Positions 1 to 64,000 of a DNA stretch of 64,000 bases are shown here, one piece after another. The notes under the pieces are model-generated. The model was not told where the DNA came from. It did not search any database and saw nothing but the letters and a program-made list of their open reading frames with translations. Position 1 is the first letter of the stretch, and every line of letters starts with the position of its first letter. Source of the stretch: an uncultured Acidobacteriota bacterium (GTDB lineage: Bacteria; Acidobacteriota; UBA6911); contig CAZPHK010000001.1 of assembly GCA_964586015.1 (NCBI GenBank), positions 25,081 through 89,080 of the forward strand. Direction: 5' to 3'. Made by a program: the position numbers and the translations under genes.

Positions 1-554
1 GTTTACAAGGCGATGCGTACAATCGTTATCTTCCCGGCTGGGAGATGGATCCCCGGAAGGATGGTTGTGTAGAAAAATCATCGCAGCCGCGCTGTCCCGA
101 ACAGCCGGAGCAAACACTTCACGAGGGTGAACGACCGATGTGTTCAGGCTTCCAATCGACACCAGCACCTCTCTGATCAGCCTGTTTTTGGAATTAAGAT
201 GAAGCGAATAAAAATGTTCCCGTTTACAGCCGTAAAAACGCGCTCTATATCTTTGAAATAAATCATCGCTGTTCGAAAATCGTTCCCCGGCCTGAAAAGG
301 TTCGGAACAAGCCCGACACCCCAACTTCATGGCGTAGAAGAGAGATTTTGCCTGATTGGCCGAAATCTTTCCGGCCTTGCGGATCTCTTCAAGCGATGCC
401 CCGGCTATCGCTTGAACGGAGCCGAAATAAAGAAGCAGACGCCTTGAAGCCGCATGAGAGGCAATACTATTTCCGCCGCGCCCCAAAAGGCTGGACATCC
501 AGTCAAGAATATCCCGGCCGCCATTCCCTGATGGATCTTCATTTTTGTTCATAA
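1..554 (-). CDS. radC: RadC-like JAB/MPN-domain protein (DNA repair protein RadC family), truncated by the window edge at its C-terminus
   Basis: Minus-strand ORF starts at the ATG complementary to 552-554 and runs off position 1. My translation gives MNKNEDPSGNGGRDILDWMSSLLGRGG... ending in ...MIFLHNHPSGDPSPSREDNDCTHRL. The HNHPSG..PS..D motif is the JAB metalloprotease signature of the RadC family. Not in the ORF track because it is incomplete. Confidence 0.6.
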
Positions 555-796
555 CCGATCCCGGCCTGCTTTTTCTGAGGATCTTCCGTGACGCTGCATT
601 AGACAACTCTTAAAAAAACAGGCTAGAAATTAAAATGGTCCGGAGCTGAAATTTGCCAATAAATTCGTCATGGAAAATTAAATAGGGGATTCAAGCATAC
701 CGGAGATGGGGAAAAAGGAAGTGGAAATACAAAGGCGGTCATAGAAGGAGGCCCGGGGCTGATGTCGGGGCGCACGCCGAAGGGATCAATGAAATT

Positions 797-1540
797 TTAC
801 ATAGCCAATCCGCCATCCACCTGAATAACCTGGCCTGTTATATAGCGCGCCTCGTCGGATAGAAGAAATGCCGCTATGGATGCGATCTCTTCAACCCTTC
901 CGAAACGCCCTAGAGGGATATTTTTTATTAGCTCCGATTTGTACTCTTCGGATAAATTTTCCGTCATTGCGGTTTCGACGAATCCCAGGGCCAGGGCATT
1001 GACCGTGACAGTCCGCCCGGCGAACTCTCTGGCCATAGCTTTCGTCAATCCGATCATACCGGCCTTGGAAGCCGCGTAGTTCACCTGGCCGCTCATACCT
1101 CGAAGACCGCTGATTGATGTAATATTCAAAATGGAGCCTGAACGCGCTTTCAGCATAATTGGAGAAACGGCCTTGGACACGTTAAAGGCCCCTTTCAGGT
1201 TCGTATCGATAACATCATCCCAGTCCTTTTCCTTCATTCGCAGCAGCAGGGTGTCGCGGACGATCCCGGCATTGTTCACAAGAAAGTCTATGGAGCCGAA
1301 CTTTTCTTTCACGTTCTTTGCCATGTCCATAACCGCCGAATGATCCGCGACGCTCAGACAGAAGGCGAGAGCTTTACACCCCATCGCCGTGATTTCAGAA
1401 ACGAGATTTTCCGCTAAATCCCGGCTCTGTAAATAATTAAAGGCGACATTACATCCGCGTCCGGCTAATTCCAGACTGAGGGCGCGTCCGATCCCTCGTG
1501 TTCCGCCCGAAATAATGGCGGTACGTCCCTGAAAGCTCAT
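797..1540 (-). CDS. fabG: 3-oxoacyl-[acyl-carrier-protein] reductase (short-chain dehydrogenase/reductase family)
   Basis: 247 aa. N-terminal ISGGTRGIGRAL Rossmann motif, NNAG motif, YAASKAG catalytic Tyr-x3-Lys, and C-terminal ITGQVIQVDGG typical of FabG. Confidence 0.85.
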   Translation of the reverse strand: MSFQGRTAIISGGTRGIGRALSLELAGRGCNVAFNYLQSRDLAENLVSEITAMGCKALAFCLSVADHSAVMDMAKNVKEKFGSIDFLVNNAGIVRDTLLLRMKEKDWDDVIDTNLKGAFNVSKAVSPIMLKARSGSILNITSISGLRGMSGQVNYAASKAGMIGLTKAMAREFAGRTVTVNALALGFVETAMTENLSEEYKSELIKNIPLGRFGRVEEIASIAAFLLSDEARYITGQVIQVDGGLAM

Positions 1541-1758
1541 ATTTTTCTTCCAAATCTTCGGGAGCGAAGGTTAATCCGCACGGTTTCCTTAAAAAGGAAA
1601 TGGGAACATTACCCAGCTTGCCAGTATCGATATACCGATAAACGCACACAGTAGAGTTAAAAAATACTTTATGCGTTCTTTCCCGCTTCTTTTTGCAATA
1701 AAAGAAAGGACCAGCGATGTGCAAATACTGAAAATCAGCATCAGAACAAAATGATTTT

Positions 1759-2187
1759 TCATTTTTTCCTGCCCATTGCGATGTCAAAGACGTCGATTAC
1801 CACCAGCATATTTAAAAGCCCGGCAACATAGAGAAACACATTGGCGTAGTCGTAAGTGTACGTGGTGGGATCGCCCTCTCCAAGACCGCTCAGCAAGGCG
1901 ATCCAGTAAAACAATCCGAAGCCGGCATTCGCGACGAATTTCAGAATCGCCGTAATTGTGTGGAATTCCGGATTGAACAATCTGCCGTGCAAATAAAGTC
2001 CCAGCGCAAACAAACACGCAATGCTACCCAGAAAAACGAGCGCGCGGTCCCATTTTCTCAGAATGGCATGACCCAGTCCCGGGATTAAAGCTGCGGCCAC
2101 ACAAATGCCGATCGTTTTTCGGGAGATTTCTGTGGAAATTTCCGGTTGAGTTCCCAACGGAGCTTTTTGTTCCTGCTGAATTTTCAT
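1759..2187 (-). CDS. small integral membrane protein, function unknown
   Basis: 142 aa with about four hydrophobic helices (IGICVAAALIPGLGHAIL, LVFLGSIACLFALGLYLHG, LFYWIALLSGLG, VFLYVAGLLNMLVVIDVF). No recognisable catalytic motif. Confidence 0.4.
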   Translation of the reverse strand: MKIQQEQKAPLGTQPEISTEISRKTIGICVAAALIPGLGHAILRKWDRALVFLGSIACLFALGLYLHGRLFNPEFHTITAILKFVANAGFGLFYWIALLSGLGEGDPTTYTYDYANVFLYVAGLLNMLVVIDVFDIAMGRKK

Positions 2188-2572
2188 AGGGTAGGAATCT
2201 TACGGAAATGGATATAGGCAGTCAAGGTGAAAGACTCCCCGTGGTTTCATGGCGCGGATACATTTTCTGAAATCTTGAACTATCGTTTAGCCCTTTAAAA
2301 GCCGATATCTACAACGATGGCTTGTTTTTTTCTTTGGGGCTTTCAGATTAGACCCGCCTGCTCCGACAGGAACAGGAGAAAAAAGGGCACGAAGGCAAAA
2401 AGACGCGGTTTCGCCCTGAATTTGTCTTTGTCCGGTGTTTACAGGTTAAAGAATAATTTTCTGCTCCGTCTAGAATTGCCGCACGAAACCGGTAGGACAC
2501 GTTTCATGCATCCGACGGCTTGTTGCAACGATGCATGGGCCATTTTCCTGACGGCGCACAACAGGAATCTCT

Positions 2573-3691
2573 ATGAATCTCGATACGCTGCTTCGCACTA
2601 TGGTCAATAAAGGCGCATCCGATATGCACCTGAAAGTAGGATGCCTTCCACATCTGCGTCTCAACGGCGAACTGGTTCCCCTTGGGGACCAGGGAAAGCT
2701 GGAGAAAGAAGAATGTCTCATGATGGCATTTTCCGTCATGAACAACAGGCAGAAAGAACGCTTCCGGGATGCCAGTGAAGTGGATGTCGGGTATGGAGTT
2801 CGCGGCCTCGGCAGGTTCCGTATGAATATTTTTCAACAGCGTGGAAACGTCTCGCTCGCAATCCGTGCCATCCCAAGCAATATAAAAGGGTTCGATGAGT
2901 TATGTCTGCCCAAAGTGGTTGAAAAAATAGCTCGGGAACCGAGGGGGCTCGTCCTGGTCACCGGTACAACCGGCTCAGGAAAATCGACAACCATCGCTTC
3001 CATGCTGGACTATATAAACAAGAACATGATGCGCCACATCATAACCATCGAAGATCCTATAGAGTTCCTTCACACCGATCGAATGAGCCTGATAAGCCAG
3101 CGCGAAATCAGCGTGGATGCGACAGATTTCGCCTCCTCACTCCGAAGTTCTCTGCGCCAGGACCCCGACGTCATCCTGGTCGGTGAAATGCGCGACCTGG
3201 AAACAATAGAAACCGCTCTGCTTGCGGCGGAAACAGGTCACCTTGTTTTCAGCACGCTTCACACGATGGATGCAGTGGAAACCATCAACCGAATTACAAC
3301 GGTATTTCCCAACCATCAACAACGCCAGATACGACTGCAGCTCGCCATGGTTCTTAAGGCCGTAGTTTCCATGCGTCTTATCAGAAAATCCGACAACACA
3401 GGACGTATTCCGGCTATTGAAATAATGCGTGTCACGGAGTATATCCGTAACTGTATCCTGGATCCTGAAAAAGTAAAATTGTTCCGGGAGGCGATAGCGG
3501 CCGGCACATCCGAATATGGCATGCAGACTTTCGATCAGTCGATTTACGAGCATTACCAGGCGGAACGAATAACCCTTGAAGACGCGCTCAATTATTCAAC
3601 CAATCCGGAAGAATTCAAGCTGCGGGTTCAGGGTATTTACACTACGAAGGATGCGGCGATCGAATCGATGGAACAGGAAATGATCCGGTAG
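2573..3691 (+). CDS. pilT: type IV pilus retraction ATPase PilT (twitching motility protein)
   Basis: 372 aa. N-terminal MHLKVG...L.LNGEL, Walker A GTTGSGKSTT, and the PilT/PilU family DPIEF and GEMRD motifs. Confidence 0.85.
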   Translation: MNLDTLLRTMVNKGASDMHLKVGCLPHLRLNGELVPLGDQGKLEKEECLMMAFSVMNNRQKERFRDASEVDVGYGVRGLGRFRMNIFQQRGNVSLAIRAIPSNIKGFDELCLPKVVEKIAREPRGLVLVTGTTGSGKSTTIASMLDYINKNMMRHIITIEDPIEFLHTDRMSLISQREISVDATDFASSLRSSLRQDPDVILVGEMRDLETIETALLAAETGHLVFSTLHTMDAVETINRITTVFPNHQQRQIRLQLAMVLKAVVSMRLIRKSDNTGRIPAIEIMRVTEYIRNCILDPEKVKLFREAIAAGTSEYGMQTFDQSIYEHYQAERITLEDALNYSTNPEEFKLRVQGIYTTKDAAIESMEQEMIR

Positions 3692-3808
3692 CCGCTCCCA
3701 ATAACCGCCCGTTCCGCCGACTGACAAATCAATATAAGCCTGCCCCCCGTTCTGTGCCGCGAATTAATACAGCAGCAAAAGCTTTTTGTAACGGGCCAAG
3801 GAATTCCG

Positions 3809-4294
3809 GTGAAATCAGATCTTCAAAAAAAGGCGGCGGCGCTTCTTGCGCGGCGCGCATACAGCAGAGGTGAGATCCGACAAAAGCTCCTGAAAGCAGC
3901 GGATGAGCCGGTTGTGGAAACCGTCCTGGACCGCCTCGAACATCTGAAGCTTCTCAACGACCTCGATTACGCGTATAATTTTGCACTTTCCCGAGTCGGT
4001 CGGGAGGGATGGGGCCCGGAGAAGATACGCAGGGCGCTCCATAACCGCCGGGTATCCGCTTCCGATATTTCCACGGCTCTCGATCAGATTCGCTCTGTTG
4101 TGGGCGACGATTACGCCCTCGGGGAATACTTAAAAAGATACTTTGCTAAAAAAGGAATGCCGGAGTGCCCGAACAGCGTTCGTAAACTCGTTACGCATCT
4201 GCACCGGCGAGGTTATAATCGAAACAGCATGATCAAAGTATTGAAACAATCGCTTCCAGAGGAAATGATGCGGTATTTCGAAACGGGAGATTGA
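3809..4294 (+). CDS. recX: RecA regulator RecX
   Basis: 161 aa, helical and basic. LLARRAYSRGEIRQKL and repeated ...LDD..YA motifs are RecX-like. It sits immediately upstream of alaS, the classic recX-alaS arrangement. Confidence 0.7.
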   Translation: MKSDLQKKAAALLARRAYSRGEIRQKLLKAADEPVVETVLDRLEHLKLLNDLDYAYNFALSRVGREGWGPEKIRRALHNRRVSASDISTALDQIRSVVGDDYALGEYLKRYFAKKGMPECPNSVRKLVTHLHRRGYNRNSMIKVLKQSLPEEMMRYFETGD

Positions 4295-4295
4295 A

Positions 4296-6938
4296 TTGAC
4301 CACCAGCAATACGATACGCCAGTCTTTTTTAAATTATTTTGAGCAAAAGGCTCATACGGTCGTACCCAGCTCTTCCCTGATTCCATTTAACGATCCGACC
4401 CTGCTTTTTACAAATGCCGGAATGAATCAGTTCAAGGACATTTTTCTCGGCAATCAGAGTGCGCCTTACAGCCGGGCTTCCACCAGCCAGAAGTGCATGC
4501 GGGTCAGCGGAAAACACAATGACTTCAAAGATGTGGGCCACTCGAGCCGGCATCATACCTTTTTTGAAATGCTGGGCAATTTTTCTTTTGGAGATTATTT
4601 CAAGAAAGACGCCATTCATTTTGCCTGGGAGCTGCTGACAAAAACTTTCAATCTTGATCCAAAACGCCTCTGGGTAACCGTCTTCCAGGACGACGAAGAG
4701 GCCTGGAATATCTGGCATTCCCAGGAAAAAATTCCGGAAGGAAAAATATTACGGCTCGGCGAATCGGACAATTTTTGGGCGATGGGAGATACGGGTCCCT
4801 GCGGTCCCTGCTCCGAACTTCATTACGATCTGGGAGAAAGCCCGCTGCGGGATCACGGGGAATGCGACCTGACGTGCCCGTGCGGCCGCTGGGTCGAAGT
4901 ATGGAACCTGGTTTTCATGCAGTACAATCGGGACGTCGAAGGAAAGATGAACCCTTTGCCCGCGCCGTCGATCGACACGGGAATGGGATTTGAACGCATA
5001 ACGACAATACTTCAAAACAAAACGACTACTTACGACACCGATCTTTTTATTCCGCTGCTGGATGCGGTGGCCGAAATATCCGGCATCGAATACGGGAACG
5101 ATTCAAACGACGACGTTTCGATGAAGATAATCGCGGACCATGTCCGGGCTGCCAATTTCGTAATCGGAGACGGACAATATCCCGGAAACGACAAACGCGG
5201 ATATGTCCTGCGCAAGATTATGAGGCGGGCCATTGTTCATGGAAAGCGGCTGGGCATCGAAGATCCCTTCCTGTACCGCATTGCAAGCGCCGTTGTCGAG
5301 ACGATGAAAACCGCGTACCCGGAACTCGTTCAAACAAGAGAAACTGTCGCACGGGTCATCAAGCAGGAAGAAGATTCCTTTGCGGGCACTTTGGGTGAGG
5401 GATTGAAGGATTTCAACGACCGGGCTAAAAACATCAAGGCCAGAGGTTCCCGCACACTGCCGGGAGAAGAAGCGTTCTTTTTATACGATACCCGTGGATT
5501 GCCGATTGAAATCATTGAAGATCTTGCCATGGAAAACGATCTCGTCGTCGACGAGGCCGGTTTTACAAAGGCGTTGGAAAGACAACAGGAACGTTCGCGG
5601 CGGGATTATTTGTCCGGCAAAGTCAACGAACAGGTCGCCCAATCCTTATACGAAGGAAAAACAAGCTTTGTGGGCTACGGAATCTCGGGCCCCATGAAGT
5701 CCACAGTACGCGCAATCATTGTGGATGGAAACCGTACGGACCGTATCGAGGCCGGTCAGAAAGGGGAACTCGTACTGGATGCCACCCCTTTCTATGCCGA
5801 GGCCGGCGGCCAGGTCGGCGACACCGGTTATCTGGTTAAAAACAAGAGCCGTGCCCGTGTTGAAGACACCGTTTATCAGGGTACCGTTATAGCCCATCAC
5901 GTTGAGCAGGAAAGCGGTCTGTTGCAGGCAGGCGATGAGGTAGATGCAATCATAGACCTCGAAAAACGGTATCGAACCATGAAAAACCACACGGCAACAC
6001 ATCTCCTCCAGGCGGCGTTACGCAAAGTCCTCGGCGACCATGTGAAGCAGGCCGGCTCTTTTGTATCGCCGGATCGCCTCAGGTTTGACTTTGTTCACTA
6101 TGCTCCCCTGACCGCGGCTGAAATCCGAAAAATTGAGGATTACGTAAATGAATGCATCTGGAAGAATACGGGCGTCGTAACAACAATCATGGACTTAAAA
6201 AGTGCCATGAAATCGGGAGCGGTCGCGCTTTTCGGCGAAAAATACCAGGAGAATGTCCGGGTTATCGAAGTGCCGGGATTCAGCAAGGAGCTTTGCGGTG
6301 GAACGCATGTGCCCGCAACGGGATCGATCGGACTTTTTAAAATAATAAGCGAAGGGGGGATCGCCGCCGGTATCCGGCGTATCGAGGCGTTAACGGGCCC
6401 GGCGGCATTCGAGCGTTTTCGCTCCGGCGACCGTATTCTCGATAATATTTATGAGGACTACAAGGTATCAAGGGATGAAATAGATGCTTTCATCCATAAA
6501 CTGCAGGGTAATATCCGTGAGTTGCAGCGACAGAATCAGGAATTAAAAGCCAGGTCCGCCCGCTCCAACATCACGGATATATTGTCATCTGCAAGGGAAA
6601 TACGCGGGATCAAGGTTGTGTCCGCCCGTGTTCCTTCCATAGACAGGGCAGGTCTCAGGAATCTTGCCGATGAATTGAAACGGAAGATCGGGTCCGGAAT
6701 TGTCATCCTTGGAACGGATCAGGAAGGAAAAGCGGCATTAGTTGTTATGGTAACGGAAGATATCAGCAGGAAGGTGCCCGCCGGTCAAATCATTAAAAAA
6801 ATTGCCCCACTGGTCAACGGCGGCGGCGGCGGAAAACCTGAATTGGCCGAAGCAGGGGGTAAAGATTCCGCGAAATTGGCCGATGCAATCGAATACGGCT
6901 ACTCTGTTGTCGAAGAATGCATGGGTAGCGAAATTTGA
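4296..6938 (+). CDS. alaS: alanine--tRNA ligase
   Basis: 880 aa. Class II motifs KCMRVSGKHNDFKDVGHSSRHHTFFEMLGNFSFGDYFK and CGGTHV, plus a C-terminal DHHA1 region with a GGGGGKPELAEAGGKD tail. Confidence 0.95.
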   Translation: MTTSNTIRQSFLNYFEQKAHTVVPSSSLIPFNDPTLLFTNAGMNQFKDIFLGNQSAPYSRASTSQKCMRVSGKHNDFKDVGHSSRHHTFFEMLGNFSFGDYFKKDAIHFAWELLTKTFNLDPKRLWVTVFQDDEEAWNIWHSQEKIPEGKILRLGESDNFWAMGDTGPCGPCSELHYDLGESPLRDHGECDLTCPCGRWVEVWNLVFMQYNRDVEGKMNPLPAPSIDTGMGFERITTILQNKTTTYDTDLFIPLLDAVAEISGIEYGNDSNDDVSMKIIADHVRAANFVIGDGQYPGNDKRGYVLRKIMRRAIVHGKRLGIEDPFLYRIASAVVETMKTAYPELVQTRETVARVIKQEEDSFAGTLGEGLKDFNDRAKNIKARGSRTLPGEEAFFLYDTRGLPIEIIEDLAMENDLVVDEAGFTKALERQQERSRRDYLSGKVNEQVAQSLYEGKTSFVGYGISGPMKSTVRAIIVDGNRTDRIEAGQKGELVLDATPFYAEAGGQVGDTGYLVKNKSRARVEDTVYQGTVIAHHVEQESGLLQAGDEVDAIIDLEKRYRTMKNHTATHLLQAALRKVLGDHVKQAGSFVSPDRLRFDFVHYAPLTAAEIRKIEDYVNECIWKNTGVVTTIMDLKSAMKSGAVALFGEKYQENVRVIEVPGFSKELCGGTHVPATGSIGLFKIISEGGIAAGIRRIEALTGPAAFERFRSGDRILDNIYEDYKVSRDEIDAFIHKLQGNIRELQRQNQELKARSARSNITDILSSAREIRGIKVVSARVPSIDRAGLRNLADELKRKIGSGIVILGTDQEGKAALVVMVTEDISRKVPAGQIIKKIAPLVNGGGGGKPELAEAGGKDSAKLADAIEYGYSVVEECMGSEI

Positions 6939-7043
6939 GGAGTGCAAGGACTGTCTATAAACACCGGAAATTTATAAAGTTTTCATAGATGTGCCAATGA
7001 ACCGGGCCTCCATTCCGGATCGGAGGCTGTTTCCCGGAAACAG

Positions 7044-7757
7044 TTGAAAAGAAACCAGATGCGGCTAAAACACTCGTGGCTCTTCATTTTGTCTTCCATT
7101 GCGATGATCCCTGTTGCCGGCCCAGCCTTACAGGGAGAGGATTTCTATTCCTATCTTGACGACAGCGGGGCTCAGGTTTTAACAAATATACCGCCTGTTT
7201 CCGAAACAACCTTGACGGATTTAACTTCCGTCCCCCAAAACAAGGAGCAGAATTCTGATCTCTCCTCAGGAATTGCTGCGCCCGACTCCCGTAAATTCGA
7301 TCCGATTATCAACAAATATGCCAACTATTATGAACTGGATCCTTCATTGATTCACTCAATAATCGCAACGGAATCAGGCTTCAATCCCAACGCGGTTTCC
7401 TCCAAAGGAGCTCGCGGGCTTATGCAATTGATGCCGGCAACAGCCGCGCGGTTAGGGGTGAAAAACAGCTTCGATCCGGAGCAGAATATATGTGCCGGTG
7501 TGCGGCATTTTCGCTCACTTATGGATATGTTCAACAATAATCTGGATCTGAGCCTTGCAGCCTACAATGCGGGAGAAAACCTGGTCCGGCGTCTGGGCCG
7601 TGTTCCTATGTATCAAGAAACGATTGATTATGTCCGGTCCGTAACACGCCGATACAAGGAAAGACAAGACAACGTGCAGGAACAGGAAAACCGTACATAT
7701 CGGTATGTCGACGCCAGAGGAGTGCTTCATTTAACGAACATTCCACCGGCTCGTTAA
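7044..7757 (+). CDS. lytic transglycosylase (SLT domain) with signal peptide
   Basis: 237 aa. Signal-like N-terminus; SLT catalytic region IATESGFNPNAVSSKGARGLMQLMP and AYNAGENLV. Confidence 0.75.
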   Translation: MKRNQMRLKHSWLFILSSIAMIPVAGPALQGEDFYSYLDDSGAQVLTNIPPVSETTLTDLTSVPQNKEQNSDLSSGIAAPDSRKFDPIINKYANYYELDPSLIHSIIATESGFNPNAVSSKGARGLMQLMPATAARLGVKNSFDPEQNICAGVRHFRSLMDMFNNNLDLSLAAYNAGENLVRRLGRVPMYQETIDYVRSVTRRYKERQDNVQEQENRTYRYVDARGVLHLTNIPPAR

Positions 7758-7944
7758 TCCCGGCGACAAGCACGCTGGGGAAGAAATACGGTCTGCTTGA
7801 CGGAATATTTTTATCAGGCCAATACAGCGCCTTCCGTTTAAAACAACCGGAGCCGTTTTTCATTATTCAGTATATAAACATTTTCCGGGCAGTGGAGGTA
7901 AGCCGCAAACACCTTAATTATCAATAAGTTCTATCAATATAACC

Positions 7945-9879
7945 TTGACTTTAAATTTCGATACCCTTATGATTCGACGCATGAGTCACGGCAGATGCGG
8001 ACCCCGATACTTTGGCGCATTGAACCGCCTCGTCCTTTTCATTATCATTACAGTTTTTGCTGTTGAGGCCGGTCAATGGGATACCGCGGGAGCACAGCGT
8101 GCATTTGCAGAAGCGGAGAAGGAGTTCGGCCTACTGAAACAGAATCCGGATGCAACCGACTCCGAGTACCTGCATTGCGCCCGGAACTACCGGTTGGTGT
8201 ACACCAGGGATCCACATTACGAAAATTCCGCGGATGCTGTTTTTAAGGAAGGGCTGCTATATCAAAAAATGGGAGACCTGCTTGAAAGGCAGGAATATTA
8301 TTTCCTTGCAGTAAAGCGCTTCAATTTTCTGGTATCGGATTACGGAGGCAATAATAACTGTCCGGACGCTCTGTTGCGGATCGGTGATATTTACACCAAC
8401 AAACTGATCGATAAGGAGAAAGCCCGGGAAGCATACCTGATTCTCAAAACTCAATACGGTCGTTCGAAGAATCAACCTTCCGAAACTGCTCCCATACCTT
8501 CCCCTGAAACGCCTCCCGGCCGGGAATCCTCCCAAATGCGCAGTAAACGCGTCCAGACGGGATCAAAAACCACGATTCGCAACATTCGTCACTGGTCGTC
8601 GAGGGACTATACGCGTCTGGTCATCGATATGGATTCAGATGCCCAATACGAAAAAGCGCTCCTGCACAATCCCAGCCGTATGTATTTCGATATCGCCAAT
8701 GCGTGTCTGGAGGACGGTTTGCATAACCGCACTTACTCCATACAGGACAATTTCCTTAAACAGGTCAGAATCGCACAGTACAGTCCGGACACAGTTCGTA
8801 TAGTCCTTGATTTCTCAAACTTCAAAACCTACTCGGTATTCAAACTTCAGAATCCCTTCAGGATCGTGATCGACCTGCATAACCATCCGGGGGAGCAGGC
8901 AAAAACCGCCAAACCAGAGCCCGCGAACCCGGCTTTCCCTGAAATATCAAAACCATCCCCGGCGGAGTCTTCGTCAGGAAAAAGCGTGGATTCCAAGGGA
9001 ATTTCCAATAAAAAGAAATCGAAAGCGTCTTCTGAAAACACAGAGGCTCAGCCGCTCAGTGGGAAAAAGGTTCTGTTGTCCGAACTGATCATGAAAGATC
9101 TTCCCGATTCCCCGCGGGCTGCGGACCCGACAAGCCACGGACAGCAAACCATGACGCGCATGCTCGGTTTGAAAATCGGAAGGATCGTTCTGGATCCGGG
9201 GCATGGAGGACACGATCTCGGCACCGTGGGTCCCGGTGGATTATTCGAAAAAGACCTGGTTCTCTCCCTGGCATTTAAACTGAAAACAATGCTGGAACAG
9301 AAACTTGGGGCGGAAGTGATCCTGACGCGGGACAAGGATATTTTCGTTCCCCTTGAAAAGCGCACGGAGATAGCCAATCAGAGTCGAGCGGACCTGTTTA
9401 TTTCGATACATGCCAATTCAAGCCGTTATCGCTCAACCAGCGGCGTGGAAACATACTATCTTGATTTCGCAAAATCCGACTCGGAACGCGAAGTGGCAGC
9501 CCGTGAAAATGCCGGTTCCGGCAACAGCATCAGTGATCTCGAAAACCTGGTCAAGCAGATCACCCAGGCGGACAAATCCGCCGAATCAAAGGAGCTCGCC
9601 TCATTGATTCAAAACAATCTCTACCGGGAATCTAAAACGATCTCTGCATCCACTCGCAACCGAGGCGTTCGCCGGGCGCCTTTCGTAGTGCTGATCGGGG
9701 CTAATATGCCTTCAATCCTGACGGAAGTGGCCTTTCTCAGCAATCCGAAGGACGAGAAACTGCTGAACAGAGAAAAAAACCGGGACCTTCTGGTGGATGC
9801 GCTGTTTTCCGGAATTGAGGACTATATGAAGAAGCTGGGAACTTATCCTATCGCGTACCGGACAACCCAAGATAAATGA
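7945..9879 (+). CDS. N-acetylmuramoyl-L-alanine amidase (Amidase_3 / AmiC-like) with N-terminal TPR-like region and a long low-complexity linker
   Basis: 644 aa. C-terminal Amidase_3 motifs LDPGHGGHDLGTVG, ADLFISIHANS, TEVAFLSN. The N-terminal half is helical repeat; the middle is Pro/Ser/Lys-rich. The true start may be at an internal Met. Confidence 0.75.
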   Translation: MTLNFDTLMIRRMSHGRCGPRYFGALNRLVLFIIITVFAVEAGQWDTAGAQRAFAEAEKEFGLLKQNPDATDSEYLHCARNYRLVYTRDPHYENSADAVFKEGLLYQKMGDLLERQEYYFLAVKRFNFLVSDYGGNNNCPDALLRIGDIYTNKLIDKEKAREAYLILKTQYGRSKNQPSETAPIPSPETPPGRESSQMRSKRVQTGSKTTIRNIRHWSSRDYTRLVIDMDSDAQYEKALLHNPSRMYFDIANACLEDGLHNRTYSIQDNFLKQVRIAQYSPDTVRIVLDFSNFKTYSVFKLQNPFRIVIDLHNHPGEQAKTAKPEPANPAFPEISKPSPAESSSGKSVDSKGISNKKKSKASSENTEAQPLSGKKVLLSELIMKDLPDSPRAADPTSHGQQTMTRMLGLKIGRIVLDPGHGGHDLGTVGPGGLFEKDLVLSLAFKLKTMLEQKLGAEVILTRDKDIFVPLEKRTEIANQSRADLFISIHANSSRYRSTSGVETYYLDFAKSDSEREVAARENAGSGNSISDLENLVKQITQADKSAESKELASLIQNNLYRESKTISASTRNRGVRRAPFVVLIGANMPSILTEVAFLSNPKDEKLLNREKNRDLLVDALFSGIEDYMKKLGTYPIAYRTTQDK

Positions 9880-10967
9880 AATCTCTCGCCCTTTTTTTCA
9901 TAATACTCGTCGCTGCCGTACCCGCAATCGCACAAATTGAACCTGTTTCCGATAATTACTTCCCGGCGGACCGCGAGTTCGGGGAATTTAAAAGCATCGG
10001 GTCTGAGAACCGTATCGCTGATCCCGGCGGCTTAACCGGCATCAAAAACGGAAAACTGTTCGCATCCGTTGGCTTCGACAGTTACGCACAACGCACATAT
10101 AATCTGGAAAATTCAAAAACCCTTTCCATAGAAATTGTATCTCTCATCGATGCCCGAGCCGCGTTTTCACTGCTCACTCTTCTCAGGACAACCGGCATTC
10201 AAGAAGGTCCTCCCGGAGATGAATTCGCTTCCGATTCCGGCCGCATAATTTTTTGCCACGGTCGGAGATTTGTTCGCATCATGGGAGATGAAATCCCCGA
10301 CGCGCTGATCCAACGTGCAGCCGTCTCGGTCAGCAACCGGATGGGTAAGCCCGACTATAAAATTCCCTCCCTGATTTCACTTTTTCCTAAAACCGGCCTG
10401 GATATTTCGACCCTCCGGTATTTCCCCGGAACGAAAGCTTTTGAATCTTTTGACCGGAAAACTTCGGACGGTATAATTCCTATTCTTTACGATATGGAGA
10501 TCGCCCGGGCCCGTTTTTCCGTTAAAAATCAGTCGGGCACTCTCTTCCTTTTGAAATTTCCCACGCACCAGGTTGCCGAAGAGTATTTCACGGAAATCTC
10601 CGAAACGGCACACTCCCATGATGGCGACGACAACACCTACCTCCGCAGAATAGGCCCTTTGATGTGCGTGCTCGAAGGCTCATTCAGCCCGGGCACCGCG
10701 AACGATATACTCAAACCCGTTCGCTACAGTTATACCGTCCAGTGGATTTACAATAAAAATTCCAAACCCACAACGGTATGGGGAATTCCCGTCAGCATCC
10801 TCGGTTCCACCGTGCTGGCGTTTTTTATTGTCGTAGTGACTTGCGGTCTGTCTGTTCTGGCCGGTGTCGGACTCGCCGCATGCAGGCTGATGTTGCGTCG
10901 ATTATTTCCTAAAAACCCTTTGGATAATCCAAAAAGAACCGAAATAACCAGGTTGAAACTAAAATGA
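9876..10967 (+). CDS. hypothetical exported protein with C-terminal membrane anchor
   Basis: 363 aa. N-terminal signal peptide MKSLALFFIILVAAVPAIAQ and a C-terminal hydrophobic helix VLAFFIVVVTCGLSVLAGVGLAA. No recognisable domain. Overlaps the amidase stop and the crp-like start by 4 bp each, so it is probably translationally coupled. Confidence 0.35.
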   Translation: MKSLALFFIILVAAVPAIAQIEPVSDNYFPADREFGEFKSIGSENRIADPGGLTGIKNGKLFASVGFDSYAQRTYNLENSKTLSIEIVSLIDARAAFSLLTLLRTTGIQEGPPGDEFASDSGRIIFCHGRRFVRIMGDEIPDALIQRAAVSVSNRMGKPDYKIPSLISLFPKTGLDISTLRYFPGTKAFESFDRKTSDGIIPILYDMEIARARFSVKNQSGTLFLLKFPTHQVAEEYFTEISETAHSHDGDDNTYLRRIGPLMCVLEGSFSPGTANDILKPVRYSYTVQWIYNKNSKPTTVWGIPVSILGSTVLAFFIVVVTCGLSVLAGVGLAACRLMLRRLFPKNPLDNPKRTEITRLKLK

Positions 10968-11632
10968 AAGTAGACCAAATTCGCAAGGTTCCCCTGTTTT
11001 CTACGCTGACGGACGAAGAATTCTCCTCGTTGCAGCATATTTTTATTCTGCGATCGTATCGTAGGAATCAGGTTATTTTCATGGAAGAAGAGACGGGAAC
11101 TTATATGTACCTGGTCCTTGCCGGGAAGGTTAAAGTGGCCAAGTCGAGTTCCGCGGGCAGAGAGACCATTCTGGCTATTCATAAAGCCGGCGATTTTTTC
11201 GGAGAGATGTCTCTTCTGGACGGCAAGACAGCACCGGCGACCGTTTCCGCGATGGAAGATTCAAAAATCATTTCAGTAAGCGGCAGCGACTTTCACAAGT
11301 ACCTTATGCATAACGAGAAAGTTCTGTTGCAGATCATCGACGTGTTGTGCGCACGCCTCCGTCAGGTATGGCAGACGCAGAGCTTGAGTTCCAGCAAGGC
11401 CGATGCCAGAATTCGCATGGGTATTTACGAGCTGGCGAAAAGGCACGGGGTACAGGACGCGCACGGAACCATCATTGATCTTAAAATAACGCACCAGGAA
11501 CTTGCTGAGATGGTAGGCACCTCAAGGGAAACGGTCACGCGCGTGATAGCCCGTCTCCGCGAAGAAGGCATTATTGAAGTGGACCAGCGGCGTATGACGC
11601 TGCTGGATCCCAAGGCGCTGGTAAAGGAATAA
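10964..11632 (+). CDS. Crp/Fnr-family transcriptional regulator (cNMP-binding domain plus C-terminal HTH)
   Basis: 222 aa. cNMP-binding-like GDFFGEMSLLDG motif and a C-terminal HTH ITHQELAEMVGTSRETVTRVIARL. Confidence 0.8.
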   Translation: MKVDQIRKVPLFSTLTDEEFSSLQHIFILRSYRRNQVIFMEEETGTYMYLVLAGKVKVAKSSSAGRETILAIHKAGDFFGEMSLLDGKTAPATVSAMEDSKIISVSGSDFHKYLMHNEKVLLQIIDVLCARLRQVWQTQSLSSSKADARIRMGIYELAKRHGVQDAHGTIIDLKITHQELAEMVGTSRETVTRVIARLREEGIIEVDQRRMTLLDPKALVKE

Positions 11633-11713
11633 GCCGGCAGGCACGTCCGGGCATTGACGCACGGGCGGTCTGCGTGCACTTCAACTTTGCCGGTCCGGAG
11701 GAATCCGGTTCTT

Positions 11714-13483
11714 TTACCGTCTGCTCCCGTCGACCACCACGGCTTCCCGCCACTTGCGGACGGAATTTATCAGGTATATTTTCCCGTATCCCTTCATTTC
11801 GGAAACAGGAAGCGTCCGTTCCCGAATCTTTCCCTGTTCCAGCAGCCGGATTCGGAAAGTGCCCCCAAGAAGCCCCGCGGATACCGGGGGCGTATACAGT
11901 GCTCCATCTATTTCCGCTACGATATTCGCAACGGTCGACTCCGTTAATTCCCCGCTTTCGTTCCACAACAGGACATCGTCGTATTCGGGAAAATCCCGGA
12001 GAGCCGATTCATAGGTATGCCTGAACGTGGTCTTATGAAACAGAAAGATATCGTTGGCGTTCACAGGCTTCTCTGCCAACTTTACCTTCGGCATCCTATT
12101 TGTTTTTCCGGGCCCTAAAGGGGAATGCTGGATTTCAATGGAACCGCGTCGGTCGACCGTCAGACGAACTTTCTGATCTCCTCCCGAAAAAACGGAAGCC
12201 TTCGCATGGAGGGCGCAAATAATTTGCCCGATATCGGCAGGATAATCGAAGTAGGAAGCTGAATCCGCCAGCCTTTTCATATGATATTCCAATAAAAAAT
12301 ATCCTTCATCCGGAGTCCACAACAAGGTTTCAAGCAGAGAGAAATCGGGCCGCTGCAGTGTAAGAACGCGGGCTTTCAGTATCGCTTCGGTGTATTCATC
12401 GTTATGGGCCGAATCCCATACGATGCCTCCACCGGTGCCGTATTCCGCCGTTCCGCTCCGTCGATTGACGACAGCCGTCCTGATGGCTACATTAAACTGA
12501 GCGTTGGGCTCCGGCCCGATAAAACCGATACAGCCTGTATAGATGTTCCGGCCCGACTGTTCCAGATCTGCGATTATGCGCGTGGTCCGGATTTTCGGAG
12601 CACCGGTTATCGAAGCGCAGGGAAAAAGCGCGGCCAGGATGTCGGCCAGCGATTTGGAGGATTCCGCCCGTATGGTTGAAGTCATCTGCCAAAGTGTCGG
12701 GTGGCGTTCCACCTCAAAAAGCCTTTCCACTTCCACGCTTCCCGCAACGGCGACACGCCCCAGATCGTTACGAATCATGTCCACGATCATCAGGTTTTCC
12801 GCACGGTTCTTTTCGGATTGATGCAGCCATCGGGCCAGGGATTCATCCTCTTCAAGCGTACGCCCGCGCCGAACCGTCCCTTTCATGGGCTTGCAAACCA
12901 GTCGGCTTCCCTGGAGATCGAAAAACAGTTCCGGAGAAGCGGAACATATTGCATATTGTCCGGTATCCACATAGGCGGCGTATCCCGGACTCTGTGCACG
13001 CACCATTGCAAGAAAAAGATGCCGGGGATCGCCTGAAAACGGGACGCGCAGCAGGAATGTATAGTTAACCTGGTAGGTGTCTCCGGAATGAATATGTTCC
13101 TTGATTCTGGATATCGCGGCGAAATATCCGGACTTGTTGATGGATGGGATCCAATCGCCCATGGAATATGCACTGAAATCCGGTTTTTGAATCCGGATTC
13201 TCTCCGGAGGCGGATACAGTCCGAACCAGAGAAGGGGAAAATCCGCGGTATTGTTCGTACGCATTGCAGAATCAAACGCCGTGGACGCTTCGTAGCTGAT
13301 GAAACCGGCGGCATAGAGACCCCGATCCCTTACCCGCGCTTCGATATCCCGCAGAGCCGTTCGTACCTCTTCAATTTTCCTTACCTCTATTACCTGAAAT
13401 GGATGTTTAAAATGAAGCCATTGGGAAGCGGAATTAAGATGGAGGATAACCTGATCCCGTGTAGATTCGGTTGTCATATCCAC
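11714..13483 (-). CDS. pabB: bifunctional aminodeoxychorismate synthase component I / aminodeoxychorismate lyase (PabB-PabC fusion)
   Basis: 589 aa. Chorismate-binding core (SPELFF, PMKGT..RG, IVDMIRNDLG, ITGAPK, GGGIV.DS) followed by a class IV aminotransferase-like C-terminus (VLLWNESGELTESTVANIVAEIDGALYTPP...GLLGGT.R). Confidence 0.7.
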   Translation of the reverse strand: MDMTTESTRDQVILHLNSASQWLHFKHPFQVIEVRKIEEVRTALRDIEARVRDRGLYAAGFISYEASTAFDSAMRTNNTADFPLLWFGLYPPPERIRIQKPDFSAYSMGDWIPSINKSGYFAAISRIKEHIHSGDTYQVNYTFLLRVPFSGDPRHLFLAMVRAQSPGYAAYVDTGQYAICSASPELFFDLQGSRLVCKPMKGTVRRGRTLEEDESLARWLHQSEKNRAENLMIVDMIRNDLGRVAVAGSVEVERLFEVERHPTLWQMTSTIRAESSKSLADILAALFPCASITGAPKIRTTRIIADLEQSGRNIYTGCIGFIGPEPNAQFNVAIRTAVVNRRSGTAEYGTGGGIVWDSAHNDEYTEAILKARVLTLQRPDFSLLETLLWTPDEGYFLLEYHMKRLADSASYFDYPADIGQIICALHAKASVFSGGDQKVRLTVDRRGSIEIQHSPLGPGKTNRMPKVKLAEKPVNANDIFLFHKTTFRHTYESALRDFPEYDDVLLWNESGELTESTVANIVAEIDGALYTPPVSAGLLGGTFRIRLLEQGKIRERTLPVSEMKGYGKIYLINSVRKWREAVVVDGSRR

Positions 13484-13537
13484 GATTGGTTTTCCTTATC
13501 CGCTGATGAAGACCGGGGAAGGAGGAACGACACATAA

Positions 13538-14509
13538 CTAACGCAGGGATGCGTCGTTGAACAGGGAGTCGACAAAGACTTCCGGAGAAAACTCCAGAAG
13601 ATCCTCCAGCGATTCTCCCACGCCTATATATCGGACCGGTATGCCGAGTTCCTGGCTGATGCCGAATACAATCCCTCCTTTGGCCGTCCCGTCCAGTTTC
13701 GTGATGATGAGTCCGGTTATACCCGTAAATTTCATAAATTCCCGCGCCTGCGATAACCCGTTCTGCCCCGTAGTGGCGTCGATAACCAGCAGGACTTCAT
13801 GGGGAGCGCCCGGGATCTTTTTTCCTGCTACACGACGCATTTTTTCCAGTTCCTGCATCAGGTTCTCCTTGGTATGAAGTCTGCCTGCCGTATCAATAAT
13901 CACAAGGTCGTTTTTTCTTGCCGTCGCCGCATCGAGAGCGTCATGCAGCACCGCCGAAGGATCCATGCCGGTTTTGCTTTTGACCAGATCCGCTCCGGAG
14001 CGTTCGGCCCATACGCTCAATTGCTCAATTGCCGCCGGACGGAAAGTATCCGCTGCGCATACAAGAACATTTTTTCCGGCTTGCAACATTTTTGCAGCCA
14101 GCTTTCCAATTGTGGTCGTCTTTCCCGTCCCGTTCACTCCGACAATCATCCATACCTGAATATCAATTCCGCTGCCGGAAGGCTCCGGTTCCTGTCCTGC
14201 ATTCAGAATTGAATACAGCTGGCTTCTGATCTCCTCTCTCGCATCTTCCGCCGTCGTCAGGAGCTGCTTCTTTTGCTTTTCCCTGACGGCACGCATTATT
14301 TTTTCCGTAACCCGTACTCCAAGGTCCGCCGAAAGCAACGTACCCTCCAGATCGTCGAGCACTTCTTCGTCAATCGACGGCCGCGAAGAAAGGACCGATT
14401 CAATTTTCCCAACGAGATTATCCTTGGTAGCCCCGAGAGCCTTTTTCATTTTTGCGAAAAGGCCGGACTTTTTTCCGCTCTGTTCTTCGGAGGACCTTTT
14501 AAAAATCAT
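13538..14509 (-). CDS. ftsY: signal recognition particle receptor FtsY
   Basis: 323 aa. SRP-GTPase motifs GVNGTGKTTTIGKLA, DTAGR, TKLDGTAKGG. Confidence 0.9.
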   Translation of the reverse strand: MIFKRSSEEQSGKKSGLFAKMKKALGATKDNLVGKIESVLSSRPSIDEEVLDDLEGTLLSADLGVRVTEKIMRAVREKQKKQLLTTAEDAREEIRSQLYSILNAGQEPEPSGSGIDIQVWMIVGVNGTGKTTTIGKLAAKMLQAGKNVLVCAADTFRPAAIEQLSVWAERSGADLVKSKTGMDPSAVLHDALDAATARKNDLVIIDTAGRLHTKENLMQELEKMRRVAGKKIPGAPHEVLLVIDATTGQNGLSQAREFMKFTGITGLIITKLDGTAKGGIVFGISQELGIPVRYIGVGESLEDLLEFSPEVFVDSLFNDASLR

Positions 14510-14668
14510 GAATCACCTTTGATAATAAATGCACGATTTCAGTTCGCAGGACTATGAAAGGATCCATCTTTTTCGGAACGGTCAAGGCGGGCAACGTTTC
14601 CGGCCCCCTGCCTCCCTTGATCGACTGAACTGATGGTACAATCCGGAACAGTCTCTCAAACGGCGGCA

Positions 14669-15652
14669 TCAAGCGGGAGAACGTCTAATATGCACATCGC
14701 CGGCAACAACGGTTTCCCTGGATCCATCCTCGTTTTCAACCATCAGGGCGCCGATCTCGTTGAGACCGCATGTCACGGCTGATCGGCGGCTACGACCTTC
14801 CTCAATCCAAATATGTGCATTGTCCCACATCGTTGAATGACGCTTCCAGCTTTCCAGAATTTCTCCATGTTTGCCGCTTTCAAAGGTAACGTAAACAATT
14901 TGAAAATGCTTCAGGAAACCCACCAGCACCCTTCGCCGGGGTACAACGGTCCGGGCCGGCTCATCGATGCAGACGGCCGTATCGGACAGTTCAGCGGGAA
15001 CGCAGCCCCGATGCACATTGATCCCGACTCCGACAACAACCGCCGGATTGTCTTCTTCGGTTAATGTCTCCAGCAAAATTCCCGCACATTTTTTCCCGGA
15101 AATCAGCACGTCATTCGGCCATTTGATATCGACATCAAGAGGATATTTAATAACTTTTGTATCGAAGAGATCCTGCAAGCTCCGTACCAGAGCGATGGAA
15201 GCGACATGCGTCAGAAGAGGCCAGAACCGGCTCTCCTGCCGCGGCCGGACGATTAACGAAAAATACAGTCCTTTTTTCGCGGGAGAGTGCCAGACCCGGT
15301 CTCCCCGCCCTCTTCCCATGGTCTGTTCCTCAGCGCATATCAGAGTGCCGCTCGGCGCGCCCATGCGCGCCTGCAGGAGCGCCTCTTTGTTTGTGGAATC
15401 CACACTTAAAAATCCGTTTACTCTCAGCCCGTCCCACGCAAGATCCGGCGTTTCCCGTTGTATCCAATACGGAACAATCTGCTCGTCGTCGAAACGGAGA
15501 AAAATCCTGTCGCCGTCCTGTCCAACAAGGAATCCCCACTGGCGGCAAATCTCCAGTTCCTGCATAATAACCGGAGATCCTCCCACGAGAAGTCCTGCCG
15601 TTCCCACATGAGACAGATCCGTGAGGATATCTGGAATTCGTTTGTTGGACAT
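14669..15652 (-). CDS. birA: biotin--[acetyl-CoA-carboxylase] ligase
   Basis: 327 aa. BirA signature GRGRGDRVWHSPAKKGLYFSL and KWPNDVL motif. Confidence 0.75.
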   Translation of the reverse strand: MSNKRIPDILTDLSHVGTAGLLVGGSPVIMQELEICRQWGFLVGQDGDRIFLRFDDEQIVPYWIQRETPDLAWDGLRVNGFLSVDSTNKEALLQARMGAPSGTLICAEEQTMGRGRGDRVWHSPAKKGLYFSLIVRPRQESRFWPLLTHVASIALVRSLQDLFDTKVIKYPLDVDIKWPNDVLISGKKCAGILLETLTEEDNPAVVVGVGINVHRGCVPAELSDTAVCIDEPARTVVPRRRVLVGFLKHFQIVYVTFESGKHGEILESWKRHSTMWDNAHIWIEEGRSRRSAVTCGLNEIGALMVENEDGSRETVVAGDVHIRRSPA

Positions 15653-15654
15653 GA

Positions 15655-18327
15655 TTATTGAACGGGTAAATGTTTTAAATTTGATTGAATCTTACGGTAT
15701 CTTTCTTCCAGCTCCTTGTACCTTGTTTTGTTCTCCGAAATTATTTTTTCCGGTGCCCGGTCCAGGAATTCGCCGCTGTTCAATTTTTTTTCTATTTTCT
15801 CCATCTGTTCTCTGATCCGGGTGTTTTCTTTCTGAAGTCTTTCCCGTTCGGCCGAAACATCAATCGCGCCCTGAATGTCCAGACCGAATTCCCCAAGTCT
15901 CCACACGCCGCGAAGCCTCTCCGGCGGCAAGGAGTCTGAAAATTGAATCGACTTGATTTTCGCCAGAGAAAGAACCTTTTCGAGATTTTGTTCCACCAGT
16001 TCCCTGTCCGCGTCGGACGGAATACGGAGCGTCGCGTCCAACTGTTTCTTGGGATCAATGTTCATCTCCGCGCGTAAAGAGCGGATCTCGCCGATCAAAT
16101 CCATTAGATCCTGCATCTTTAGTGCCGCTTCCTCATTTTCCCTCGACTCCCTGGAGGCGGGAAACGCCTGAATCATTATGGAATCGCCCTCATGGGGAAT
16201 TTTCTGCCAGATTTCTTCTGTAATGAACGGCATGAAAGGATGGAGAATCCGCAGGGCGTAATCGACAACGTGTATCAGTATCTTGGAACGGAGCGCCCTC
16301 TCGTCGGCGTGTGCAGAAGTGTCGGTAAGAACCGGCTTCACCAGCTCGATATACCAGTCGCACAACTCGTGCCAGATAAACTGATATATCAGGGCGGAAG
16401 CTTCATGGAAACGATACTTGTCAAGAGATTCGGAAACTTCGGAAGAGATGCGGTTCAATCTATGTAGAATCCAGTGATCTTCAATAGGCAGCCTTTCCCG
16501 GCTGTCCTGAATAAGCCGGTCGATTTCACCGGGGTCGACAAAGGAATCCTCTTCCGAAAGATTCATGAGTACGAAGCGCGCAGCGTTCCAAACTTTGTTG
16601 GCAAAGGCGCTGTAGCCTTTCATCCGATCGGTCGAAAAAGGGATATCGGTTCCCGGAACGGCCATCGATGAAAGCGTAAAGCGAACGGCATCTGCTCCGT
16701 ACTGATCGATGAGCTCCAGCGGTTCTATGATATTCCCTTTCGTTTTACTCATCTTCTTCCGGTTGGCATCCCGTACAATGCCGTTTATGTGCACCTCGCG
16801 GAAAGGAATATCGCTCGTGAACTTGAGCCCCATCATAATCATGCGGGCTACCCAGAAGAAGATGATGTCCGGCCCGGTAATCAATGTATCGGTCGGATAA
16901 TATACCTTAAGATCCTCCGTTTCATCGGGCCATCCCATTGTAGTAAAAGGCCAGAGAGCGGAACTGAACCATGTGTCCAGGATATCGCTCTCTTCGCGGA
17001 GCGGCCCCGAACATTTATCGCATTCCGCCGGCGTAAAACGGGATACGACGATATGCCCGCAGGCATCGCAATGCCACGCCGGTATGCGGTGTCCCCACCA
17101 AAGCTGACGCGAGATGCACCAGTCGTGAATATTGTACATCCACTCAAAATATCGCTTTTTAAATGTGTCCGGAATAAAGCGTATCTTACCGCTTTCGACC
17201 GCTTCAATAGCCGGTTTTGCGAGAGAATCCACCTTCAGATACCACTGCAGGGATATTTTGGGCTCCACAATAGTGGAGCAGCGATCACACTGTCCGACAT
17301 TGTGCACGTAATCCTCTGTCTTCAGAAGAATGTCTTCCGCAGCAAGTTGAGCGAGAAGCTTCTTTCTGCATGCATAACGATCCGTTCCTGCATATTGCCC
17401 TGCCGCTTCCGTCATGTTGCCGCTGTCGTCAATTACCGTTATTTTATCGAGCCCATGACGCTTCCCTGCCTCATAATCATTGGGATCGTGCGCCGGTGTA
17501 ACCTTGACGACTCCTGTGCCGAATTCACGGTCTACAAAAGAATCCGCTATTACGGGGATTTCCCTGTTCATGACAGGGAGGAGCACCTTCCCGCCTACCA
17601 GATGTCGATATCGTTCGTCTTCCGGATGCACCGCGACCGCCGTGTCTCCGAGCATGGTTTCAGGCCGTGTGGTGGCGACGCTGACGTATTCATTACTGCC
17701 CACCACGGGATATTTCAGATGCCACAATTTCCCCTTGTTGGATTCGTAGACAACTTCCAAATCTGAAATCGCCGTTTTGCAGCGGGGACACCAGTTGACA
17801 ATATACTCGCCCCGATAGATCAATCCCTCCTCGTACAGCCGGACAAACACTTCAACAACCGCACGTGAAAGCTGTTCATCCATCGTAAAACGTTCGCGGC
17901 TCCAGTCGCAGGACACTCCCATGCGGCGCATCTGGTTAAGAATCGTTCCTCCACTGGTCTTCTTCCATTCCCATGCGAGTTTTAAAAATTCTTCCCGGCC
18001 CAGATCGAAACGATTTAAATTTTTTTCGCTCAATTGTTTGTCGAGAACGTAATGCACCGCGATACTGGCGTGATCGGTTCCGGGCAGCCAGAGGGTGTTG
18101 TATCCGCTCATCCTTTTCCAGCGCACAAGTATATCGTGCAGCGTATGCTGCAGCGCATGCCCCATGTGTAGAGACCCGGTTACATTGGGAGGCGGTATGA
18201 CAATCGAAAAACGGGGATCCTTGGATGTATTGTCGGCAAAAAAATAATTCTTTTCTTCCCAGAAGGGATACCACTTTTTCTCGACCTCTTTCGGATTATA
18301 GGATCTGGCAAGGGGCTCGCAGGACAT
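15655..18327 (-). CDS. valS: valine--tRNA ligase
   Basis: 890 aa. Class I HIGH region [23 protein letters not shown], and a C-terminal coiled-coil tail. Abuts birA with a 2-bp gap. Confidence 0.95.
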
Positions 18328-18605
18328 TTAAAACCTCTGTTTCATGTTACGGAACCGTTAACCCGCGTTTCTTCGCGTTACGGGCGGCAACGGCGACAGG
18401 TGCTGGCTGTATCGGATAAAAGGTTGAATTTTATTCTAATTACAGGAGCCCGTCCAGTATACATTTCCGGTCTGAACGCATTGCAGCCCGGTTTTTCTGC
18501 AAGTTTTACGGCAGAACGCTTCGGGGCTCTTGGTATATGAAAGAGGCAGGGAGGATCTCCCCTCTTGCGGGAATGGGGCGGGACGTAAATGTATCCGGAC
18601 TCCCG

Positions 18606-19403
18606 TCAGCCTTGCTTCGTATTTTCTTCGATCGTCCGCTTAATTAAAATTTCGGAGAGTTCCGGAACCACTTCCCATGCTATTTCGCTGACAATGTCCG
18701 CCGACATTCTTTCCACTACTTTTTCTACAATCTTATCCAGAACTTCATCGGACAGCTGATCCGCCGAAATAGACCGGGGGGGCGAGGAAGAGTCGACTGC
18801 CGCCTCTGCGCCTCTGAACGGTACGGATTTTGATTCCAGTTTGCGCTCCGCGGCTTTCACTGCGCCTGCGTCAAAAACATCAAGGACGCGATCCGTTCCA
18901 AGAAAGGAATCCCACGCCTGTCTGGTTACGGGAATTTTTGCATTCAACACTTTTTCATTCAGCACGGCGGCATTGAAGCCATCCGGAACTGCGGAGTTAA
19001 AGCTTGCTTCGGATTCTTTCTCCGGCGACATGGTGTCCCTCCCTACTTTTTTCTGGACGACATCGATGAGTTCGGATGTATCGAAAGGCTTCGTCAGACA
19101 GGCGGCACACCCTGCGCGAGATGCTTCCGCCTCATCGAATGGTTCAAATGTTCCCACTAAAAGCACAACCGGAATCGCAGCCAATTCCGGAATATTTTTC
19201 ACCCGGGCACATATTTCATACCCATTGATGCCCGGCAGGCAGACGTCGGCCAGTACGATATCGGGACGGAATTTACGGATGCCCTCCATTGCGGCATCTC
19301 CGCTGGTGGCGAATTCGACAACGGCGTCCGAACCGTCGAAGGCCAGGCTGATCACTTTATGGATTGTTTCACTGTCATCGGCTACGAACAGTTTCAGAGT
19401 CAT
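18606..19403 (-). CDS. response regulator (CheY-like receiver domain) with uncharacterised C-terminal domain
   Basis: 265 aa. N-terminal receiver: DD pair (VADDSETIH), phospho-acceptor Asp in IVLADVCLPGING, and the conserved Lys in LTKPF. Confidence 0.65.
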   Translation of the reverse strand: MTLKLFVADDSETIHKVISLAFDGSDAVVEFATSGDAAMEGIRKFRPDIVLADVCLPGINGYEICARVKNIPELAAIPVVLLVGTFEPFDEAEASRAGCAACLTKPFDTSELIDVVQKKVGRDTMSPEKESEASFNSAVPDGFNAAVLNEKVLNAKIPVTRQAWDSFLGTDRVLDVFDAGAVKAAERKLESKSVPFRGAEAAVDSSSPPRSISADQLSDEVLDKIVEKVVERMSADIVSEIAWEVVPELSEILIKRTIEENTKQG

Positions 19404-19466
19404 ATTGAACCTACTGTATTCCGTTCCAATATAGTTTTCGACGTTATGGGAAGGATCCTTTAGATT

Positions 19467-20519
19467 CTACTTTTTTTCCGGCTGATTTTCCTCCGAAACG
19501 GGCTTTCGGATTTGATCTTCGATATCGATGCCTTCAGGTTTTTCACCCGCAGCCTTTGCTTGGGCTTCCTTGGCAGCCTTCGCTTTTTCAGCCGCTACAG
19601 CCTCCTTGGCTTCCTCATATCGGTCGGGAGGGCCTACGAAACCCAGTGCTTTTCCGAAGTCCAGGAGCGGTTTCACGGGAGAGAAACCCTCCGGTTTCCT
19701 CATATTAGTCTCGTTCATCTCTGCCCGTTCCGTATTTACGTCAGGAATCGGTTTCCCCAAATCAGCAAGCTGCTGTTTGGCCTGGTCCGCTAATTCTGTA
19801 AAAGGATACTCGGCAACCAGTTTATCCAGATATATTTCTGCTTCATCCGGATTATTGCTTTTTAAAAGAGAATCCGCCGTTTTGAGAAGGACTTCCGGAG
19901 TATTGTAATAGTCGGGGTATTTGTCCAGGGCGAACAGGTAGCGCCCTACAGCGGCTCCCTGATTCCCGCGCTTGGCGTAGAAATCTCCTATCCCCTCTTC
20001 TTTTTTGGCCAAGGCATCCTGAATGATAAGCAGATCCTGTCTTACGATCGGAGCATAATCGTCGTCGGGAAACATTTCCAGGAATTTATTTCCCTCCTGT
20101 AAGGCCCGCAGCGTATATTGTTGGTCCCGGTCGATCGGCCCCATCATTTTCATGTTGGCGGCGATAATTTTCATCTGGGCGTCCGGTGCTTTGGGGTCCG
20201 CCGGGAAAAAAATTATAAAATCCTTGTACTGCTGTTCTGCCTGCAGCCAGTTCTGAGTACCGCCTTCTTCGTAATAGGAATCGCCTATGGCGTAATAGGC
20301 ATCGGCCGTCATGTCGCTGTCGGGATAGGTATTAATCATGGTCTGCAGCGCCAGACGGGACCGAAGGTACTGCCCCTTTTCCAGAAAGTGCGTCCCGGTC
20401 TCAAACAGCGTCTGATCGGGAGGCACAACGCTTTTCTGAAGGCTGGCGCTTTTTTGAGCACACCCCCAGGACAAAAACAGGAGGGCACACAAAAAGCATG
20501 AAGGTACCGTAAATTTCAT
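19467..20519 (-). CDS. TPR-repeat lipoprotein, BamD/YfiO-like
   Basis: Likely start at MKFTVPSCFLCALLFLSWGC (lipobox LSWGC), which is the internal Met of the 366-aa track ORF. Several TPR-like repeats follow, then a C-terminal Ala/Lys/Glu-rich tail. Confidence 0.5.
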   Translation of the reverse strand: MKFTVPSCFLCALLFLSWGCAQKSASLQKSVVPPDQTLFETGTHFLEKGQYLRSRLALQTMINTYPDSDMTADAYYAIGDSYYEEGGTQNWLQAEQQYKDFIIFFPADPKAPDAQMKIIAANMKMMGPIDRDQQYTLRALQEGNKFLEMFPDDDYAPIVRQDLLIIQDALAKKEEGIGDFYAKRGNQGAAVGRYLFALDKYPDYYNTPEVLLKTADSLLKSNNPDEAEIYLDKLVAEYPFTELADQAKQQLADLGKPIPDVNTERAEMNETNMRKPEGFSPVKPLLDFGKALGFVGPPDRYEEAKEAVAAEKAKAAKEAQAKAAGEKPEGIDIEDQIRKPVSEENQPEKK

Positions 20520-20581
20520 CGCCTGATTTCCTCTATCTTCATTTACCTCAGTGTCTTGATAGTACACTTAAAAAAATAATC

Positions 20582-21271
20582 CTATACGATCTCCGGAATT
20601 TTTACGTATTGTCCCGCGATCCTTTTCATCTCCAGAACCGCTTCTCCCGCATCCTCACTGCCGAAAATCGCGGATCCCGCCACTATAATATCCGCACCGG
20701 CGTCGAGAACTTTGGACAGGTTGCCTGAATCGATGCCGCCGTCTGCCTCGATCCTTCCCCTATAGGCATCCGACTTGGACAATCTTTTCAGTTTCCTTAT
20801 CTTCTCCATGGTTGTGGGGATGAATTTCTGCCCGCCGAATCCCGGATTTACGGTCATAATCAGCACATAATCGAGCAGGTGCAATACTTCGTCCAGCGAA
20901 CTCACCGGAGTGGCCGGATTCAGCGCGACTCCTGCGCGCACTCCCTTTTCTTTAAGGAAGTTCAACGTCCGGTCCAGATGTCTGTCCGCTTCTACGTGGA
21001 CCGAAATCCAGTCGGCTCCGGCACGGATAAAGTCTTCAATGAAATTTTCCGGGCGCTCAATCATCAAATGCACGTCCAGAACCATACGCGTACTCTTACG
21101 AATCGACGCCACTACCGGCGGACCGATTGTAATATTTGGCACGAAATGGCCGTCCATTACATCAAGATGAAGAATATCCGCTCCGGCACTTTCGACCTTG
21201 TTGATTTCCTCAGCCAGCCGGGAAAAATCGGCCGCTAATATTGACGGTGCGATTTCGATTTTTGTTCCCAA
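20582..21271 (-). CDS. rpe: ribulose-phosphate 3-epimerase
   Basis: 229 aa. PSILAADF, HLDVMDGHFVPN and VMTVNPGFGGQ motifs. Confidence 0.9.
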   Translation of the reverse strand: MGTKIEIAPSILAADFSRLAEEINKVESAGADILHLDVMDGHFVPNITIGPPVVASIRKSTRMVLDVHLMIERPENFIEDFIRAGADWISVHVEADRHLDRTLNFLKEKGVRAGVALNPATPVSSLDEVLHLLDYVLIMTVNPGFGGQKFIPTTMEKIRKLKRLSKSDAYRGRIEADGGIDSGNLSKVLDAGADIIVAGSAIFGSEDAGEAVLEMKRIAGQYVKIPEIV

Positions 21272-21464
21272 TTTTTTGCCCTACCTTCCGGAAAATTATT
21301 CGCTGAAGGGTATCACAGCGGCCAGGCCGATTCAAGAAGTCCACCTTCTAAAGTTATGAACGAAAACAACTTGTATTATTCCCATGTATAAGGATCGGTC
21401 CGGATCCCCTTACCGGTTCCCCGCTGGATGGAAACTCCAAAATGCGTACCGGTACCGGTAAAAT

Positions 21465-22763
21465 TCAACGGCCGCGCACCATTACAGCGGCAAAGAAACC
21501 GTCCCACAGATGCTTTCCGGGGAAGGTGCGAACCATTCCATCATTACCGGTCCAGGACGGAATTCCCCTTGGGGAAGCAGGCTTTTCTATTCGAAAGTCC
21601 GGATTTCCGGCCAGAAACTTTTCAACCACCTGTTCGTTTTCCTCAGGCTCGGTCGAACACGTCGAATAAAGCAACTTGCCTCCGGAGCGGACATTCTCAG
21701 ATACGGAACGAAGGATGTTCAATTGTTTTTTTTGAAGCGACGAAAAATCAGATTTGCGAAACCGCCATTTGATTTCGGGATTCCTTCTCAATGTGCCGAG
21801 GCCGGAACAGGGTGCGTCAACAACGACGGCGTCAAAAGCTCTGCGAAACGGCGCGGACAGACCGGCATCCGCTACTATGACGGACCATTTCACCCGGCTG
21901 TTATCTTTCAGGGTATCCACGATTCTGCGGACTCTCTTCATGCTCCTGTCGCTTGCCACCATTATGCCCGTTTTCCCGATCCCATCGCACAGTATTGCGG
22001 TCTTCCCTCCCGGAGCCGCACAGGCATCCCACACGGTCCATCCGCGTATATCTCCCAACAGATGCGGAATCAGCTGGGACGCTTCATCCTGATAGGCAAT
22101 TTTAAATGGGCAGCTCCGTTTATTTTCATGGTGTCTGCAGTCCTGCAAATAAGCCCCCGGGACAAGATCCGAAGGACGGATTTTAAAGGGATACTGTCCG
22201 GCATCCTGTTCGGTTCCGAGTCGCAGAACGGGGCGGGGCGGAATGTTCAGGGAAACCGCATATTCTTCAGCCGTATTCTCTCCATAACGCCTCACCCAAC
22301 GGTTCCAGAGCCATCGCGGGAGCGATGCCCGGATCCATTTCGGCGCGTCCTCAAGATGCCCCGGATCTGTCCAGGGCCGGTTGCGTGCCAGGTTTCTCAG
22401 AATACCGTTGCAGTAGCGTCCGATTCCGGGCTTCAAATTTTTCTTTGCCAGCTCCACGGCGTCGTTTACCAGAGCGTGGTCCGGGATCCTGTCCATATGC
22501 CACATCTGGTAAAGGCTCATTCGAAGCAGAATCCTGGCACCCGTTTCGACATGCCTCCAGGGCCTGGAGCTTATCCCGGAAAGCAGATAATCCAGGCGCA
22601 ACCGCCATCGAAGTGTGCCGTAGACGATCTCCGTGATCAAATGACGGTCACGGGCATCGACAGTACCCATTATCTTTGAGTTCAGTGCGTCATCACTGAA
22701 AACACGATCCTGTTCAATTTGCCGCAGAAGGCTGTAACCAATCTGTCTCGCCGGTGAAATCAC
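21465..22763 (-). CDS. rsmB: 16S rRNA (cytosine967-C5)-methyltransferase RsmB/Sun (NusB-like N-domain plus SAM methyltransferase)
   Basis: 432 aa. DACAAPGGKT SAM-binding motif, DAPCSGLGT catalytic motif, and a C-terminal catalytic Cys (YSTCS). Confidence 0.85.
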   Translation of the reverse strand: MISPARQIGYSLLRQIEQDRVFSDDALNSKIMGTVDARDRHLITEIVYGTLRWRLRLDYLLSGISSRPWRHVETGARILLRMSLYQMWHMDRIPDHALVNDAVELAKKNLKPGIGRYCNGILRNLARNRPWTDPGHLEDAPKWIRASLPRWLWNRWVRRYGENTAEEYAVSLNIPPRPVLRLGTEQDAGQYPFKIRPSDLVPGAYLQDCRHHENKRSCPFKIAYQDEASQLIPHLLGDIRGWTVWDACAAPGGKTAILCDGIGKTGIMVASDRSMKRVRRIVDTLKDNSRVKWSVIVADAGLSAPFRRAFDAVVVDAPCSGLGTLRRNPEIKWRFRKSDFSSLQKKQLNILRSVSENVRSGGKLLYSTCSTEPEENEQVVEKFLAGNPDFRIEKPASPRGIPSWTGNDGMVRTFPGKHLWDGFFAAVMVRGR

Positions 22764-22871
22764 AGTGCCTTATGTCCGCTTATTCTGATGAAAACCATGG
22801 CGTCTCCGGAATGGATTTCCCGTTTGAAAACGCCATGAAAAAGATACATGCCTGCTCGCAAAATACGCGGG

Positions 22872-23816
22872 TCAATGGTGAAAAAGCAACTCCCCTGAAC
22901 GCAGATGCTCTCCATTGGCAAATTCACGGCCGTTAACGCGTTTTCTGGAGGATTTTTGCAGCTCCGTTATCTCCAGAACGCTTCCTTCACCGCACAGAAC
23001 CCGAAGGCCGTTTTTGGAAATTCCAAGAAAGGTCCCGGGAACTTCACTGGAATAATCGTTCTTTGTTTCGGGTGCGCTGCTCCATATCCGCACCCGCTCA
23101 TCGCGGAAAATCGTATAGGCACCCGGCCAGGGACTCAAAGCCCGTATATGATTGTGGATTCTCCGGGAATTTTCGCCCCAGATAATCCGTGCATTGTTTT
23201 TGGAAATAGCGGGCGCCCAGGTTGCCAGGCGGGCATCCTGCGGCACCGGCTGCAAAGAACCGGCTGTATATTTTCCCATTGTTTCCGTCAACAGTTCCGC
23301 GCCGATTGACGCAAGCTCGTTTTCCAGCTCCCCCCTTGTTACCGTAGCGGATATCGGGACTTCCTTCTGGGTCAGAATCGGACCGGCGTCAAGCGCTTCC
23401 TCCATGATCATGATTGTTACTCCCGTTACGGAGTCTCCGTTCAGGATTGAATGAGCGACGGGAGCGGCGCCCCGATATCTGGGAAGGAGTGAAAAATGAA
23501 TATTCAAGGGCGCCAGGCGCGCAGATTTCAGAAACCAGGAGGGGAGAATCTGACCGTATGCAGCAACAACGAGATAATCGGGACGCAGATCTTCCATCAT
23601 CATCCTGTTTTCTTCCAATACGATTTTCTCAGGCTGATGAACCGGTATCCCCTTCCTTTCGGCAAAAACCTTGACGGGACTGGGCATCCGTTTATGGCCG
23701 CGTCCGGAAGGGCGGTCCGGTTGCGTGAAAACGGCGGCTACATCATAGGAATAGTTGAGTAGATATTGCAGTGGCGGAACGGCTATTTCCGGGGTGCCCA
23801 GGAAAACAACACGCAT
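22872..23816 (-). CDS. fmt: methionyl-tRNA formyltransferase
   Basis: 314 aa. MRVVFLGTPE..., QPDRPSGRG, NIHFSLLPRYRGAAP motifs. Confidence 0.9.
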   Translation of the reverse strand: MRVVFLGTPEIAVPPLQYLLNYSYDVAAVFTQPDRPSGRGHKRMPSPVKVFAERKGIPVHQPEKIVLEENRMMMEDLRPDYLVVAAYGQILPSWFLKSARLAPLNIHFSLLPRYRGAAPVAHSILNGDSVTGVTIMIMEEALDAGPILTQKEVPISATVTRGELENELASIGAELLTETMGKYTAGSLQPVPQDARLATWAPAISKNNARIIWGENSRRIHNHIRALSPWPGAYTIFRDERVRIWSSAPETKNDYSSEVPGTFLGISKNGLRVLCGEGSVLEITELQKSSRKRVNGREFANGEHLRSGELLFHH

Positions 23817-23819
23817 GGC

Positions 23820-24329
23820 TTACCATTCCCCGGCTTTGGCCAGTTTTTTTATTTTATTCCGTATCAGGCTGCGTTTCAAAACGCTTATGTGATCGATAAA
23901 AAGAACGCCGTTCAGATGGTCTATTTCATGGCAGAAGCACCGCGCAAGAATCCCCTCGGCGTCGATGGTCACTTCATCTCCTTTAAGATTCTGCCCTTTA
24001 ACAACCAGTTTCATAGGACGTTCCACGTTTTCACTGAAGTCCGGGATACTAAGGCAACCCTCCTCTCCCGCCTGTTTGCCCTCCGATGAGATGATTTCGG
24101 GATTGCAGATAACAATCCTCTTTTCTTTATCCTCACCTATGGAGGTATCAATGGTGACCAGCCGGATGTTGATTCCAATCTGGGGGGCGGCCAATCCGAC
24201 ACCGGAAGCCCCGTACATCGTCTCCACCATATTCTTCACGATCTCTTCAAGCTCACCGTTGAAGTTTGTGACGGGCTCGCTGACTTTCCTCAGCTCCGGC
24301 GCTCCGAGTTTCAGAATTGGAATAATCAT
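23820..24329 (-). CDS. def: peptide deformylase
   Basis: 169 aa. GVGLAAPQIG, EGCLSIP, HEIDHLNG motifs. The def-fmt-rsmB order is the classic operon. Confidence 0.9.
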   Translation of the reverse strand: MIIPILKLGAPELRKVSEPVTNFNGELEEIVKNMVETMYGASGVGLAAPQIGINIRLVTIDTSIGEDKEKRIVICNPEIISSEGKQAGEEGCLSIPDFSENVERPMKLVVKGQNLKGDEVTIDAEGILARCFCHEIDHLNGVLFIDHISVLKRSLIRNKIKKLAKAGEW

Positions 24330-24380
24330 AACTAATTAATTTTAATGACGATAATTGTGATTGTAAAGAGTCAAAAAGAT

Positions 24381-25553
24381 TCAGTATTCTTCCAGAAGAC
24401 GCATATAGTTTTTGTAATTGCCTTCTATTTCACGGATGGAATCTCCTCCGAATTTTTCCATAAATGCGTCCGCCAGAACGTACGAAAGCATAGATTCCGC
24501 AACAACGCCCGCCGCCGGCACTACGCATGTATCGCTTCTCTCAAAAGCGGCGTCGGATGCCTGTTTGCTGTCGATATTTACGGATTTGAGAGGTTTACGC
24601 AGAGTTGGAATCGGCTTCATATAGACCTTCACGCGAATGTCCTCACCGTTGCTGATGCCCCCTTCAATGCCGCCCGCTCTGTTCGATTTGTGATAAAAAC
24701 GTCGTCTGCCGGCATCGTAGAAAATCTCGTCATGAACAGAGGATCCCGATTGCTTTGCTCCTGCGGAAGCCGCTCCTATCTCCACCCCTTTTGCCGCCGG
24801 AATGCTCATCATGGCCTGTGCAATGCGACCGTCAAGCCTGCGATCCCATTGAATATGGGAACCAAGTCCCACAGGGACTCCTACGGCAACCGCCTCCAGC
24901 TCTCCTCCGAGAGTATCGCCCGATTCTTTAGACGCACTGATTGCCGTCATCATTCTCCCTGCGGCAGCGGAATCGGCGCACCGTACGGGAGATTCAGGAT
25001 CAATATCCAATATGACGGCCCCCTTCAAATCTTCAAATTTACCCGCCACACGTTCGTTTCCTATGGCTATCACGTGGCTCCCTATGCGAATGCCGAAATG
25101 CATAAGCAGGATGCGGCAGAAAGCTCCAGCGGCGACTCTCGAAGCAGTTTCACGGGCGCTGGCACGCTCCAGAATGTTCCGGACATCGCCCGTCAGGTAT
25201 TTTAACGCGCCGGCCAGATCGGCATGCCCGGGACGCGGCTGTGTAACGGATAAAATATCCGTTCCGTCGGGAACCGGATCCGGGCTCATTGGAAGCTGCC
25301 ATTTCACCCAGTCTCTGTTCTGGATCAAGAAAGAAATGGGACTCCCGAGAGTTTTCCCATGTCGGATTCCCGACAGTATGTCGATCCGGTCCTGTTCGAT
25401 TTTCATTCGTTCACCCCGCCCGAAACCAAGCTGCCGCCTGTATAGCTGGAAATTTATATAGTTTTTATCAATTTCCAATCCGCACGGCATTCCTTCCAGA
25501 ATTCCCGCAAGCGTTTTCCCATGTGATTCACCCGCCGTCATAAAGCGGAGCAT
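24381..25553 (-). CDS. aroC: chorismate synthase
   Basis: Real start probably at MLRFMTAGESHG, not the upstream Met of the 425-aa track ORF. GESHG, the R.S.RETA region and a Gly-rich FMN site are present. Confidence 0.9.
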   Translation of the reverse strand: MLRFMTAGESHGKTLAGILEGMPCGLEIDKNYINFQLYRRQLGFGRGERMKIEQDRIDILSGIRHGKTLGSPISFLIQNRDWVKWQLPMSPDPVPDGTDILSVTQPRPGHADLAGALKYLTGDVRNILERASARETASRVAAGAFCRILLMHFGIRIGSHVIAIGNERVAGKFEDLKGAVILDIDPESPVRCADSAAAGRMMTAISASKESGDTLGGELEAVAVGVPVGLGSHIQWDRRLDGRIAQAMMSIPAAKGVEIGAASAGAKQSGSSVHDEIFYDAGRRRFYHKSNRAGGIEGGISNGEDIRVKVYMKPIPTLRKPLKSVNIDSKQASDAAFERSDTCVVPAAGVVAESMLSYVLADAFMEKFGGDSIREIEGNYKNYMRLLEEY

Positions 25554-25859
25554 AGAGTTCCCTTTCCATTCAAAGACCGCATGGCTCCATGCGGATACAT
25601 CTGAGCTGATCTGCTGATGACAATAAAATAATGAAACATATATTGCTTCCCTTTGCAAATAACATGTTAGTCCCCATACCGTCGAAGGTCCAAAGTCGAG
25701 AAGGTTTAATCTTCAATTTTCAATCTTTAATCGATCCTCAGATTTATGATATTGGCCCAACCTATTAACCGATCTTTGTCCGAAGCGTTAAAATTGTCCT
25801 ATTTGCCCTTGACTTACAGAAGATCTGCCCAATAAACTTGCCATGGTAAGTCAACTGAT

Positions 25860-26666
25860 ATGGACAATATCCTAAAAAGCTTAGTAGAAGCCCCTTTTCG
25901 CTTTTTAGCCAAGGCAATCTGGGAAATTCAATCTTTTACCCTGCTGTCTCTCCGTGCCGTTGCTAATCTTTTTACACGGCCGATTTATTGGAGAGAAATC
26001 ATCCTGCAGATGGATCGCGTGGGAATCGGATCCCTGACTATTGTCATTTTGACCGGTTTCTTTACCGGTGCGGTTCTTGCAATACAGTCCGAAGGAGTTC
26101 TCAGAACCTACGGCGCCGTCAGCATGACGGGCCAGCTCGTTTCATTGACTCTGATCCGGGAGTTGGGTCCGGTACTGTCGGCTTTGATGCTGGCCGGGAG
26201 GATGGGATCCGGGATAGCCTCCGAGCTCGGATCCATGGTCGTTTCGGAACAGATCAGCGCCATGCGGGCTTTGGGAACGGACCCTACCAGGCGATTGGTG
26301 ACTCCCCGTATGATTGCCATGGTACTGATGCTGCCTTTACTAACGATTGTCTGTGATGCCGTGGGCATGTTCGGAGGCTGGATTATTGCAGCCTATAAAC
26401 TTCTCATCAGCTCCAATCAATACTGGACGGATGCAATGAACGCGATGCAGATTTCCGACCTTGTCGGAACTCTGGTTAAGCCCGTGGTGTTCGGCTTCAC
26501 CATTTCCATGATAGGATGCTACGTGGGGTTGCGGACTCAGGGAGGAACGGAAGGAGTCGGCAAAGCTACAACCCTGGCTGTTGTCAGCAGTTCCATCCTC
26601 GTCATCGCCGCCGACTTCTTCTTAAACAATCTGCTGATTTATCTGGCGCCCTTAATAAATTCATGA
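25860..26666 (+). CDS. mlaE: phospholipid ABC transporter permease MlaE
   Basis: 268 aa, polytopic. MlaE-family layout with the conserved LVSLTLIRELGPVLSALMLAGR segment. Its stop overlaps the mlaF start (ATGA). Confidence 0.8.
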   Translation: MDNILKSLVEAPFRFLAKAIWEIQSFTLLSLRAVANLFTRPIYWREIILQMDRVGIGSLTIVILTGFFTGAVLAIQSEGVLRTYGAVSMTGQLVSLTLIRELGPVLSALMLAGRMGSGIASELGSMVVSEQISAMRALGTDPTRRLVTPRMIAMVLMLPLLTIVCDAVGMFGGWIIAAYKLLISSNQYWTDAMNAMQISDLVGTLVKPVVFGFTISMIGCYVGLRTQGGTEGVGKATTLAVVSSSILVIAADFFLNNLLIYLAPLINS

Positions 26667-27454
26667 TCGAATTTCTGGATGTCACAAAATCATTCGAAGA
26701 CGAAGTGGTTCTCAGGAATATCAGTTTCAAGGTCCAGCGCGGAGAGACTCTGGTTATATTGGGAGAAAGCGGTTCCGGAAAATCAACGATCCTGAAGCTG
26801 ATCCTCGGTTTGATTAAGCCGGATTCAGGGAAGATTATTATCGAAGGCCGCGATATAACCGGCATGTCGGAAAGAGAACTCGTATCGGTACGCAGAAATA
26901 TCGGAATGGTATTTCAGGAAGGAGCGCTCTTCGATTCACTGCCCGTCAGGGACAACGTCGGATACAGGCTTTACGAAGAAGGAAAGCTGGAGGAAGCGGA
27001 AGTCGATTCGGAAGTGCAGAAGCACCTGGGATTTGTAGGGCTGGAAGAATCCATCGATAAAATGCCGGTGGAATTGTCGGGAGGAATGAAGCGTAGAGTC
27101 GGAATCGCCAGGGCCCTTGTCGGCAATCCCGAGATCATTTTGTATGATGAAGCTACGGCCGGTCTTGATCCGATTACCAAACGGACTATAGTGGAATTGA
27201 TGATAAAGCTGCGCGACATGCAGGGCGTTACAAGTATCTTTGTTACCCATGATCTGCATGCCGCTTCCATTATCGCAACCGAATATGCATCCTCCTCAGA
27301 AAAAGGAACCATAGATTATAAATCCGGCTCCGGATCCGAGATCCCCCCTGCGATTAATTTTATAATGCTTATGGACGGTAGTATCTGTTTTCATGGCGGA
27401 TATCGGGAAATGAAAGATTCCGAAGTGCCTTATGTAAAATTATTCGTGAATTAA
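26663..27454 (+). CDS. mlaF: phospholipid ABC transporter ATP-binding protein MlaF
   Basis: ATG at 26663, 263 aa, matching the internal Met of the overlapping track ORF. MIEFLDVTKSF..., Walker A GESGSGKST, signature LSGGMKRRVGIARAL, Walker B ILYDEATAGLD. Confidence 0.8.
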   Translation: MIEFLDVTKSFEDEVVLRNISFKVQRGETLVILGESGSGKSTILKLILGLIKPDSGKIIIEGRDITGMSERELVSVRRNIGMVFQEGALFDSLPVRDNVGYRLYEEGKLEEAEVDSEVQKHLGFVGLEESIDKMPVELSGGMKRRVGIARALVGNPEIILYDEATAGLDPITKRTIVELMIKLRDMQGVTSIFVTHDLHAASIIATEYASSSEKGTIDYKSGSGSEIPPAINFIMLMDGSICFHGGYREMKDSEVPYVKLFVN

Positions 27455-27537
27455 ATTATGCTGCCCGGACCCAATAAGGTCCTGCCGGCTCTCAGGCGTA
27501 TATTATGATTTCTGGAGACCGCTAGAAAAGGAACTCT

Positions 27538-28761
27538 ATGCCGAAGACAAAACAGGTAAAACTGGCCCAGATGAAGCTTGGAATTTTCGTCATAATTGCA
27601 TTTATTCTGCTTTCGATTCTGATTCTGCATCAGAGCTGGGGGATCAACTGGTTTTCCGATTCGGCTAAAATTATCACCTACCTGACGGATGTCGGCGGCC
27701 TGAAGCCGGGATCGCCTGTTTGGTTGGCAGGTATGGAGATCGGGAAAGTACGGAAAATAAACCTCATTTCCCCTGAATCCTATCCCGAAAACGCCCCAAT
27801 CATATCCCGGATCGAGGAAATAAAAATAAAGATCCGGAATTTAGACCCTCAAAGGCGCTCCGATTTAAGGATTCTGAAAAACCTGCAGGATGAGATCCGT
27901 AGACTGCAATCGGATCTGAGGCTTGTAGAAGTCCAAATGGATATCCGCATGCAGTACTTGAACCGAATCGGCCCTGATTCTGATGTCAGCATCGCTTCCC
28001 GTGGACTGATAGGAGATTCCTTTATCGATATATCTCCCGGGATCTTTAATGAACTTCCTCCTCGAAAAGGAGAATTTTATTTAATTAAGAGCGTCCAGCA
28101 GCCGGGATTCCGTGAAATTATGACCGGCGCCAACGATGTTATTGCAAACTTCGGCGTGCTTTCCGAAAGGGTCAAGGACATCGCAGCGAAAATTATTCCG
28201 GAAGACATCGGGTCCGACATATCCGACACCGTCAAAGCACTGAATGATACGATCGCCGCTGCGGAAAAAGCTTTCTCGGAGGCGACTGTCCTGATAAGCG
28301 AACTTCATTCCGGTCAGGGCACCTTCGGCAAGTTGGTCAGCGATCCCGAGGCGTACACCCGCCTGACCGCAGCACTGGAAAAATTCAACACGATCGCAGA
28401 AAACATCCAGGACGGCCCCGGCACCATATCGAAGCTCATCAACGATCCGGCGCTTTATGACTCGGCACATTCGGCGGTGGACAGGACCGATACCATCGTT
28501 GGCAGGATGGAGAAAGGCGAAGGAACCCTTGGCAAGCTTTCGACGGACGAGGCCTTATACGATAGAACCAAACTGGCCCTTGAAAAATTCGCCTCCTTAG
28601 TCGAACAGATAGAACAGGGCCAGGGCACTCTGGGGAAACTTTTAAAAGATCCCGGCCTTTACAATAACCTTGAGCAATCTTCCTCGGAAATCAGCAAGCT
28701 TCTCTATGACCTTCGGCAGGATCCCAAAAAATACATGACCATCCGTGTACGCTTGTTTTGA
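27538..28761 (+). CDS. mlaD: MCE-family substrate-binding protein MlaD with four C-terminal tandem ~34-aa repeats
   Basis: 407 aa. N-terminal membrane anchor LGIFVIIAFILLSILIL, then the MCE domain (GLKPGSPVWLAGMEIGKV). The C-terminus carries four repeats: GQGTFGKLVSDPEAYTRL, GPGTISKLINDPALYDS, GEGTLGKLSTDEALYDR, GQGTLGKLLKDPGLYNNL. Confidence 0.7.
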   Translation: MPKTKQVKLAQMKLGIFVIIAFILLSILILHQSWGINWFSDSAKIITYLTDVGGLKPGSPVWLAGMEIGKVRKINLISPESYPENAPIISRIEEIKIKIRNLDPQRRSDLRILKNLQDEIRRLQSDLRLVEVQMDIRMQYLNRIGPDSDVSIASRGLIGDSFIDISPGIFNELPPRKGEFYLIKSVQQPGFREIMTGANDVIANFGVLSERVKDIAAKIIPEDIGSDISDTVKALNDTIAAAEKAFSEATVLISELHSGQGTFGKLVSDPEAYTRLTAALEKFNTIAENIQDGPGTISKLINDPALYDSAHSAVDRTDTIVGRMEKGEGTLGKLSTDEALYDRTKLALEKFASLVEQIEQGQGTLGKLLKDPGLYNNLEQSSSEISKLLYDLRQDPKKYMTIRVRLF

Positions 28762-28798
28762 TCTTGACAAGGTTTTTGAATCTGTCTAGCCTTACGCC

Positions 28799-29401
28799 AT
28801 GCTTAGCGACGCTATCGGACAAGGGGGAAAATTCATTCTGGACAAAATAGTCCGGCCCCTGACTCTTTTGAAAATCAATCCCAATTTTCTTACCTTTATA
28901 GGAGTCCTCATAAGCCTGTGGGCTGCTTTTGAGTTCGGCTACGGGAGTTTGCGTAAAGGCGGGCTGATTATCATCCTTGCGGGCCTTTTCGATATGCTCG
29001 ATGGAGAGGTTGCGAGAGTCAGCCGGACCGAAACACGGTTCGGCGCTTTTTATGATTCCGTGATCGATCGCTACTCGGATATTATTATTCTGCAGGGGCT
29101 TTTGGTTTATTACGCACGGCATCAAATGCTGGAATACGTGGTCCTCGTTGGCGTCGTTATAATGGGTGCGGTGTTGACCAGTTATACCAGGGCCAGGGCG
29201 GAATCCCTGATTCCCAGCTGTAAAGTCGGTTTTATGGAGCGTCCCGAAAGGATTGTGCTCCTTATTATCGGCGGCCTGGCGAATCGTATGGAAGCGGTGC
29301 TTTGGATTCTGGCAATCCTGGGAAACTGGACCGTAATCAGCCGGATATACTATACCTGGAAAGAGCTTCCGAAACCGAAACCATCCGCTCATTCCCGGTA
29401 A
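28799..29401 (+). CDS. CDP-alcohol phosphatidyltransferase family protein (PgsA-like)
   Basis: 200 aa membrane protein with the family motif DGEVAR...G...D...D (LDGEVARVSRTETRFGAFYDSVIDRYSD). Confidence 0.7.
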   Translation: MLSDAIGQGGKFILDKIVRPLTLLKINPNFLTFIGVLISLWAAFEFGYGSLRKGGLIIILAGLFDMLDGEVARVSRTETRFGAFYDSVIDRYSDIIILQGLLVYYARHQMLEYVVLVGVVIMGAVLTSYTRARAESLIPSCKVGFMERPERIVLLIIGGLANRMEAVLWILAILGNWTVISRIYYTWKELPKPKPSAHSR

Positions 29402-29471
29402 TCATTTCTCAACCCGTTTATAAAGACTGTACCCAGGCTGAAGCTCGCGTGCGCGCGAGGAAGATCGCGGT

Positions 29472-30203
29472 CTAGTTAATGCTCAAAACATCCACGTCCC
29501 GGGGCAGTTTCTGTTCAAATTTTGAATCGTCAATCTTTTCGTTCAACTTTTCGTTGGAGAAGGTTATCAGAATGTAGTCTTCGAAAGGTTCTTCCAGCTT
29601 CATTTGTTTTGTAACACCGGTTGCATCATCGATCCAGATGGTAATGGAAGAAAAAACGGAGGCGACCGAGGAGTCTTTCGGTTTCAATTCAAGAACGGAG
29701 CACGCAGTGCCGTTTAAGGTCTCGTTTCCCCTGTAGGAAATGTTGAAGGTTTTCTTCAGATCCGCCGGCGTTTGTCCGATTCCAAGAGCCACATATTCCG
29801 CCTTATCCTTGTGTTTTCCCAATTTGTAGCTGCTTGCGGATTTGATTTGCGGCTGGTAAACCAGTGCTTCATCGCCTTCAATTGTCGTAATTTTTTCCGC
29901 GGGATCCGTCATCTCCTCCCGAATGAGAGCCGACCCGTCACCGGCACGTTTATAATAGAATTTCCCCTTCTCGGGAGGATCGAACTCCTCCAGGATTGCC
30001 GTGTACGTCTTTTTGGTAATGTCCGCCGTAAAGCTCTTGAAACTTCTGCTGGACTCTTCCATACGCTTTAAAACCGAATCCAGTTTGTCTGCCTGCTTGT
30101 CCTGGGCGCCCGGGGCGGTCAATGCCGGGAACATCAACAATACAAAAATTGCCGCGGTCCCGGAAGCCTTAAACCGCACGGGAATAAGGTTATTTATTTT
30201 CAT
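29472..30203 (-). CDS. periplasmic LolA-like lipoprotein-carrier fold protein (tentative)
   Basis: Likely start at MKINNLIPV... with signal peptide AIFVLLMFPALTAPGA. The mature protein is beta-rich, about 220 aa, with no catalytic motifs. It is last in a minus-strand cluster with LolC/E-like and LolD-like genes. Assigned on context and composition only. Confidence 0.35.
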   Translation of the reverse strand: MKINNLIPVRFKASGTAAIFVLLMFPALTAPGAQDKQADKLDSVLKRMEESSRSFKSFTADITKKTYTAILEEFDPPEKGKFYYKRAGDGSALIREEMTDPAEKITTIEGDEALVYQPQIKSASSYKLGKHKDKAEYVALGIGQTPADLKKTFNISYRGNETLNGTACSVLELKPKDSSVASVFSSITIWIDDATGVTKQMKLEEPFEDYILITFSNEKLNEKIDDSKFEQKLPRDVDVLSIN

Positions 30204-30419
30204 GATCCGAATCCCCTGGATCCGTAACCGTATCGACCGGTTGAGAAACCCGTGCAGGCTCATTCAGGGATGGAGTGGTGGAGTATTGCCTTTTATGGAA
30301 ACAACTGGGGGGAACAAAAAAAATAAAGGCAAGGATCAGTATACAGATGATGTCGTATGAAAGCGTGCCCCGTTCATACGTCCAGATGAAAATTTTTTGT
30401 GTGGTGGACCTGGATCTAA

Positions 30420-31157
30420 TCATGAGTACTGTATTGAAGTTCTCAATTCCGATTCATACTCGAATTTGGAGGCGGGGGTATGAATCTGACCGTCCTTCAT
30501 TTCTATCACACGACTGGCAGTCGAGGCCGCCTCGGAGTCGTGTGTAATCATAACGATGGTCTGCTTCAGTTTTTCATTCAAAGTCTGGAGTTTTCTAAGA
30601 ACGGTGTGGGCGTTCTTTGAGTCCAGGCTGCCCGTCGGTTCATCCGCGAGTATGATGGACGGCTGATTGATTAAAGCCCGCGCTATGGCAACCCGCTGCT
30701 GTTCCCCTCCGGAAAGTTCGGCGGGCCGGGAATCGATCTTACCCGTCAGCCCCAACATTTCGATAACCTCGCCTATTCCGTTCCTGCCGAGAGAACCGTT
30801 TCCATGAATTTTTTTTGCCAGCTCGATATTTCCTTTCGCCGTCAATGTCGGCAGAAGGTTGAATCGCTGAAAGACATATCCGATTTTTTGCCTTCTAACC
30901 GTAGTGCGCTCCGCATCCGGAAGGGTGGAAATATCAATCCCGTCAATGAGAATCCTTCCGCCGGTCGGCTGCATCAACCCTCCCAGAAGGTGAAGAAGGG
31001 TGGACTTGCCGCACCCTGACGGTCCCATCACGGCTATGAACTCCCCTTTTCCCACGGTGAAGCTGACGTTTCTCAGTGCCGGCACTTCTATCTTTCCAGT
31101 ACTATAAGTCATACTCAGATCGATAGTTTCAATGGCCCTATCTGGAATTTTTTCCAT
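30420..31157 (-). CDS. ABC transporter ATP-binding protein, LolD/MacB-type
   Basis: 245 aa. Walker [11 protein letters not shown]-loop, signature [15 protein letters not shown], Walker [13 protein letters not shown]-loop ITHD. Confidence 0.8.
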
Positions 31158-31173
31158 AATCTATAATTGTATC

Positions 31174-32268
31174 CTACTCATAGCTCAACGCCCGGACTGG
31201 ATCCATTCGGGCCGCTTTGTAGGCCGGGTAAATGGCGCCCAGAATTCCGGCCAGCATCCCCAGGATCAAACCGATCATCAATTCCCTGGGCCCCATGGCC
31301 ACCTGCAATAGCGGAAACTGACTAATGATCAGCGCTCGTATGATTTCACTGATGCCGATTCCAACAATGGCGCCTAAACAGCATATAATAGCAGATTCTT
31401 TTAAGATTATTCCAACTATAAATCTACGGGAGGCCCCCAGCGATTTTAATATCCCGATTTCCCTTGTACGTTCAAAAATCGTTGTATACATGGCAAGAAG
31501 GATAACCATGAAGCTCAGAAGCATGGAAATCACAATAATCGTAATGCGCAATTCCTTCAATCCCGGCAGGTTCATATTGGCCATCAGGGATTGGGGATCG
31601 TCTGAACGCATGATGGAATAACCCGGAAACTGCTCCGACAAAAGCGACTGGACATGGTCGAGATCCGCGCCGGGTTCCGCCTTGATGAACATCATACTCA
31701 CCTTCCCGGGGGATCCGTTCAGTTCCTGCAGAGTCTGCAAAGGCAGGAAAATCCGTACGGCCGTTCCGGGGCGGCAAATGCCCGTGACGGTAAATTCATG
31801 GTCTCCCTGAAGTTTATGGATCATGCCGACCTTTAATTTGTTTGCTTCCGCATAGTACTGGTCGACGATGACATCGAAGCCGTGCAGCGAACCGCTGCCT
31901 TTCACAATTTCAAGTCCGCCGGGAAATTTATTATAGCTCTCCGGATCAATTCCGAACACCACACCGAGTTTTTCGGCCTTCGCAAGCACCGGGGAGACTA
32001 TCTCCACTCCGGGCACCTCCCGGATTTTTTCGGCCAGCTTTACATTCAGGTTTGCGGTACTGAAAGCAAAAAGCGCGGTGGCTCCTTCCTTCTGAAGGAT
32101 GAAATCGGATCCAATGGAAATAGTGCGGTTCAGGTAATCGTTTAACGTTCCCGTGATAATGCCGCCGATTGTCAAAAGTAAAATAACGCCCAGTGCTACG
32201 GCAAGAACGCTGATGGCGGCGCGGGTAGGACGGGATTTAATATTTGCGGCAATAAGATTTTCCATCAA
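31174..32268 (-). CDS. ABC transporter permease, FtsX/LolC/LolE-like
   Basis: 364 aa. N-terminal TM (AISVLAVALGVILLLTIGGII), a periplasmic domain of about 200 aa, and a C-terminal three-TM FtsX domain (IISMLLSFMVILLAM..., ILKSLGASRRF). Confidence 0.75.
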   Translation of the reverse strand: MMENLIAANIKSRPTRAAISVLAVALGVILLLTIGGIITGTLNDYLNRTISIGSDFILQKEGATALFAFSTANLNVKLAEKIREVPGVEIVSPVLAKAEKLGVVFGIDPESYNKFPGGLEIVKGSGSLHGFDVIVDQYYAEANKLKVGMIHKLQGDHEFTVTGICRPGTAVRIFLPLQTLQELNGSPGKVSMMFIKAEPGADLDHVQSLLSEQFPGYSIMRSDDPQSLMANMNLPGLKELRITIIVISMLLSFMVILLAMYTTIFERTREIGILKSLGASRRFIVGIILKESAIICCLGAIVGIGISEIIRALIISQFPLLQVAMGPRELMIGLILGMLAGILGAIYPAYKAARMDPVRALSYE

Positions 32269-32284
32269 AGAGACATTACCCCAC

Positions 32285-33178
32285 TTATTTAAAACGTATC
32301 ACTTTAACGCCCTCAACAGGCTCAAGGCTGAATGTGTCATCCCTGAAAACAGAATTGACCACCCAGTCTTTTATTTCCAGTTCAAGAGTATACCCATCCA
32401 GGGGACGTTCAATATTTATTTTTCGCGGAAGTGCATATTTATCGATTTCTACCGGATCCGAATAGTGAATATCGCTCACAATCTGGCCGTCGTCGTTAAA
32501 TATTCTCTGCCTTGAAATTGTCAGTCCGGCCCGTTCGATCCAGAATTGCCTGAGAGACAGGATGCGGGGGGAGGAACCGATACTGTTAACGGTCAAAACG
32601 TAATATTTCGCCTGGGTGTCTTCTTCTTCTATCACTGCATAGCCCAGGTCGGAATCATCCAGAGGGATGGGTTCGGGAAAGATGGCTTCGAAAATATGGC
32701 CGGCGCGTATGGGTATTTCCGTATCTTCTTCCAAATCTTCCGAGATCAATTTCTCGGAACTGTTTTTTCCTATGTAGAATTTACGTCTGCCGTGAACCCA
32801 TACACGGAATTCGTCCCCTTCGGAAACGAGGCTTATCTCTTTATTTTTGACGACAGGATTCTGTATCACCAGGCGCAGGGAATCCGGGCGCTTGAGCATA
32901 ATATACCCCGGTGCCCTGGGATACTTTTCAAGTTCAATCAGACTTCCTTCCTTTTTCTCGGAAGTATATTCCGCTTTGATGTTGCCGGCTTTCAACGTCT
33001 GGATCCCGTCCAGTCCATTCACGATATGAAGCAGTTCGGCCGGAGTTGCGCTTCTGGCCTGAAGGATCGCCTTGGGAACCTTGATCGTCGTCCTTTTCTT
33101 ACAGCCGGTGCAACTTGCAACGGCTGCAACCAGTAGAACAGCTAATCCGAAAGATATGTTTGTTTTATTATAGGCCAC
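32285..33178 (-). CDS. lipoprotein, LolA/LolB-like outer-membrane lipoprotein-sorting fold (tentative)
   Basis: 297 aa. Lipobox AAVASC-TGC after a signal peptide. First gene of the minus-strand Lol-like cluster. Confidence 0.35.
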   Translation of the reverse strand: MAYNKTNISFGLAVLLVAAVASCTGCKKRTTIKVPKAILQARSATPAELLHIVNGLDGIQTLKAGNIKAEYTSEKKEGSLIELEKYPRAPGYIMLKRPDSLRLVIQNPVVKNKEISLVSEGDEFRVWVHGRRKFYIGKNSSEKLISEDLEEDTEIPIRAGHIFEAIFPEPIPLDDSDLGYAVIEEEDTQAKYYVLTVNSIGSSPRILSLRQFWIERAGLTISRQRIFNDDGQIVSDIHYSDPVEIDKYALPRKINIERPLDGYTLELEIKDWVVNSVFRDDTFSLEPVEGVKVIRFK

Positions 33179-33300
33179 TGTAAGTATCTGTAATTTTTAG
33201 TTTTGTCTCGTCATATCAGAGCCCGCCATCAGGCGGGGTGAATCTAACAGAGTATGCCGGTCTTGTCAATAAACCGGGTATCGGTCCACTTTTTGGAGAT

Positions 33301-34005
33301 TCATTGCCGCCTGTTTTGTAAATGTTCCATCTCCTTTCCCCGTTTCTTCTTACGGATTTGAAAAGCAGCCGTGCCAATAATTGTCAATACAAGCACCGCC
33401 AGCAGGGCCGTACCCACCGCGTTTATGTTCTCCTGCAGAAATACCCTTACCGAGTTTCCATAAAGAACGGCCAGGATACCCCACATGGAATATCGGAAAC
33501 TCCTTCCGATGAAAACCGCAGCCAGAAATCTGGTCGGAGTCAGGCCGAACACTCCCGCGCTCAGAACAAATATTTTGAAAGGAAGCGGCGGGGGTAAGAC
33601 GCTGGGGATTAATACCGCCAGGATGCCGTATTTCCCGTATATTTTCTCTGCACGTTCGATTTTCTGAACGGAAAATTTTTTCTTCAGAATCGCACGCCCT
33701 CCCTTGCGTCCGACTGTATAAAGAAGAAGACACCCTATAACGGAACCGGCGACCGTCAGGCAAACAAAATAGGCCATATTGCCCCATGATCCGCCTGTCG
33801 AAAGAATAACGATCAGCAGATCGTTCCCTTCCGGGAAACTCAAGAAAGAGGAATCGGCAATAGCGAGCAACAGGACGGCTACCCCGCCATACCCGGAAAA
33901 AAATTCGGTGATTTGGCTGCCCAGCTTAATTAACCAGGAGGATTCGCCGATGAGTAACATATGGATTAAATGCGCGAGTGGCATGGCTAAAATATATAAT
34001 ATCAA
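33301..34005 (-). CDS. DedA/TVP38-family (VTT domain) membrane protein
   Basis: 234 aa. DedA-like motifs F.GYGG.AVLLLA..DSSFLSFPEG....V and the ...GR..G...L... loop GRKGGRAIL. Confidence 0.7.
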   Translation of the reverse strand: MILYILAMPLAHLIHMLLIGESSWLIKLGSQITEFFSGYGGVAVLLLAIADSSFLSFPEGNDLLIVILSTGGSWGNMAYFVCLTVAGSVIGCLLLYTVGRKGGRAILKKKFSVQKIERAEKIYGKYGILAVLIPSVLPPPLPFKIFVLSAGVFGLTPTRFLAAVFIGRSFRYSMWGILAVLYGNSVRVFLQENINAVGTALLAVLVLTIIGTAAFQIRKKKRGKEMEHLQNRRQ

Positions 34006-34119
34006 GGCTTACAAGCAATTGACACATCCGCAGCAGGAAAGTAGAATGTAGCCTGATTACAAAAAGCAGGTCAGTATAAACCTTTAAAATGCTTTGTAAA
34101 TAAGAAATTACAGTTCGCG

Positions 34120-35007
34120 GTGGCGATAGACCTCAAACAGGAACGTGAAAAAAAGAAGATATCACTGGCTCAGGTGGCCTCCGATACCCGTATCAGTGCG
34201 CGCTATCTGCAATGTATCGAGGAAGGACGCTACGGCGACTTGCCCGGTGGAGTCTACAACAGGGCCTTCATAAAAGCTTACTGCGAAAGTATCAATCTTG
34301 ATCCACGCGAAGCTCTTGAGCATTACGACAGGCAGGTTTCCCCCTCAACCCCGGAAAAAAATCAAAAAACAGAATTACTTCCATCCAATCAGAGTTCTTT
34401 TTTTATCCCGATACCGATTCTCATCTGGAGCATAATGCTGCTGATTTCCGCCATCGGGCTTTTCTTCAGCAGGGCATGGATAGCCGAGCTTTTCGCACCC
34501 TATTTTGCCGATAAACCTGCGACCGAGGCCCAATATTCCGTCCCGCCTGCGCCCGGAACAAACTCGCGCTCTCCCGCTTCAGTTACCCCCACAGCAGCTG
34601 CTTCGGATTCGGCCGGTATGGACGATATTTCCACTACCACCGCAGTCACGGTTCTAAAAGCGGAACAAACCACCGCCTCCGAAGGACCGGCCACAGCCGT
34701 TGCGGAACCGTTCGGTTCCGATACACCCGTCGACGCAAAACTCCGTATGGATATTGTCGCAAAGGATTCATGCTGGATTTCCGTCGATGTCGACGGGCGA
34801 CCTGTAAGCCGCAGATTAATGGAGCCCGGAGAAGAACGGGTGTTTAATGCACGGGAGCGCCTTTTCATCCTTATTGGAAACGCAGGCGGAGTACAACTGA
34901 AGATCAACGGCAAACCGACAAAACCGCTTGGAGATCCCGGCGAGGTCATCAAAATGAACATCGATCTGGAAAACCTGCAACAGTTCCTAGATAAATCCGC
35001 GGGCTAG
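34120..35007 (+). CDS. rodZ: cytoskeleton protein RodZ-like (XRE HTH, TM segment, Pro/Thr/Ala-rich linker, C-terminal DUF4115-like domain)
   Basis: 295 aa. N-terminal HTH ISLAQVASDTRISARYLQCIEEGRYGDLPGGVYNRAFIKAY, a TM helix IPIPILIWSIMLLISAIGLFF, and a C-terminal CWISVDVDGRPV...LFILIGNAGGVQLKINGK. Confidence 0.65.
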   Translation: MAIDLKQEREKKKISLAQVASDTRISARYLQCIEEGRYGDLPGGVYNRAFIKAYCESINLDPREALEHYDRQVSPSTPEKNQKTELLPSNQSSFFIPIPILIWSIMLLISAIGLFFSRAWIAELFAPYFADKPATEAQYSVPPAPGTNSRSPASVTPTAAASDSAGMDDISTTTAVTVLKAEQTTASEGPATAVAEPFGSDTPVDAKLRMDIVAKDSCWISVDVDGRPVSRRLMEPGEERVFNARERLFILIGNAGGVQLKINGKPTKPLGDPGEVIKMNIDLENLQQFLDKSAG

Positions 35008-35010
35008 AAA

Positions 35011-36054
35011 ATGGCTCGAGACGACCTGCTCCAGACCTTACTTTCAGGGGAAGCACCCGCCAATGTCCGTAACGCCATAGCGCGCGGCATGGCACCGCTT
35101 TCGCCGGAAGATTCCTGCAGAGCCCTGGTGTTCCTGACGAAAGATACGGACCGTGAAATTGCGGCTTCCGCAAGGAAAACTCTCTCCAAAACGGACGAAG
35201 ATGAGATAATTTCCCAGCTGAAATCTCAAAGCTGCGATCCCCCGGTGATGAATTACTTCGGCATTACCAGCGGCTCCGAAACCATCCTAAAGGCCATTAT
35301 CACAAACCCTTCCGCACCGGGCCCCCTCATCGAATCTCTCTCCCTGACCCTGCGGCCTGAAATGCTTGTGTCCGTTCTGGACAACAGAGTACGAATCCTC
35401 GAATACCCCGGGATCTTGAGGAATATCAAATTGAATCCTCAGATCAATCAGGATATTCAACGCCTTGTTCATGAAATAGAAACAGAGTTTTTCGGGGATA
35501 AAAAAACGGAATATACCGTCGAGAAGCGTCCGGGGGTGGAACAGGCACCTTCCGCCATCCCCGACCTTGAATTCGAAATTCCCCCTGAGGATTTATCTCT
35601 TGACGGGCTCCCGGTGGACGATGAAACCCGCAATGCCGTATTAGGCGATAAGATATCCGGCCTTTCTTTTCGTGACAAGATCCGCTATGCCCTTTTCGGC
35701 AATCGCGAAGTTCGAGCCCTCCTGATACGGGATACCAACAAAGAAATTTCACGAATGGTGCTGCGCAGTCCGAAAATAACCGAGGCGGAAATCGAATCCA
35801 TTTCAGCGATGCGCGGAGTCGGAGAGGATATCCTGAGAGAAATCGGCAACAGCAAGGAATTCACCAAAGGCTATAACGTCGTGCACAATCTGGTCAGGAA
35901 TCCCAAAACCCCCCCGGCGATTTCCCAACGCCTGATCTTCCGTCTCCGCACACAACATTTAACGATGCTGACCCGCGACAGAAGTATTCCCGATGCCGTC
36001 CGTTTCAACGCGACTCGAACACTAACCCAACGTTCCAAAAAAGGATCTAAATGA
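35011..36054 (+). CDS. hypothetical repeat protein with recurring L..NP..P..L motifs
   Basis: 347 aa, starting 4 bp after the rodZ stop. Degenerate repeats: AIITNPSAPGPLIESL, ILRNIKLNPQINQDIQRL, VLRSPKITEAEIESI, LVRNPKTPPAISQRLIFRL. No known catalytic motif. Confidence 0.3.
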   Translation: MARDDLLQTLLSGEAPANVRNAIARGMAPLSPEDSCRALVFLTKDTDREIAASARKTLSKTDEDEIISQLKSQSCDPPVMNYFGITSGSETILKAIITNPSAPGPLIESLSLTLRPEMLVSVLDNRVRILEYPGILRNIKLNPQINQDIQRLVHEIETEFFGDKKTEYTVEKRPGVEQAPSAIPDLEFEIPPEDLSLDGLPVDDETRNAVLGDKISGLSFRDKIRYALFGNREVRALLIRDTNKEISRMVLRSPKITEAEIESISAMRGVGEDILREIGNSKEFTKGYNVVHNLVRNPKTPPAISQRLIFRLRTQHLTMLTRDRSIPDAVRFNATRTLTQRSKKGSK

Positions 36055-36542
36055 TGGACGTGCGGAATCCCGTCGAAGCGCCCCCGTCAGACTTTATAAA
36101 CAGATACAATAAAATAATGCACAAAAAAATTCTCGAGGTTTCCCAAAGAGCCGGCGATCTCAACGGGGGGCTTATCGAGATCTATCGAAGGGAAGTTCTG
36201 ACCCAAAAAACGCGCACGGTGCGCCTTTTAGGGGTAAAAAGCTCAGCGAACATTATTCAGACTCTTCTCGGTTATGAAGTACAGTCCATGCACAAGCGCA
36301 TCCATTGTCCCGATCTTGTTACGGCCAGATATTTGAAGATTTTTTCAGAACTTGGCTGTCATTCCATACGCCTGCCCTATGATCCCACCGTCACGGCCAG
36401 ATTGGTTCCGACCATGGAATCCGCTCTCCGGAGCATTTTGGATACCGTGGCCGGAATTTTTCCCAAAGACCTGAAGCGGAGGCAGTACGTAATTCAGAAG
36501 GTATTCACTATCTTGAGGAACGAACTCCGGAGTGCAGAATAA
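36051..36542 (+). CDS. hypothetical cytoplasmic protein
   Basis: 163 aa. Its start overlaps the upstream stop by 4 bp (ATGA), so it is probably translationally coupled. No recognisable motif. Confidence 0.3.
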   Translation: MMDVRNPVEAPPSDFINRYNKIMHKKILEVSQRAGDLNGGLIEIYRREVLTQKTRTVRLLGVKSSANIIQTLLGYEVQSMHKRIHCPDLVTARYLKIFSELGCHSIRLPYDPTVTARLVPTMESALRSILDTVAGIFPKDLKRRQYVIQKVFTILRNELRSAE

Positions 36543-36692
36543 ACGGCTCCCCGTTCAAGGTTCAGCGTTTCAAAAGGTTTCCCTGTGTGCGGAGAAATGC
36601 GGGGTAGACACGCTAAAATGTACAGAAATATCGTGAGAAATACGGGACGGTGACGGGAACCTTGAACGTTGAACCCTGAACGGAGAACGTAT

Positions 36693-37424
36693 TTATCTGT
36701 TGGCGGGAAGAACGTCTTCTCTCACAACTTCCAGGTTCTGGTCGGGCATTGCCAGTCGCACAAGCCTGTTGTCGCTGTCGACCGAAAAGGTGCCTGTCCG
36801 GAGTCCGACATACTCCATTTTAAAATTCTTTATCGGCAGATTGCCCCGGGCGTACGGCAGGTTCGACTCTCCAAGACAGGTTAAGGCAATCGGAACGTCG
36901 TTTCCGATGACGGGCATAAAATCCGAAAACAGCTGTCTTCCTTTAAGTTGAAAGTCATATTTCCTAACCAGGTAGTCGTATTGATAATAGACGTTAAAAT
37001 CCAGGACTACAGTATCGGGCTTCAAAGTTGACGTTACAACACTTGTTTCCCCTCCCCTGTGCAACGTACGCGTGATCTTGTCTCCGTCAAGGGTCATTTC
37101 ATAGGAATCACCCGTATCCCCCGTCAAATACTTATAAACATAAGATTTAATCTCCAACGATTTCTTTTTCAGCACCATGCGTGTCGTATAGGCCATCCGC
37201 TTCGTTTCAAGTCCGTCGGTAATATATATTTCGCTTTCGGACTCCGCAACGAGGTCTCCTTTGTCCCCAGTTTTCTCCTTAACAATCTCCTTCCCCGCTC
37301 GGGCGCCGTTTAGAAAAATGACATATTCCTGGGAGTAAGCGGTTTCTTCTTCACCGGCTGTCAGGTATCCGGCTAAACCGCACAAGGCAAGCATGAACAG
37401 AATGATTTTTCTTGTTGGAATCAT
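36693..37424 (-). CDS. hypothetical secreted protein
   Basis: 243 aa. Signal peptide MIPTRKIILFMLALCGLAGYLTAG, then a beta-rich body. Overlaps the hspR stop by 4 bp. Confidence 0.35.
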   Translation of the reverse strand: MIPTRKIILFMLALCGLAGYLTAGEEETAYSQEYVIFLNGARAGKEIVKEKTGDKGDLVAESESEIYITDGLETKRMAYTTRMVLKKKSLEIKSYVYKYLTGDTGDSYEMTLDGDKITRTLHRGGETSVVTSTLKPDTVVLDFNVYYQYDYLVRKYDFQLKGRQLFSDFMPVIGNDVPIALTCLGESNLPYARGNLPIKNFKMEYVGLRTGTFSVDSDNRLVRLAMPDQNLEVVREDVLPANR

Positions 37425-37795
37425 CGTTTGCTCCGTACAATCTTTGAACCGGGTACCCGCACCAATCCGTTCTGTATATTCCCGGCCATTTCATTGGACA
37501 CATGCTCTTGAACGAACGAAACCATTTCCTCTACCTGCTGCTGCAGTTTTTCCATTTTTTCCCGCATATTGAGAATAACTTCCACTCCGGCAAGATTCAC
37601 GCCGAGTTCACGTGTCAGCGTCAGAATAATTTCGAGTCTTTTCAGATCCTCGTTAGTGTAAAGCCGCGTATTGCCGTCACTTCTGGAAGGTTTCAGCAAT
37701 CCAAGTCTTTCGTAAAGACGAAGCGTTTGTGGATGGATCTGATAAGACTCCGCCACCGCGCTGATCATATAACCGGCTTTTTTTCGCGGACACAT
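37421..37795 (-). CDS. hspR: MerR-family heat-shock transcriptional repressor HspR
   Basis: 124 aa. MerR HTH (YQIHPQTLRLYERLGLLKPSRSDGNTRLYTNEDLKRLEIIL) sitting immediately downstream of dnaJ, which is the classic dnaK-dnaJ-hspR arrangement. Confidence 0.65.
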   Translation of the reverse strand: MCPRKKAGYMISAVAESYQIHPQTLRLYERLGLLKPSRSDGNTRLYTNEDLKRLEIILTLTRELGVNLAGVEVILNMREKMEKLQQQVEEMVSFVQEHVSNEMAGNIQNGLVRVPGSKIVRSKR

Positions 37796-37808
37796 ATCTC
37801 CACCTAAT

Positions 37809-38927
37809 TCAGTTGAGGCTTGATCTGGGATTATCGGGATTCAGGCGTGAGAATTCCCGCAAAATTTCTTTGGAGCGTTCATCGGCCACCTTCGGAATGA
37901 TGATGCGGACCTCGACAATCTGGCTTCCAACCTGCTCCCCTCTCAAAGAAGGCGCTCCTTTTCCCCTCATGCGAAATTTCTGACCGTTCTGGGTGCCGGG
38001 GGGAATTCTCAGCAAAGTCTTTCCATTGATCGTCGGAACTTCGATTTTAGCCCCCAGAGCTGCTTCGGTAACGGTTATCGGAACACTGCAAACGATGTCA
38101 TTTCCGTCCCTCCGGAAAAATTCATGCGGTCTTACTGAAATGATCAAGTAGAGATCGCCTGTACCGCCGCCGTTTTTCCCGGCATTGCCCTTGCCTGGAA
38201 CCCGCATCCTGTAACCGTTCGCCACTCCGGCGGGAATACGGACCGTAATACTTTCCTGTATCGGCGTGGTTCCCGTGCCTCTGCAGGTTTTACACCGCTT
38301 GCCGATTTTACCTGTCCCTCCACAGCTCCGGCATGTGTTCGAAAACCGCATGAATCCATGGGATTTTGCTTCCTGTCCGGAGCCCTGGCACCTCGGGCAT
38401 ACCTGCTGCTCGGTGGACGGTTCCAGCCCTGTCCCTCCACAGGCAGTGCAGGATTTATTGCGATTAAAAACCATGCGGGTGGACAAACCGTTGATGCTTT
38501 CCATAAAGGAGATATTGAGGTGGTGTTCAATATCCGCCCCTTTTATCGGTCCCGCATTTCTGCTCCTGGCCGATCCGCCTCCGAAAAACTCCGCAAAAAC
38601 GTCACGGAAACTGCTCTGTCCCGATTCACCGAAATCCATTCCCTCAAAATTGGTGAAACCGCCGGTAAAGCCTCTTCCCTGACCTTGAGGCGGTTCCTTA
38701 AAGTTTTCCGAATAGAATCCGTACTTGTCATACATAGCACGCTTTTTGGGATTGCTTAAAACATCGTATGCCTCCTGGATTGTTTTGAAGCGCTCTTCAG
38801 CCGATTTGTCGCCTGGATTCACATCGGGATGGTTTTTCCTTGCCAGCCGTCGGTAGCTTTTTTTTATTTCCGGCTCTTTTGCGTTTCTCGAAACGCCCAG
38901 AATAGCGTAATAGTCTTTATTCGGCAT
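37809..38927 (-). CDS. dnaJ: molecular chaperone DnaJ
   Basis: 372 aa. J domain ([12 protein letters not shown]...HPD), a Gly/Phe-rich region, and four CxxCxGxG zinc-finger repeats ([32 protein letters not shown]). Confidence 0.95.
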
Positions 38928-39128
38928 ACTTTAGAACACCATCGGTATCGGATACAATTTGGCCGGCGTTGATAATTGCGGGTCACGAACCAGGATGATT
39001 CCGACTACAATCAGAAATTCAGGTTTCAGTGTCTTTGTGGCCCTACCGAAGTCTTTTCCCCGTCGATATCACAGGGGAAAAGGCCGGGACTTACAAAATA
39101 CATCCTCGTTTCCCGGCCTTCCGACAAT

Positions 39129-41057
39129 TTATTCCTTCTTATCCATATCAACGTATTCCGCGTCGATCACTTCATCTTCCTTACTGCCGTCTTCAGGCGT
39201 ATTGCCGGATTCTCCGGCGGCGGCGCCTGCATCGCCTTGAGGATTGGCCTGTCCGGCCGTTTTCTGATACATAGCTTCTGCCAGCCGGTGTGATGCATGC
39301 GTTAATTCTTCGGCGGCGGCATTCAGGTCCGAGGCTTCCGTCGAGTTCTCCAGCGTGTTTTTGGCTTTCGAAAGAGCTTCGTCCAGGATTGCGGCATCCG
39401 TTTCCGAGATGGCTTCCCTGTTTTCTTTCAACATTTTTTCCGTATTGTAAACGAGGCTGTCGAGCTTGTTCTTGGCTTCAATTTTTTCCCTGTTTTTCTT
39501 GTCCTCATCCGCGTGATCCTGAGCGTCGTTCGTCATTCGATCGATCTCGTCCTTGCTCAAGCCGCTTGAAGCGGTTATGGTGATTTTCTGCTCTTTGCTC
39601 GTTGCCAGATCCTTTGCCGAAACATTCACGATTCCGTTGGCGTCTATATCGAAAGTCACTTCAATTTGAGGGACACCCCGAGGAGCCGGAGGAATGCCTA
39701 CAAGGTGAAATTTGCCCAATGTCCGGTTGTCTTTTGCCATCGCACGTTCTCCCTGTAGAACGTGAATTTCCACAGAAGTCTGATTGTCGGCGGCCGTTGA
39801 GAAAATTTCAGATTTTTTAGTCGGGATCGTGGTGTTCTTTTCAATAAGCTTCGTCGAGACGCCACCCAGGGTTTCGATCCCAAGCGACAACGGTGTGACA
39901 TCAAGCAGAAGCAGATCCTTGACATCCCCGGCAAGAACACCCGCCTGGATAGCAGCGCCTACAGCTACAACTTCGTCCGGGTTCACTCCCTTGTGCGGAT
40001 CCTTGCCGAAAAATTCTTTTACCATCTGCTGGACCTTTGGAATTCTCGTAGACCCGCCTACAAGCACTACTTCGTCAATATTTCCCGGCTTTAACCCCGC
40101 ATCCGCAAGCGCCTGTTTTACTGGAGCAATGGTTCTCTTAAGGATATCTTCAACCATCTGCTCAAATTTTGCCCGGGTCAGTTTCATGTTCAGATGTTTG
40201 GGGCCCGATGCATCCGCCGTTATGAAAGGCAGGTTGATTTCAGTTTCCATTACGGTCGACAGCTCCATTTTTGCCTTCTCGGCGGCCTCACGAAGCCTTT
40301 GCAGCGCCATTTTGTCCTTGGAAAGGTCTATTCCCTGGTCTTTGTTGAATTCGTTGATAATCCAATCCATCAAACAATGGTCGATATTGTCCCCGCCCAG
40401 ATGTGTATCTCCATTGGTGGATTTCACCTCGACCACGCCCTCTCCCACTTCAAGGATGGAAATATCAAAGGTGCCGCCTCCAAAATCGAAGACGGCAATC
40501 GTCTCGTCTTTCTTCTTGTCCAAACCGTAGGCAAGAGCTGCGGCCGTCGGTTCGTTGACGATACGCAGAACCTCCATCCCGGCAATTTTACCCGCGTCCT
40601 TGGTTGCCTGGCGCTGGCTGTCGTTAAAATAGGCTGGTACGGTAATTACGGCTTTTTCAATTTTTTCTCCGAGATACTCTTCAGCAGACTGGCGCATTTT
40701 CTGAAGAATCATTGCCGATATTTCCGGAGGACTATAGGATTTGTCCCCCATCTTGACCTTGACGTCGTTATTCGGCCCGGACTCTACCTTGTAGGGTACT
40801 AATTTGACCTCTTCCCCTACTTCGGATGTCTTGCGCCCCATGAATCTCTTTATCGAAAAAATCGTATTTTCCGGATTCGTCACCGCCTGTCTTTTCGCGA
40901 CCTGACCCACAAAGCGCTCATTGTTTTTCCCCATTGCCACTACGGACGGAGTCAGCCTGCTCCCTTCGGGATTGGTTATAACCTTTGGTTCGCCTCCCTC
41001 CATTACCGCAACAACAGAGTTCGTTGTACCAAGGTCAATTCCGATAATCTTGCTCAT
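39129..41057 (-). CDS. dnaK: molecular chaperone DnaK (Hsp70)
   Basis: 642 aa. [31 protein letters not shown] motifs and a C-terminal acidic tail. Confidence 0.95.
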
Positions 41058-41161
41058 TTCATTCCTCCTTCAGGATTCGAACCAAAATTTACAATTTGTC
41101 ATTAATGCCGTGTAATAAGCTCATCATTTTAGTGCCACTTATATATAGAATCTGAGTTGGT

Positions 41162-41188
41162 CATTGTCAATCTTCCCGAAGGACAATG
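41162..41188. promoter_or_regulatory. inverted repeat CATTGTC-N13-GACAATG upstream of dnaK (candidate operator)
   Basis: Perfect 7-bp arms seen directly about 105-130 bp upstream of the dnaK start. Does not match the Streptomyces HAIR or the CIRCE consensus, so its role is speculative. Confidence 0.2.
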
Positions 41189-41375
41189 TCCTGTTAAAAT
41201 GAACTTAATGCAAACTTTTTTGATCTTCTCCGTATAATTTCAGAGCAGAGGATAGTGCGACGGACCGATGGGAGGATCCGATTTTTCATGAACCGTTTTA
41301 TAGAATTATTCCATAAATGAACCAGGATAATGTCGGATTGTACGATCCAGCGGAGAGTCAAAGAATCCGGAAAAT

Positions 41376-42041
41376 ATGTCAGGAGTTGAATGTATGTTAT
41401 TATCTCTCATTATGAAACTACTTAGAATGCTTCTGCCGTTATGTCTTGCCGCCTCGTTGGTGGCCGCTGACTATCGGATAAAAACCGTTGAAATCCTGCC
41501 TGTAGAGTCCTATCCGGCTCATGTTTCCGTTGACGACATCACAATCGCCGCGGATCCTTATCCCAACGATGAAAAGTGCTCTACAGCATTCGACGTATCA
41601 AAGCTTGCTTCAAGGGGATATTTTCCCGTAAACATTATCATTAAGAACTCATCCCCCTATTACCTGAAAATAAAGACCCGGAACATTACGCTCGAAACCC
41701 GCCTCGGACAACGTCTCTACTCGACTCCGGCGGCGATGGTCGTCGAGGAAGTGGTCGGGAAAAAATACGGAGATTCCCTCTCAACCACAATTAGCGGAGA
41801 ATACGCAGCAGAGAAGATCGCGTCACCGCTTTCAGATTTTACGGGAAAAGAGCTCACCAACAGACTCATAGACCCCGGCACGGTTTACAGCGGATTCCTG
41901 TTCTTTTTTTCGGAGAAGACAAAGAGAAGTATTTTTATCGGAAGCACCCTGCACATACCGAACCTGGAGGAGGAAGGAACTCTGAAGGCGCATGGTCCGT
42001 TTACTATTCCTATGGATCCGGCATTGAACATACCAAAATAG
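41376..42041 (+). CDS. hypothetical secreted protein
   Basis: 221 aa. Probable signal peptide from the internal Met (MKLLRMLLPLCLAASLVAA). No recognisable domain. Confidence 0.35.
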   Translation: MSGVECMLLSLIMKLLRMLLPLCLAASLVAADYRIKTVEILPVESYPAHVSVDDITIAADPYPNDEKCSTAFDVSKLASRGYFPVNIIIKNSSPYYLKIKTRNITLETRLGQRLYSTPAAMVVEEVVGKKYGDSLSTTISGEYAAEKIASPLSDFTGKELTNRLIDPGTVYSGFLFFFSEKTKRSIFIGSTLHIPNLEEEGTLKAHGPFTIPMDPALNIPK

Positions 42042-42066
42042 AGAATCCGCCAGGCAGAAAAACCCT

Positions 42067-42370
42067 ATACCCGGAAGAGGCATAGCAGCCCGTGGTAAAA
42101 GTACAGCGGGCCGCGTTCCGAGCGCCGCAGGGGCAGACGCAAGGCGGCGCGACGCAGGCGATGTGGTGCATCGTTGAGGAGCGCCAACGCAGCAGATGCC
42201 CCTGCGCCGCCGGAACCCTTTGGGCGCATAGGGGTTGCGGGCAATCTCTTCGTTGCTCGTCGTCGACGATGTCCCGCATCGACTCCTCCTCGCGCCTTGA
42301 GCTTGCCTCGCAAGCCCTATGCGCGCGACCCACTGTACTTTTACCACGGGCTGATAGGGCTTCTTGGTAT
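42067..42370. repeat. ~300-bp GC-rich imperfect palindrome (long hairpin) of unknown nature; the ~47-bp terminal inverted repeats are near-identical
   Basis: The left arm ATACCCGGAAGAGGCATAGCAGCCCGTGGTAAAAGTACAGCGGGCCGCG (42067-42115) is near-identical to the reverse complement of the right arm (42321-42370, ...GACCCACTGTACTTTTACCACGGGCTGATAGGGCTTCTTGGTAT). The inner sequence keeps degenerate two-fold symmetry to a centre near 42219. It is visibly GC-richer than its flanks and carries stop-free spurious ORFs on both strands. Confidence 0.5.
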
Positions 42371-42406
42371 CAGATCGCTTGAAGCCGGGCCGGATCTTAT
42401 CGTTTG

Positions 42407-43015
42407 CTATTTCCTATTTTTTCGAAAGACTTCCGCGTAAATGCGCCTCAGCGGCGCGACACAGTATTGGTGGATTAATTCCATGAAATTCGGCGGATCC
42501 GCGATCAGATCTTCGAGATGCATTTCCCGTACGCCGAATGAGAGGCGAACTATGTCGGCTTTACCTTCACGCTCTTCCACCTTGATGCAGTCCTGAATGT
42601 CCTCCTGCAGATCGAACACATCGCAATTACGGACCGTTTTCAGTCTCTTGAACCCGTCTATGGGCTTTTCCCGGGCAGACTGATAATAAGCGGCCAGTTT
42701 TTGTGCAAGATCCCCATAGTTGAAATTCGGCACCTTATTGTTGACACTGACTTCCAGAATGCAGGCATCGTCTTCCACCATCAGGTTTAATCCATAGGTG
42801 AAATCAAGGTCGCCCTTGTTGAATTTTATTCTATGACCTGTGTCGTCGTGGAAGCGTTTCAGCTCCTCGGGAACCTGAATATCTGGATTCTCAGCCTTCT
42901 TTTCCGAAGTGATGTAATAATCGCTGACACTCAGATACCATTGATCGATAATCGCCTCCAGGGAACCGTCTATGAGCTCAGCAGTTTCATTGGGAATTTT
43001 CCTATTCACAGACAA
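42407..43015 (-). CDS. hypothetical acidic cytoplasmic protein
   Basis: 202 aa with no signal peptide and no recognisable motif. Sits between the palindrome and tRNA-Ala. Confidence 0.35.
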   Translation of the reverse strand: MSVNRKIPNETAELIDGSLEAIIDQWYLSVSDYYITSEKKAENPDIQVPEELKRFHDDTGHRIKFNKGDLDFTYGLNLMVEDDACILEVSVNNKVPNFNYGDLAQKLAAYYQSAREKPIDGFKRLKTVRNCDVFDLQEDIQDCIKVEEREGKADIVRLSFGVREMHLEDLIADPPNFMELIHQYCVAPLRRIYAEVFRKNRK

Positions 43016-43184
43016 TCGCGTAGTCCTCAGTGAAATTAGATTGTTAACTTTGTTTCTTCCTTGTAAAACCCTTTATTTTACCACGAATACGAAAATTTTC
43101 GGAAAAAATCCTGAGAAAGAATGACCAGCCTTTAAATTGTTCGTGGAACGTTGATGATACCCAACCTTTTCACCACGGATTCAA

Positions 43185-43213
43185 TTGACAGCTTCTTTAC
43201 TATCGGGGATAAT
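43185..43213 (+). promoter_or_regulatory. sigma70-type promoter for tRNA-Ala (TTGACA-N17-GATAAT)
   Basis: TTGACA at 43185-43190 and GATAAT at 43208-43213 with a 17-nt spacer, about 20 nt upstream of the tRNA 5' end. Confidence 0.45.
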
Positions 43214-43232
43214 TCGTTACGTTTTCAGGTGT

Positions 43233-43308
<76 letters not shown>

Positions 43309-43440
43309 TGCTTCGCCCATAGCCGAATCGAAGATTCGGCCGGGCTTCGCATGGCGCAGCCACTTCAGTTACAAAAAAATCCAACAAATGATGTTACACA
43401 TAACAACGAATTTTCGATTAATTTCAGGGCATGACGGGGA

Positions 43441-44928
43441 TTATGCTTCCCCGCCTTTCTGAATAATGACGGGATTCGGAACGGGAACATTCAAATGGGG
43501 CAGCAGGGAGGATTCCATCGTATATACCGCCTCCAACAAACTGCTCCGCACCTTGTCGTCGCGTTCAATGGCAGTATGCTCCTTCAAGGCTTTCAGGGAC
43601 TCTTCGGATCTAATGGAAGCCAGGGCTCGAACCGAGGCCTGCCTTAAAACGGTCATTTCGTGATTCAAATACCGGCGGATATGCGGAATTGCCTTTTCCT
43701 TCCCGGTCTGGGCCAGAGGTATCAATGCGATAAGAGCGCTCTGGGGATGTGTCTCAATGTACTTGAGAATTTCTTCGAATGCCTCGCCGGCTCCGATTTT
43801 TCCCAGAGCCTCTATTGCACACTCGGCATGAAACGGGCTTCTTAAATCGTTCATAATCAATGGAGTCGCGGAAGAAATCTTCAATTCGCCCAGTACCCTT
43901 ATCAATCCCCATCGCACACGGTCGTTTTCCCCGGAATATAGCTTTAACACGGCTTTTACCTCGGACGATTCGATTGTATCCACCATATCCCGAACAGCAG
44001 CGAGCCGTTCCTTTGTTGTTCCGGTTCTCATTGTATAAAGCCAGGATTCGATCCTGTCCGTTTTTTCATTCCAGATGTTCCTGGTTTCATCAGACGCCGT
44101 GTGCACATTCGTCCGACTGGATACAAAAACGCTGTCTGTTTCTTCAAATTCTTTGCACTTTTCCAGTTCATGCTTCAGTATACCGGCATTTGCGAACCTG
44201 CCACCCGGCTTGATTGCAAGGCATTTTTCAAGTATCTGTTGAAGCAATTCAGGGAATTCATGTAACACGTCCTGCGGCCAGGGAAACTTGCCCAAAGGGG
44301 GAAATCCCATCAACATTTCGTACAGTATCGCTCCTAAAGCGTATACATCGGCCCTTTGATCGATTCTTTTCGTATCAAAGCGCTGTTCCGGAGCAAGATA
44401 GGCAATGGTTCCGAGAATCTCTCCGGACTGCGTCAGCGCACTTTTTTCCACCGCAAGGGTTTTCGCTATTCCGAAATCGGAGACCACCGGATTCCCTTCA
44501 GCGTCGAGCAGGATATTCGAAGGCTTCAGGTCCCTGTGGATAACCCCTCTGTCGTGGGCATGTGCCATGGCGGCGCAAATGCGCAAAAAGAGTTCTACTG
44601 CGGGCGAAAAATTGACCCTTTCCCGACGCATGTTTTGCGCAAGGTTTCCTCCCGGCATATATTCCATCGAATAGAAATAACAGTCTTCGAGGATTCCGTT
44701 GTCATAAATTTTTATAATGCCGGGGTGGGAAAGACCCCCTATAATTTCGATTTCACGCAGGAAACGGGTGTAATCCGAAGGATATTTCGTCACCCTTTTT
44801 TTGAGAATTTTATAGCCACGTTTCTGGCGCGTCCTGGGATCTAATGCCAGGTAGACATCGGACATTCCCCCCGAACCGATTTTCTCTACGAGATAAAAGC
44901 TGCCTATTTTCCTTCGCAACATTCCCAT
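43441..44928 (-). CDS. Ser/Thr protein kinase with C-terminal HEAT-like repeats
   Basis: 495 aa. Kinase motifs GSGGMSDVY, VIHRDLKPSNILL, DFGIAK, APE. The C-terminal half is helical repeats typical of HEAT or PBS-lyase repeats. Confidence 0.85.
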   Translation of the reverse strand: MGMLRRKIGSFYLVEKIGSGGMSDVYLALDPRTRQKRGYKILKKRVTKYPSDYTRFLREIEIIGGLSHPGIIKIYDNGILEDCYFYSMEYMPGGNLAQNMRRERVNFSPAVELFLRICAAMAHAHDRGVIHRDLKPSNILLDAEGNPVVSDFGIAKTLAVEKSALTQSGEILGTIAYLAPEQRFDTKRIDQRADVYALGAILYEMLMGFPPLGKFPWPQDVLHEFPELLQQILEKCLAIKPGGRFANAGILKHELEKCKEFEETDSVFVSSRTNVHTASDETRNIWNEKTDRIESWLYTMRTGTTKERLAAVRDMVDTIESSEVKAVLKLYSGENDRVRWGLIRVLGELKISSATPLIMNDLRSPFHAECAIEALGKIGAGEAFEEILKYIETHPQSALIALIPLAQTGKEKAIPHIRRYLNHEMTVLRQASVRALASIRSEESLKALKEHTAIERDDKVRSSLLEAVYTMESSLLPHLNVPVPNPVIIQKGGEA

Positions 44929-45917
44929 TATGTTTTTACCGGGGATGAATTATCCGAATTTTCCCACAACTCGACTCGATTCCTTCCGAGAGACTTGCTG
45001 CGGAACAGAGCGACATCCGCATGCTCCAACAGCTGCTCGGGATCTGCATCCGTTGCGCACTTGGACGCAACTCCCAAGCTCGCCGTTACATTTTCGGTCA
45101 GCCCAAGGGCCTGAGCCAGGTGGGATTCCAGGCGATTTCGAACTCTTCCAGCTATTTTTACGGCTCCATCACCTTCCGTTTCGGGCAGGACTATGAGAAA
45201 TTCATCCCCACCGAACCTGCCCACCTTGTCCCGACGCCTGACCGAGGAAAGTATCTCTTCGGCCACCTTTTGCAGGATTTGATCTCCCTTTAGATGGCCA
45301 TATATATCATTCATGCATTTGAATTTATCGATATCCACCAACACGACTGAAACCCAGCGTCGATCCCGGACGCTGCCCGCAATTTCTTCCTTGAGAATTC
45401 TCGTTATAGTTGCTTTATTGTTCAGAGAGGTGAGACTGTCTACTGTGGCAAGCCGATAGATTTCATCGAAGAATTGCTGTTCCGCCAGATCCCTCTGCTC
45501 ATACTTTAAAATTACGCCCCCAAGAATTATTTTGTCTCCCGGCTTTAGTATCGTTTTTTTAATCGATGAATAATTTACTAATGTTCCATTCTTACTATCT
45601 AAATCTTTAATTATTACTTTAAGTTTTGACTCTTCTGATTTTTTTATAATTTTTCGGCAGATTATCCGTAAGTGCTTCCTGGAAACAGCAGGATCGGCAA
45701 TTACAATATCGTTGTCACTGCCGCGCCCCAGCGTGATCTCACGATGGAGAATCGGGATTTCCTTGCCGATAGACGGCCCTGAAAGAAAAGTTAACGTCGG
45801 GATATATGTGGACAGGTCCCCATGCAGCGACTGCTCTCTGACAGTGCTGTCCATTTCCGTAAGAATGCTTTCGTCCGGATTTTTCTCTTTCAAACTGTTC
45901 CTAAAGGTCCTTAACAC
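44928..45917 (-). CDS. FHA-domain diguanylate cyclase (FHA plus GGDEF)
   Basis: 329 aa. N-terminal FHA (ITLGRGSDNDIVIADPAVSRKHLRI...DLDSKNGTLVN). C-terminal GGDEF domain with an intact RFGGDEF active site. Its stop overlaps the kinase start by 1 bp. Confidence 0.8.
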   Translation of the reverse strand: MLRTFRNSLKEKNPDESILTEMDSTVREQSLHGDLSTYIPTLTFLSGPSIGKEIPILHREITLGRGSDNDIVIADPAVSRKHLRIICRKIIKKSEESKLKVIIKDLDSKNGTLVNYSSIKKTILKPGDKIILGGVILKYEQRDLAEQQFFDEIYRLATVDSLTSLNNKATITRILKEEIAGSVRDRRWVSVVLVDIDKFKCMNDIYGHLKGDQILQKVAEEILSSVRRRDKVGRFGGDEFLIVLPETEGDGAVKIAGRVRNRLESHLAQALGLTENVTASLGVASKCATDADPEQLLEHADVALFRSKSLGRNRVELWENSDNSSPVKT

Positions 45918-45960
45918 TGCTTCCCCCGATTATTCTTGGTTTAATTAAATCAGTTGCCGG

Positions 45961-46812
45961 CTAATTAAAGACCACCATTCTGTTTCTTGTCCCGTGCGGA
46001 ATTATATGAACTTCATTGGAACCGTCACGAATGACCATAACATCATAAACTCTGGTACGTGATCTATTGAGCCCGCTGGAAATGTTGTAAATAATCGCTT
46101 TTTCATCGTCTAGAAAGTGCAGCTTTGAAATCATCTCTATAGGCACATGTCGGAAAAAGGCAATTAATTCGCATTCCACCGCCGGGAAATTCCTTTTATA
46201 TTCCGCCTCCTGTAAAAAAGACTTTTTTTCCGAATCCGTTATTGATTCGATATCAACGCTGGTCTGGCGTATCGGCAAATCAAAAGCCTGGGAAATCTTG
46301 GAAATTATTACCGTTTGCCTTGAAATCAGCGCCCCGTTTCCAGCGGTTCTTGGTAGCCGCAACTGCACCGAAGCGGGAATATGGACAGGCGCCGGACCGA
46401 TACCGACCCCAAATTGCCGACAGTAGGGAACGATAGTTAATAAAGCCTGCCGTACCTGTACATTGTCCTCGGCCGGAAGCTCCAACGGATAGATCGGCGC
46501 ATCTCCTATCAGTCCGGCTTTACAAATCGAAGTTTCAGTCTCGATGCATTCAAGCCCTTTGGAATCAGGTTGGCTCACTACGACATTAAAAGCGACCGGA
46601 CGGTTTTTAATATCACAGGAAAATTGGAACATATCCTCAAGGCTGGATGCGCGGGAACAGATATTGAGGGGGCAGTCCTGCACGTTTTTTATTAAATCAC
46701 GCGCCCGAACCCTTCTCCACAGCGTCTCCCTCTTCTTCCTTTTACGGGGGAGAGATCCGGCGTTGTATTTATTTTTCAGCCAGTATGCTAGCCCGGCTTC
46801 CCTTCTCCACAT
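45961..46812 (-). CDS. hypothetical protein co-operonic with the FHA-GGDEF protein and the kinase
   Basis: 283 aa by the track. The basic N-terminal ~60 aa may be read-through and the true start may be MFQFSC. No recognised domain. Confidence 0.3.
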   Translation of the reverse strand: MWRREAGLAYWLKNKYNAGSLPRKRKKRETLWRRVRARDLIKNVQDCPLNICSRASSLEDMFQFSCDIKNRPVAFNVVVSQPDSKGLECIETETSICKAGLIGDAPIYPLELPAEDNVQVRQALLTIVPYCRQFGVGIGPAPVHIPASVQLRLPRTAGNGALISRQTVIISKISQAFDLPIRQTSVDIESITDSEKKSFLQEAEYKRNFPAVECELIAFFRHVPIEMISKLHFLDDEKAIIYNISSGLNRSRTRVYDVMVIRDGSNEVHIIPHGTRNRMVVFN

Positions 46813-47363
46813 ATGCTTTTAAGTGCGGATGTTATCCGGTCCATCGGCTCCAGCAGATTCATTGTCAGGGCGATTTCCTGGAGCCAGGCTGCAATATTAT
46901 GCTGAACGGTTTCATCTGATGTCGAAAAGGCCAGACGCAGCAATATCGAGTCCTCTTCGAGTTCCATCACCGCTTCACGTTCCCGAACTCTGTTGAAAGG
47001 CCCGGAAAGCTCTCCGGGAGGCATGTTGTATTTTTGAATCGCCACCATCTCTCTGCCGTTTACCGAATCCAGGAATTCCTTCTCGTCGTAGGGAACTATA
47101 AAATAGTCGGGATGCGTCCTTAATTCAGCGACAAGACGATCCCGTATGACCGTCTCATGCAGGTATTTTTCAAGGACGGATCCGTAAAGGATCTTGTGCA
47201 GTTTAGTTGCGACTACCGGCTCGGTATATTTAAATTCAAGCGGGATACCGACCTGATTGGTAATGAGTATTCCACCCATATGTTTTTCATTTGACTTAAG
47301 ATGGCAGAAATACCCTATCAGTTTTTCTTTATGTTCGTGTTTCGTCTTGCCTTGGTCTGACAT
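46788..47363 (-). CDS. hypothetical protein, first gene of the putative signalling operon
   Basis: 191 aa, no recognisable motif. Overlaps the downstream ORF by 25 nt in a different frame. Confidence 0.3.
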   Translation of the reverse strand: MSDQGKTKHEHKEKLIGYFCHLKSNEKHMGGILITNQVGIPLEFKYTEPVVATKLHKILYGSVLEKYLHETVIRDRLVAELRTHPDYFIVPYDEKEFLDSVNGREMVAIQKYNMPPGELSGPFNRVREREAVMELEEDSILLRLAFSTSDETVQHNIAAWLQEIALTMNLLEPMDRITSALKSICGEGKPG

Positions 47364-47613
47364 TGCATTAACCCATACAAATTATCGGCGGTACGAGCTG
47401 TATCCTTTAAAATCAATACTGTCCGGAAAAGTCTGGAGGTTGGGGCGGAAATGTCTTACGACAGGGAGAACAAGAAAAAAAGTGCGTTAAAAAGGTTTCC
47501 GAAACGGCATTTGAAAGTCTTGGGAGAAGTTATTCGTTAATTGATTTTCATAAGCCGGCCTTTATTACAATTTACTTGTAAGTATAACCGGGGAATGTTA
47601 AAAACACTCCATC

Positions 47614-47689
47614 GGGCGCCTAGCTCAGCTGGTAGAGCACTGCGATCACACCGCAGGGGTCACAGGTTCGAGTCCTGTGGCGCCCACCA
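47614..47689 (+). tRNA. tRNA-Val (anticodon CAC)
   Basis: 76 nt: acceptor GGGCGCC/GGCGCCC, D arm GCTC-AGCTGGTA-GAGC, anticodon arm CTGCG-ATCACAC-CGCAG, T arm ACAGG-TTCGAGT-CCTGT, and an encoded CCA. Confidence 0.9.
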
Positions 47690-47802
47690 GGCTTCGCCTG
47701 GCGCGGCCACATACGATACAAATCCATCCCTCAAACAATGGTACTTTTTTACGTCTTAACGGATCCCAATTAATCGTGTTTTCCAATTCGGATTGACGGT
47801 GT

Positions 47803-47827
47803 AGGGGCGAACACAAGGTTCGCCCCT
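47803..47827 (+). terminator. stem-loop AGGGGCGAAC-ACAAG-GTTCGCCCCT followed by a T-rich tract; candidate terminator between tRNA-Val and the convergent small gene
   Basis: Perfect 10-bp stem followed by GTGAATTTT. A near-copy recurs at 55064-55089. Confidence 0.4.
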
Positions 47828-47909
47828 GTGAATTTTCAGGATATTTCGGGAATTGGATCTGAGAGCTGTTAATGCAGGTAGTCAGGCAGTGGTTCCGGCA
47901 CGGCAAATC

Positions 47910-48245
47910 CTATTTTTCTACTTTATTGAGGACATCCATAATAGTATTCAATTCTTTTCGCCAGAGCGGTTCTTCCCTTCGCAAGGCGTCGTGATAAAGG
48001 CCGTTCAGCTCCGCATTTCTCCGCCGCACTTGATCTTCCAGGACGGCAACATGCTTATTCAGACCGAGCATTTCCGAGCGCATGTCCAGGACTTCTTTCT
48101 CTTTTCTTCCCAAATCTTCGCATAAAGCCTTGTTGCTGCATGACAGGCTTTGAATCCGTTCCTTTTTGCCGAAGAACATTGCATGAAAAAAGAAGCCCAG
48201 AAGGCAAAAACAGAACGCGACTGCTGCCAAAACCAGGTAATTCAT
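47910..48245 (-). CDS. small membrane-anchored coiled-coil protein
   Basis: 111 aa. N-terminal TM (LVLAAVAFCFCLLGFFF), then charged heptad-like sequence. Divergent from the large kinase gene. Confidence 0.3.
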   Translation of the reverse strand: MNYLVLAAVAFCFCLLGFFFHAMFFGKKERIQSLSCSNKALCEDLGRKEKEVLDMRSEMLGLNKHVAVLEDQVRRRNAELNGLYHDALRREEPLWRKELNTIMDVLNKVEK

Positions 48246-48481
48246 ATCCCCCCCGGGACACGGTGATTTATGCCGACAGCGAATACCTCGATATTATTAA
48301 TTGAAATATAAACACAGATTTCACCATCGTTCGAGCGTTTTGTAAATATTCTATATGATTCCTCTCATTTATTCATTCTATTGAGGTAAAATATTTTCAC
48401 CGATTTGCCTTTCCCGGAATATTTCATAATGAGGCGGTAATAATTTTTTACGGGAAACGGGCCGCCGAAAAGGAAAAACGA

Positions 48482-51451
48482 ATGACGATTGAGACAATCG
48501 CACATTACGAGATTCTGGAAGAGATCGGATCCGGAGGTATGGGAATAGTATACCGGGCCCGGGACACCAAACTTGGCCGGGAAGTGGCCCTGAAACTTCT
48601 GCCTGAAAAACTGGCGGACAACACCGTATATCTCCAAAGATTTCAACGCGAAGCAAGAGCGGCTTCCGCATTGAATCATCCCAATATATGCACTATTTAT
48701 GAAATCGGGGAACATCAGGGCCGCCATTATATCGCGATGGAACTCCTGGAAGGGAGAACCCTGCGAAGTATGATGCAGGGGAAACCGCTTCCCGTTGAAC
48801 AAGTTGTTCATACGGCTCTGCAGATCGCGGACGCACTGGAGGCGGCGCATTCAAAAAGAATCGTTCACCGCGACATCAAGCCCGCCAATATTTTCGTAAC
48901 CCACAGGGGACACATCAAAATTCTGGATTTCGGCCTGGCCAAATGGGCTGCCCCGAATCCGGATCTTCCCGAATCGAAACCCGACAATCCCGGTTTAAAA
49001 ATGAGCGATATCACCTCCGAATACATAAGTGCCCCTCAGGTAACGATAGGAACGCTGCCCTATATGTCGCCCGAACAGGCTCTGGGAGAAGAACTGGATA
49101 CCCGGACCGACCTTTTTTCTCTGGGAACCTTGCTCTATGAACTTTTGACCGGCACCGCGGCTTTTAAAGGAGTCCATCCCCCGGTTCTTTTCCAGGAAAT
49201 TCTGACCAAAAACCCCATACCATCCATGCAACTGAATAAGGAAATCCCTCCCAAACTGGAGGATATTGTTTCCAGGTTGATGGAAAAGGATCGCGATCTT
49301 CGCTACCAGACAGCGGCCGATCTATGCGCCGACCTGAAAAGAGTGAAAAGGGATATGGAGGTTAAACACTCCATATCCGGAATGGCTTCGGCGAGTACCG
49401 TACGTTCATGGCATCCCGACAGTCTGCAGCATGTAAGAGCGGCATCTCCGGCCAAAGAGATCGGCAGACTTCGGAACATCAAATTCATTCGCTCCTTGCG
49501 AAAGCGAAAAGCAGTAGTGGCATCGGCGTTCGTTATAGTCCTGATTCTCGCAGGCATTTTCATATTTCCCCTGAGAGGCTCCAACTATTATCCCTGTATA
49601 GAATTCCTGAATTTTGAAGGAGGATCCGAATCCGTAGACGCCCAACTGGTCGGGTTTATACTAAAAAGAATACTGTCTCAATTTCCCGAAGTTACGGTGG
49701 TGGACAGCGAGGAATTCGACTACCTGACAAAAATTGAAAGAAACCGAAGGCAGGAGGAACGATCGAAAGTACACGGTCTGTCAAAGTTAAGAAACCTGTT
49801 GAGTTGGCAAAGAGAAACGCGTGAGCCGGCTATGACCGTTTCCGGCGAGGTAAGGGATTCCCTCGGACGGCTGGAGCTTATACTGACGTGCAAAATCAGG
49901 GGAGAAAACGAGATATTAAGAAAACGACTCCGCGGCGTGGATGAATTCCTGAATAAGGGGATCGATGAATTAATCAAAGATATGCTGCTGCGTTACGATC
50001 CGAAACTTGCAGAACGGCACATTACCGGGAGACAGCCCGATTACCGGCCGGCGGTCCAGCTCCTGTCCTCCAGTTGGGACTCATTGCGGCACTACTACCA
50101 GGGAGCCCGGGCATGGGAGCGCCTCGACATGAACACGTCGGAGCGCGAACTTCAAGCGGCCCTTGAAATTGATCCCCGCTTTGCCGATGCCCACCGCATA
50201 CTGGGAGAAGTGCGCGTTTTTCAGAATCAGTGGGATGCCGCACAATCGGAAATACTGGAAGCGCGCAAGGAATCAGGGGCGCTTACCGAGGTCGATCAGT
50301 TGCGAGTTGAAGCGCTTCTAGCCCGAGTATTCCTCAAGCCTTTTGCTGAAAGAGTCTATCTTCAAAAACTGATCGATCTTCAGCCATACAAAAAAGAATA
50401 TTTATATGAGCTTGCGGAGTCCTACTTTCATACGGCGGATGTTGAAGACGCCATCATTAAGTACCAGGACGCTCTGAGCCTCAACAACAAATATGAAAAA
50501 GCATACAATCATCTCGCCTATTGTTATTCCTGGCTCGGAGATCACGAACGGGCTCTGGAAACCTGTATGCGCTATCTGGAACTGGACGGGACTGCCAACG
50601 CCTATGACAGCATGGGAGACATCTACATGCAGGCGGGCGATTACGCCAAAGCCGAAGAAATGAAGCTGAAGGCGATCGACCTCGATCCGCAGATGTACTA
50701 TGCCAGCCGGATCCTGGCATATATCGACATGTTGCGCGGACGCAATCGGGCCGCGGAGAAACGACTGCTGTCGCTGCTTTCCTCCACCGAGGACAATACA
50801 CAGATAGCGCAATATTATGCGGCCCTGGCTTTTTTATATTACAGAAAAGGAGAGTTACAGCGCGGGCAGGACATGTGCCGACAGGGATTGAAACTTATCG
50901 GATCTTTTCAGAACGATGCCCCCATTGAAGAATTGATCTGGATGAACGGGTTAATCGAACTTGAAAGAAACAACATTCCCGCCGCCCGGCAGGCGCTGAA
51001 ACATTTAAATGAAATTCTCGAAATCAATAACATCAACAACCAGAACTACAAGCAGCCGCTCAAATTCTATCTGCATCTTTCGGCCCTGATTTTCGCTCAT
51101 GAAGGCAAGGTTCAGGAGGCAAACGAAAAAATCGCGGATATCGAATGGATAAAAGAAAAGCTGGGCTACTGGAGCACCGCGTACGATTACGCATTCTTTT
51201 TTGATGCCATCGGACAAATATACGAAACGCTGCATCAGATGGGAGATGCCGAGAGATCCTACCGGGAGGCCCTGTCCTATAACTCGCACTACGCGCTGGC
51301 CCGCTTTCATCTTGCCCGCCTTCTTGAAGGACAAGGCAGCATGGAAGATGCCCGCTTCGAACTGGAACTGTTTCTTGAGGACTGGAAAGAAGCGGATCCC
51401 GATGTGCGCGAACTGGTTGAAGCCCGTACAATTCTGAATTCCGGCCGATAA
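48482..51451 (+). CDS. Ser/Thr protein kinase fused to a large TPR-repeat domain, with a central TM segment
   Basis: 989 aa. Kinase motifs [35 protein letters not shown] helix ([17 protein letters not shown]) is followed by about 600 aa of TPR-like repeats. Confidence 0.85.
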
Positions 51452-51460
51452 GAGAAACCT

Positions 51461-52114
51461 ATGATTCGCGGTGTTTTATTCGATATGGATGGAGTGATTG
51501 CCGATACGCTGCATTATCACTACCTGGCCTGGCAATATATGTTTGAAAAACATGGAGGCTCCATCAGAGAACAGACTGTCCTGCTGAATGAAGGGCGAAA
51601 ATCCAGCGAAATTCTTCCACTTCTTATGCGGGAGTCCGGAATCCTGATTCCCGAAGAAAAACAGAATCAGTTCATTGAGGAAAAGCGTACCTACTATCGC
51701 AGAATAGCCAGGATCTCCCATTTCCCGAGATCTTTTGAAGTCGTTAATACACTGAAAGAGCGCGGATTCAGAGTCGCACTGGTTACGGCATCCGCTCTTA
51801 AGAATATGGAGCATTCCTTAAGCCCGGACCAAAGGGAATGTTTTGATTTCATTATGACCGGGGATGAAATTGAACGGGCCAAACCGGACCCGGAACCTTA
51901 TCTCACAGCCGCCCGGCATATCGGGCTGAAACCCGGGGAGTGCGTCGTTATTGAAAACGCTCCTCTCGGAATCGAAGCGGCGAAAGCCGCCGGCATGCAA
52001 TGCATCGCCGTAGAATCTACGCTGAAACGGGATCAACTTGCCTCCGCAGACTATATTTGCAAAGATATAGGCGAATTGATCGACAGTCCGCTGTTCCGGC
52101 GATCTTCATCCTAG
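51461..52114 (+). CDS. HAD-superfamily hydrolase (subfamily IA, beta-phosphoglucomutase-like)
   Basis: 217 aa. Motif I LFDMDGVI plus the conserved T/S, K and E.ap.G motifs of HAD subfamily IA. Confidence 0.75.
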   Translation: MIRGVLFDMDGVIADTLHYHYLAWQYMFEKHGGSIREQTVLLNEGRKSSEILPLLMRESGILIPEEKQNQFIEEKRTYYRRIARISHFPRSFEVVNTLKERGFRVALVTASALKNMEHSLSPDQRECFDFIMTGDEIERAKPDPEPYLTAARHIGLKPGECVVIENAPLGIEAAKAAGMQCIAVESTLKRDQLASADYICKDIGELIDSPLFRRSSS

Positions 52115-52776
52115 CCCGCCATCTTCAGAATCTCGACGACGAGTTTCTCCACACCATCGCCGACTTCCTTGATGCTCTGGGCCAGCATGTAACAGGGTGT
52201 GGTGACAATTCGGTTTTTGCCGTCCACTACAATCTCATCCACTTTTGCGTTGGTATGCTTCGCTCCCATCTGTTCCAGGGCGGCTGCAGTCCCGGGATCC
52301 GATCCTATTGTCAGTTCAACGGACCGGGATTGCCCGAACAGTCTGGCCAGAAGTGTCGGCGCGATACACAGGGCGCCGATCGGCTTCTTTTTGTCGAACA
52401 TGGATTGGAGCAGGGTTGAAACATCCTTATCAGCGGTGCAATCCGCGCCCTTTGAAGCAAAGTCCGTTAGATTTTTTGCAGCGCCGAATCCACCGGGAAT
52501 AATAATTCCGTCAATATCATCCGCATCGACCGTGCCGACGTCGCGTATGTCCCCACGGGCAATGCGGGCGGCCTCAATCATGACATTCCGCGTTTCACCC
52601 ATTGGCTCTTCGGACACGTGGTTGACAACGTCCGCCTGTGGTTTGTCAGGCGCCATGCAGACGATTTCCGCCCCATGCTTGCTCAAAAAATATAAAGTCA
52701 GTGTGGCTTCATGGATTTCACTTCCGTCCTTGACGCCGCATCCGGCCAGCAGTACTCCGATCTTTTTCCGGCTCAT
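52111..52776 (-). CDS. DJ-1/PfpI-family protein, ElbB-like glyoxalase
   Basis: Likely start MSRKKIGVLLAGCGVKDGSEIHE. The nucleophile elbow IGALCIAP is typical of ElbB/DJ-1. Confidence 0.65.
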   Translation of the reverse strand: MSRKKIGVLLAGCGVKDGSEIHEATLTLYFLSKHGAEIVCMAPDKPQADVVNHVSEEPMGETRNVMIEAARIARGDIRDVGTVDADDIDGIIIPGGFGAAKNLTDFASKGADCTADKDVSTLLQSMFDKKKPIGALCIAPTLLARLFGQSRSVELTIGSDPGTAAALEQMGAKHTNAKVDEIVVDGKNRIVTTPCYMLAQSIKEVGDGVEKLVVEILKMAG

Positions 52777-52858
52777 ATGTCCTCCCATCCTTCACGGAAT
52801 TAAAGAATGAAGATTGAAAATTCAAGATTACAGGATTGCCCGGTTTCCCGGCTGGATA

Positions 52859-53653
52859 TTAATTGGCGGTTCGGGAGGCCCTTCGCCTATAAAGGTAAAT
52901 CGGCAATCCGACAACTATTACAATTATAGCCACAAACTGCGACGTGGATAAGAGCCCTCCGAACACAAAGCCGCGATCTGCGTCTCCTCTGAAAAATTCA
53001 ATGATAAAACGAATGACTGCATAGAGAATTGCATAGGCGAGAATTATCTGTCCTTCAAAGCGCCTGCGGCCCGACAGCCATACGAGAAAAAAGAACAGGC
53101 AGAAGCAGGACAGGGATTCATAAGCTTGTGTGGGATGCAGGGGAATTCCAAGAGGCGTTCCAACTATTTCCGCGGCAGCCGGATCGGTAAAAGTCACGGC
53201 CCACGGGACGGTTGTGGGGCAGCCGTAATCGCACCCGGCCGAAAAGCACCCGATCCTTCCGATTCCCTGCCCCAGAGCAATAGCCGGACCACACAGATCC
53301 GCAATCCTCCAGCGGGGCAGTTCCCGGTGCCTTGTGAAATATATCATCGATGCGACCAGCGCCCCGATAAATCCTCCATAGAAATCGCCGCCGCTTTGCA
53401 GTGTTCCAAACGACCAGAATTCCGACGGGTGTTCCAGATAATAGGGCAAGGTTCGCAAAATCAACAGAAGTTTGGCGCCTACGATGGCCCCTATAATCGC
53501 CCACAGTCCGAGACCGGCCACCCGTTCCCGGTCTATGCCTTCCCGGCGCGCGCCGCGGTACAGCCACCAGTAGGCACAAAGGTATGCGGCAGCCAGGATC
53601 ACGCCGAAGGTGTGAAGAGTGAAATAAGGTGTGGTAAATAATATCGGATGCAT
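52859..53653 (-). CDS. lgt: prolipoprotein diacylglyceryl transferase
   Basis: 264 aa. Lgt signature QLYESLSCF-like region (PTQAYESL) and the G-rich GRIGCF.AGC segment. Confidence 0.85.
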   Translation of the reverse strand: MHPILFTTPYFTLHTFGVILAAAYLCAYWWLYRGARREGIDRERVAGLGLWAIIGAIVGAKLLLILRTLPYYLEHPSEFWSFGTLQSGGDFYGGFIGALVASMIYFTRHRELPRWRIADLCGPAIALGQGIGRIGCFSAGCDYGCPTTVPWAVTFTDPAAAEIVGTPLGIPLHPTQAYESLSCFCLFFFLVWLSGRRRFEGQIILAYAILYAVIRFIIEFFRGDADRGFVFGGLLSTSQFVAIIVIVVGLPIYLYRRRASRTAN

Positions 53654-53881
53654 GAGACTGAAACTATAAACCTTCCTTTAAAAACGTTCAAGGCGGTCGA
53701 AACCTGCGCTTCCTTTTTACGGCGCCATTTCTGCGACAGATCTTCGCGAAGCGAATATACTACCGGAGCCGCAATCAGTCGACTCCTCGATAAAATGGGA
53801 GTAGCCCTTCACTATACTGAGTTTAGTCTGTCCCGGCAACTCCCGGTTGAGCCATAGACGACTTATAAACTGAACCATTCG

Positions 53882-54886
53882 TTATTCGTTTTTCAATGAG
53901 CGCTCCATGAGTTCCCGGATTGCTTCCTGCGGCGAGATTTTATTCTGCAGTATTCGGTAAACCTGCTGCGTAATCGGCATTTCGACCCCGCGACGACCGG
54001 CAAGCTTTACCGTTGCGCCGGTCGTGTTCACTCCCTCGGCGACGGTATTGGTGGATTCCAGTATCTCCCGCAGATTCTTTCCCATGCCGAGCTGGACGCC
54101 GACGCTGCGATTTCTGCTCAGATTACCTGTGCATGTAAGAACCAGGTCGCCTAATCCCGCAAGTCCCGACAGGGTTTCATTGCGGGCTCCGCAGGAGCGT
54201 CCCAGCCGGGAAATTTCCGCCAGCCCTCTTGTTATCAGCGCAGCCATTGGATTATGGCCCAGCCCGAGCCCCTCAATAACCCCGGCGGCTATGGCGATGA
54301 CGTTTTTGACCGCTCCGCCAAGTTCGACCCCTGTAACGTCCGCGGATGTATAAAGTCGCAGCTTCCTTGAAGAAAAGTCCTGCTGTACTGAATTTGCGAC
54401 ATCCGGATCCCGTGAAGCTACGACGACGGCAGTCGGGTGCCCGAGCGCTACTTCCAAGGCAAAGCTGGGACCGGACAGAACCGCTATTTGCGGCTGAAAG
54501 CGCTTCTCCAGGACGTCCTGAATCACCTCGCTCATACGCATCAGGCTTCCCTCTTCCAGTCCCTTCGTCGCACTCACAATAGTCATGTCCGGTCTAAGAA
54601 ACGGCAGCATTCTTTCATACAGGGGGCGGCATGCATGGGAAGGCATGACCGTAAGAACGTATTGAACGTCGGTGATCGCCTCGGCCATATCGGTTGTCGG
54701 ACGTATCGACTCCAGAAGCGTTATTCCCGGAAGATATTCCCGGTTTTCTCTTCCGGTATAAATACTGTCCGCCACTTCCCTTTCGTATGCCCAGAGACGG
54801 ACTTCATGGCTTAAACCAGCCAGGGACTGCGCCAGGGCGGTTCCCCAGCTTCCTGCGCCGATAATCGCGATTGCTTTTCCTTTCAA
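53882..54886 (-). CDS. gpsA: NAD(P)H-dependent glycerol-3-phosphate dehydrogenase
   Basis: 334 aa. N-terminal IIGAGSWGTALA Rossmann motif and GpsA motifs (GLAGLGDLVLTCT, NRNR.VG). Confidence 0.9.
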   Translation of the reverse strand: MKGKAIAIIGAGSWGTALAQSLAGLSHEVRLWAYEREVADSIYTGRENREYLPGITLLESIRPTTDMAEAITDVQYVLTVMPSHACRPLYERMLPFLRPDMTIVSATKGLEEGSLMRMSEVIQDVLEKRFQPQIAVLSGPSFALEVALGHPTAVVVASRDPDVANSVQQDFSSRKLRLYTSADVTGVELGGAVKNVIAIAAGVIEGLGLGHNPMAALITRGLAEISRLGRSCGARNETLSGLAGLGDLVLTCTGNLSRNRSVGVQLGMGKNLREILESTNTVAEGVNTTGATVKLAGRRGVEMPITQQVYRILQNKISPQEAIRELMERSLKNE

Positions 54887-54975
54887 CTCAGAAACCTCAT
54901 TTTAAAATCTTCAAAACGATCTTATTATAAGCATAATTTTCCATGGGGAAATGACAATAGTCATGCATATTACCG

Positions 54976-55005
54976 TTGCACGTTGAACGTTGAACGTTGA
55001 ACGTT
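54976..55005. repeat. tandem array of the palindromic heptamer GAACGTT (TTGCACGTT followed by three copies of GAACGTT) in the gpsA/rhomboid divergent intergenic region
   Basis: Seen directly: TTGCACGTTGAACGTTGAACGTTGAACGTT. A further TTGCACGTT sits 18 bp downstream at 55023-55031. Confidence 0.5.
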
Positions 55006-55063
55006 AAAAGAAAAAAGCATTGTTGCACGTTACAATCTAGACTTTCTGGCTTCTGTTTCACTG

Positions 55064-55089
55064 CAGGGCGAACACAAGGTTCGCCCCTG
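55064..55089. repeat. second copy of the GGGCGAAC-ACAAG-GTTCGCCC hairpin element
   Basis: CAGGGCGAACACAAGGTTCGCCCCTG, near-identical to 47803-47827, but here with no T-tract after it. Confidence 0.4.
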
Positions 55090-55219
55090 CCCGGCACGCG
55101 CGGCCTCTTTCATACCGGTTTGCAGGTTATCGCCATGATCCTGGCTTCCGGCTTCTGACTACTGTTGACTGTTTTTGTATAGTATATTGATAGACTGGAA
55201 TTTTTTCGAAGGGGTTTGA

Positions 55220-56035
55220 ATGTTCAAACGGCAAACGGAGGGGTCGATTGTCTGCCCCTACTGCGGAAAGCTCGTAGGCGTTAAAGACAAGGAATGCTGG
55301 AACTGCGGCAAACGAAATCCGGGCATGTGGGGATTCGCCCCCCTGCTGCGCCGTTTCGCCTACAACCTCAGCTTTACCTCGATCGTGACCTGGGCCTGCA
55401 CCGGTCTCTTCATCGCCACCCTGCTTTACGACCCAGGGGGAATCCGCCCCGGCGGCATGATGATAATGGAACCCAGTTCCGCCAGCCTGATAGTCTTCGG
55501 AGCCAGCGGCAGCATTCCCGTTTTCACACTGGGGAGGTGGTGGACCGTTCTGAGTGCCGGCTGGCTGCACGGCGGCATACTCCATATTCTTTTCAACATG
55601 CTTTGGATCCGCCAACTGGCTCCCGCAACAGCGGAACTTTATGGAACTTCCCGAACCGTGATTATTTACACGGTTGCCACCGTTACAGGATTTTCCCTCA
55701 GTACGCTGAGAGGAACTCCGTTGACGATCGGCGCATCCGCTTCCATTTTCGGACTCCTGGGGGCTCTGGTCGTCTACGGACGCAGGGGAGGCAGCAGCCA
55801 TATCAGCGGCCAAGCCATGACCTATGCCGTTATTTTGTTCGTTTTTGGCCTGATTTTTCCGGATGTCGATAACTTCGCCCATCTGGGAGGATTCCTGGGC
55901 GGCTTCGCGATTGCGTGGATTCTGAATCCGCTCCGGCAGGAGCGTGTAGAGCACTTTATTGCTTCGGTGATCTGCCTGGCACTTACAGCTCTTTCTATTG
56001 TTGCTTCTATTGTTTACGCGTACATACCCCTTTAA
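55220..56035 (+). CDS. rhomboid-family intramembrane serine protease with N-terminal zinc-ribbon
   Basis: 271 aa. CPYCG...CWNCG zinc ribbon, catalytic GASASIFG (GxSG) and AHLGGFLGG (catalytic His), and six or more TM helices. Confidence 0.75.
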   Translation: MFKRQTEGSIVCPYCGKLVGVKDKECWNCGKRNPGMWGFAPLLRRFAYNLSFTSIVTWACTGLFIATLLYDPGGIRPGGMMIMEPSSASLIVFGASGSIPVFTLGRWWTVLSAGWLHGGILHILFNMLWIRQLAPATAELYGTSRTVIIYTVATVTGFSLSTLRGTPLTIGASASIFGLLGALVVYGRRGGSSHISGQAMTYAVILFVFGLIFPDVDNFAHLGGFLGGFAIAWILNPLRQERVEHFIASVICLALTALSIVASIVYAYIPL

Positions 56036-56052
56036 TCCGTCAAGCGGCGCTT

Positions 56053-57117
56053 TTATCCTCCAAGTCGGATCATTTCAATCTTTTTCCTGGAATCCGGCCG
56101 GTATTCGCCTGAATTTATTGCCTCAAGGCGTTCTTCCGAATAGCGGTCCCGTCTGGCGCTCCAGATGGTGTGTATGGTAGAAAGAAGCTCCTCGTCGGTT
56201 GCGCCGCTGCGCATCAAATGTTTCAGATCGAATCCCTTATCTGAAAAAAGGCACAGCACCATTTTCCCGTCCGCCGTAAGACGCGTTCTTGTGCAACCCT
56301 CGCAGAACGGCTCCGTTACGGACGCAATAACCCCCACGTTCCCCGCGCCGTCCCGGAACCGGTAATCGACGCTTGGAGCGCTGCCGTCATTCCTTGAGCC
56401 CTCTTCCAGAGGAAACAGTTTGCTGATGATTTCCAGGATTTCCCCTTTGGAAACCATCTTTTCGGAAACCCAGTTGTTGGAATTTCCCACGTCCATATAC
56501 TCGATAAACCGTATCTGAAAATCGTTTTCTCGGGCAAACCCCACCAGCTCGGGTATGTCGTCGTCATTGACGCCGCGCTGGATAACCGAATTGAGTTTTA
56601 TCGGGCGCAATCCGCAACGGTTCGCCTCTATCAGTCCGGCGAGTACGTTTTCCAGGTCGTCCCTGCGCGTCATGATCTGGAATTTTTCCCGGTCAATGGT
56701 ATCGAGGCTCACGTTTATCCGGTTCAAACCCGCCTCTGCCAGGCCTTGCGCCTGCTCCTTCAGAAGGGATGCGTTTGTCGTGAGGGAAAGATCTTTCAAT
56801 CCCTCGATGTGCGCTATCTGTCTGACCAGGGAATCCAGATTATGACGCAGCAGAGGTTCGCCGCCGGTGAGACGAATTTCTTCGACCCCCAGCCTCACAA
56901 AGAGTCCCGCCAGTCGTGTTATTTCCTCAAATGTAAGGATTTCATGACGATCGATCCATTCGTACTTATCGAGCGGCATGCAGTAGGTACAGCGAAAATT
57001 GCACCGGTCGGTGACGGAAATTCTCAAATCCTTCAGCGGCCGCCCGAGGCAGTCGGTCAATTCACTAATCTGATTCCTGTCCATACTTAAAGCAAATCCT
57101 TCATAGCCATTGGTCAA
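56053..57117 (-). CDS. moaA: GTP 3',8-cyclase (molybdenum cofactor biosynthesis protein A)
   Basis: 354 aa. Radical-SAM CNFRCTYCMP cluster, the GG.PL.R motif, and a second C-terminal Cys cluster CEGCTRTR. Confidence 0.9.
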   Translation of the reverse strand: MTNGYEGFALSMDRNQISELTDCLGRPLKDLRISVTDRCNFRCTYCMPLDKYEWIDRHEILTFEEITRLAGLFVRLGVEEIRLTGGEPLLRHNLDSLVRQIAHIEGLKDLSLTTNASLLKEQAQGLAEAGLNRINVSLDTIDREKFQIMTRRDDLENVLAGLIEANRCGLRPIKLNSVIQRGVNDDDIPELVGFARENDFQIRFIEYMDVGNSNNWVSEKMVSKGEILEIISKLFPLEEGSRNDGSAPSVDYRFRDGAGNVGVIASVTEPFCEGCTRTRLTADGKMVLCLFSDKGFDLKHLMRSGATDEELLSTIHTIWSARRDRYSEERLEAINSGEYRPDSRKKIEMIRLGG

Positions 57118-57503
57118 TATACATCATAGCATGCCGGGCGGTGGAGTTATCCGGAAAATTACGGTCGGGAATTTTGCGGAACCGACTTGCAGGCCCGTAT
57201 TTCTCAATGATCCTCTACGCGGCCGCAAAACCAAGCCGGCCTCACCGGTCGGCAGAACGGCTGGCGTGCAATGGAGGCCGGACATAATTTCAATAAATTA
57301 ACGACTACTTTATGCCATTTTATAAAGGTTGATGTATCATGCAAACTTTTCCGTTTTATTTGTAACGCGCGGATTCGGAATAACAGCCGCCTGCCATGCC
57401 TTTTACGACATACTTTTAGGACTTGTTATCGGCTGGGAAATACGGACTCCATTTACGCTTTTCGGTTTCCGCGACACGGGGACGCACTTAAAAGGGATTC
57501 AAT

Positions 57504-58205
57504 ATGACGCATTTAATTTCTTACGTTATTTTCGATATGGACGGCCTTCTTCTCGACACGGAGCCCTTTTATACCGAAGCGCACACAATCCTCGCGGCAC
57601 GTTACGGCAAAGTGTTCGACTGGACAGTGAAATCGAAAATGATCGGTCTTCCCGCCCGATCTTCGGCCCGCGCCATGATCGATTCTCTAAATCTGCCCCT
57701 GTCGATCGAGGAATACCTTGAGATAAGAGCCCCTTTGCTGGAGGAGTTGTTTCCGAAAGCGGAGCCTCTGCCCGGAGCCGTTGCGCTGACCCGGCGCTTC
57801 CACGGCATGTCCATCCCCCAGGTAGTCGCGACCAGCTCCACGCAGCATCATTTCGATCTCAAAACCAGTCGACACAGGGAATGGTTCCGCATTTTCGAGT
57901 TTGTAATTACGGGCGACGACCCCGCCGTCGAAAGAGGCAAGCCCAATCCGGACATTTTTCTCCGGGCCGCCCGGTTGCTCCAGGCCCCCCCGGGGAAATG
58001 CCTCGTGTTCGAAGATTCCCCCGCAGGCATAGAAGCAGCGTGCACCGCCGGTATGTTCACTGTCGCCGTTCCGGATCACAACATGTCCGACAGCTCCTAC
58101 AGAAATGCCCACCGTATTATCCGAAGCCTGGAGGACTTTGATTTTTCCGACTGGGAATTCAGCTCCTGCCGGGATTGCATAAATTCCCGGCCCGGCCGGC
58201 CCTGA
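57504..58205 (+). CDS. HAD-superfamily phosphatase (subfamily IA)
   Basis: 233 aa. Motif I IFDMDGLLLDTE and later FEDSPAGIEAA motifs. Confidence 0.7.
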   Translation: MTHLISYVIFDMDGLLLDTEPFYTEAHTILAARYGKVFDWTVKSKMIGLPARSSARAMIDSLNLPLSIEEYLEIRAPLLEELFPKAEPLPGAVALTRRFHGMSIPQVVATSSTQHHFDLKTSRHREWFRIFEFVITGDDPAVERGKPNPDIFLRAARLLQAPPGKCLVFEDSPAGIEAACTAGMFTVAVPDHNMSDSSYRNAHRIIRSLEDFDFSDWEFSSCRDCINSRPGRP

Positions 58206-58217
58206 GTAAATTCTTCA

Positions 58218-59372
58218 TTATTCAATCATGCTGCGAATCCGCTGCGCCGCGGCCACATCTCCGCCACATTGGATGGACTCGGCCGCTTCCGGACAATCCC
58301 GGATACGGTCGATGCACGGCAAAAGATTCCCCCGATACAGGTCGGATGCCGGAATATGCGTATGTTTCAGATATTTCCTGATTGCGGATTCCAGGACGGC
58401 AAACTCGGGAAAATCACTGCGTTCGGCATAAATCAACGGTTTGCGGTTCACAATACAGTCCGATACAATTCCGAATCCCGGTTTTGAAATAACCGCATCC
58501 ACGGAAGCGATAATATCGGAAAAAGGCACCTGTTCCCGGCGCAGAGCGTGAGTGTTCCGGAGGTCCCACGCCAGCGGATGGACCGTAAAAAACTCGCAGC
58601 CCTCTATTTTTTCAACCCGATCGAGAGCATCCCGGCTCCAGTCGAGGCTGGTAAAAGAGAGCAGGATCCACTTTCTGCCCGTATCGCAGCCGGCGATTCC
58701 GGCTATTTCATCCCGCCTGGATTTTCCCGGGGACGCGACAAGGGGAATGTCCTCGATGAAGGGAAACGCCTCCATTACGTCGCTGAACGGAAGCCTTAAA
58801 AGCAGATCCGTCTTCCCGTAAGCATCACGTATTTTTTTAACGATGCGCTTCCAACGGGCGTCCCGGCCGGTGAAGCCGGAGTAGATCCAGTCCCACCCGA
58901 AATTGCCGATCGCCATTCGCGGGATGCCCGCTTTCGCGGCGGCCGCCAAAGGAAGATCCGGAATATCGCAGATCGTCAGGACAGCCTTCATTTGTTCCAG
59001 ATATCGGGATTCCCGTTCGATCAGTTCTTCGCGCCGATCATAAAGCCGTTCGAGCCGGACCAGGGTGGAAGGAACGTCAACCCGGATGGAGTCTATCTGC
59101 ACCATTCCGATATCGAAAGCGCCCGGGCGGAGGCGGTTTTGCACGTTGCTGATGCGGTTGAACAGAAACTCGGGGGGCAAAACGCTCACGACCTCGACGG
59201 TCAAATGCGGATACAGCCGGTTCAGAGCCCTGATAATGTCGCAGGCTCGAACTCCGTGCCCGTAACCGTGAGCGCTGACGTAATACGCTATGACGTTTTT
59301 TTTGGCCGTTGTCACTATGAATGCGAGCGATGCGCCTCCAGCCAGCGTTCGGCCCTTAACGCGGCCATGCAC
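58218..59372 (-). CDS. glycosyltransferase-like protein (GT1/GT28, MurG-like fold; MJ1255-type family), start uncertain
   Basis: Has the YVSAHGYGHGVR G-loop motif characteristic of this glycosyltransferase family. The track ORF begins at a GTG and overlaps the trxB 3' end by 58 bp, so the true start is probably downstream. Confidence 0.4.
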   Translation of the reverse strand: MHGRVKGRTLAGGASLAFIVTTAKKNVIAYYVSAHGYGHGVRACDIIRALNRLYPHLTVEVVSVLPPEFLFNRISNVQNRLRPGAFDIGMVQIDSIRVDVPSTLVRLERLYDRREELIERESRYLEQMKAVLTICDIPDLPLAAAAKAGIPRMAIGNFGWDWIYSGFTGRDARWKRIVKKIRDAYGKTDLLLRLPFSDVMEAFPFIEDIPLVASPGKSRRDEIAGIAGCDTGRKWILLSFTSLDWSRDALDRVEKIEGCEFFTVHPLAWDLRNTHALRREQVPFSDIIASVDAVISKPGFGIVSDCIVNRKPLIYAERSDFPEFAVLESAIRKYLKHTHIPASDLYRGNLLPCIDRIRDCPEAAESIQCGGDVAAAQRIRSMIE

Positions 59373-60256
59373 CCGAAACCCGCCGCCGTAATGGCCTGGC
59401 GATAGTAACGGTCATGAACGTCGCCGGCGGCAAAAACTCCATCCATGCTGGTTTCAACACCGTTTCGCGCCACAATGTATCCCTGATCATCCAGGTCGAC
59501 GACGCCTCGGAGGAATTCCGTATTCGGATGGTGCCCGATTCCCATAAAGACGCCGGAAACGGACTCCACTCTCTCCTCTCCTGTCACAATGTTTTTAAGC
59601 CTGACTGCCTTCAGGACTTCATCGCCCTCGTACCCCGTCACAACCGTATTCCAAAGGAACCGGATCTTCGGACTGGACCGGGCCCGATCCTGCATGATCT
59701 TGCTGGCCCTTAATTCGTCGCGCCTGTGTACAATTGTCACCTTCGCGACATGATGCGCCAGGGTCAAGGCTTCCTCCAGGGCCGAATCGCCGCCGCCGAC
59801 CACCATAACTTCCTGGTTTCGGAAGAACATGCCGTCGCAGACGGCGCACGCGGAAAGCCCGCGGTTTCGAAATTTTTCCTCATCGGGAAGCTCCAGCCAT
59901 CTTGCGTTTGCGCCCGTTGCAATAATCACCGAAAGGGATTCGTGCCACCCCGATTGAGATCGGATCCGGAAAGGACCTCCGGGTTTGAAATCCACTTCCA
60001 GCGCGTCTTCCTCAATCATTTCCGTCTTGAAGCGCAACGCCTGCTTTTTCATCTGCTCCATCAAGTCCGGTCCCTGAATTCCCTCTGGGAATCCGGGGAA
60101 ATTCTCGACATCGGTGGTGAACATGAGCTGCCCCCCGGGCATCTGCTGTCCCGCGGGTTCGGAAGCCAGAATAATCGGAGAAAGGTTGGCGCGCGCGGCA
60201 TAGATAGCCGCGGTGTATCCCGCCGGTCCTGATCCAATGATAACGACATTGTGCAT
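59315..60256 (-). CDS. trxB: thioredoxin-disulfide reductase
   Basis: 313 aa. FAD motif VIIGSGPAGYTAA, redox-active CAVCDG, NADPH motif VVGGGDSALEEA. Confidence 0.9.
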   Translation of the reverse strand: MHNVVIIGSGPAGYTAAIYAARANLSPIILASEPAGQQMPGGQLMFTTDVENFPGFPEGIQGPDLMEQMKKQALRFKTEMIEEDALEVDFKPGGPFRIRSQSGWHESLSVIIATGANARWLELPDEEKFRNRGLSACAVCDGMFFRNQEVMVVGGGDSALEEALTLAHHVAKVTIVHRRDELRASKIMQDRARSSPKIRFLWNTVVTGYEGDEVLKAVRLKNIVTGEERVESVSGVFMGIGHHPNTEFLRGVVDLDDQGYIVARNGVETSMDGVFAAGDVHDRYYRQAITAAGFGCMAALRAERWLEAHRSHS

Positions 60257-60436
60257 AAAAGTCCCCGCTTTCTCATATGATTCGAAACGATTATATTCAA
60301 ATGCACAGGATTTTGAAGGCCTTCCGGCAATTTAATTTACTCTACCCCTGACACTCTTTCCCGGCGGTACGCTTCCCGGATGGGAAACAGTCGCGCAATG
60401 TTTTGCGCAGGATATCGGCAAGAAACCAATATACGA

Positions 60437-60450
60437 GGAAATTTCTTGCT
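60437..60450 (+). promoter_or_regulatory. possible sigma54-type -24/-12 element (GG-N9-TTGC) upstream of tssK
   Basis: aGGAAATTTCTTGCt against the consensus TGGCACG-N4-TTGCW. The GG/GC spacing is correct but the rest is a weak match. About 75 bp upstream of the tssK ATG. Confidence 0.25.
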
Positions 60451-60523
60451 CCTCAATAGGAGTGGAGCGTATAGTAAACTACATTAAATGTAATAATTTA
60501 AGATATTTGCTTGAGGGGGGCTT

Positions 60524-61894
60524 ATGCCGGTATTTTCGAAGATCCTATGGTCTGAGGGTATGTTTCTTTCTCCTCATCATTTTCAGCAGTGGGAGGAATA
60601 TCAGGAACAAATCCTGCAATACCGTCTGAAGTCCCTCGTTCCATTCAGCTGGGGCCTTACCGAACTTGAAATCAACCGCGAAGGCCTCGCCAACGGACAC
60701 CTCTCCATTCTGAAATGCAGCGGCCTGTTTCCGGGAGGCACCGTCTTTAAAATGCCGGACGCCGATGAAAGGATTCCGGCCCGGTTTTTCAAGGATTTTC
60801 TCGATCCATCCAAGCAGTTTCTGGATGTCTTCCTGGCTTTGCCTGCAAAAAATCCGACCGCCGGGAACCTCACCGTCGATTCCGGGGATTCTTCGCAACC
60901 TACACGTTATCGAAAGGATTCCATCAATGTTGTAGATATAAACACTGGAGAAAATGAGCGCGAAATACTCATCGCAAAAAATAATCTGAATCTGCTTTTC
61001 GGCGGAGAGTCCCTCGGCAACTACGACTTTATTCAGATTGCAAGACTGAAACAGGAAGGCGACGGAATTGCCGTACTGGACGACACCTATATTCCACCGT
61101 GCCTTCATATCGCCTGTTCTCCCGTATTGATGAATATTGTTCGCCGGCTGTCGGAAGTGCTTCACGCAAAAAGTGCCTCCCTTTGCGAGGAGAGAAGCCA
61201 AAGGACCGCGGGAATAGTGGAATTCAGCAGTTCCGACCTGGGTAACTTCTGGCTCCTTCACACAGTGAACTCATATATGCCTGTTATCGATCACTTCAAT
61301 CGAGCCCCTCAGGCACACCCGGAGACCCTTTTCACATCGCTGGCTCAACTCGCCGGGGCATTAACCACGTTCTCTCCCGACATACGGCCCGGCGATCTGC
61401 CCGGGTATGATCACAACAATCTCTCCAAGACATTTCTGGGGATGGAAGAATCCATTCAGGAACTCCTCAAGGCGGTCGTTCCCACCGGTGCCATACAGAT
61501 CCCGCTTCAGAAAGAAAGCGATTCCAAGTTCACGGCCAGTATCGCGTCCGACCAGCTGCTAGCCGACTCGCAGATTTTTCTCGCGGCCAAAGCCGATCTG
61601 CCGGACAATCATCTCATCGAAGAGCTGCCGAGCCAGGCCAAGATCAGCTCTACCGATCAGATCAACTCCCTGCTTGGGCTGGCCCTGCCGGGAGTCCGGC
61701 TTAAACACCGTCCCGTTCCCCCGTCACCGCTCAGGGTAAAACTTGGCTATCAGTACTTTCGTTTTGAAGAGCTTGAAGATCCGGAAAGCCGCAAACACTG
61801 GGACGCGATCTGCAGGTCACGAACCCTGGCTATCCGGGTGCCGGGACAGCGATTCCCCGGGTTGAAACTTGAACTCTGGTCCATAAAAGAATAG
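60524..61894 (+). CDS. tssK: type VI secretion system baseplate protein TssK (ImpJ/VasE)
   Basis: 456 aa. The N-terminus ILWSEGMFLSPHHFQQWEEY matches the hallmark TssK start (W.EG.FL.PQHFQQ). The size and its position before the DotU and IcmF homologues agree. Confidence 0.8.
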   Translation: MPVFSKILWSEGMFLSPHHFQQWEEYQEQILQYRLKSLVPFSWGLTELEINREGLANGHLSILKCSGLFPGGTVFKMPDADERIPARFFKDFLDPSKQFLDVFLALPAKNPTAGNLTVDSGDSSQPTRYRKDSINVVDINTGENEREILIAKNNLNLLFGGESLGNYDFIQIARLKQEGDGIAVLDDTYIPPCLHIACSPVLMNIVRRLSEVLHAKSASLCEERSQRTAGIVEFSSSDLGNFWLLHTVNSYMPVIDHFNRAPQAHPETLFTSLAQLAGALTTFSPDIRPGDLPGYDHNNLSKTFLGMEESIQELLKAVVPTGAIQIPLQKESDSKFTASIASDQLLADSQIFLAAKADLPDNHLIEELPSQAKISSTDQINSLLGLALPGVRLKHRPVPPSPLRVKLGYQYFRFEELEDPESRKHWDAICRSRTLAIRVPGQRFPGLKLELWSIKE

Positions 61895-61912
61895 GCGTTT
61901 TTCTTAGGAGTT

Positions 61913-62638
61913 TTGATGGCAGAATCTCACAAAAAGCCAAACCTTTCCGAGCTGGCCGGTGATATTTTTCTCCTGGTTCTTGGATTTCGCGAAAGAGCGG
62001 ATTCTTTCGAATTTGATACTCTGTACCAGGGAGTAACGACACTGTTTAAAGAGTTTGACCAGAAGGCGAAAGCTCTGAAACTGGATCCTGACGATATCAC
62101 CGATTCCAAGTATGCGCTTGCGGCCTTCGTGGACGAAGCAATACTCCGCTCGCAGTGGCCCGGCCGAGAGCAGTGGGCCGATAATCCGCTGCAGCTTCAA
62201 TTGTTCGAAACTTACCTTGCCGGCGAAGGTTTCTTCGAAAAACTGGAAATCCTCAGGACACGGGGCGAATCCGCGGCCGACGTTCTTGAGATCTATTACC
62301 TGTGCCTGGTTCTGGGTTTTGAAGGCAAATACGGCATAGAGGGGACCGAGCGCCTTTCCGCTCTCGCAAAACTGATACATGATGAACTGGGACGGTACAA
62401 ACCAATGAATCTGGAGGGAGTGTCCCCGCACTGGAAAGTTGTGGACGGCCCATCGCACGAAACGAGCAAACTGCCTCGATGGCTGATCTACACGTGCGCG
62501 GCCGTTATAATTCTATGCGTTTTATTTTACATAGGATTTTTCATCAGCATCCGGTCGAATGCCGGGGACATACAGGACAATCAGGCAACTGCACTGCATA
62601 CGCAGACAATGAAACAGAATAGGTCGATTTTATGTTGA
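61913..62638 (+). CDS. tssL: type VI secretion system protein TssL (DotU/IcmH family)
   Basis: 241 aa. Cytoplasmic helical domain of about 190 aa, then a single C-terminal TM helix (WLIYTCAAVIILCVLFYIGFFI). Placed between tssK and tssM. Confidence 0.65.
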   Translation: MMAESHKKPNLSELAGDIFLLVLGFRERADSFEFDTLYQGVTTLFKEFDQKAKALKLDPDDITDSKYALAAFVDEAILRSQWPGREQWADNPLQLQLFETYLAGEGFFEKLEILRTRGESAADVLEIYYLCLVLGFEGKYGIEGTERLSALAKLIHDELGRYKPMNLEGVSPHWKVVDGPSHETSKLPRWLIYTCAAVIILCVLFYIGFFISIRSNAGDIQDNQATALHTQTMKQNRSILC

Positions 62639-64000
62639 AGCGCTTCAGTCCGTTCACACGAATGTTTATTCTTGCCGGCATTCCCGCACTGATTGCAATA
62701 TTGCTGGTCTGGTTTCTTGGACCCCGTTTCGGGCTTACCCGGTTCACTATCGTAATATTAATAGTGGCGATTCTCTTCCTCCTGATAATTATTCTAGCCT
62801 TACAGTATCTGCTTGGAAGAATTAAAGCCTCACGTTCAACCGGTTCCTCAGATTCTGAATATGTTTCCGAACGTTCGCTGGCGGGATCGGATGACGTTGC
62901 GGTTCTGGGTGATCGTCTGGACAGGGCGATTCGGTGGCTGAAAAAATCAAAACTGGCGGAAACAGTCCGGGATGCGGTCTACGATCTTCCTTGGTATCTT
63001 CTTATAGGGGGGGAAGCCTCAGGAAAATCAACTCTGATTGTTCAGTCTGGTTTCAATTTCCCTTATACGGATCCCAAGAAAACTGCCGGGAAGCTGGACT
63101 TCGGCCCAACCATAGATTGCGATCTGTGGATTGCCAACGAAGCATTGTTTGTCGATCCTTCGGGCAAATCTTTTTCGGAAGACCGCAATTTAACCCAATG
63201 CCTGAACATGTTGCGGCAGTTGAAACAACGCCGGCAGCAAAAACCGATTGACGGGATCATTCTCGTCGTGGATACAGCCAGACTTTTCAGCCTGAACGAT
63301 GCGGCTGTCAGAGACAAGGCCAATAAGCTGCGTACTTTCCTGGACATGACCATGCAGGAGTTCGGGATGGTCATTCCCATCTATCTCCTTTTTAATAAAG
63401 CCGACCTGGTTGAAGGTTTTCAGGAATTTTTCAATAAACCGGCCTTTAGGGAAAACCAGCTCCTTGGAGCTACTTTTACCCGGGAACAATTCGAGACTCA
63501 GCATCCTGAAGATGCGTTCCAGCAGGAGTTTGAACAGATCTGCCAGTCGGCCCGGTCTTTCGAAATTGCCCGACTGATCACTGAATCCAAGCGGGATCGT
63601 GAAAAGACCTTTCCCTTCCACAAACAGCTCTCATTGATGAAGAATAGGCTTTCTGAGTTCGTCGGGATTCTATTTCAGCACAGCCAGTTCCGTGAAAAAC
63701 CCCTCTTTCGAGGTTTTTATTTTACAAGCGGCGTTCAGGGAGAGCGTCCTCTCGATTTCGTAGCCGACATGCTTAAATCCAAAACCGGGCTGCCGGTAGC
63801 CGAGGAAGCCGAAAGACCCCGCAGAACGGATCGTTACTTCATCAGAACCCTGTTGACTCAGGTGATACTGCCCGACAGAAATCTCGCGGGTCTGTCCAAA
63901 GCGGCCAGGCGCCGTCGCCGGCTTACGCGGATGATACTGGCCGGCGCAGCGGGCATATTACTGCCCGTTATTATACTGCTGTGCTTCTGGGGCGCGTACA
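62632..64000 (+). CDS. tssM: type VI secretion system membrane protein TssM (IcmF), N-terminal part; it runs off the window end
   Basis: ATG at 62632 overlapping the tssL stop. N-terminal TM helices, then Walker A GGEASGKST and the IcmF-like region GIILVVDTARL...LLFNKADL. Absent from the ORF track because it is incomplete. Confidence 0.75.
   Translation, partial: MLKRFSPFTRMFILAGIPALIAILLVWFLGPRFGLTRFTIVILIVAILFLLIIILALQYLLGRIKASRSTGSSDSEYVSERSLAGSDDVAVLGDRLDRAIRWLKKSKLAETVRDAVYDLPWYLLIGGEASGKSTLIVQSGFNFPYTDPKKTAGKLDFGPTIDCDLWIANEALFVDPSGKSFSEDRNLTQCLNMLRQLKQRRQQKPIDGIILVVDTARLFSLNDAAVRDKANKLRTFLDMTMQEFGMVIPIYLLFNKADLVEGFQEFFNKPAFRENQLLGATFTREQFETQHPEDAFQQEFEQICQSARSFEIARLITESKRDREKTFPFHKQLSLMKNRLSEFVGILFQHSQFREKPLFRGFYFTSGVQGERPLDFVADMLKSKTGLPVAEEAERPRRTDRYFIRTLLTQVILPDRNLAGLSKAARRRRRLTRMILAGAAGILLPVIILLCFWGAY

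Follow-up and report, generated by a model that had tools for sequence, protein, structure and literature searches.

DgcB (Bd0742; PDB 6HBZ) of Bdellovibrio bacteriovorus is the only characterised FHA-GGDEF enzyme; its phosphorylation-gated mechanism was shown structurally, while its kinase was not identified (Meek et al., 2019, PMC6733907). The same study described a DxLTxxxN/S-R/K linker motif and cited GarA and OdhI as the closest FHA structures to DgcB. Nothing further on the DgcB mechanism or its kinase was found in the later literature. Actinobacterial GarA/OdhI, with PknG/PknB, follow the same logic, in which a kinase-phosphorylated tail threonine binds the protein's own FHA domain. However, these proteins carry no enzymatic domain and occlude metabolic enzymes.

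Protein Ser/Thr phosphorylation also controls the cyclase SiaD in the SiaABCD operon of Pseudomonas aeruginosa. Control in this system runs through a PP2C phosphatase and an atypical kinase, together with a cyclase-binding partner-switch protein, and involves neither an FHA domain nor a Hanks-type kinase. PilZ-type c-di-GMP receptors such as YcgR and MotI are encoded in flagellar clusters.

The locus described here lies in a stretch of 64,000 nucleotides (the window) from an uncultured Acidobacteriota bacterium (GCA_964586015.1 CAZPHK010000001.1:25081-89080). It encodes an FHA-GGDEF protein and a Ser/Thr kinase (C and D), preceded by two proteins of an undescribed kind (A and B).

Gene organization of the locus

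Four minus-strand ORFs in the order A-B-C-D were present in the ORF listing of the window (Table 1), and the coordinates and the 25-nt and 1-nt overlaps reported in a preliminary description of this DNA were confirmed. Across the A/B overlap, the frame of A reads ...ATA TGT GGA GAA GGG AAG CCG GGC TAG and that of B reads ATG TGG AGA AGG GAA GCC GGG CTA. The identical 25-nt overlap occurs in loci L001 and L003, and in Holophagae the stop codon of A and the start codon of the gene at the position of B overlap as TGATG. This arrangement indicates that A and B are translationally coupled. C and D share a single base (TAATG).

Table 1. Features of the four-gene locus and the divergent kinase gene; positions are counted from the first nucleotide of the window.
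Feature	Position	Strand	Description	Basis
Gene A	46788..47363	-	191 aa, ATG start	
Gene B	45961..46812	-	283 aa, ATG start	
Gene C	44928..45917	-	329 aa, GTG start, FHA-GGDEF	
Gene D	43441..44928	-	495 aa, ATG start, kinase-HEAT	
A/B overlap	46788..46812	-	25 nt, dual-coding (3' end of A, 5' end of B)	Sequence read directly
B-C spacer	45918..45960	-	43 nt, Shine-Dalgarno-like GGGGGAAG just before the GTG of C	Sequence read
Thr25 codon of C	45843..45845	-	ACT, N-terminal tail, candidate phospho-acceptor for FHA docking	Codon read
FHA domain of C	45519..45737	-	Residues 61-133, pThr-binding residues GR...SRKH...NG	Pfam, alignment
GGDEF domain of C	44976..45449	-	Residues 157-314	Pfam, alignment
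Kinase catalytic domain of D	44206..44892	-	Residues 13-241	Pfam, alignment
HEAT region of D	43528..43752	-	Best Pfam stretch, residues 393-467	Pfam, alignment
Divergent receptor-type Ser/Thr kinase	48482..51451	+	989 aa (kinase, TM segment, TPR)	ORF listing

The cluster is flanked on the opposite strand by tRNA-Ala(CGC) (43233-43308, +) and tRNA-Val(CAC) (47614-47689, +). It occupies a chromosomal housekeeping neighbourhood with DnaK/DnaJ, Lgt and GpsA. A simple scan of the cluster for promoters and terminators did not rise above shuffled expectation; co-transcription of A-D was therefore deduced from how the genes overlap and are spaced, and from the conservation of their order. On these grounds the four genes are assigned to one operon, in agreement with the earlier view of a single, tightly coupled unit.

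Conservation of gene order in two acidobacterial classes

In the clade of the window, B directly followed A in all 17 species genomes, C was present in 13 of the 16 evaluable genomes and D in 11 of 13. A corresponding arrangement of overlapping genes was found in Holophagae, where 36 of 37 evaluable contigs showed the order A, a gene of approximately 261 aa, two FHA-GGDEF genes and a kinase gene with HEAT repeats at the position of D. All motifs were intact in these loci. Sequence identity with the window was only 38% for A, 35-36% for C and 31% for D. Co-occurrence of the four genes in other genomes, on which the earlier interpretation depended, was thereby established.

Gene order is not normally retained at such divergence without selection for co-expression. 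None of the other neighbours in the clade of the window was common to both classes, and retention of the order at 31-38% identity while those neighbours changed therefore argues for functional linkage rather than mere synteny. Across species and classes, the locus keeps its synteny and is passed on vertically. For the B position, comparison of the two classes did not demonstrate homology (hhalign E=0.14; P=0.039 for the C-terminal part only), and an HMM rank test was negative.

The FHA-GGDEF protein and the adjacent kinase

Pfam searches of C identified an FHA domain (E 4.6e-17) and a GGDEF domain (E 6.6e-40), the NCBIfam model TIGR00254 matched at 2.5e-45, and the best PDB match was Bdellovibrio DgcB (6hbz; E 4.6e-33, residues 40-316). 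The RFGGDEF signature already noted in the preliminary description was intact, the guanine-specifying KCMND...GHLKGD was present, and an RxxD I-site (RRRD) was located five residues before RFGGDEF. The linker sequence DSLTSLNNK fits the DxLTxxxN/S-R/K motif. The FHA residues GR...SRKH...NGT were conserved in 13 of 14 clade-1 orthologues and lost only in locus L021, which has no kinase gene. T25, which is analogous to T14 of DgcB (PMC6733907), showed the same distribution (13/14, with L021 as the exception), and the tail Thr was invariant in the C1 proteins of Holophagae (39/39).

C thus matches DgcB along the full two-domain architecture, with an N-terminal FHA domain joined by a helical linker to a C-terminal GGDEF domain. 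Both proteins also have the FHA pocket, the DxLT linker, the GG[DE]EF signature, the RxxD I-site and a short N-terminal tail whose conserved Thr precedes the FHA core by about 15-40 residues. These features identify C, as judged from its sequence, as a DgcB-type FHA-GGDEF diguanylate cyclase, whose activity is probably switched on by phosphorylation of the tail. The two proteins differ in the tail itself, which reads E-x-T-S-hydrophobic-hydrophobic in DgcB (hydrophobic at +2/+3) and S-T-V-R-E in C. In addition, the gene for C sits behind A and B in an acidobacterium, whereas the host of DgcB is a predator. The FHA domain of C also gave weak NCBIfam matches to OdhI and FhaB; in contrast to those proteins, its output would be the fused GGDEF cyclase. 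The GGDEF domain matched the SiaD model at 1.4e-41, below the cut-off of that model, and no PP2C or SiaC-like gene was detected by Pfam in the four-gene operon.

Protein D matched Pkinase (E 9.4e-44) and HEAT_2 (E 8.5e-16), with conserved helical repeats beginning near residue 300. GSGGMS, the lysine in YKILK, HRDLKPSN, DFG and APE (LAPE) were conserved in 12 of 13 orthologues, consistent with an intact Hanks-type Ser/Thr kinase. Two loci provided natural experiments. In L021, which lacks D, C is degenerate, with loss of the tail Thr, of the Ser and Asn in the FHA domain and of the first Gly in GGDEF; in L015, which lacks C, D reads HGH instead of HRD. This joint decay indicates that C and D are linked, and D is the probable cognate kinase of C. 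Whereas no kinase has been assigned to Bdellovibrio DgcB and none is encoded next to it, here a covarying kinase gene follows the cyclase gene directly, with an overlap of one base.

Proteins A and B

The preliminary description noted no recognisable motifs in A or B, and neither protein matched Pfam, NCBIfam, PADLOC or PHROGs. For A, 281 close homologues were found, the top 120 of which shared at least 66% identity. An exhaustive search returned 786 cluster representatives at E<=1e-3 from several phyla, which places A in an undescribed, widespread superfamily. The family was not found on plasmids or phages. Profiles A1 and A3 gave no significant sequence-profile match to PDB chains or Pfam.

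One of five AF2 models of A reached a pLDDT of 82.7, the other four ranging from 47 to 56. With this best model, Foldseek returned 48 PDB matches at E<=1e-3 (TM 0.35-0.57, rmsd 5.5-9 A), mostly AfPiwi, MpAgo, TtAgo, short-pAgo systems and bacterial or eukaryotic EndoV, with PIWI and Endonuclease V at E about 1e-5. An RNase H-like, EndoV/PIWI-like fold is therefore predicted for A from a single model and modest TM-scores. A differs from these nucleases in being smaller (about 180 aa), stand-alone and devoid of a conserved set of catalytic acids. Among 68 diverse family members, only P41, G61, P173 and R176 were invariant and G30, F44, P49, L77 and E172 near-invariant; no DEDx-type (D-E-D-D/H) acid set was conserved, and the commonest Asp of the family (LVTD) is Asn in the clade of the window.

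The B family comprised 74 members, all of about 280 aa and none with a Pfam domain. Conservation was concentrated in an N-terminal MWRRExGLxYWL and a C-terminal domain of about 110 aa (residues ~175-283), the only part for which the AF2 model was confident. The model had no structural match in PDB (Foldseek) or BFVD. Identity of B was 28-34% where that of A was 68-70% and that of DnaK 88%, a pattern that marks B as a fast-evolving partner of A.

The suggestion that B could be a PilZ-like receptor by virtue of an N-terminal RRVRAR was not supported, since this stretch, although present, varies freely among B homologues. No RxxxR or [DN]xSxxG was conserved in a 63-sequence alignment of B, no PilZ match was obtained with Pfam at E<=1 for B or for six B-position proteins, and no PilZ chain occurred in the Foldseek top 50 of B (best E 0.13), a search made with a model that can be trusted only in its C-terminal domain.

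Outside the four-gene context, loci L019 and L022, as well as members of other phyla, carry A-B but not C-D, which indicates that coupling of A-B to C-D is facultative. In L024, L025, L108, L109 and L112, the gene following A abuts it and encodes about 250-300 aa; these products shared a C-terminal motif, and the B HMM matched the B-position proteins of L024 (E=6e-6) and L109 (E=2e-4). In other lineages, A-B pairs follow fliA within flagellar/chemotaxis clusters or adjoin genes for a histidine kinase and a response regulator, the link with motility being confined to three of eight sampled distant lineages. The idea of a four-gene module consequently needs a qualification: the four genes are linked, but A-B is older and more widespread than C-D, so that the module is better described as a conserved core, A-B, to which a kinase/cyclase pair is joined.

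Proposed mechanism and alternative explanations

Gene structure, integrity of domains and motifs, conserved linkage and covariation were established directly. The sequence of signalling events suggested by them has two layers, with C-D as a phosphorylation-gated source of c-di-GMP and the A-B core as its regulated target or platform; taken as a whole, we rate this reading at slightly better than even. D would be a soluble kinase that probably uses its HEAT repeats to bind a signal or a partner protein, and which would phosphorylate T25 in the tail of C. The phosphorylated tail may then dock into an FHA domain, on the same C molecule or on the other subunit of the dimer. Docking would rearrange the C dimer such that two GGDEF active sites meet and c-di-GMP is made, after which the RxxD I-site would cap the output by product inhibition. 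A and B, as a translationally coupled pair, may form a complex. In these Acidobacteriota, the A-B core would be controlled by the local kinase/c-di-GMP pair, with signalling presumed to run from C-D to A-B. Because A-B adjoins other signalling systems in other lineages, our best guess is that it is what the pair regulates, as target or platform, with a role probably connected to motility or surface behaviour. The route from kinase via FHA to GGDEF, put forward in the preliminary description, is supported at the sequence level by the fit to DgcB (PMC6733907), the conserved tail Thr, the joint decay of C and D and the linkage in two classes.

Alternatively, C-D and A-B might be independent modules that share an operon, their adjacency having been inherited without functional coupling. 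The loci that carry A-B without C-D, which in other phyla have quite different settings, fit this explanation, as does the integrity of A-B in L015 and L021, where C or D was lost. Yet the order A, B-slot, FHA-GGDEF and kinase-HEAT has outlasted divergence to 31-38% identity while every other neighbour changed, and in each of the two classes the genes are overlapping or directly adjoining, which makes mere cohabitation unlikely. A reversed direction, in which B (or A) is the substrate of D, its phospho-Thr is the true FHA ligand and A-B recruit and activate the cyclase locally in the cell, was likewise judged improbable. In its favour, other phosphoproteins are common ligands of FHA domains, B is closely coupled to A and is encoded just ahead of C, and the two FHA-GGDEF paralogues of Holophagae could read different ligands. 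B moreover has two conserved threonines, T253 and T275, in its C-terminal domain (63-sequence alignment), but both lie within predicted beta-strands, in a folded domain rather than an accessible linker, and no Thr is conserved in the variable region of B in the same alignment. C, furthermore, has a conserved tail Thr of its own at a DgcB-like spacing.

B might instead sense the c-di-GMP made by C, as a divergent receptor of the PilZ-like kind or of some novel type. B-type proteins are of suitable size (about 250-300 aa), have a beta-rich C-terminal domain, and adjoin a cyclase here and flagellar genes elsewhere, after fliA in some lineages. YcgR-type PilZ proteins have a similar genomic placement. 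In contrast to YcgR/MotI, however, B showed no PilZ motif, Pfam match or structural match, and with RRVRAR not conserved this role is given only a slim chance. Still further down the scale, and in our estimate highly improbable, is an anti-phage defence system with the kinase as sensor, GGDEF as signal generator, nuclease-like A as effector and B as an arms-race component. This idea draws on the strong scores of D against PADLOC kinase models (PD-T4-6 1.7e-67, mad6, Stk2), the predicted resemblance of A to PIWI and EndoV nucleases and the unusually fast evolution of B. However, the matches of D are of a generic kinase-domain nature, and A and B had no PADLOC match. The locus has descended vertically, within an unchanging housekeeping neighbourhood, across species and classes, and A has no conserved catalytic acid set and is missing from plasmids and phages.

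Within the preferred two-layer reading, D need not be the sole kinase, since in locus L066 both cyclases are kept intact although no kinase gene adjoins them. Another candidate kinase for C is the divergent receptor kinase, which may provide a second input into the operon. It was kept in 12 of 17 species genomes of the clade of the window (L007-L017 and L023) at 59-83% identity. Its linkage to the operon was confined to this clade and a few Holophagae loci; in two of the latter (L048 and L049), an analogous 869-aa kinase-TPR protein is encoded upstream of A.

Operon Structure and Genomic Setting

ORF listing and direct reading of the gene junctions bore out the four minus-strand genes, here named A to D, at the positions assigned to them in the preliminary description (Table). 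Genes A and B share a dual-coding overlap of 25 nt (46788-46812, minus strand). In the close acidobacterial relatives of the window genome (the window's clade), the two ends that meet there, CGEGK(P/R)G at the C-terminus of A and MWRRExGL at the N-terminus of B, are both highly conserved, and either one may restrict variation in the other. A proteins of Holophagae, the second acidobacterial class compared, end differently. Genes B and C are separated by a spacer of 43 nt, with a Shine-Dalgarno-like GGGGGAAG ahead of the start of C, and C and D overlap by a single base (TAATG). The presence of opposite-strand tRNA genes on both sides indicates that the cluster is probably a self-contained transcription unit. 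A scan of the window for consensus promoters and terminators yielded signals not above shuffled expectation, and an Rfam search of the window returned neither a c-di-GMP riboswitch nor any known RNA beyond the two tRNAs.

Features of the operon and its surroundings (window coordinates)
Feature	Coordinates	Strand	Description
Hairpins	42058-42046; 42085-42065	-	terminator-like
Intergenic gap	42041-42407		366 bp, between convergent genes
202-aa protein gene	42407-43015	-	
tRNA-Ala	43233-43308	opposite to operon	one flank of cluster
Gene D	43441..44928	-	495 aa; Pkinase+HEAT (Pfam, NCBIfam, PADLOC)
Gene C	44928..45917	-	329 aa, GTG start; FHA+GGDEF (Pfam, NCBIfam, PADLOC)
Gene B	45961..46812	-	283 aa
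Gene A	46788..47363	-	191 aa
tRNA-Val	47614-47689	opposite to operon	other flank of cluster
111-aa ORF	47910-48245	-	N-terminal hydrophobic segment, coiled-coil
Receptor-type Ser/Thr kinase gene	48482-51451	+	989 aa; kinase, TM segment, long TPR region
HAD-family hydrolase gene	51461-52114	+	

The operon lies among housekeeping genes (DnaK, DnaJ, HAD, DJ-1/PfpI, Lgt, GpsA, MoaA), and GC content is flat over the whole window. A mobile element or defence island was ruled out on the basis of these neighbours and the lack of matches in plasmid and phage collections, from which A is absent.

Cyclase C and Kinase D

The best solved relative of C was DgcB, an FHA-GGDEF cyclase of Bdellovibrio (6HBZ; aligned residues 40-316, E 4.6e-33). 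DgcB controls prey invasion and is the only FHA-gated diguanylate cyclase studied. Meek et al. (2019; PMC6733907) described it as remaining inactive until T14, a residue of the protein's own N-terminal tail, becomes phosphorylated and docks into the FHA cleft. The responsible kinase was not identified in that study (Meek et al., 2019), and no later paper naming it was found. Every sequence feature of the DgcB class was found in C: the GR/SxxH/NG residues of the FHA domain, the linker motif DxLTxxxNK, an intact RFGGDEF with an RRRD I-site at canonical spacing, and a tail threonine (T25) that is kept as Thr in 13 of 14 orthologues. Since C carries the N/D guanine-binding residues, c-di-GMP rather than cGAMP is its predicted product.

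Kinase D showed a complete set of Hanks motifs. At a related locus without the kinase (L021), the cyclase (9396-10385) has lost the tail Thr, the FHA Ser, the FHA Asn and the first Gly of GGDEF (EGEEF, AREH and TGT, vs. the usual GGDEF, SRKH and NGT). At a locus without the cyclase (L015), the kinase (11465-12958) reads HGHLKPSN instead of HRDLKPSN. These loci are natural knock-outs, "natural experiments" that link C with D. Kinase control of the cyclase through its FHA domain, the central proposal of the preliminary description, is well founded.

Conservation of the Four-Gene Unit

Close homologues of A numbered 281, almost all from Acidobacteriota MAGs; B had few homologues and diverges fast. 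In genome pairs whose DnaK proteins are 88% identical, identity was 68-70% for A, approximately 58-61% for C and D and only 28-34% for B. Across 17 species-representative genomes of the window's clade, B directly followed A in every case, C was present at 13 of 16 evaluable loci and D at 11 of 13. At two loci (L019, L022), A-B was followed directly by a TonB_C-like gene. Taken alone, conservation within this clade could reflect inherited synteny.

Holophagae loci, reached through the exhaustive profile search for A and look-ups of gene context, had A, then an abutting gene of approximately 261 aa, two successive FHA-GGDEF genes and the gene of a HEAT-repeat kinase, in that order. This order was kept in 36 of 37 evaluable contigs, with A only approximately 38% identical, and clusters at a level of at least 90% took in cultured Mesoterricola and Geothrix. 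All cyclase and kinase motifs were intact. Of the remaining neighbours in the window's clade (the TonB_C-like gene, HAD, the 202-aa protein and a secreted protein of 182 aa), not one was shared with the Holophagae loci. The two groups share only the four-gene unit, so the unit itself was preserved over class-level divergence, which argues for functional coupling. Co-occurrence of the four genes in other genomes, a check named in the preliminary description, was found in both groups.

The tandem duplication of FHA-GGDEF is clade-wide in Holophagae (L026-L105), with both copies intact (e.g., L029, 8331-10225). An invariant tail Thr marks the first copy (ETAL/PTVV); that of the second is less strictly conserved (PPTL/PATL). 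One locus (L086) carries an insertion of approximately 2.9 kb between the two copies, and another (L066) has no kinase.

Protein A

Protein A matched nothing in Pfam, NCBIfam, PADLOC or PHROGs. Scanning 68 diverse family members against Pfam, and comparing 34- and 68-sequence profiles with PDB chains and Pfam, likewise gave no match; a hit to Crov588 and a 1324-aa representative were dismissed as FNIP-repeat noise. An exhaustive profile search recovered 786 cluster representatives (50% identity) at E≤1e-3. The best AF2 model of A reached a pLDDT of 82.7 (the other four only 47-56) and had a predicted beta3-alpha-beta-alpha-beta4-alpha2 topology. In a Foldseek comparison it grouped with Endonuclease V and with PIWI domains (48 matches at E≤1e-3, TM 0.35-0.57). 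The invariant residues of the family (P41, G61, P173, R176) are structural, no conserved acidic triad was found in the family, and its commonest Asp (LVTD) is Asn in the window's clade. On the basis of the fold placement, of moderate confidence, and the lack of an acidic triad, A is probably a non-catalytic RNase H-like scaffold.

Protein B

Protein B likewise had no match in Pfam, NCBIfam, PADLOC or PHROGs, and its profile none among PDB chains and Pfam. Conservation was confined to the N-terminal dozen residues and a C-terminal domain of approximately 110 aa, the only part modelled confidently, which had no structural match in PDB or BFVD. The preliminary description had raised a PilZ-like receptor function on the basis of an RRVRAR stretch; this stretch is not conserved among homologues and no PilZ signal was found, and the reading was rejected on motif, Pfam and structure-match evidence. 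Disorder of the 170 low-confidence N-terminal residues was dropped as an interpretation, their composition being hydrophobic-rich and not low-complexity. A conserved phospho-acceptor in the variable region was rejected as well, since no conserved Thr occurs there.

Full-length hhalign of B from the window's clade against the Holophagae protein gave E=0.14, and a rank test of the B HMM against 3156 ORFs for Holophagae homology was negative. Restricting hhalign to the C-terminal domain gave P=0.039, vs. 0.63 for reversed controls. Homology of B to the Holophagae protein encoded right after A is suggestive only and is not claimed.

A-B in Other Lineages

A 48-sequence alignment of the A family was too diverse for a locus scan and a 10-sequence version returned Holophagae only, so sampling of the other branches, among them Aminicenantes, Schekmanbacteria, Planctomycetales and a Fusobacteriia MAG, was limited to eight single look-ups. 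In three of these (L024, L110, L112), A stands at the end of a flagellar/chemotaxis cluster, directly after the gene of a FliA-type sigma factor. Elsewhere it precedes a histidine kinase and a response regulator with HATPase_c_2 (L025), lies near a PAS-GGDEF and a STAS protein (L109), or has only uncharacterised neighbours (L108). In L107 and L111, the A-like gene is directly followed by an SNF2 helicase, without a B-like gene.

Five loci (L024, L025, L108, L109, L112) carry a gene of 249-303 aa, of no assigned family, overlapping or abutting the 3' end of A; L110 has a 100-aa gene instead. All six products contain, equally far from the C-terminus, a motif like LE[VLI][LI][GA][VLF][FY]xx[VI]P. 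Within a set of such genes chosen in advance, the B family HMM matched those of L024 (E=6e-6) and L109 (E=2e-4). On this evidence, B would probably be an ancient partner of A whose sequence diverges rapidly. From this small sample of eight lineages, we infer that A-B is a conserved core whose signalling neighbours can be exchanged, as would be expected of a regulated output module.

The SNF2-family helicase (L107, 6001-8618; L111, 6001-8366) is approximately 580 aa long, and the A-like protein of L107 is extended to 299 aa. A SurA_N_3/Rotamase_2 protein followed by MazG lies downstream in two unrelated loci (L109, 6289-8804; L112, 8089-9956), and in L109 a DUF2802/DUF6115 protein comes right after the gene in the B position.

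Proposed Mechanism and Alternatives

In the best-supported model, D would phosphorylate the tail Thr of C, docking of the phospho-tail on the FHA domain would activate c-di-GMP synthesis, the I-site would limit it, and A-B would be a linked target or platform of C-D. The two pairs might instead be independent modules that merely share an operon, a reading to be set against the preservation of the whole unit across classes. The direction could also be reversed, with A-B acting upstream to supply a phospho-ligand for the FHA domain, or, less probably still, B could be a novel c-di-GMP receptor. A defence system is the weakest reading, because the operon is vertically inherited and A lacks catalytic residues.

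A more far-reaching proposal, which we consider unlikely, is that A and B are founding members of a widespread, hitherto undescribed two-protein signalling-output module. A catalytically dead PIWI/EndoV-like scaffold (A) and a hyper-variable adaptor (B) would convert c-di-GMP and/or phospho-threonine input into flagellar or surface behaviour, in hundreds of clusters from at least four phyla (Acidobacteriota, with the window's clade, Holophagae and Aminicenantes; Planctomycetota; Candidatus Schekmanbacteria; and a Fusobacteriia MAG). Such a module would explain the place of A-B after fliA in some lineages and behind FHA-GGDEF/kinase genes in Acidobacteriota.

Kinase-FHA-cyclase control, as proposed here, would add a further example to a known mechanism rather than constitute a new one. 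New are a candidate cognate kinase genetically linked to an FHA-GGDEF cyclase, the linkage of this pair, conserved across classes, to two undescribed protein families that have no entry in Pfam, NCBIfam or PDB, and the size of family A, which recurs beside motility and signalling genes. The linked pair, in the window and in cultured Geothrix and Mesoterricola relatives, makes the phospho-tail activation model directly testable. If A-B were a c-di-GMP- or phospho-regulated effector, it would represent a new output class in bacterial second-messenger signalling and assign a function to a sizeable family of "hypothetical proteins."

Other Genes around the Operon

The 202-aa protein, without match in Pfam, NCBIfam, PADLOC or PHROGs, is 69-75% identical in relatives that carry it, above the conservation of C or D. 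In related genomes of the window's clade, its gene is found approximately 0.3 to 6 kb beyond the downstream end of the operon; it is absent from Holophagae loci. Within the adjacent intergenic gap lie several spurious ORFs, Arg/Ala-rich and overlapping, on either strand, together with two terminator-like hairpins; the gap has no Rfam match. At the position of the 111-aa ORF, 15 of 17 related genomes encode a secreted TPR-like protein of 178-183 aa, missing in the window and its two closest relatives (L007, L008). No shared family was recognised among the small proteins encoded upstream of A, of 111 aa in the window and 107-120 aa elsewhere.

The receptor-type kinase gene is divergent from the operon and is followed after 10 nt by the HAD-family hydrolase gene, and in the window's clade both genes are conserved beside the operon. 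The kinase could be a second input, with the HAD enzyme perhaps acting as a phosphatase. In two Holophagae contigs (L048, L049), a similar kinase-TPR protein, of 869 aa, is encoded upstream of A.

What the first reader, a model, noticed from the sequence alone, without database searches (positions are those of the whole stretch)
60437..64000. Start of a type VI secretion system locus (tssK-tssL-tssM) with a possible sigma54 promoter
The N-terminal TssK hallmark (ILWSEGMFLSPHHFQQ), a DotU-like protein with a single C-terminal TM, and an IcmF-like protein with N-terminal TMs and a Walker A motif appear in the canonical order with overlapping stop and start codons. The locus begins abruptly after trxB and continues beyond the window, so the rest (tssA-J, hcp, vgrG, clpV and effectors) should lie downstream. 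TssL here appears to lack a peptidoglycan-binding extension. A GG-N9-TTGC element about 75 bp upstream of tssK is weakly sigma54-like, and T6SS loci are often RpoN and bEBP controlled. This is a known system, but it is the only macromolecular weapon locus in the window.
Basis: partly seen in the sequence, partly recalled or inferred. Interest (0 to 1): 0.55.

Follow-up and report, generated by a model that had tools for sequence, protein, structure and literature searches.

The report
Start of an acidobacterial T6SS cluster
The end of this window holds the first three genes (tssK, tssL, tssM) of an ordinary type VI secretion system from an uncultured acidobacterium. The suggested sigma-54 promoter upstream does not hold up.

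Summary
Window 60524-61894 encodes TssK, 61916-62638 encodes a short TssL/DotU, and 62632-64000 encodes the first 456 residues of TssM. All three give very strong HMM matches. The stated details hold: the N-terminal TssK motif, one C-terminal TM in TssL with no peptidoglycan-binding domain, and TMs plus a Walker A in TssM. Only tssL/tssM overlap; tssK and tssL are 21 nt apart.

The source contig beyond the window could not be retrieved. Metagenome contigs about 91% identical in DNA, with the same trxB-tssK junction, continue with tssA-tssB-tssC-hcp-tssE-tssF. Relatives at 77-79% TssK identity add tssG, clpV, vgrG, DUF2169/pentapeptide, DUF3540 and a PAAR-like gene.

The sigma-54 idea is not supported:
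- The element is GG-N7-TTGC, one base short of the canonical spacing.
- It has 4 of 11 consensus mismatches and is no more frequent than chance.
- Its GG is not conserved in relatives.
- No enhancer-binding-protein gene lies in the window or the related clusters.

The TTGC fits better as the -35 of a conserved TTGCTC-N18-TATAGT sigma-70-type pair.

T6SS is already known in Acidobacteria. The relatives' clusters lack tssJ and the TssM IcmF_C domain, which also has precedent. This is a new member of a known kind, of low interest.

The parts
59315..60256 (-). trxB (thioredoxin-disulfide reductase). It is the divergent left-hand neighbour that marks the edge of the T6SS cluster.
   Evidence: TIGR01292 384.1 bits against a cut-off of 343.45. 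The same neighbour is present in L001 and L003-L006.
60257..60523 (.). 267-bp divergent intergenic region between trxB and tssK. It presumably holds the promoters of both genes.
   Evidence: Sequence. Alignments with relatives show a conserved block only in the 90 bp proximal to tssK.
60437..60449 (+). Judged not to be a sigma-54 promoter.
   Evidence: No hit with 3 or fewer mismatches to TGGCAC-N5-TTGCW in the intergenic region. The pattern occurs 33 times against 42 expected. The GG is not conserved in L002 or L087.
60446..60475 (+). Candidate sigma-70-type promoter: -35-like TTGCTC (60446-60451), an 18-nt spacer, and -10-like TATAGT (60470-60475). This is an inference.
   Evidence: The hexamers and spacer length are conserved while the spacer sequence varies in window, L003, L001 and L088. 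L092 has TTGCGA-N18-TATGAT. The site did not pass the stricter consensus scan, because the -35 matches only 3 of 6.
60513..60520 (+). Shine-Dalgarno-like GAGGGGGG upstream of the tssK ATG.
   Evidence: Sequence. Conserved (GGGGGG or GGAGGG) in seven of the eight tssK upstream regions compared; L092 has no clear equivalent.
60524..61894 (+). tssK, the baseplate subunit that links the baseplate to the membrane complex. 456 aa.
   Evidence: PF05936 E=4e-128. TIGR03353 388.6 bits. Matches solved TssK structures 5y0e and 5m30 at E=4e-53 and 1e-49. An identical protein, P0001, exists in an NCBI contig.
61916..62638 (+). tssL (DotU family, short form). 240 aa, a cytoplasmic domain plus one C-terminal TM, with no peptidoglycan-binding domain.
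   Evidence: PF09850 E=1.4e-51. TIGR03349 163 bits. TM at residues 189-211. Matches PDB DotU/TssL structures 6y4r, 4v3i and 3u66.
62632..64000 (+). tssM, 5' part only: 456 of about 1053 codons. It has TM1, TM2, the cytoplasmic NTPase domain and TM3, and is cut by the window end.
   Evidence: PF14331 E=1.8e-59. TIGR03348 E=6.7e-97 over model positions 7-449. The full-length orthologue in L003 is 1053 aa and scores 481 bits.
63007..63030 (+). Walker A (P-loop) GGEASGKS of TssM.
   Evidence: Regex on the translation.

Best explanation
Window 60524-64000 is the 5' end of a chromosomal type VI secretion system (T6SSi) gene cluster of an uncultured Acidobacteriota bacterium. It is a contractile, phage-tail-like weapon.

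Roles of the three proteins, inferred from established T6SS biology:
- TssK trimers are baseplate components. They dock the TssE/F/G-VgrG baseplate onto the cytoplasmic parts of the membrane complex.
- TssL is a single-TM inner-membrane protein.
- TssM is a three-TM inner-membrane protein with a cytoplasmic P-loop NTPase domain and a large periplasmic domain. TssL and TssM together form the envelope-spanning channel.

By synteny with close relatives, the cluster most probably continues as tssA-tssB-tssC-hcp-tssE-tssF-tssG-clpV-vgrG-DUF2169/pentapeptide-DUF3540-PAAR-like. It is read as one co-directional gene array starting at tssK.

Transcription most likely starts from a sigma-70-type promoter (TTGCTC-N18-TATAGT, 60446-60475) about 50 bp upstream of the tssK ATG, not from a sigma-54 promoter.

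Shown here: the identity of the three genes, their architecture, the gene content of related clusters, and the lack of a canonical sigma-54 site.
Inferred: the continuation in this genome, the promoter assignment, and the function as an interbacterial weapon.
For: - Gene identity: HMM matches far above the curated cut-offs for TssK and DotU, and a strong Pfam match for the cut TssM fragment. TssK also matches solved TssK structures.
- Architecture: the TM and Walker A features are canonical.
- Closest relative: L003-L006 are about 91% identical in DNA over window 58217-64000 with the same trxB junction. L003 continues tssA-tssB-tssC-hcp-tssE-tssF.
- More distant relatives: L002, L087/L090, L088/L089 and L007 show the same order and add tssG, clpV, vgrG, DUF2169/pentapeptide, DUF3540 and a PAAR-like gene.
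- Taxonomy: relatives are named Acidobacteria MAGs.
- Composition: the T6SS part is 50.9% GC against 50.2% for the window, and the window is a housekeeping chromosomal region.
- Promoter: TTGC(T/G)(C/A)-N18-TAT(A/G)(A/G/T)T is kept in five loci in three different genomic contexts, with a variable spacer sequence.
Against: - The source contig beyond position 64000 could not be fetched.
- A TssG search and cluster look-up did not reveal a member on the 89,907-bp source contig. Completeness in this genome therefore rests on relatives.
- The cut TssM fragment scores 325.7 bits, below the whole-protein cut-off of TIGR03348 (388.15), as expected for 40% of the protein.
- No tssJ was seen in any related cluster.
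- The full-length TssM orthologue lacks a detectable IcmF_C domain.
- The proposed -35 hexamer matches only 3 of 6 of TTGACA and was not reported by the consensus scan.
- L002, L087 and L091 lack this pair and instead share a conserved TTGACA block further upstream.
- Promoter rules in Acidobacteriota are not experimentally established.
Confidence: 0.88

Rival explanations
1. The cluster is driven by a sigma-54 (RpoN) promoter at 60437-60449 with an enhancer-binding activator. This is how the V. cholerae T6SS (VasH) is controlled.
For: GG and TTGC lie 75 bp upstream of tssK. The block GGAAATT(T/C)CTTGCTCC is conserved in window, L003 and L001, and L088 keeps a near-identical GGAAATGTCTTGCTCC. 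The relatives' sheath protein TssC is closest to those of V. cholerae and M. xanthus. That the V. cholerae system is RpoN/VasH-dependent is established knowledge, not tested here.
Against: - Spacing is GG-N9-GC, not GG-N10-GC, and sigma-54 promoters tolerate spacing changes poorly (established knowledge).
- There are 4 of 11 mismatches in the correct register and no hit with 3 or fewer mismatches in the intergenic region.
- The GG is replaced at the aligned position in L002 and L087, and L091 and L092 have no sigma-54-like site upstream of tssK.
- There is no GAFTGA-type ORF in the 64-kb window or in any related T6SS cluster, and no PF00158 protein among the called genes.
- Sigma-54-like hits in the L003 cluster are at chance level and intragenic.
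Confidence: 0.05
2. This is a degenerate or orphan tssKLM remnant. In this genome the rest of the T6SS is missing or lies on another replicon or contig.
For: The downstream sequence of the source contig is unseen. The TssG homologue search and cluster look-up found no member on the 89,907-bp contig.
Against: All three ORFs are intact and under evident conservation, with TssK 77-84% identical to relatives. In every relative with enough sequence, tssA and the following genes come directly after tssM. The negative look-up is weak evidence, because even the source's own TssK and TssL are not retrievable from that index.
Confidence: 0.06
3. The DotU/IcmF pair belongs to a type IVB (Dot/Icm) secretion system rather than a T6SS.
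For: The DotU protein also passes the NCBIfam IcmH/DotU type IVB model (68.7 bits against a cut-off of 50).
Against: TssK, which is T6SS-specific, lies directly upstream. TssM scores 325.7 bits on the T6SS model against 59.5 bits on IcmF_IVB, whose cut-off is 1000. Relatives carry sheath, Hcp, VgrG and ClpV genes.
Confidence: 0.01

Closest known systems
Canonical proteobacterial T6SSi, closest by sheath similarity to the Vibrio cholerae (VipA/VipB) and Myxococcus xanthus systems
   Same: - TssK, TssL and TssM domain architecture.
- TssM with three TMs and a Walker A NTPase.
- Relatives' TssC scores about 740 bits against M. xanthus TssC (5urw) and V. cholerae VipB (5mxn), compared with 380 bits for 5n8n (an EvpB-family sheath protein) and 267 bits for 3j9o (IglB).
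- The full set tssA-C, hcp, tssE-G, clpV and vgrG is present in relatives.
   Different: - No vasH-like sigma-54 activator in the cluster.
- No tssJ in the related clusters.
- TssM of relatives is shorter (about 1053 aa) with no IcmF_C match, covering TIGR03348 model positions 7-932 of 1168.
- All genes lie in one co-directional array that begins with tssK.
- A formal subtype (i1 to i5) was not determined by phylogeny.
TssJ-less T6SSs (Acinetobacter baumannii; Agrobacterium tumefaciens)
   Same: No tssJ in the cluster. PMC10564176 reports that Acinetobacter lacks TssJ, and that 27.5% of the non-Acinetobacter tssM+tssB genomes surveyed also lack a detected TssJ. PMC3702570 came up in the search for TssJ-less systems but was not read; that Agrobacterium lacks TssJ is from my own knowledge.
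   Different: No TsmK or TslA-like Acinetobacter-specific genes were seen in the relatives' clusters. Whether a GS-linker or an alternative outer-membrane partner exists was not tested. The absence of tssJ elsewhere in this genome is also untested.
T6SS clusters previously reported in Acidobacteria
   Same: The phylum is already listed among T6SS-bearing phyla, for example an Acidobacteriaceae plasmid T6SS classified as i4b (PMC9113992; PMC11385963).
   Different: This one is chromosomal, comes from an uncultured lineage (the closest named record is a Zodletone 'Acidobacteria bacterium' MAG), and appears closer to the V. cholerae/M. xanthus sheath type than to i4b. That last point is a best-hit inference only.

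Membership tests
Type VI secretion system (T6SSi) gene cluster | TssK baseplate subunit (PF05936 / TIGR03353) | tested here: met
   E=4e-128 with full profile coverage. 388.6 bits against a cut-off of 100. Homology to solved TssK structures.
Type VI secretion system (T6SSi) gene cluster | TssL/DotU inner-membrane subunit with a C-terminal TM | tested here: met
   PF09850 E=1.4e-51. TIGR03349 163 bits against a cut-off of 89.95. One TM at residues 189-211. The narrower 'TssL short form' model NF038239 scored below its cut-off (74 against 180).
Type VI secretion system (T6SSi) gene cluster | TssM/IcmF membrane subunit (TMs, NTPase domain, periplasmic IcmF-related domain) | tested here: met
   The window fragment gives PF14331 E=1.8e-59, three TMs and a Walker A. 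Its TIGR03348 score of 325.7 bits is below the 388.15 cut-off only because the gene is cut. The full-length orthologue in L003 scores 481 bits.
Type VI secretion system (T6SSi) gene cluster | Sheath (TssB/C), tube (Hcp), spike (VgrG), baseplate (TssA/E/F/G) and ClpV encoded with it | not testable with these tools
   These genes would lie beyond the window, and the source contig was not retrievable. In relatives the feature is met. L003 (about 91% DNA identity) has tssA, B, C, hcp, E and F. L007, L089 and L090 add tssG, clpV and vgrG, and L089 and L090 add a PAAR-like gene.
Type VI secretion system (T6SSi) gene cluster | TssJ outer-membrane lipoprotein and the TssJ-binding IcmF_C domain of TssM | tested here: inconclusive
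   No PF12790 gene in any related cluster. No PF06744 hit in L003 TssM even at E<=1. The genome outside the cluster is unseen. TssJ-less T6SSs are known (PMC10564176).
Sigma-54-dependent promoter | -24 GG and -12 GC elements with GG-N10-GC spacing (TGGCAC-N5-TTGCW) | tested here: not met
   The element is GG-N9-GC. In register it has 4 of 11 mismatches. There is no hit with 3 or fewer mismatches in 60257-60523.
Sigma-54-dependent promoter | Conservation of the -24/-12 dinucleotides in orthologous upstream regions | tested here: not met
   The GG is kept in L003, L001 and L088. It is replaced at the aligned position in L002 and L087, and L091 and L092 have no sigma-54-like site upstream of tssK.
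Sigma-54-dependent promoter | A cognate bacterial enhancer-binding protein (AAA+ with GAFTGA) and rpoN in the genome | tested here: inconclusive
   No GAFTGA-type ORF in the 64-kb window or in nine related loci. The rest of the genome is unseen.

The most novel reading that the evidence does not exclude
This acidobacterial lineage builds a T6SS with a minimal or non-canonical membrane complex. It would have a short TssL without a peptidoglycan anchor, a TssM lacking the canonical TssJ-binding C-terminal domain, and no TssJ or TagL-type partner. Its way of crossing or anchoring to the outer membrane would then differ from the E. coli TssJLM paradigm and from the Acinetobacter TsmK/GS-linker solution.
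Probability: 0.25. Interest if true: 0.4.

Novelty: new member of a known kind. Interest (0 to 1): 0.15.

Why it matters
The finding adds one more correctly annotated T6SS locus from an uncultured, probably anoxic-habitat Acidobacteriota lineage, a phylum in which T6SS is already known. It shows that these organisms probably take part in contact-dependent antagonism. The only mildly interesting points come from relatives rather than from the window. One is the apparent lack of TssJ, IcmF_C and a peptidoglycan anchor. The other is a cluster-specific conserved promoter block that travels with the cluster into different genomic contexts. It does not open or settle a long-standing question.

Tried and rejected
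1. Fetching the source contig downstream of position 64000.
- Exact look-ups of the window's TssK, the identical P0001, and TssL all returned 'not on record'.
- The one genome-contig scan gave only an 80% relative whose contig ends soon after tssA.
- The metagenome scan with TssF did not contain the 91% relatives' contigs.
- A TssG protein search plus a cluster-member look-up did not show a member on the 89,907-bp contig. This is uninformative rather than negative.

2. Sigma-54.
- Consensus scans of the window and of L003 were at chance level and found nothing in the intergenic regions.
- A GAFTGA regex found nothing.

3. Rfam scan of the whole window. It found only two tRNAs and no riboswitch or leader RNA upstream of tssK.

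4. Generic sigma-70 scan of 60200-60600. It returned three weak sites, none of them the conserved TTGCTC-N18-TATAGT pair, whose -35 is only 3 of 6. The promoter assignment therefore rests on conservation, not on consensus strength.

5. Type IVB Dot/Icm reading of DotU/IcmF. Rejected on scores and context.

6. Horizontal-transfer signal by composition. None was seen: 50.9% GC against 50.2%.

7. Structure prediction of the TssM C-terminus of L003.
Full report
**1. What is in the sequence**

ORF listing and direct reading show three co-directional + strand genes at the end of the window.
- A 456-aa ORF at 60524-61894.
- A 240-aa ORF at 61916-62638. Its ATG is preceded by AGGAG at 61906-61910. The mechanical ORF list starts it one codon earlier, at a TTG.
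- An open frame from 62632 that runs off the window at 64000 (456 codons).

Upstream, on the minus strand, lies a 313-aa gene at 59315-60256. A 267-bp divergent intergenic region separates it from the first gene.

**2. Identity of the genes**

| Gene | Pfam | NCBIfam |
|---|---|---|
| ORF 1, TssK | T6SS_VasE E=4e-128, whole profile | TIGR03353 388.6 bits, cut-off 100 |
| ORF 2, TssL | DotU E=1.4e-51 | TIGR03349 163 bits, cut-off 89.95 |
| ORF 3, TssM fragment | IcmF-related_N E=1.8e-59 | TIGR03348 E=6.7e-97, model positions 7-449 of 1168 |

- The TssM fragment scores 325.7 bits, under the whole-protein cut-off of 388.15, only because about 60% of the gene lies outside the window.
- The full-length orthologue in L003 scores 481 bits.
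- TssK also matches solved TssK structures: 5y0e at E=4e-53 and 5m30 at E=1e-49.
- TssL matches solved DotU/TssL cytoplasmic domains.
- The left neighbour is thioredoxin reductase (TIGR01292, 384 bits).

**3.

Confirmed:
- The TssK N-terminus reads MPVFSKILWSEGMFLSPHHFQQ.
- TssL has one hydrophobic segment (about residues 189-211) followed by only about 28 residues, and no domain other than DotU. It therefore has no peptidoglycan-binding extension.
- TssM has two N-terminal TMs, a Walker A GGEASGKS (residues 126-133), a Walker B-like ILVVD, and a third TM at the window end. This is the canonical TssM topology.

Corrected:
- Only tssL and tssM overlap (ATGTTGA, 7 nt). tssK and tssL are separated by 21 nt.
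- The 'GG-N9-TTGC' element is GG(60437-60438)-N7-TTGC(60446-60449).

**4. Whose genome, and what lies downstream**

An identical TssK (P0001) exists on an NCBI contig of 89,907 bp. Neither it nor the window's TssK or TssL could be located in the contig index, so the true continuation is unseen.

The closest retrievable sequences are four metagenome contigs, L003-L006.
- They are about 91% identical in DNA to window 58217-64000.
- They share the gene order MoaA, CPBP protease, HAD hydrolase, unknown 365-aa protein, trxB, then tssK.
- L003 continues tssK-tssL-tssM (1053 aa)-tssA-tssB-tssC-hcp-tssE-tssF up to the end of the fetched stretch.

The GTDB-representative hit is a Zodletone 'Acidobacteria bacterium' MAG at 80% identity with the same trxB junction.

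Relatives with 77-79% TssK identity (L002, L087/L090, L088/L089, L007) have the same order. They extend it with tssG, clpV, vgrG, a DUF2169/pentapeptide protein, a second pentapeptide protein, DUF3540 and a PAAR-like protein.

The predicted 'rest of the locus' is therefore present in every relative with enough sequence. The one exception is tssJ, which was seen in none.

Other points on context:
- The window itself is an ordinary chromosomal stretch: AlaRS, ValRS, DnaK, chorismate synthase, RsmB, an AmiC-type amidase and two Ser/Thr kinases.
- The T6SS part has the same GC content as the rest, 50.9% against 50.2%.
- Among relatives the cluster sits in at least five different neighbourhoods, always starting with tssK. 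The upstream neighbours are trxB; a Ser/Thr kinase and two small ORFs; an aldehyde dehydrogenase; a HEAT protein; an ABC-transporter solute-binding protein; and a Na/Pi cotransporter with PhoU.

**5. The promoter question**
- The canonical sigma-54 consensus TGGCAC-N5-TTGCW has no match with 3 or fewer mismatches anywhere in 60257-60523. Over the whole window such matches are at chance level, 206 against 223 expected.
In the correct register it has 4 of 11 mismatches.
- The loose pattern GG-N7-TTGC occurs 33 times in the window against 42 expected.
- Eight tssK upstream regions were aligned or scanned. The GG is present in window, L003, L001 and L088. It is replaced at the aligned position in L002 and L087. 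L091 and L092 show no sigma-54-like site. No locus has a sigma-54 match better than 3 of 11 mismatches.
- No ORF longer than 150 aa in the window or in nine related loci contains a GAFTGA-type motif. No called gene in the related clusters carries a Sigma54_activat domain.
- In the L003 cluster, sigma-54-like hits are at chance frequency and all fall inside genes.

What is conserved is TTGCTC-N18-TATAGT (TATATT in L003).
- The spacer length is constant but its sequence varies in window, L003, L001 and L088.
- L092 has TTGCGA-N18-TATGAT.
- The position is -78 to -87 relative to the ATG.

This is the signature expected of a sigma-70-family -35/-10 pair. The assignment is an inference. The -35 matches only 3 of 6 of the E. 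coli consensus, and the generic scan did not report the site. L002, L087 and L091 instead share a TTGACA block about 120 bp upstream.

**6. Comparison with known systems**

T6SS is already documented in Acidobacteria (PMC9113992, PMC11385963).

The relatives' TssC is most similar to the sheath proteins of M. xanthus (5urw) and V. cholerae (5mxn), at about 740 bits. It scores 380 bits against 5n8n (an EvpB-family sheath protein) and 267 bits against 3j9o (IglB). No formal subtype phylogeny was run.

Two deviations were seen, in relatives only.
- No tssJ lies in the cluster.
- TssM aligns to TIGR03348 only over model positions 7-932 of 1168, with no IcmF_C hit.

TssJ-less systems are well known in Acinetobacter. 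About a quarter of other tssM+tssB genomes also lack a detected TssJ (PMC10564176). This is therefore a variant with precedent, and its status in this genome is untested.

**7. Verdict**

The sigma-54 suggestion is not supported, and the 'overlapping stops and starts' claim holds for only one of the two junctions. This is a new member of a known kind, of low interest.

The most novel reading not excluded is a non-canonical, TssJ-independent membrane complex in this lineage.

Noticed in passing
window 58218-59315 (-): A conserved ORF of about 365 aa lies directly downstream of trxB on the minus strand. The mechanical ORF runs 384 aa and overlaps the 3' end of trxB. It has no Pfam or NCBIfam hit, yet it is conserved at the same place in L001 and L003-L006.
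   Followed up: partly
window 43441-44928 (-) and 48482-51451 (+): Two Ser/Thr protein kinases, one with HEAT repeats and one (989 aa) with TPR repeats, lie 9-17 kb upstream of the T6SS. In relative L002 a similar 1041-aa kinase-TPR protein lies 1.7 kb upstream of tssK. In L088 a HEAT-repeat protein is the direct neighbour. A possible link to post-translational T6SS control was not tested.
   Followed up: no
L090 8044-9906 (+): A 620-aa protein sits between clpV and vgrG in one relative's cluster, in addition to the normal tssB and tssC. It combines a VipA/TssB-like N-terminus with a VipB/TssC N-terminal domain but lacks the VipB_2 C-terminal domain. It looks like a fused sheath paralogue.
   Followed up: partly
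L089 8854-12700: In this relative (GCA_016933615.1), tssG is followed directly by vgrG. There is no clpV inside the cluster, unlike L007 and L090.
   Followed up: no
L003 12109-15270 (+); also L002, L087, L088: Full-length TssM orthologues are only 1053-1057 aa. L003 TssM aligns to the TssM model only to position 932 of 1168 with no IcmF_C domain, and the others likewise have no IcmF_C hit on record. No tssJ or peptidoglycan-binding accessory gene is present in any of these clusters.
   Followed up: partly
L088 11391-12347 (+): TssL in this relative is 318 aa, against 240 aa elsewhere. The extra C-terminal residues, about 80, have no Pfam domain.
   Followed up: no
L002 about 9930-9965; L087 about 2100-2135; L091 about 2878-2910: A second conserved block, GCTTGACA(G/T)A...TA(T/G)ATCAT, lies about 120 bp upstream of tssK in three relatives that lack the TTGCTC-N18-TATAGT pair. 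It may be an alternative promoter for the same cluster.
   Followed up: partly
Relatives L001-L003, L087, L088, L091, L092: The same tssK-first cluster, with 65-84% TssK identity, is found next to at least five different neighbour sets. This suggests relocation or transfer as a unit, even though the GC content in the window shows no anomaly.
   Followed up: partly
window 60434-60462: Two short inverted repeats overlap the conserved block: GAGGA-N10-TCCTC and CTCCT-CAAT-AGGAG. The scan flagged the first as a weak minus-strand terminator-like hairpin. It could be a regulator binding site or chance.
   Followed up: no
window 60545-61261 (-) and 61904-62458 (-): Long antisense ORFs of 238 aa and 184 aa lie inside tssK and tssL. 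They were treated as shadow ORFs of the strongly supported + strand genes.
   Followed up: no
window 43233-43305 (+) and 47614-47686 (+): Two tRNA genes are the only Rfam hits at gathering threshold in the window.
   Followed up: no
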